A stretch of 13,245 nt of DNA, taken from assembly GCA_030587475.2 (NCBI GenBank), contig JAUQYZ020000178.1:1-13245 (forward strand). Reading direction: 5' to 3'. The DNA comes from Candidatus Sigynarchaeum calidifontis (GTDB lineage: Archaea > Asgardarchaeota > Lokiarchaeia > Sigyniarchaeales > Sigyniarchaeaceae). This document shows, piece by piece, positions 1 through 13,245 of this stretch (its first letter is position 1; each line of letters begins with the position of its first letter). The notes below the pieces were generated by a model that worked only from the letters and a program-made list of their open reading frames with translations, did no database searches and had not been told where the DNA came from. Made by a program: the position numbers and the translations under genes.

Positions 1-650
1 TCCCCAATCGTGCAAGCGGCTTCCCCTTTTTCTCGGATGAAATTGATGAGGGGGCGAGCAAAGACTGCGGCGGGATCCCGCAACGACAGCGCCTTTTCAC
101 GGGCGTCCAGCTCGTCGAGGATGCCCTGGAAACCGAGCCGCAAGACCTTCTCGTAACCGATGATCGTGTGGTTCTCGGGCGTGGCATAGGCCACGTAAAG
201 CCCCGCGGCACTCGCCTTCGACGCCTCGACCGAAATGTCCGGGAAATACTCGCCCCGAGGGAGAATATCTTCCAGGTCATCGTTGAGCGTTTCGACGCAA
301 AAGTCGATTTGCGATGGTGTCAACAGTCCTTTTGAAAGGTACTCGGTGAACCGGGCCTTGTGGGGTGGGGCGATGCTCAGCTCGAACCCCATCGTGGCGT
401 CATCGAGGTAATAATTGTATCCCACGAGCAGCTCGCAAACATCTTCGGTCACGTGTATGTGTGGATTGAAATGGGCGACGACCGATGCCAGGCAATGAGA
501 TACCTTTTGATACCACGTCCAGTTGGGCATCGTCTCGACCAGGCCTGCGAGGTACCAGTAAATGCGCTGCCCGATGTAAGGCGTCTGCGTTTCTTTCCCG
601 TGAAGGGCAAATTCACGCAATTTCTCTATTCTGCTCGTGAGCGGTATCAT
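1..650 (-). CDS. Glycyl-radical enzyme / pyruvate formate-lyase family protein, N-terminal 216 aa (runs off the left edge)
   Basis: Hand translation of the reverse strand from ATG at 650 is open to the window edge: MIPLTSRIEKLREFALHG...CELLVGYNYY...PENHTIIGYEKVLRLGFQGILDELDAREKAL...FIREKGEAACTIG. The 'RIEKLRE', 'ELLVG' and 'H(T/I)xxxYEKVLxxGFxGIxxE' segments match the N-terminal part of the PFL-like GRE barrel. The Cys and Gly loops lie outside the window. Confidence 0.75.
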   Translation of the reverse strand, partial: MIPLTSRIEKLREFALHGKETQTPYIGQRIYWYLAGLVETMPNWTWYQKVSHCLASVVAHFNPHIHVTEDVCELLVGYNYYLDDATMGFELSIAPPHKARFTEYLSKGLLTPSQIDFCVETLNDDLEDILPRGEYFPDISVEASKASAAGLYVAYATPENHTIIGYEKVLRLGFQGILDELDAREKALSLRDPAAVFARPLINFIREKGEAACTIG

Positions 651-680
651 GGTCCACGGGGTGGAGTAGATAATGGCGGT

Positions 681-708
681 ATTATATGTTCTCGGCTATC
701 GTTTAAAC
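681..708 (-). promoter_or_regulatory. Candidate archaeal TATA box(es) for the GRE gene
   Basis: On the minus strand, GTTTAAAC (708-701) and GAGAA-CATATAAT (693-681) form AT-rich islands 30-58 nt upstream of the ATG at 650. Confidence 0.35.
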
Positions 709-829
709 CGATTGATGTTCCCTTGCCTTGGTCTGGCCGTGCTTCTCCATGCTCTTCATTCTCGCATGCGAGCCTTGAGATAGGTCACGAGTTCCGTTCG
801 TGTCCGTTGAACCTAGGGCAATGCACGGG

Positions 830-840
830 TTTTAAAAATA
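830..840 (+). promoter_or_regulatory. Candidate TATA box for the 893 gene
   Basis: TTTTAAAAATA lies about 55 nt upstream of ATG 893 in an otherwise GC-rich context. Confidence 0.4.
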
Positions 841-892
841 CCATGTCCATAGCTCCAACATCGCAGCATGGAATGCGTGAAAGTGAAAGCCA

Positions 893-2059
893 ATGGGAAA
901 AAGCGTCCTCGTGCTCGGGGCATATGGCCACGTCGGCCGCTGCATCGTTCCAGAACTCGTGAAGATGGCTGGCATCGACCGCGTGGTCGCGACCGGCCGG
1001 ATAAAAACGAAGCTGGAGTCTTGCTTCTCCGGGATCACGGCGAGCAACCTCGAGTTGCGCACGCTCGACGTGTTCGACAAGCTTGCCCTTCAATCGAGTT
1101 GCCAGGGTATGGATCTCGTCATTAACTGCGTGGGCCCGTACGCGTGGCGTGGTTCGGAAATTACAACAGATGTGATAACCAATGGTGTAAATTATATCGA
1201 CTTCGCGAACGAACAGAGCCATTATCGCCGCCTTCAAAGGATCGCCATCGTTGCAGAGCAAAACGGGCTTGTACTCGTCACCGGCGCGGGAACATCGCCC
1301 GGTATATCGACCATGCTTTTCCAGAAGGGGAAGGAGGCCATCCCCGCTGCAACGACGTTTGAGATGTTCTATGCATCGGGCCGGCATCCGACACGCGAGG
1401 AAGGTTTCGGGAGCGTGATGGGCGCCATCGTCGAGACCGGCTTCGATCCCGTCGCCTGGATCGGCGGCAAGCCCGTGAAGATGCCCCTCGGGAAGGAATA
1501 CAGGAGCGTGCAATTGCCCGCGCCATACGGAGCTTGTAATATGATCTCGTTCCCGACGATCGATGCACTCATAGTTCCCAAGATGCTGGGCGCGGAAACC
1601 GTTAACACCTTCTGGTCGATGGGAAATATCCCGTTCGGCCTTCCCACGCTCATAAAGTTATTCAAGCCGCACAAGCGCGAATGGGCGTATGAACAGTTCG
1701 CCAAGCTCGTCCGCTCCACGATGAACCGCGATTACGATCGGGCAGTGCGTGACTCGCTCGGCATCGAATCGATCATGCTCGTGACAGTATCGAGCGCTTC
1801 CGAGCGATGGGAAGCAACCATGACTTTCCCGAAAGGTGGCGGTGCCGCCGCGTCCTACATGGCCTTGCTCGCCGCGAAGAAAGTCCTCTCGGGGCGCGTG
1901 AAAAAAGCAGGGCTGGTTACGCCCGGCGATGGCATAGCCACCCCCACGGAGCTGATAGAAACCATGCACGAATCCGGCTGGACTGGCAAACTGGAATCGA
2001 AAACAACCCGTCCCGTTTCGTGCAGTACCCGGAAAAGCGATGAAAAAATAAAGTCATAG
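893..2059 (+). CDS. Saccharopine dehydrogenase-like NAD(P)-dependent oxidoreductase (Sacchrp_dh_NADP domain)
   Basis: N-terminal Rossmann motif VLVLGAYGHVG, plus DLVINCVGPY, NYIDFANE and GAGTSPGIS, and C-terminal AGLVTPG. All are typical of this family. Substrate unknown. Confidence 0.85.
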   Translation: MGKSVLVLGAYGHVGRCIVPELVKMAGIDRVVATGRIKTKLESCFSGITASNLELRTLDVFDKLALQSSCQGMDLVINCVGPYAWRGSEITTDVITNGVNYIDFANEQSHYRRLQRIAIVAEQNGLVLVTGAGTSPGISTMLFQKGKEAIPAATTFEMFYASGRHPTREEGFGSVMGAIVETGFDPVAWIGGKPVKMPLGKEYRSVQLPAPYGACNMISFPTIDALIVPKMLGAETVNTFWSMGNIPFGLPTLIKLFKPHKREWAYEQFAKLVRSTMNRDYDRAVRDSLGIESIMLVTVSSASERWEATMTFPKGGGAAASYMALLAAKKVLSGRVKKAGLVTPGDGIATPTELIETMHESGWTGKLESKTTRPVSCSTRKSDEKIKS

Positions 2060-2082
2060 ATGATGTCCGAGTCGGTTCGTCT

Positions 2083-3408
2083 TTACAATCTTGGCGGGGC
2101 AGGAAGTCGACGATTCGCCCAGATCTCGTCAGCCTTTCGAGCCCAGCCCTCGAAATCGTCTGGCTTCTCCGGGTACCGCTGGTAATGCTTCTTGATCCGT
2201 CCAGCAAGCCCGTTGATCCGCAACACGTGCTTGATGCTCTTCAAGGATACCTTCCGCCGGAATAGCCCCCCGATCACCTTGAAGATGATCTTGGCGAGCG
2301 CCCCGAACGATAGTGCGAACTCGCCGTGCGCGTTGTCATCGTCGTTGCTGCTGGTGGACGTGTCGACGATGGGGCGTAGCTGTTCGAAGAGAAAATTTAT
2401 CTCCTTCTCCGGGATGAAGTGGACGAACGAGACGATCATGAGCGTGTGCGCCAGGTCCGCGCCTTCATGTCTGAAATGCTTCACGTTCACGTTCCAGAGG
2501 CGTTCCTTCGAGAGGTATTTCCCCGATTTCAGCGCGTTGTCGAACTCTGGTTCCACGTTCTTCAGCAGCGTCCACGTCTCCACGATGCCTCTTGCAGCCA
2601 GCGGGTTGATGATGGATGCCGAGTCGCCCGCGCAAAAGAAGCCGTCACCGACGAGCGAGTACGGGGGCGGCGACAAGGGGAAGAATGCGAATTCCTTCTT
2701 CTTCAACTCGAAGGGCGGGTAATGGTAGCGGTCGATGATCTCCGCCATCATTTTCTCCGCGTTCTCGAAAGAATCGGGGACGGCAATGCCCATGATGCAT
2801 TCATCCCCGCCATAGCCTGGATCGAAAAATTGGAAATAGGAAGGGATGATATCGCCCACCTTCGGATGGGGCTCGTCCGGTCTCTGCCATTTGATGTAAT
2901 GGAGAATCACGTAGAACATCCTGGTCGGGTCGTATTTCCACGTGTCCACGCCATAGTCCTTGGGCAAGGTGGAGCGGACTGCACAAGCAACTCCCGATGC
3001 ATCGACCACGAGGCGTGCGAGGATTTCACGCCGTGCACCCTCCTTCTCGACCCGGGCGCCGGCGATCCGGCCATTTTCGAAGACCAGCTCCTTGAACTCG
3101 CACGAGAACTCTAGCCGGGCGCCGTCGGCTTCCAGCACCTTGTACATGCGCTGTAACCAGAGTGGCAGCCTCGATACCGCGATGTCCTTGTAGCTCAACA
3201 CGAACTCGGGCGGGTCTGTCGGGACCGGAATGCCCAGCTGTTTCATGACCCGCGGCACGAAGTGAATGATTTCCAACCGCTGGTTCACCTTTTCCCTCGC
3301 GTCCTTGTCGATTATCAAGACAGAATGACCTTTCTTGGCCATCAGCCAGCCAAAATAAACCCCCGTGGTGCCCGCGCCGACGACGAGCACGTCAACCTTT
3401 TCCGGCAT
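2083..3408 (-). CDS. NAD(P)/FAD-dependent oxidoreductase, geranylgeranyl-reductase/FixC-like
   Basis: FAD-binding DVLVVGAGTTG, ARLVVDASG (DG motif) and GFFCAGDSASIINPLAARGI (GD motif). It lies 14 nt downstream of the GDPD gene with a GAGTGA SD-like element, so the two are probably co-transcribed. Confidence 0.8.
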   Translation of the reverse strand: MPEKVDVLVVGAGTTGVYFGWLMAKKGHSVLIIDKDAREKVNQRLEIIHFVPRVMKQLGIPVPTDPPEFVLSYKDIAVSRLPLWLQRMYKVLEADGARLEFSCEFKELVFENGRIAGARVEKEGARREILARLVVDASGVACAVRSTLPKDYGVDTWKYDPTRMFYVILHYIKWQRPDEPHPKVGDIIPSYFQFFDPGYGGDECIMGIAVPDSFENAEKMMAEIIDRYHYPPFELKKKEFAFFPLSPPPYSLVGDGFFCAGDSASIINPLAARGIVETWTLLKNVEPEFDNALKSGKYLSKERLWNVNVKHFRHEGADLAHTLMIVSFVHFIPEKEINFLFEQLRPIVDTSTSSNDDDNAHGEFALSFGALAKIIFKVIGGLFRRKVSLKSIKHVLRINGLAGRIKKHYQRYPEKPDDFEGWARKADEIWANRRLPAPPRL

Positions 3409-3422
3409 GCCAGATCACTCGT

Positions 3423-4175
3423 TCATCGTTTGTTGTCCAAGAATTGAATCAAGCCTTCAGCGTTGTTCGTGAAGATCCCGTCGACCTCCATTTCCGCACA
3501 AGCTTCCCAGATGATCGGTGAATCCACGTTCCACACGTTCAAATACAAGCCCGCATCGTGGGCCGCTTTGACGAGCTCTTCGGACAAGTAAGCTTGATTC
3601 ACGTGGATACCTGTTGCCTTGAACAATCTCGCCTTGTAAAGGAACGTGTCCTCCATTACCGCGCGACTTGCCCCGTCATAGCTCTCCGCAGGCACGACGA
3701 TTGCACACCGCAAATCTGGCATTTCCTCCTTGATGCGCAGTAGTTCAACATGCTTGAAGCTCGAGGCGATCACCTCGCCTTCCACGCCGAGTTCTCGAAC
3801 CAGCCGGCCGATCTGTTTCGTGATGCCGAATTCCTTGATCTCGAGATGCATCCCTATCTTCCCCTTGCACAGCCGGAACACCTCTTCGAGGGTCGGGATG
3901 ACCTGGCCACTGCCGAGATCGATTGCCCGGAGCTCATCCAACGTGCTCATGTTCGTGCGGGCGTTAACCTTCCCGCAACGCTCCAACGACGCGTCGTGCG
4001 ATACAACAAGGACGCCATCCTTCGAAAGGCGGACATCAAACTCGATGTAATCGGCCCCGATGGCGATTGCTTTTTCAAAAGCAAGCAGCGTGTTTTCGGG
4101 GTATCTGGAACTGTAGCCCCTGTGCGCGATCACGGTCATCGGGCGCCCCGATGCCCTCTTCTGTTTGTCTATCAT
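3423..4175 (-). CDS. Glycerophosphodiester phosphodiesterase (GDPD/UgpQ-like)
   Basis: VIAHRGYSSRYPENTLLAF, IEFDVRLSKDG-VVSHD, IPTLEEV, LEIK, VWNVD and VDGIFTN give the full GDPD motif set. No signal peptide. Confidence 0.95.
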   Translation of the reverse strand: MIDKQKRASGRPMTVIAHRGYSSRYPENTLLAFEKAIAIGADYIEFDVRLSKDGVLVVSHDASLERCGKVNARTNMSTLDELRAIDLGSGQVIPTLEEVFRLCKGKIGMHLEIKEFGITKQIGRLVRELGVEGEVIASSFKHVELLRIKEEMPDLRCAIVVPAESYDGASRAVMEDTFLYKARLFKATGIHVNQAYLSEELVKAAHDAGLYLNVWNVDSPIIWEACAEMEVDGIFTNNAEGLIQFLDNKR

Positions 4176-4195
4176 TGATGATTACTTGGCATAGG

Positions 4196-4203
4196 GATTA
4201 ATG
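4196..4203 (-). promoter_or_regulatory. Candidate TATA box (CATTAATC) for a near-leaderless GDPD-oxidoreductase transcript
   Basis: ATTAAT at 4197-4202 lies 22-27 nt upstream of the ATG at 4175, the spacing expected for an archaeal leaderless mRNA. Confidence 0.3.
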
Positions 4204-4266
4204 ACTCTACGCCTAGAATCGATCAGATGATCGTATTGCGACATTCGACGTGGCGATGGTCGATCT

Positions 4267-6426
4267 ATGAGACGTAACGGTTTTCTCTTGTCGGCATTCA
4301 TGATCCTGGTGGCGTTTGTAGTCCAAGGCTTCTTTCTACCGGGGTTTTTTTGTAGTAAAACCGCCCGGCACGTGGACGTGCTGAGCTCGTCCCTTGAATC
4401 GTTCGTCAATTGCACGGGGGCTGGTCAATCCATCACGGTTAACGATCGGTTGCTGTTCAGGAACGCGAGGATCGACTTTGGATACGTCCCGGCGGGCAAC
4501 AATAGTGCTCGCTCCTTCGCAGCCTCGGCGACGCTGGAATCATTGGTCAATTCATCGTTCAGCGACGGGCGCGGCGCGGGCGTCCGGTACATCCTCGCGT
4601 ACAACAACACGGATGCACGACTCATCGAGGAAATCCGCATCTACCCTTCTTTAAACGCCGTGCTGCTCAACGCGTCGCTGTTTCCAAAAATAGACTTGTC
4701 ATTCAGCGGGGGACGATTCGAACTCTTGACTTGCGCGAAGTCCGACGTTCTCCCGTTCATGGATCCCGCGAAAAAATGGCTTTCCTACTTTGAAGGGCTC
4801 GATATCTGGGGAAATTTCGCCGTCAAGCTCGTCCGCGATGCCGACATTGATTATGCCCGCACGCCAGCGTTGATCCACGACACCTCCATCGGGCTACTCG
4901 TCGGGGCGATGACCTCGGAACTTCTCGAAACCGAGGTGATGCTCCACGGCTCGTCCTTCACGATCAAGATGCCCATCGTCGACGGGTACCAGGCACACAA
5001 CCAGACCGTGATCTCGCTAGAAACGTGCTGGATCCAGCTGGGAAGCAATTTTTCCGGCATGTTCATGTCTTACGCGAATCAAATCCGGCTATTTAACCCG
5101 CACGTGAGGGCGAGGACTGTCGAAAACTTTTTCAACGAATCAGCCGGCGCTTGCGATTGGTACAACCGTTACGGGAACATCAACGAGAACACGGTGTCGA
5201 CCGATCTCGACAAGACGATCTCGCTGGAAGATGGCGGTTACGGGTATTACATCATCGATTCCGGCTGGTGCTACGATGGCACGACCGGCCAGGATTACAA
5301 CTGGAGCACGTGGAACGCAATGAAATTCCCGAGCGGCGTTGGGACGATCGTTACGAAGGCACACGCTGCCGGGTACAAGGTCTTGCTCTGGAATCGCATC
5401 GGTTGGGCACCATTATGGGTGCAAGAAAATCATCCAGATTGGGTGCGTTGCTGGGGCAGCTGGGGGTACGTGCAAATGAACTTGAGCATGCCCGAGGTCC
5501 AGGCATACATGGCCGACGTGTTCGCGACATGGGCGGCGCAAGGCATCGACGGCATCAAGATCGATTTCATCACGGACACCATATACCAGGACGCGTGGAA
5601 CGCCGCGTTATGGAACGTGGACAAGACACGGGCAGAGCGAGCCAACCAGTACTTTGACTTGCTCGACCAGTACGCCTCGACGTACAACCTGCCAGTCTTG
5701 CTGTGTGGCACCCCCATCGGCTTGCCGTCACTTGCCAAATACCCCAACCTCGTGGCTTCCCGGGTCACTTGCGATAGCGGGTACCAGGGCTATTTCAATG
5801 ACTGGCAAATCAGGACGGCGCTGCTCCGATCGTTCTGGTGGGGCGCGGCCTTCAACACCCCGGATCCCGACGCGTTCGACACGAAAGACCTGCGCAGCGT
5901 GATGGTCGCATCGGCATGTGGTGGTGCTGTATACTACGGTGACAATTACAAGGACTTGAATGTACCCAACGCGAAGCTGGCGTGGACGCTCCGGTGGGAT
6001 GTCCCGGCCGTGCCCGAGAACCTTGCATACATGGGGGAAAACATCGTCGCCCGTGGCAGGTGGCATGGCCGTCCCGTCGTGATCGGCGTGAATCTCGATG
6101 GGCCAGGCATGCAGTGTCATGTCGACGAGCTCGGGGATAGCACTTCCGTCATTCGCATCGAGGTGCCCGTGGTCGGCATCTTCGGAGGAACCACGTGTTA
6201 TGCGGACGGCATCGGCGACCAATACGATCTCCAACTGGAACCCAAACACGCGGTGATGCTGATCTTCTACCAGGGGCAGCCCCCGCTCCCCGCGCAAGGT
6301 TGCATGGAGACCGAGCTGCTTACCTTCTTGGTGGGTCTGGCCGTTCCGGCAGCGTTCATGGCTGTCACGTTGTTGTATAACATCCGGACAATTTTCACCA
6401 AAAAGAACACGAAAAGGAAACCATGA
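4267..6426 (+). CDS. Membrane-anchored extracellular clan GH-D glycosidase (GH36/GH27 alpha-galactosidase-like)
   Basis: N-terminal signal/TM (aa 6-28). Motifs GACDWY, YYIIDSGW, KFPSG, HAAGYKVLLW, HPDW, GIDGIKID433F (nucleophile position), SRVTCD503 (acid/base position), PDPD and GGAVYYGD. C-terminal TM (aa ~684-704) followed by the basic tail TKKNTKRKP. Confidence 0.85.
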   Translation: MRRNGFLLSAFMILVAFVVQGFFLPGFFCSKTARHVDVLSSSLESFVNCTGAGQSITVNDRLLFRNARIDFGYVPAGNNSARSFAASATLESLVNSSFSDGRGAGVRYILAYNNTDARLIEEIRIYPSLNAVLLNASLFPKIDLSFSGGRFELLTCAKSDVLPFMDPAKKWLSYFEGLDIWGNFAVKLVRDADIDYARTPALIHDTSIGLLVGAMTSELLETEVMLHGSSFTIKMPIVDGYQAHNQTVISLETCWIQLGSNFSGMFMSYANQIRLFNPHVRARTVENFFNESAGACDWYNRYGNINENTVSTDLDKTISLEDGGYGYYIIDSGWCYDGTTGQDYNWSTWNAMKFPSGVGTIVTKAHAAGYKVLLWNRIGWAPLWVQENHPDWVRCWGSWGYVQMNLSMPEVQAYMADVFATWAAQGIDGIKIDFITDTIYQDAWNAALWNVDKTRAERANQYFDLLDQYASTYNLPVLLCGTPIGLPSLAKYPNLVASRVTCDSGYQGYFNDWQIRTALLRSFWWGAAFNTPDPDAFDTKDLRSVMVASACGGAVYYGDNYKDLNVPNAKLAWTLRWDVPAVPENLAYMGENIVARGRWHGRPVVIGVNLDGPGMQCHVDELGDSTSVIRIEVPVVGIFGGTTCYADGIGDQYDLQLEPKHAVMLIFYQGQPPLPAQGCMETELLTFLVGLAVPAAFMAVTLLYNIRTIFTKKNTKRKP

Positions 6427-6439
6427 TAAAACAAAAGCC

Positions 6440-8752
6440 GTGAACGCGACAATGCATCCTCCGAATCCAAAAGTCGGGCGTTTTTTCGTCGTCTTTACTT
6501 TCCTCCTGGCGATCGTGACGGCCGGAGTCGGGATTGCGTTCTGCATCGAAGAGGCTTACTTGCAAGCCACGACCGGTGGGCAAGTGGAGCGGTCTATCTG
6601 GTTCGTGCACCCGACGAACGATCAACCCGCGATCGTCATCGTCCAGGACCATTATACTGCCACGGATGCGACCGAAGAATTCACCCTCGTCGTGCACGGG
6701 CTGGGAACCATGACTATCACAAGCAAGGGTGCAACGTGGCAGCAATCGGGGGGTGCTGTTCAAGTGGAGCTGCTCGGGAACATCGAGAGCATCGCGGGCG
6801 CGTCGGGCTTCAACGCGGAAACTGACCGGTTCGAGCCGTACGTGAAAGCCAAGCTGCGTGACAAGGGCGAGGCCCGGCTCGTCTGGCTCGCGATCGACAT
6901 CGAGAACGCGAGCGAGCCGTGCCCCGTCGTGTTGGTCTCCGAACACGAGATCCTCGTCAACAATTCCTTGCGGTTGCACTTGCCCGGGGAATTTGGCCAG
7001 GTCCTGACGATCAACACGACGTACCATCCGTTGCCCAATTTCCAGTTCCGGGGCGACCTCCTCATTGAACGTGAAGGAACCGGGGCGTTCGTCGCGGGCG
7101 CCAACATCGTGAACATCACGTCCGGGGTTCCCACGTCTCCGAAGGAAACGTTCGAATGGGCGAGCGGCGCGAGATGGTTGTCGGAAACGGAGACCGTCGA
7201 ACAGCAAGCTGCATCGAGCCGCACGACCGTGCCACTGGCCACGAAGGCCGGGATCGCTGCCCTCATAGCCGGATTGCCCGCGGGCTCGCCGTTCTTGTTC
7301 AGAAACGCGTCGGAACTGCCCGCCCTGCAAGCAAGGTACAACGCGCCAGCGCCTGGGATCGACGTGGCGCTCTCCGCGAAGTTGAAGAGCGACGCGTTGA
7401 TTGCCCTAAGCTATGATTTCTCCGACACGTCGATCAGCAACGTGATGAAGCGGTCGTCACAGGCGCTGAGCTTGGCGTTCGACGCGTGGCTCACGCAAAA
7501 TGCCACGAGAGCGGGCGTCGTGGCCAAGTTCTTGCTACTCATGCACGATCACATCAACCGCATCGGCGAGGATCCGAAATATCTCCACCATGGCATAAAC
7601 CTGGCAAATTATGTCCTCGCCTGGGACTTCGTGGAGACCTTGATCTCGGCCGCGAACAACACGGCAATCAAGGGAGAGATCACGGCATACGCGCGGTTCG
7701 TCGGGGATTACCTCCCCGGCTGTGGCGACAACAACTGGGAGCTGGTCGTGAGTTCGGGCACGGGGCTCGCGGGGCTGAAGCTCAAGGACGCCTCCCTGGT
7801 GCGAGCGACCCTCGAGAAGACCGATCACTATCTCCGCGAGAACGTGAAGCTGGAAGGCGGCATCTACGAGGGTCAAGGATACATCGGGTACGCGTTCTCG
7901 AGCCACAAGCGTTTCTTGATTGCTCTTGCCCGCTTCGCCGATCTCGGATTTCCCAACTATTTCGCCGACGACCGGTTCCAATCCGTGTACCGGTTCTCCG
8001 CGAGGTGTGCCACTCCCGATGGTTATTTCCCCCTGTTCGAGGATGCAGCATCGGAGACTTCGGGGGCACAGAACGCGATGATCCTGGCCCCATTCTTCGC
8101 CCGCATGGGTGGCCCCGGCGGCGACGAGCTTGCCCAGGAGTTGATGTGGCTGTATTACAAGCACTATGGCAACACGTCCGCCACGTCACCCGTCGAGCAT
8201 TTCTTGTTCGGCAACCATTCCATCGTGCCTCGTGAACCCGTGCTCGATGCAAAGGTCGTCCCCCACCCGCCATACAACGGTTGCAGTTACGTGGCTCCAG
8301 GGTCGGGCCTGGCGATGCTGCGCACGAGCTGGGCAGACAATGCATCGTACCTCGCGGTCACGGCCAAGACATTCGAGCAATCTCACGTGCACAAGGACGA
8401 GCTATGCTTCGAGTTTTGGACGAACGGCGTGAAGCAGTTAACGATGCCTGGGTATCCTGGCTGGGGCCTCGAGCACCACGACTGGACACGGACGACGGAA
8501 GCATCGAACGGAGGCGTGTTATTCGATGGCGAGGGTCAAACCGGCGATTATTGCAAGACGGGCATTGTCCAATGGCTCAGAGGTCGGCAAGTCGACTATG
8601 TTGAAATGGTAGGCGATGGAATTTACGATGCGAAGCATAATTTCTTGTTTGGCAGTGGATACGTTTGGGTCCTTCCGCTCGGGTTCGTGATATGCGGCAT
8701 CGTGATCGTGGTCGATGTATTCCTTTGGAACCGAAAACCAAGAGCCCATTGA
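6440..8752 (+). CDS. Heparinase II/III-family polysaccharide lyase-like protein with N- and C-terminal TM helices (apparently circularly permuted); start may be ATG 6452
   Basis: Toroid motifs SPFLF (HPRL-like), LAFDAWLT, LAWDF, DNNW, GGIYEGQGYIGY and TPDGYFPLFED. Beta-sandwich motifs SGLAMLRTSW, SHVHKD and TEASNGGVLFDGEGQ. TM helices at aa 15-36 and 741-763. Confidence 0.85.
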   Translation: MNATMHPPNPKVGRFFVVFTFLLAIVTAGVGIAFCIEEAYLQATTGGQVERSIWFVHPTNDQPAIVIVQDHYTATDATEEFTLVVHGLGTMTITSKGATWQQSGGAVQVELLGNIESIAGASGFNAETDRFEPYVKAKLRDKGEARLVWLAIDIENASEPCPVVLVSEHEILVNNSLRLHLPGEFGQVLTINTTYHPLPNFQFRGDLLIEREGTGAFVAGANIVNITSGVPTSPKETFEWASGARWLSETETVEQQAASSRTTVPLATKAGIAALIAGLPAGSPFLFRNASELPALQARYNAPAPGIDVALSAKLKSDALIALSYDFSDTSISNVMKRSSQALSLAFDAWLTQNATRAGVVAKFLLLMHDHINRIGEDPKYLHHGINLANYVLAWDFVETLISAANNTAIKGEITAYARFVGDYLPGCGDNNWELVVSSGTGLAGLKLKDASLVRATLEKTDHYLRENVKLEGGIYEGQGYIGYAFSSHKRFLIALARFADLGFPNYFADDRFQSVYRFSARCATPDGYFPLFEDAASETSGAQNAMILAPFFARMGGPGGDELAQELMWLYYKHYGNTSATSPVEHFLFGNHSIVPREPVLDAKVVPHPPYNGCSYVAPGSGLAMLRTSWADNASYLAVTAKTFEQSHVHKDELCFEFWTNGVKQLTMPGYPGWGLEHHDWTRTTEASNGGVLFDGEGQTGDYCKTGIVQWLRGRQVDYVEMVGDGIYDAKHNFLFGSGYVWVLPLGFVICGIVIVVDVFLWNRKPRAH

Positions 8753-8804
8753 CTATTTCCATCACGTATCTTCGCGCGATGATTCGGAGAAAGGAGCGAT
8801 AACC

Positions 8805-9752
8805 GTGGCAAGAGCATCGATCCCCGTCTATCTCGTGACCGGGTTCTTTGGCAGTGGCAAGACCACGCTTATCAACCACGTCCTCTCGACCGTGGAAAAA
8901 GATCGACGAATCGCGGTACTTGTCAACGACTTTGGCGACGTGGACATCGATTCGACGGTCATGACCGCCGGGGGAAGCGGGGTTCCCCAGGTACACAGCG
9001 TGGCCGGCGGCTCGATCTTTTGCTCGTGCCGCCACTGGGAATTCGTGACCGGCTTGCATGCCCTCGCGGATCACGGGCCCGATTTCATCATTGTCGAGGC
9101 ATCCGGGATGGCCGACCCGTCCCCCATCAAGACCGACATCAAGATCGCCTCGGACCTCGACAAGGAACACGAATACGCGTACGCGGGGGCGATCTGTCTC
9201 GTCGACGCGTCGCTGTTTTCCAACCAGCTCGGGCTCTTCCCTGTCGTTCGTCGCCAAGTCAAGCACGCCGCCATTGTCGTCGTGAATAAAATGGATTTGC
9301 TCGGCGAGATGGCAAATTCCGAGAAAGATGTGCTTGTCAAAAAGATCCGACGGATCAACAAGGGCGCACGTGTCGAGTTCACGACAAATGCTACGATCGA
9401 CCTTTCTATATTGCTACAAGCGAGCGAGGCCGGCGGGGAACAAGTCCGGCCCGACAGGAGCTTGAACGAGCCGGGGAACCAACCTGGAAAACTCGTTTTG
9501 GAATCGAGGCGAGCGCTCCCCCGCGATGCTATCATTCGCTATTACGATGCTGTGAAGGACAAGATCTTGCGATTCAAGGGCTTCTGCCTGCTCGAAGATG
9601 GGTGGTACCACGTGAATGCAGTCGGTGACCAGCTCCGATTCTCGCCCATCGCGGCGCATCGCGCGAAGTCCGAACTCGTCTGCATCTTCGTCCCCGCGGG
9701 CGAGGCCCGGCTGGCCGAGCTGCGTGATCTCTGGCAGCAATTTGCTGGATGA
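8805..9752 (+). CDS. COG0523/CobW-family (G3E) P-loop GTPase, putative metallochaperone
   Basis: Walker A GFFGSGKTT, VLVNDFG, GGSIFCSC, IVEASGMADP, CLVDA, VVNKMD, and a CobW_C-like ILRFKGF. Start reassigned to GTG 8805, which has AAGGAG at 8791-8796 and avoids overlap with the lyase gene. Confidence 0.9.
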   Translation: MARASIPVYLVTGFFGSGKTTLINHVLSTVEKDRRIAVLVNDFGDVDIDSTVMTAGGSGVPQVHSVAGGSIFCSCRHWEFVTGLHALADHGPDFIIVEASGMADPSPIKTDIKIASDLDKEHEYAYAGAICLVDASLFSNQLGLFPVVRRQVKHAAIVVVNKMDLLGEMANSEKDVLVKKIRRINKGARVEFTTNATIDLSILLQASEAGGEQVRPDRSLNEPGNQPGKLVLESRRALPRDAIIRYYDAVKDKILRFKGFCLLEDGWYHVNAVGDQLRFSPIAAHRAKSELVCIFVPAGEARLAELRDLWQQFAG

Positions 9753-9762
9753 TGGCCGGCGG

Positions 9763-11385
9763 TCAGAATGGCTTCCCCAAATCGAACAAGACGTCGTACG
9801 CGATGCTCGCGAGCAGCGATTGCCGCCGGCTTGCCGTCGGCTGGTACATGACCGAACCCCCTTGCCGGCATGCCAAAAGGAGGTCACGCAGGCCAGAGAC
9901 GCCATGCGCGGGGCCGCCGTAGACCCAGTTGCCGTTACCCGTTTGGAAGGTGCCCACGCCGTCGATCCACGAATTTGCTTGGAACAAGCGGACCATGTTC
10001 GCGCCAGCCGCGAGGGCCAAGTGGACATCGTTCACGACGCTGGTGATGTTCGGGTAAGGCGTGTAGTTGATGCAACCCAGGCACACGGCAATCGTGTCGC
10101 CCGGTCGATTGTTGACGAGGGCATTAATGCGAGCATAGTCGAAGACATAATCGGATGTCGCGGGTGTGCCGCCCCATTCGCATCCCCGGTACACCATCAT
10201 CGAGATGAAATCGAACGCGTCCGTCACGTCCCACACGGGAAGTCCCATGAGCTTTTGCCCATCGGAATCTCCATCGAACACGTCCTCGATGATCGTGTGT
10301 GTGGTCGTGCACATCAAATGGCCATCGGCACGGCACCTGTTGCCAAGGGCTCGGATCGTCGCCAGCGCGCCCGGCCAGACCTCCCCCATTTGCTTGACAC
10401 GCAGCGCGTTCCTCCCGTGTTCTGCGAGCATCTTGAACGGCTGGGGCCAGTCCTTGATGTCGTCGCTGTTGATCCCCTCCCCACCTGACTCGATGTCCCA
10501 CATCATGTAATCGACCGTGATGCCGTTCCGGACAGTCCAATTCTGGAATTTCTCGTAAAGCGTCGGCCACCTGTCGATTTCGCTGATGCTCGGATAACTT
10601 CCCTCGTTCCATTCAAATAACGGCCAGATCTCCACCTTTATTCCCCGAGCGTTCAATAATGCAATCTTGTTGGCTGCCAACTCCCCGCTAGCGTCTCCCA
10701 CGGCGAATCTATTCTCGGTAAGAGGGAATGACAAGGTCGCGTTGACCTCATCGAATATGTCGCATATGGTCTCGTTGATGCGGTCATAATCGGGGAAATA
10801 GACGAACAAGTCATAGTCTTGGGCCTGCGGAGCCGTTATCGTGAAGGCTTGCGGGGTCATGTTGGCGCTCTGGGGCGCAGCCATGAGAAATCCCATGCTC
10901 CCGTATAGGCCAGCAAAGAGGAGTAGCCCCGCGACGAGTCGCTTCCTCGCCACGTTCAATCCCTCGGTTTCCCTGTCCTTGAAGATGGCCCAGAACGCCT
11001 TGCGCATCCGCACCCAGTTCATCACGCCATCCTTTTTCCGAGCGCAATCCCAGATGTTGTACCCGGCAACGACGTCCATGAACACCGTGCCGAGGAATGG
11101 AAGGCCATAGGTCTGTCCATGACTTGCGATAAAGACCGTGAACGGAACGAGAGAAAAGATGATGAAGATTATCGAAAAGATGAATTGGAACAGCGGGTGC
11201 TTGATCAGCAGCCCGAGCAATATGAAAAAACCAGCAACGAGAAACCCGTATCCAAGAAAGCCAAGGCCTATTGCGGGCTCGATGGGCCAGGCGGCGGCCA
11301 TGCACCGGGTTATGAAAATCCCGAGGATCGCCACGAGGGGAGAGGCCCAGATGATGTAATGGAGGGTCTTCATTCCGAGCCTCAT
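9763..11385 (-). CDS. Uncharacterised membrane protein: ~5 TM helices plus an extracellular glycoside-hydrolase-like (GH18-like) TIM barrel; start may be ATG 11373
   Basis: Hydrophobic helices at about aa 8-32, 38-61, 64-87, 93-112 and 150-170. These are followed by alternating beta/alpha elements with RGIKVEIWPL, VDYMMWDIE, FDFISMMVY and IAVCLG. Confidence 0.7.
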   Translation of the reverse strand: MRLGMKTLHYIIWASPLVAILGIFITRCMAAAWPIEPAIGLGFLGYGFLVAGFFILLGLLIKHPLFQFIFSIIFIIFSLVPFTVFIASHGQTYGLPFLGTVFMDVVAGYNIWDCARKKDGVMNWVRMRKAFWAIFKDRETEGLNVARKRLVAGLLLFAGLYGSMGFLMAAPQSANMTPQAFTITAPQAQDYDLFVYFPDYDRINETICDIFDEVNATLSFPLTENRFAVGDASGELAANKIALLNARGIKVEIWPLFEWNEGSYPSISEIDRWPTLYEKFQNWTVRNGITVDYMMWDIESGGEGINSDDIKDWPQPFKMLAEHGRNALRVKQMGEVWPGALATIRALGNRCRADGHLMCTTTHTIIEDVFDGDSDGQKLMGLPVWDVTDAFDFISMMVYRGCEWGGTPATSDYVFDYARINALVNNRPGDTIAVCLGCINYTPYPNITSVVNDVHLALAAGANMVRLFQANSWIDGVGTFQTGNGNWVYGGPAHGVSGLRDLLLACRQGGSVMYQPTASRRQSLLASIAYDVLFDLGKPF

Positions 11386-11397
11386 TTATCTTGCTGG

Positions 11398-11428
11398 TAA
11401 TAAAACGTTCGAGAGGAAACCTAAATAT
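11398..11428. promoter_or_regulatory. Back-to-back archaeal-type promoters (membrane-protein gene on -, eda-kdgK on +)
   Basis: Minus strand: TTTTATTA (11405-11398) is 25 nt upstream of ATG 11373. Plus strand: purine-rich GAGAGGAAA (BRE-like) followed by CCTAAATAT (11420-11428), about 30 nt upstream of ATG 11459. Confidence 0.45.
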
Positions 11429-11458
11429 CGTTGACATGGAGATCGATCGTCATTGGCG

Positions 11459-12097
11459 ATGTACATGAGCGATCTAATCCGAGATCTCAAGAGGAGCCGG
11501 CTCGTCGCCGTCGTGGAGATCGGCGACGCAGGTTCGGCCGTGCCCCTGGCACGCGCGCTACTGGACGGCGGAGTGCATTTCATCGAAATCACATTCCGCA
11601 CGGAAAGCGCCGGGGACGCGCTGTTGGCGCTAAAAGACGCCAATACCGGGCTGCATTACGGCGCGGGCACGGTCAGGACAAAGGAACAAGCCGCGCGTGC
11701 TATAAAGGCGGGCGCCGAGTTCATGGTCGCGCCCGGCTTCAACAAGGATATAATCAAGATCGCGATCGATGCCGGGATCCCGTTCTTCCCTGGCATCGAT
11801 TCCACGCTCGGGATCGAAGCTGCATTGGAAATTGGACTCACGACCTTGAAATTCTTCCCCGCGGAAGAATCTGGGGGCGTGAAGTGGTTGAAGGCGGTAC
11901 ACGGGCCATATCCCGAGATCATGTTCATCCCAACGGGCAGCGTCTCTGCCAATAACATGAAGGAATACCTCGAGATGCCCAACGTGCTGGCCATCGGCGG
12001 CAGTTTTCTTGCCCCAAAGCAGCTCATCAAGGACAAGAAGTTCGACGAGATAACAGCAGCGTGCCAGAAAGCATCCGGGGTCGTGAAATCATTATAA
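11459..12097 (+). CDS. eda: 2-dehydro-3-deoxy-phosphogluconate (KDPG)/4-hydroxy-2-oxoglutarate aldolase, bacterial type (start may be 11465)
   Basis: AVPLARALLDGG, IEITFRT (catalytic Glu and Arg), GAGTV, AGAEFMVAPG, LKFFPAE (Schiff-base Lys), FIPTGSV and IGGSF. Confidence 0.95.
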   Translation: MYMSDLIRDLKRSRLVAVVEIGDAGSAVPLARALLDGGVHFIEITFRTESAGDALLALKDANTGLHYGAGTVRTKEQAARAIKAGAEFMVAPGFNKDIIKIAIDAGIPFFPGIDSTLGIEAALEIGLTTLKFFPAEESGGVKWLKAVHGPYPEIMFIPTGSVSANNMKEYLEMPNVLAIGGSFLAPKQLIKDKKFDEITAACQKASGVVKSL

Positions 12098-12128
12098 CAG
12101 CAATGTTATCTAGCAAAGGGAGAACGAG

Positions 12129-13178
12129 ATGGTTCAAGCAGAAAAGAAGAGGGTCGTGACCCTCGGCGAGATAATGCTCAGGTTGAAATCACCAGGGAGC
12201 GAGCGCTTGTTCCAGTCGCCAATGCTCGAGGCGACCTTCGGTGGCGGGGAGGCGAACGTGGCCATATCCCTTGCAAATTTCGGCATCGAGGCATGTTTCG
12301 TGACCGCGTTGCCCAAGAACGCGATCGGCGATGCCGTCATCGCGTTTCTTCGCTCGATGAACGTCGACACGTCGAAGATCGCCCGCCAGGGAAAGCGCGT
12401 TGGCGTGTATTATCTCGAAGGAGGGGCCGGCCCGCGCCCATCGAACGTGATCTACGATCGCGAGCACTCGGCAATGTCAGAGGCAAAGCCCGAGGACTTC
12501 AACTGGGACGAGATCCTCAGCGATGCCAGGTGGTTTCATATCACGGGCATCACGCCAGCAATCTCCGCCTCGTGTGCGGCGCTGTCGGTCGCCGCGGTCA
12601 AGAAAGCGAAGGATCGTGGGCTCACGGTTTCGTGCGACTTGAACTATCGAAAGGCCCTGTGGAAGTACGGGAAAGCAGCACCCGAGGTCATGAAGCAGTT
12701 GATGCCCCACGTGGACGTCGTCGTGGCAAACGAGGAGGACATCCAGAATGCTCTTGGTATGCAACTGGACCAGCAGATCGGAGGTACCGAGCTATCCACG
12801 GAAAAATACGAGGTGCTCGCGAAGCAAGTCCTCGCCGCGTTCGGGAACGTGGAGCTCGTCGCCATCACGCTCCGCGAGAGTTACTCGGCAGATCACAACG
12901 ATTGGTCCGCGATGTGCTGCTCGAGAACGGAAGGAAAAGCTCGCGTTTCCCGTAAGTACCGGCTTACCGACATCGTGGATCGAGTTGGTGGCGGTGACGC
13001 GTTTGCTGGCGGGCTCATCTACGGGCTCGTGAACAAGCTGGACTTGCAAACAGCACTCGAGTTTGCCGTGGCAGCTTCGGCGCTGAAGCACACGATACCT
13101 GGCGACGCGAACCGGGTCTCGATCGACGAGGTGTTGAAGCTCGTTGGGGGCGACGTCTCCGGGCGCGTGCAGCGCTAG
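12129..13178 (+). CDS. kdgK: 2-dehydro-3-deoxygluconokinase (PfkB family)
   Basis: GEIMLRL, FGGGEANVA, RPSNVIYDR, WFHITGITPA, DLNYRKALW, ANEED, DRVGGGDAFAGG (PfkB signature 2), KHTIPGD and C-terminal GRVQR. Adjacent to eda. Confidence 0.9.
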   Translation: MVQAEKKRVVTLGEIMLRLKSPGSERLFQSPMLEATFGGGEANVAISLANFGIEACFVTALPKNAIGDAVIAFLRSMNVDTSKIARQGKRVGVYYLEGGAGPRPSNVIYDREHSAMSEAKPEDFNWDEILSDARWFHITGITPAISASCAALSVAAVKKAKDRGLTVSCDLNYRKALWKYGKAAPEVMKQLMPHVDVVVANEEDIQNALGMQLDQQIGGTELSTEKYEVLAKQVLAAFGNVELVAITLRESYSADHNDWSAMCCSRTEGKARVSRKYRLTDIVDRVGGGDAFAGGLIYGLVNKLDLQTALEFAVAASALKHTIPGDANRVSIDEVLKLVGGDVSGRVQR

Positions 13179-13197
13179 GCAACAAAACAAGTTCCAA

Positions 13198-13245
13198 TCA
13201 TGCGTTCTTCTTGAGCATGCAGCATTTCTTGTACTTCTTGCCGCT
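13198..13245 (-). CDS. 3' end of a gene encoding a C-terminal SEC-C (Zn-binding) motif protein
   Basis: The reverse strand reads ...SGKKYKKCCMLKKNA-stop, the second half of the CPCGSGKKYKKCC motif. It is convergent with kdgK and followed by T-rich TTGTTTTGTT on the minus strand. Confidence 0.8.
   Translation of the reverse strand, partial: SGKKYKKCCMLKKNA

Follow-up and report, generated by a model that had tools for sequence, protein, structure and literature searches.

The locus lies in a window of 13,245 nucleotides (the whole stretch of Candidatus Sigynarchaeum calidifontis DNA that was analysed) and comprises one GTG-started open reading frame on the forward strand, which was re-checked. 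The ATG codon corresponding to Met5 was deemed the likelier start because the N termini of homologues match this position. Along its 770 residues, a first membrane helix (TM1) is followed by the later part of a beta-sandwich, a linker, an (alpha/alpha) toroid, the first part of the sandwich and a second membrane helix (TM2); the coordinates are collected in Table 1.

Table 1. Features assigned along the open reading frame (positions in the window)
Feature	Position	Strand	Basis
Whole open reading frame, permuted Hepar_II_III/PL39-like enzyme	6440..8752	+	770 residues from GTG 6440; ATG 6452 (Met5) likelier start
TM1 (residues ~15-36), K11 and R14 ahead; signal anchor or signal peptide	6482..6547	+	hydropathy; charge bias in 35 members; predicted helix 10-43
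N-terminal beta piece (residues 46-256): later sandwich half and C-terminal beta region of ordinary lyases	6575..7207	+	profile 41-137(245) after core in canonical relatives; 6jp4 506-705; Z 12.5
Linker from old C terminus to old N terminus (residues ~257-282)	7208..7285	+	between end of N-piece alignment (~256) and start of core alignment (263)
(alpha/alpha) toroid (residues 283-~600) with N431-N432-W433 and catalytic Tyr481 (7880-7882)	7286..8239	+	profile match 6jpn 24-452; Z 29.4; conservation
First beta-sandwich half (residues ~601-730) with H649-x-H651-x-D653 (8384-8398), ending ...DGIY729	8240..8629	+	PF07940 9-91; profile; fold; conservation
TM2 (residues ~742-765), then basic tail NRKPRAH (8735-8749) and stop codon	8663..8734	+	hydropathy; charge bias; predicted model

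The initial annotation had proposed a circularly permuted heparinase II/III-type lyase, and the motifs it listed were found where it had placed them: GGQVERS at residues 46 to 52, SPFLF at 283 to 287 and QVDYVEMVGDGIY at 717 to 729. Its observation that the sandwich breaks off mid-domain was confirmed. The only Pfam match of the 770-residue protein is to PF07940 and covers no more than positions 9 to 91 of 237 (residues 619 to 701; 27.6 bits against a gathering cut-off of 24). The linker was likewise found to join the old termini, but it is shorter than the low-complexity stretch from about residue 250 that had been described; residues 195 to 256 are beta structure and not low-complexity sequence, homologous to the PL39 alginate lyase Dp0100 up to residue 722 of the latter. 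The permuted layout recurs in 46 cluster representatives from independent metagenomes (50% identity clusters; assemblies from NCBI, JGI, ENA and Logan) at identities down to 24%, and a second copy is present within the same genome (paralogue at C192:9698-12721). It was therefore deduced that the layout did not arise through misassembly.

Homology of the exchanged pieces and the junction between them

The major sequence data were obtained with a search profile built from permuted proteins only. This profile matched 62 relatives of canonical order as two pieces, with the counterpart of the N-terminal piece located after the core. The junction was mapped to profile positions 726|41 (residues ~730|46), and for the 33 relatives with E < 1e-3 the gap in residues differed from the gap in the profile by a median of 1. 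The protein P0038 illustrates the register, as profile positions 280 to 726 aligned to its residues 28 to 462 and positions 41 to 137 to residues 463 to 564 (domain E of 3e-13 among 161 sequences, 41.9 bits). The pieces also abut in nine further proteins of canonical order; in eight of these they are separated, or overlap, by no more than 1 residue, and in the other they overlap by 2. The segments exchanged here are thus homologous to contiguous segments in the 62 relatives, with a precise junction, as is characteristic of circular permutants. With the later half of the sandwich placed ahead of the toroid, this protein, although homologous to the superfamily, departs from its canonical chain order (toroid, then uninterrupted sandwich).

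The two pieces were also assigned separately. The profile of the core matched 6jpn over residues 24 to 452 (E of 2e-19), and both this match and the fold alignment identified the C-terminal piece as the toroid and the first sandwich half only, as had been expected. The N-terminal piece was identified, by sequence and by fold, as the later half of PF07940 together with the beta region at the C terminus of ordinary lyases, again as proposed. From Pfam mapping and the permuted profile, the segment that it matches in canonical relatives begins at about position 120 to 125 of the 237 in PF07940. A combined profile of the piece matched solved lyases in their C-terminal parts only, namely 6jp4 at 506-705 (E of 3e-23), 5jmd at 507-627 and 3a0o at 629-744. 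Its invariant residues are R51, D70 and H86. The closest lyase family is PL39, within the heparinase II/III superfamily.

The predicted structures agree with these assignments. The full-length model, which is of moderate quality (pLDDT 71; 43-81 in the sandwich half), was aligned to 6jp4_A (PL39 Dp0100) with Z 29.4 and rmsd 3.5 over 420 aligned residues, model residues 263 to 735 corresponding to chain residues 9 to 499. For the same model, the toroid-on-sandwich architecture was recovered by VIA at Z 19-29 over approximately 400 to 430 residues of PL39, PL15, PL17, PL21, PL33, PL35 and DS-epimerase structures. The N-terminal piece modelled separately (pLDDT 81.5) matched 6jp4_A with Z 12.5 and rmsd 4.1 over 199 aligned residues (model 3-217, chain 485-722), and the structures ranked next, all matched in their C-terminal parts, were exoHep, heparinase II and III, DS-epimerase, PL17 and PL15. 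When the core and the N-terminal piece were folded as two chains, an ipSAE of 0.92 was obtained against 0.00 for the best of three controls. Of 80 solved complexes, 58 attain the mark that was passed here, as do 2 of 110 mismatched pairs; the pass may derive from resemblance to solved lyases, itself the point being tested. The two-chain runs shared at least 94% of their contacts, with a partner pLDDT of at least 88. The best predicted contacts were antiparallel, pairing residues 719-723 with 55-50 and 690-695 with 86-81. The suggestion that the new termini are adjacent in one sheet is in keeping with this prediction, in which the strands at ~50-55 and ~719-723 are neighbours, and the two new ends are predicted to form neighbouring strands of a single beta-hairpin, each continuing into a membrane helix.

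The putative active site, comprising Tyr481 and His649-x-His651-x-Asp653, is confined to the last 450 residues and is conserved. Tyr481 and His649 are each present in 45 of the 46 permuted members and align with Tyr239 and His405 of Dp0100, the residues named as catalytic for that enzyme in a review (PMC13709232). The four residues Y481, H649, H651 and D653 are kept in 42 to 45 of the 46 and are the majority residues in the canonical relatives as well. The toroid position at which many relatives have the second catalytic histidine is occupied here by Trp433; of the permuted members, 26 have His and 18 have Trp there. Given this substitution, the chemistry may be narrower than that of heparinase II or PL15-type enzymes.

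Two explanations without a true permutation were considered. An assembly chimera of tandem paralogues, or a mis-joined contig, is conceivable in that the contig is small (13.2 kb) and tandem paralogues do exist in another Asgard genome. Its probability was judged to be practically negligible, as the same order is kept without interruption in the 46 representatives, homologues having thus proved to share the rotation, and in a syntenic orthologue of 83% identity. Alternatively, residues 40 to 260 could form an accessory domain of unrelated origin, such as a CBM or an Ig-like domain, in front of a C-terminally truncated lyase. No family was found for these residues alone in the Pfam search, a profile of ten permuted N-terminal pieces alone gave only chance-level matches to PDB sequences, and the whole protein as a single phmmer query against the PDB gave nothing significant. 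This alternative was nevertheless deemed highly improbable, since the permuted profile matches the region after the core of the 62 ordinary relatives in the expected register, the best fold matches of the piece are the C-terminal parts of lyases, and in the prediction the piece completes the sheet of the core. The gene product is therefore almost certainly a natural circular permutant of the fold in which a toroid is joined to an antiparallel beta-sandwich. The break in the ancestral chain would have fallen within a single tight hairpin of the sandwich (which reads '...aY / GG..R.i.fv' in ordinary relatives), the old C and N termini would have been fused through the short linker, and each new end would lead into a hydrophobic helix within about 10 to 18 residues.

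Topology, probable activity and origin

Strongly hydrophobic windows of 19 residues were found at residues 15 to 33 (Kyte-Doolittle 2.5) and 744 to 762 (2.75). The net charge summed over 35 members was +100 before TM1, −9 after TM1, −5 before TM2 and +72 after TM2. Since basic residues thus lie ahead of TM1 and behind TM2, the topology predicted from sequence has both termini inside and the enzyme outside. The enzyme would then form a single extracellular loop, with the membrane helices on either side of it exiting the fold at the same point.

Whether TM1 is retained bears on this arrangement, as its n-region and h-region could be those of a Sec signal peptide or of an anchor. If the permutation is real but the N-terminal segment is cleaved, the mature enzyme would be held by the C-terminal helix only, which is a common layout for archaeal surface proteins. 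A basic n-region leading into a hydrophobic segment suits such a peptide, and the protein encoded upstream (P0011) has the same N-terminal hydrophobic segment, C-terminal membrane helix and basic tail, suggesting a generic export-and-anchor design. Against cleavage, the hydrophobic stretch of approximately 22 residues is long for the h-region of a signal peptide, it is kept as a helix with small residues (AGVGI, IGLGLG) throughout the permuted family, and in most relatives it would form seven helices together with a C-terminal membrane domain of six. Cleavage was accordingly rated as rather unlikely, and TM1 is, with fair probability, uncleaved. A further alternative concerns the chemistry, in that the permuted protein could be a C5-epimerase, or an enzyme that modifies or trims a surface glycan of the cell itself. 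In the structural comparison DS-epimerase 1, which uses the same Tyr/His set, ranks second (Z 24.1), the toroid histidine is replaced by tryptophan, and the family of permuted proteins, itself rare, carries a fused membrane domain that has no assigned function. This possibility was considered unlikely because the nearest relative in sequence and fold is an endolytic alginate lyase, and because genes beside the family point to catabolism. Genes for a KDPG aldolase and a PfkB kinase are among the neighbours in the window, a sulfatase gene adjoins the orthologue L006, and a GH2 gene is near the more distant member L008. Synteny is shared with the 83% orthologue (L004) only, the neighbours of L005 to L008 being different, and the gene context weakly favors a catabolic role. 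Beta-elimination of a uronic-acid polysaccharide at the cell surface is thus the most likely activity, an assignment made with some reserve. Taken as a whole, the data are best explained by a permuted PL39-like lyase that is flanked by membrane helices, has both termini inside and arose once in Asgard archaea; we regard this reading as very probable.

In the core tree, all 46 permuted rows fall in one clade (SH-like support of 99) nested among canonical relatives, and the named permuted members are Asgard archaea without exception. The permutation would accordingly have had a single origin, in an Asgard-archaeal lineage. Most permuted relatives have five additional membrane helices after TM2, so the short form with two helices is probably derived. 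The long forms (such as P0009, P0013, P0027 and the C192 paralogue from the same genome) share the permutation, TM1 and TM2 with the present protein, but only they carry approximately 270 to 300 further residues with the five helices. The originally permuted protein would also have borne these helices, which the clade of the present protein would have lost; the two-helix form is probably a shortened derivative of a seven-helix (7-TM) protein in which the lyase makes up the first outer loop. The extra helices belong to one conserved membrane domain. Pfam gave nothing for this C-terminal extension, nor for the N-terminal 400 residues of the P0055 group, and a 'Yip1 domain' match of the extension in the ESM Atlas (0.88) is below trust level and was treated as a lead only. 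The possibility that the short form is one part of a split gene was rejected, as a search of its own genome with a profile of the extension revealed no separate gene besides the C192 paralogue. Among relatives of canonical order, no intermediate was seen, either with membrane helices at the 726|41 junction or with a duplicated sandwich piece ahead of the toroid. As a speculation that we consider improbable, the permutation may have let the whole two-domain lyase enter a 7-TM protein at its first outer loop, and this protein would couple uptake or signalling, by way of its own helices, to the depolymerisation of a uronic polysaccharide from the surface or the environment. If this were true, such a protein would represent a new class of polysaccharide-processing membrane machine, so far encountered only in Asgard archaea, and the form in the window would be its stripped-down derivative.

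Comparison with known lyases and natural permutants

The best match for both pieces, in sequence and in fold, is the PL39 alginate lyase Dp0100 of Defluviitalea phaphyphila (6JP4/6JPH/6JPN). The toroid and sandwich are shared, and Tyr239 and His405 correspond to Tyr481 and His649. The chain order is rotated in the present protein, however, and the identity is only 12 to 17%, with no match from single-sequence phmmer. Dp0100 is secreted whereas the present protein is flanked by membrane helices, the histidine of its toroid 'NH' is tryptophan here, and its residues ~723-770 and extra modules have no counterpart. The wider heparinase II/III superfamily (PL12, PL15, PL17, PL21, PL33, PL35 and human DS-epimerase 1) shares the two-domain architecture and the motifs N-N-[H/W], EG..Y, HxHxD and R...D...H of the later sandwich, but its canonical members run from the toroid into the whole sandwich, and no solved member begins inside the sandwich. 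The closest metagenomic relatives of canonical order, P0038 and the P0055/P0060/P0078 group, are sisters to the permuted clade in the tree of the core, and in them the two pieces abut to within 1 residue of gap or overlap; the P0055 group has two or three membrane helices before the toroid and not at the sandwich hairpin. As domain models detect only 'half' of Hepar_II_III_C, pipelines blind to permutation will mis-describe the family.

No description of such a permutation with membrane-helix ends was found in the literature search for any polysaccharide lyase family. For Asgard surface biology, the long forms represent a lineage-specific invention in which a lyase is embedded in a 7-TM protein of unassigned role. 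Natural circular permutants are established among carbohydrate-active enzymes, as in the GH70 glucansucrases relative to GH13 and in the Fibrobacter GH16 beta-glucanase. Those permutants are glycoside hydrolases that are soluble or secreted, whereas in the present protein the cut falls within the second domain of a lyase and the two new ends are predicted membrane helices. It provides an exactly mapped case of a two-domain carbohydrate-active enzyme opened in its second domain, and one in which a surface enzyme may be fixed in orientation a few nanometres off the membrane, an arrangement relevant to enzyme engineering.

Domain order in the probable lyase

The window makes up the entire contig C51 (13,245 bp) of a 5.0-Mb genome that is 89% complete. 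For the lyase ORF, ATG at 6452 is deduced to be a likelier start codon than GTG at 6440, since the first residue of its homologues corresponds to Met5. Pfam recognised a single segment of the protein, aa 619-701, which matched positions 9-91 of the 237 in PF07940 (Hepar_II_III_C); no Pfam match was obtained for aa 40-260. Two strongly hydrophobic windows were found, at aa 15-33 (TM1) and aa 744-762 (TM2). The initial annotation proposed a circularly permuted enzyme, broken between aa ~730 and ~46 and carrying a TM helix at both new termini, and each motif it quoted was located at the residues it gave.

An HMM was built from ten permuted proteins only and run against all 161 collected proteins. 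Permuted sequences matched it as one stretch, while ordinary relatives matched as two, with the order swapped. The clearest case was P0038, a canonical protein of 726 aa, where HMM positions 280-726 matched aa 28-462 and were followed directly by positions 41-137 at aa 463-564. The domain E value of 3e-13 (41.9 bits) among 161 sequences is still ~4e-6 when scaled to a library of 1.8 billion proteins. In nine further proteins the two pieces likewise abut, eight of them to within 1 residue (gap or overlap) and the ninth with 2 residues overlapping. The N-piece (aa 46-256 of the lyase) followed the core (toroid and first sandwich half) in all 62 canonical-order proteins having both pieces. Of these, 33 had E < 1e-3, and in them the spacing in residues was that predicted from the profile for a join at 726|41 (median difference, 1). 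On the lyase this junction falls at aa ~730|46, which is the break first proposed.

In relatives with wider Pfam coverage, the segment matching the N-piece starts at position ~120-125 of 237 in PF07940. R51, D70, and H86 were invariant in an alignment of permuted N-pieces with the matching canonical segments. The combined profile matched solved lyases in their C-terminal parts only, namely, residues 506-705 of the PL39 alginate lyase Dp0100 (E 3e-23), 507-627 of heparinase III, and 629-744 of Atu3025. The core profile matched Dp0100 at 24-452 (E 2e-19).

Predicted structure

The full-length AlphaFold2 model (10-row alignment; pLDDT 71, pTM 0.71) best matched Dp0100 (6jp4_A; Z 29.4, rmsd 3.5, 420 residues aligned), with residues 263-735 corresponding to chain residues 9-499. 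Its next matches (Z 19-24) were PL15, PL17, PL21, PL33, and PL35 lyases and DS-epimerase. The N-piece modelled alone (28-row alignment; pLDDT 81.5) best matched the remainder of the same chain, with model residues 3-217 corresponding to chain residues 485-722 (Z 12.5, rmsd 4.1, 199 aligned), followed by C-terminal parts of exoHep, heparinases II and III, DS-epimerase, PL17, and PL15, while unrelated sandwiches gave Z below 7.

When core and N-piece were predicted as two chains, ipSAE was 0.92 and the best of three controls gave 0.00; of 80 solved complexes, 58 pass the mark applied, as do 2 of 110 mismatched pairs. Contacts agreed by at least 94% between runs, and partner pLDDT was at least 88. 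The lowest-error contacts were 719-55, 720-54, 721-53, 722-51, and 723-50/51, together with 690-695 against 86-81. From the contacts of 719-723 with 55-50, the last strand before TM2 is predicted to pair with the first strand after TM1 as an antiparallel hairpin. The predictor may owe part of this two-chain result to solved lyases it had already learned, and likeness to solved lyases is the very question asked.

Distribution and descent

A word-indexed search yielded nine relatives of the same layout (744-996 aa, identity down to 24%), those named being from Lokiarchaeota/Promethearchaeota MAGs. In an exhaustive profile search, 1,832 relatives passed E <= 1e-3; of the top 150, several dozen representatives aligned with the profile along its full length. 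Named members of the permuted family are Asgard throughout (Promethearchaeota, Hodarchaeota, and Hermodarchaeota). Of the 301 genomes of the phylum that were sampled, only 4 contained a match to the N-piece profile, with the same order in all four. On these sequences, the permuted layout is not an artefact, as it recurs in relatives and in a second copy in the same genome. The PF07940 gene on contig C21 had no match to the permuted-family profile. Full-text literature searches turned up nothing relevant on circular permutation in polysaccharide lyases, alginate lyases, or heparinases, or on Asgard with heparinase.

Most family members are ~950-1,150 aa and have five more TM helices past TM2, all part of a single conserved membrane domain. 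A profile of 306 positions matched this domain in all long forms, and no Pfam match was found for it. An Atlas feature search with the extension (e.g., P0009:725-996) returned "Yip1 domain" at 0.88, as a lead only. In a core-region FastTree tree of 138 rows, all 46 permuted rows formed one clade (SH-like support, 99), whose nearest relatives, P0038 and the P0055 group, are canonical. Under midpoint rooting, long forms are the permuted lineages listed first, and the short clade P0001-P0008 (support, 100) is nested inside. It therefore appears that the permutation happened once and that the two-helix form in the window probably reflects a secondary loss, an order of events read from the midpoint-rooted tree.

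The closest canonical-order relatives (metagenomic P0055, P0060, P0061, P0068, P0078, P0108, and P0133; ~1,050 aa) have 2-3 TM helices placed directly ahead of the toroid (aa ~330-400), a different arrangement in which the same enzyme is embedded in the membrane. Their N-terminal ~330 aa matched no Pfam family.

Locus, topology, and function

Features of the lyase locus and of related loci
Feature	Location	Strand	Description
Permuted lyase	window 6440-8752	+	770 aa counted from GTG
P0011, upstream neighbour	window 4267-6426	+	719 aa; N-terminal hydrophobic segment, C-terminal TM helix, basic tail, as in lyase
CobW/HypB/UreG-type GTPase ORF	window 8715-9752	+	conserved domain from aa 37
P0012	window 9763-11385	-	540 aa; ~five N-terminal TM helices, then ~370-aa soluble domain
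KDPG/KHG aldolase (E 9e-61) and PfkB-family kinase (E 6e-36)	window 11453-13178	+	adjacent; downstream of lyase
Long-form permuted paralogue, source genome	G000:C192:9698-12721	-	~1,000 aa; TM1 and multi-helix C-terminal membrane domain
More distant PF07940 gene, source genome	G000:C21:19359-21914	-	stop-to-stop frame 852 aa; single N-terminal hydrophobic helix
Two long-form copies, same-order genome	G183:C82:49007-52939	-	~3.5 kb apart on one contig; open frames 1,059 and 1,068 aa
46% orthologue, "uncultured archaeon" MAG	L006:1601-5436	+	directly downstream of sulfatase and DUF3604 protein

Matches for P0011 were weak (alpha-galactosidase, alpha-amylase, or GH97-type barrel; E 4e-4 to 9e-3), and the soluble domain of P0012 matched no Pfam family. 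From its first ATG, the GTPase ORF would overlap the lyase gene end by 38 nt; a later start is possible because of where its conserved domain begins. Unsaturated-uronate (KDG) catabolism usually ends with KDPG/KHG aldolase and PfkB kinase, which also occur in archaeal Entner-Doudoroff variants. Synteny of the locus was seen only with an 83% orthologue. At L006 the sulfatase, which matches PF00884 (E 7e-44) and also has an SGSH_C domain, is a hint that the substrate is sulfated. Another, more distant member of the family has a GH2 nearby.

Net charge in the 12-residue flanks, added up over 35 permuted members, was +100 before and -9 after TM1, and -5 before and +72 after TM2, which predicts the N terminus inside, the enzyme outside, and the C terminus inside. 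About 10 residues separate the end of TM1 from the first strand, and ~15-18 separate the last strand from TM2. On the ordinary reading, TM1 may be a cleaved signal peptide rather than a retained helix, and the like design of the neighbour enzyme P0011 is consistent with this.

The best reading of the protein is a surface lyase acting on a uronic, possibly sulfated, polysaccharide, although the chemistry may instead be that of an epimerase. The toroid position following N-N is Trp in this protein; 26 permuted members have His there and 18 have Trp, and canonical relatives have a similar mixture. Further conserved residues are H651, D653, N431, N432, E477, R628, and N690. Y481 and H649 are each present in 45 of 46 permuted members, and in the core-profile alignment they align with Tyr239 and His405, the catalytic pair of Dp0100 (PMC13709232).
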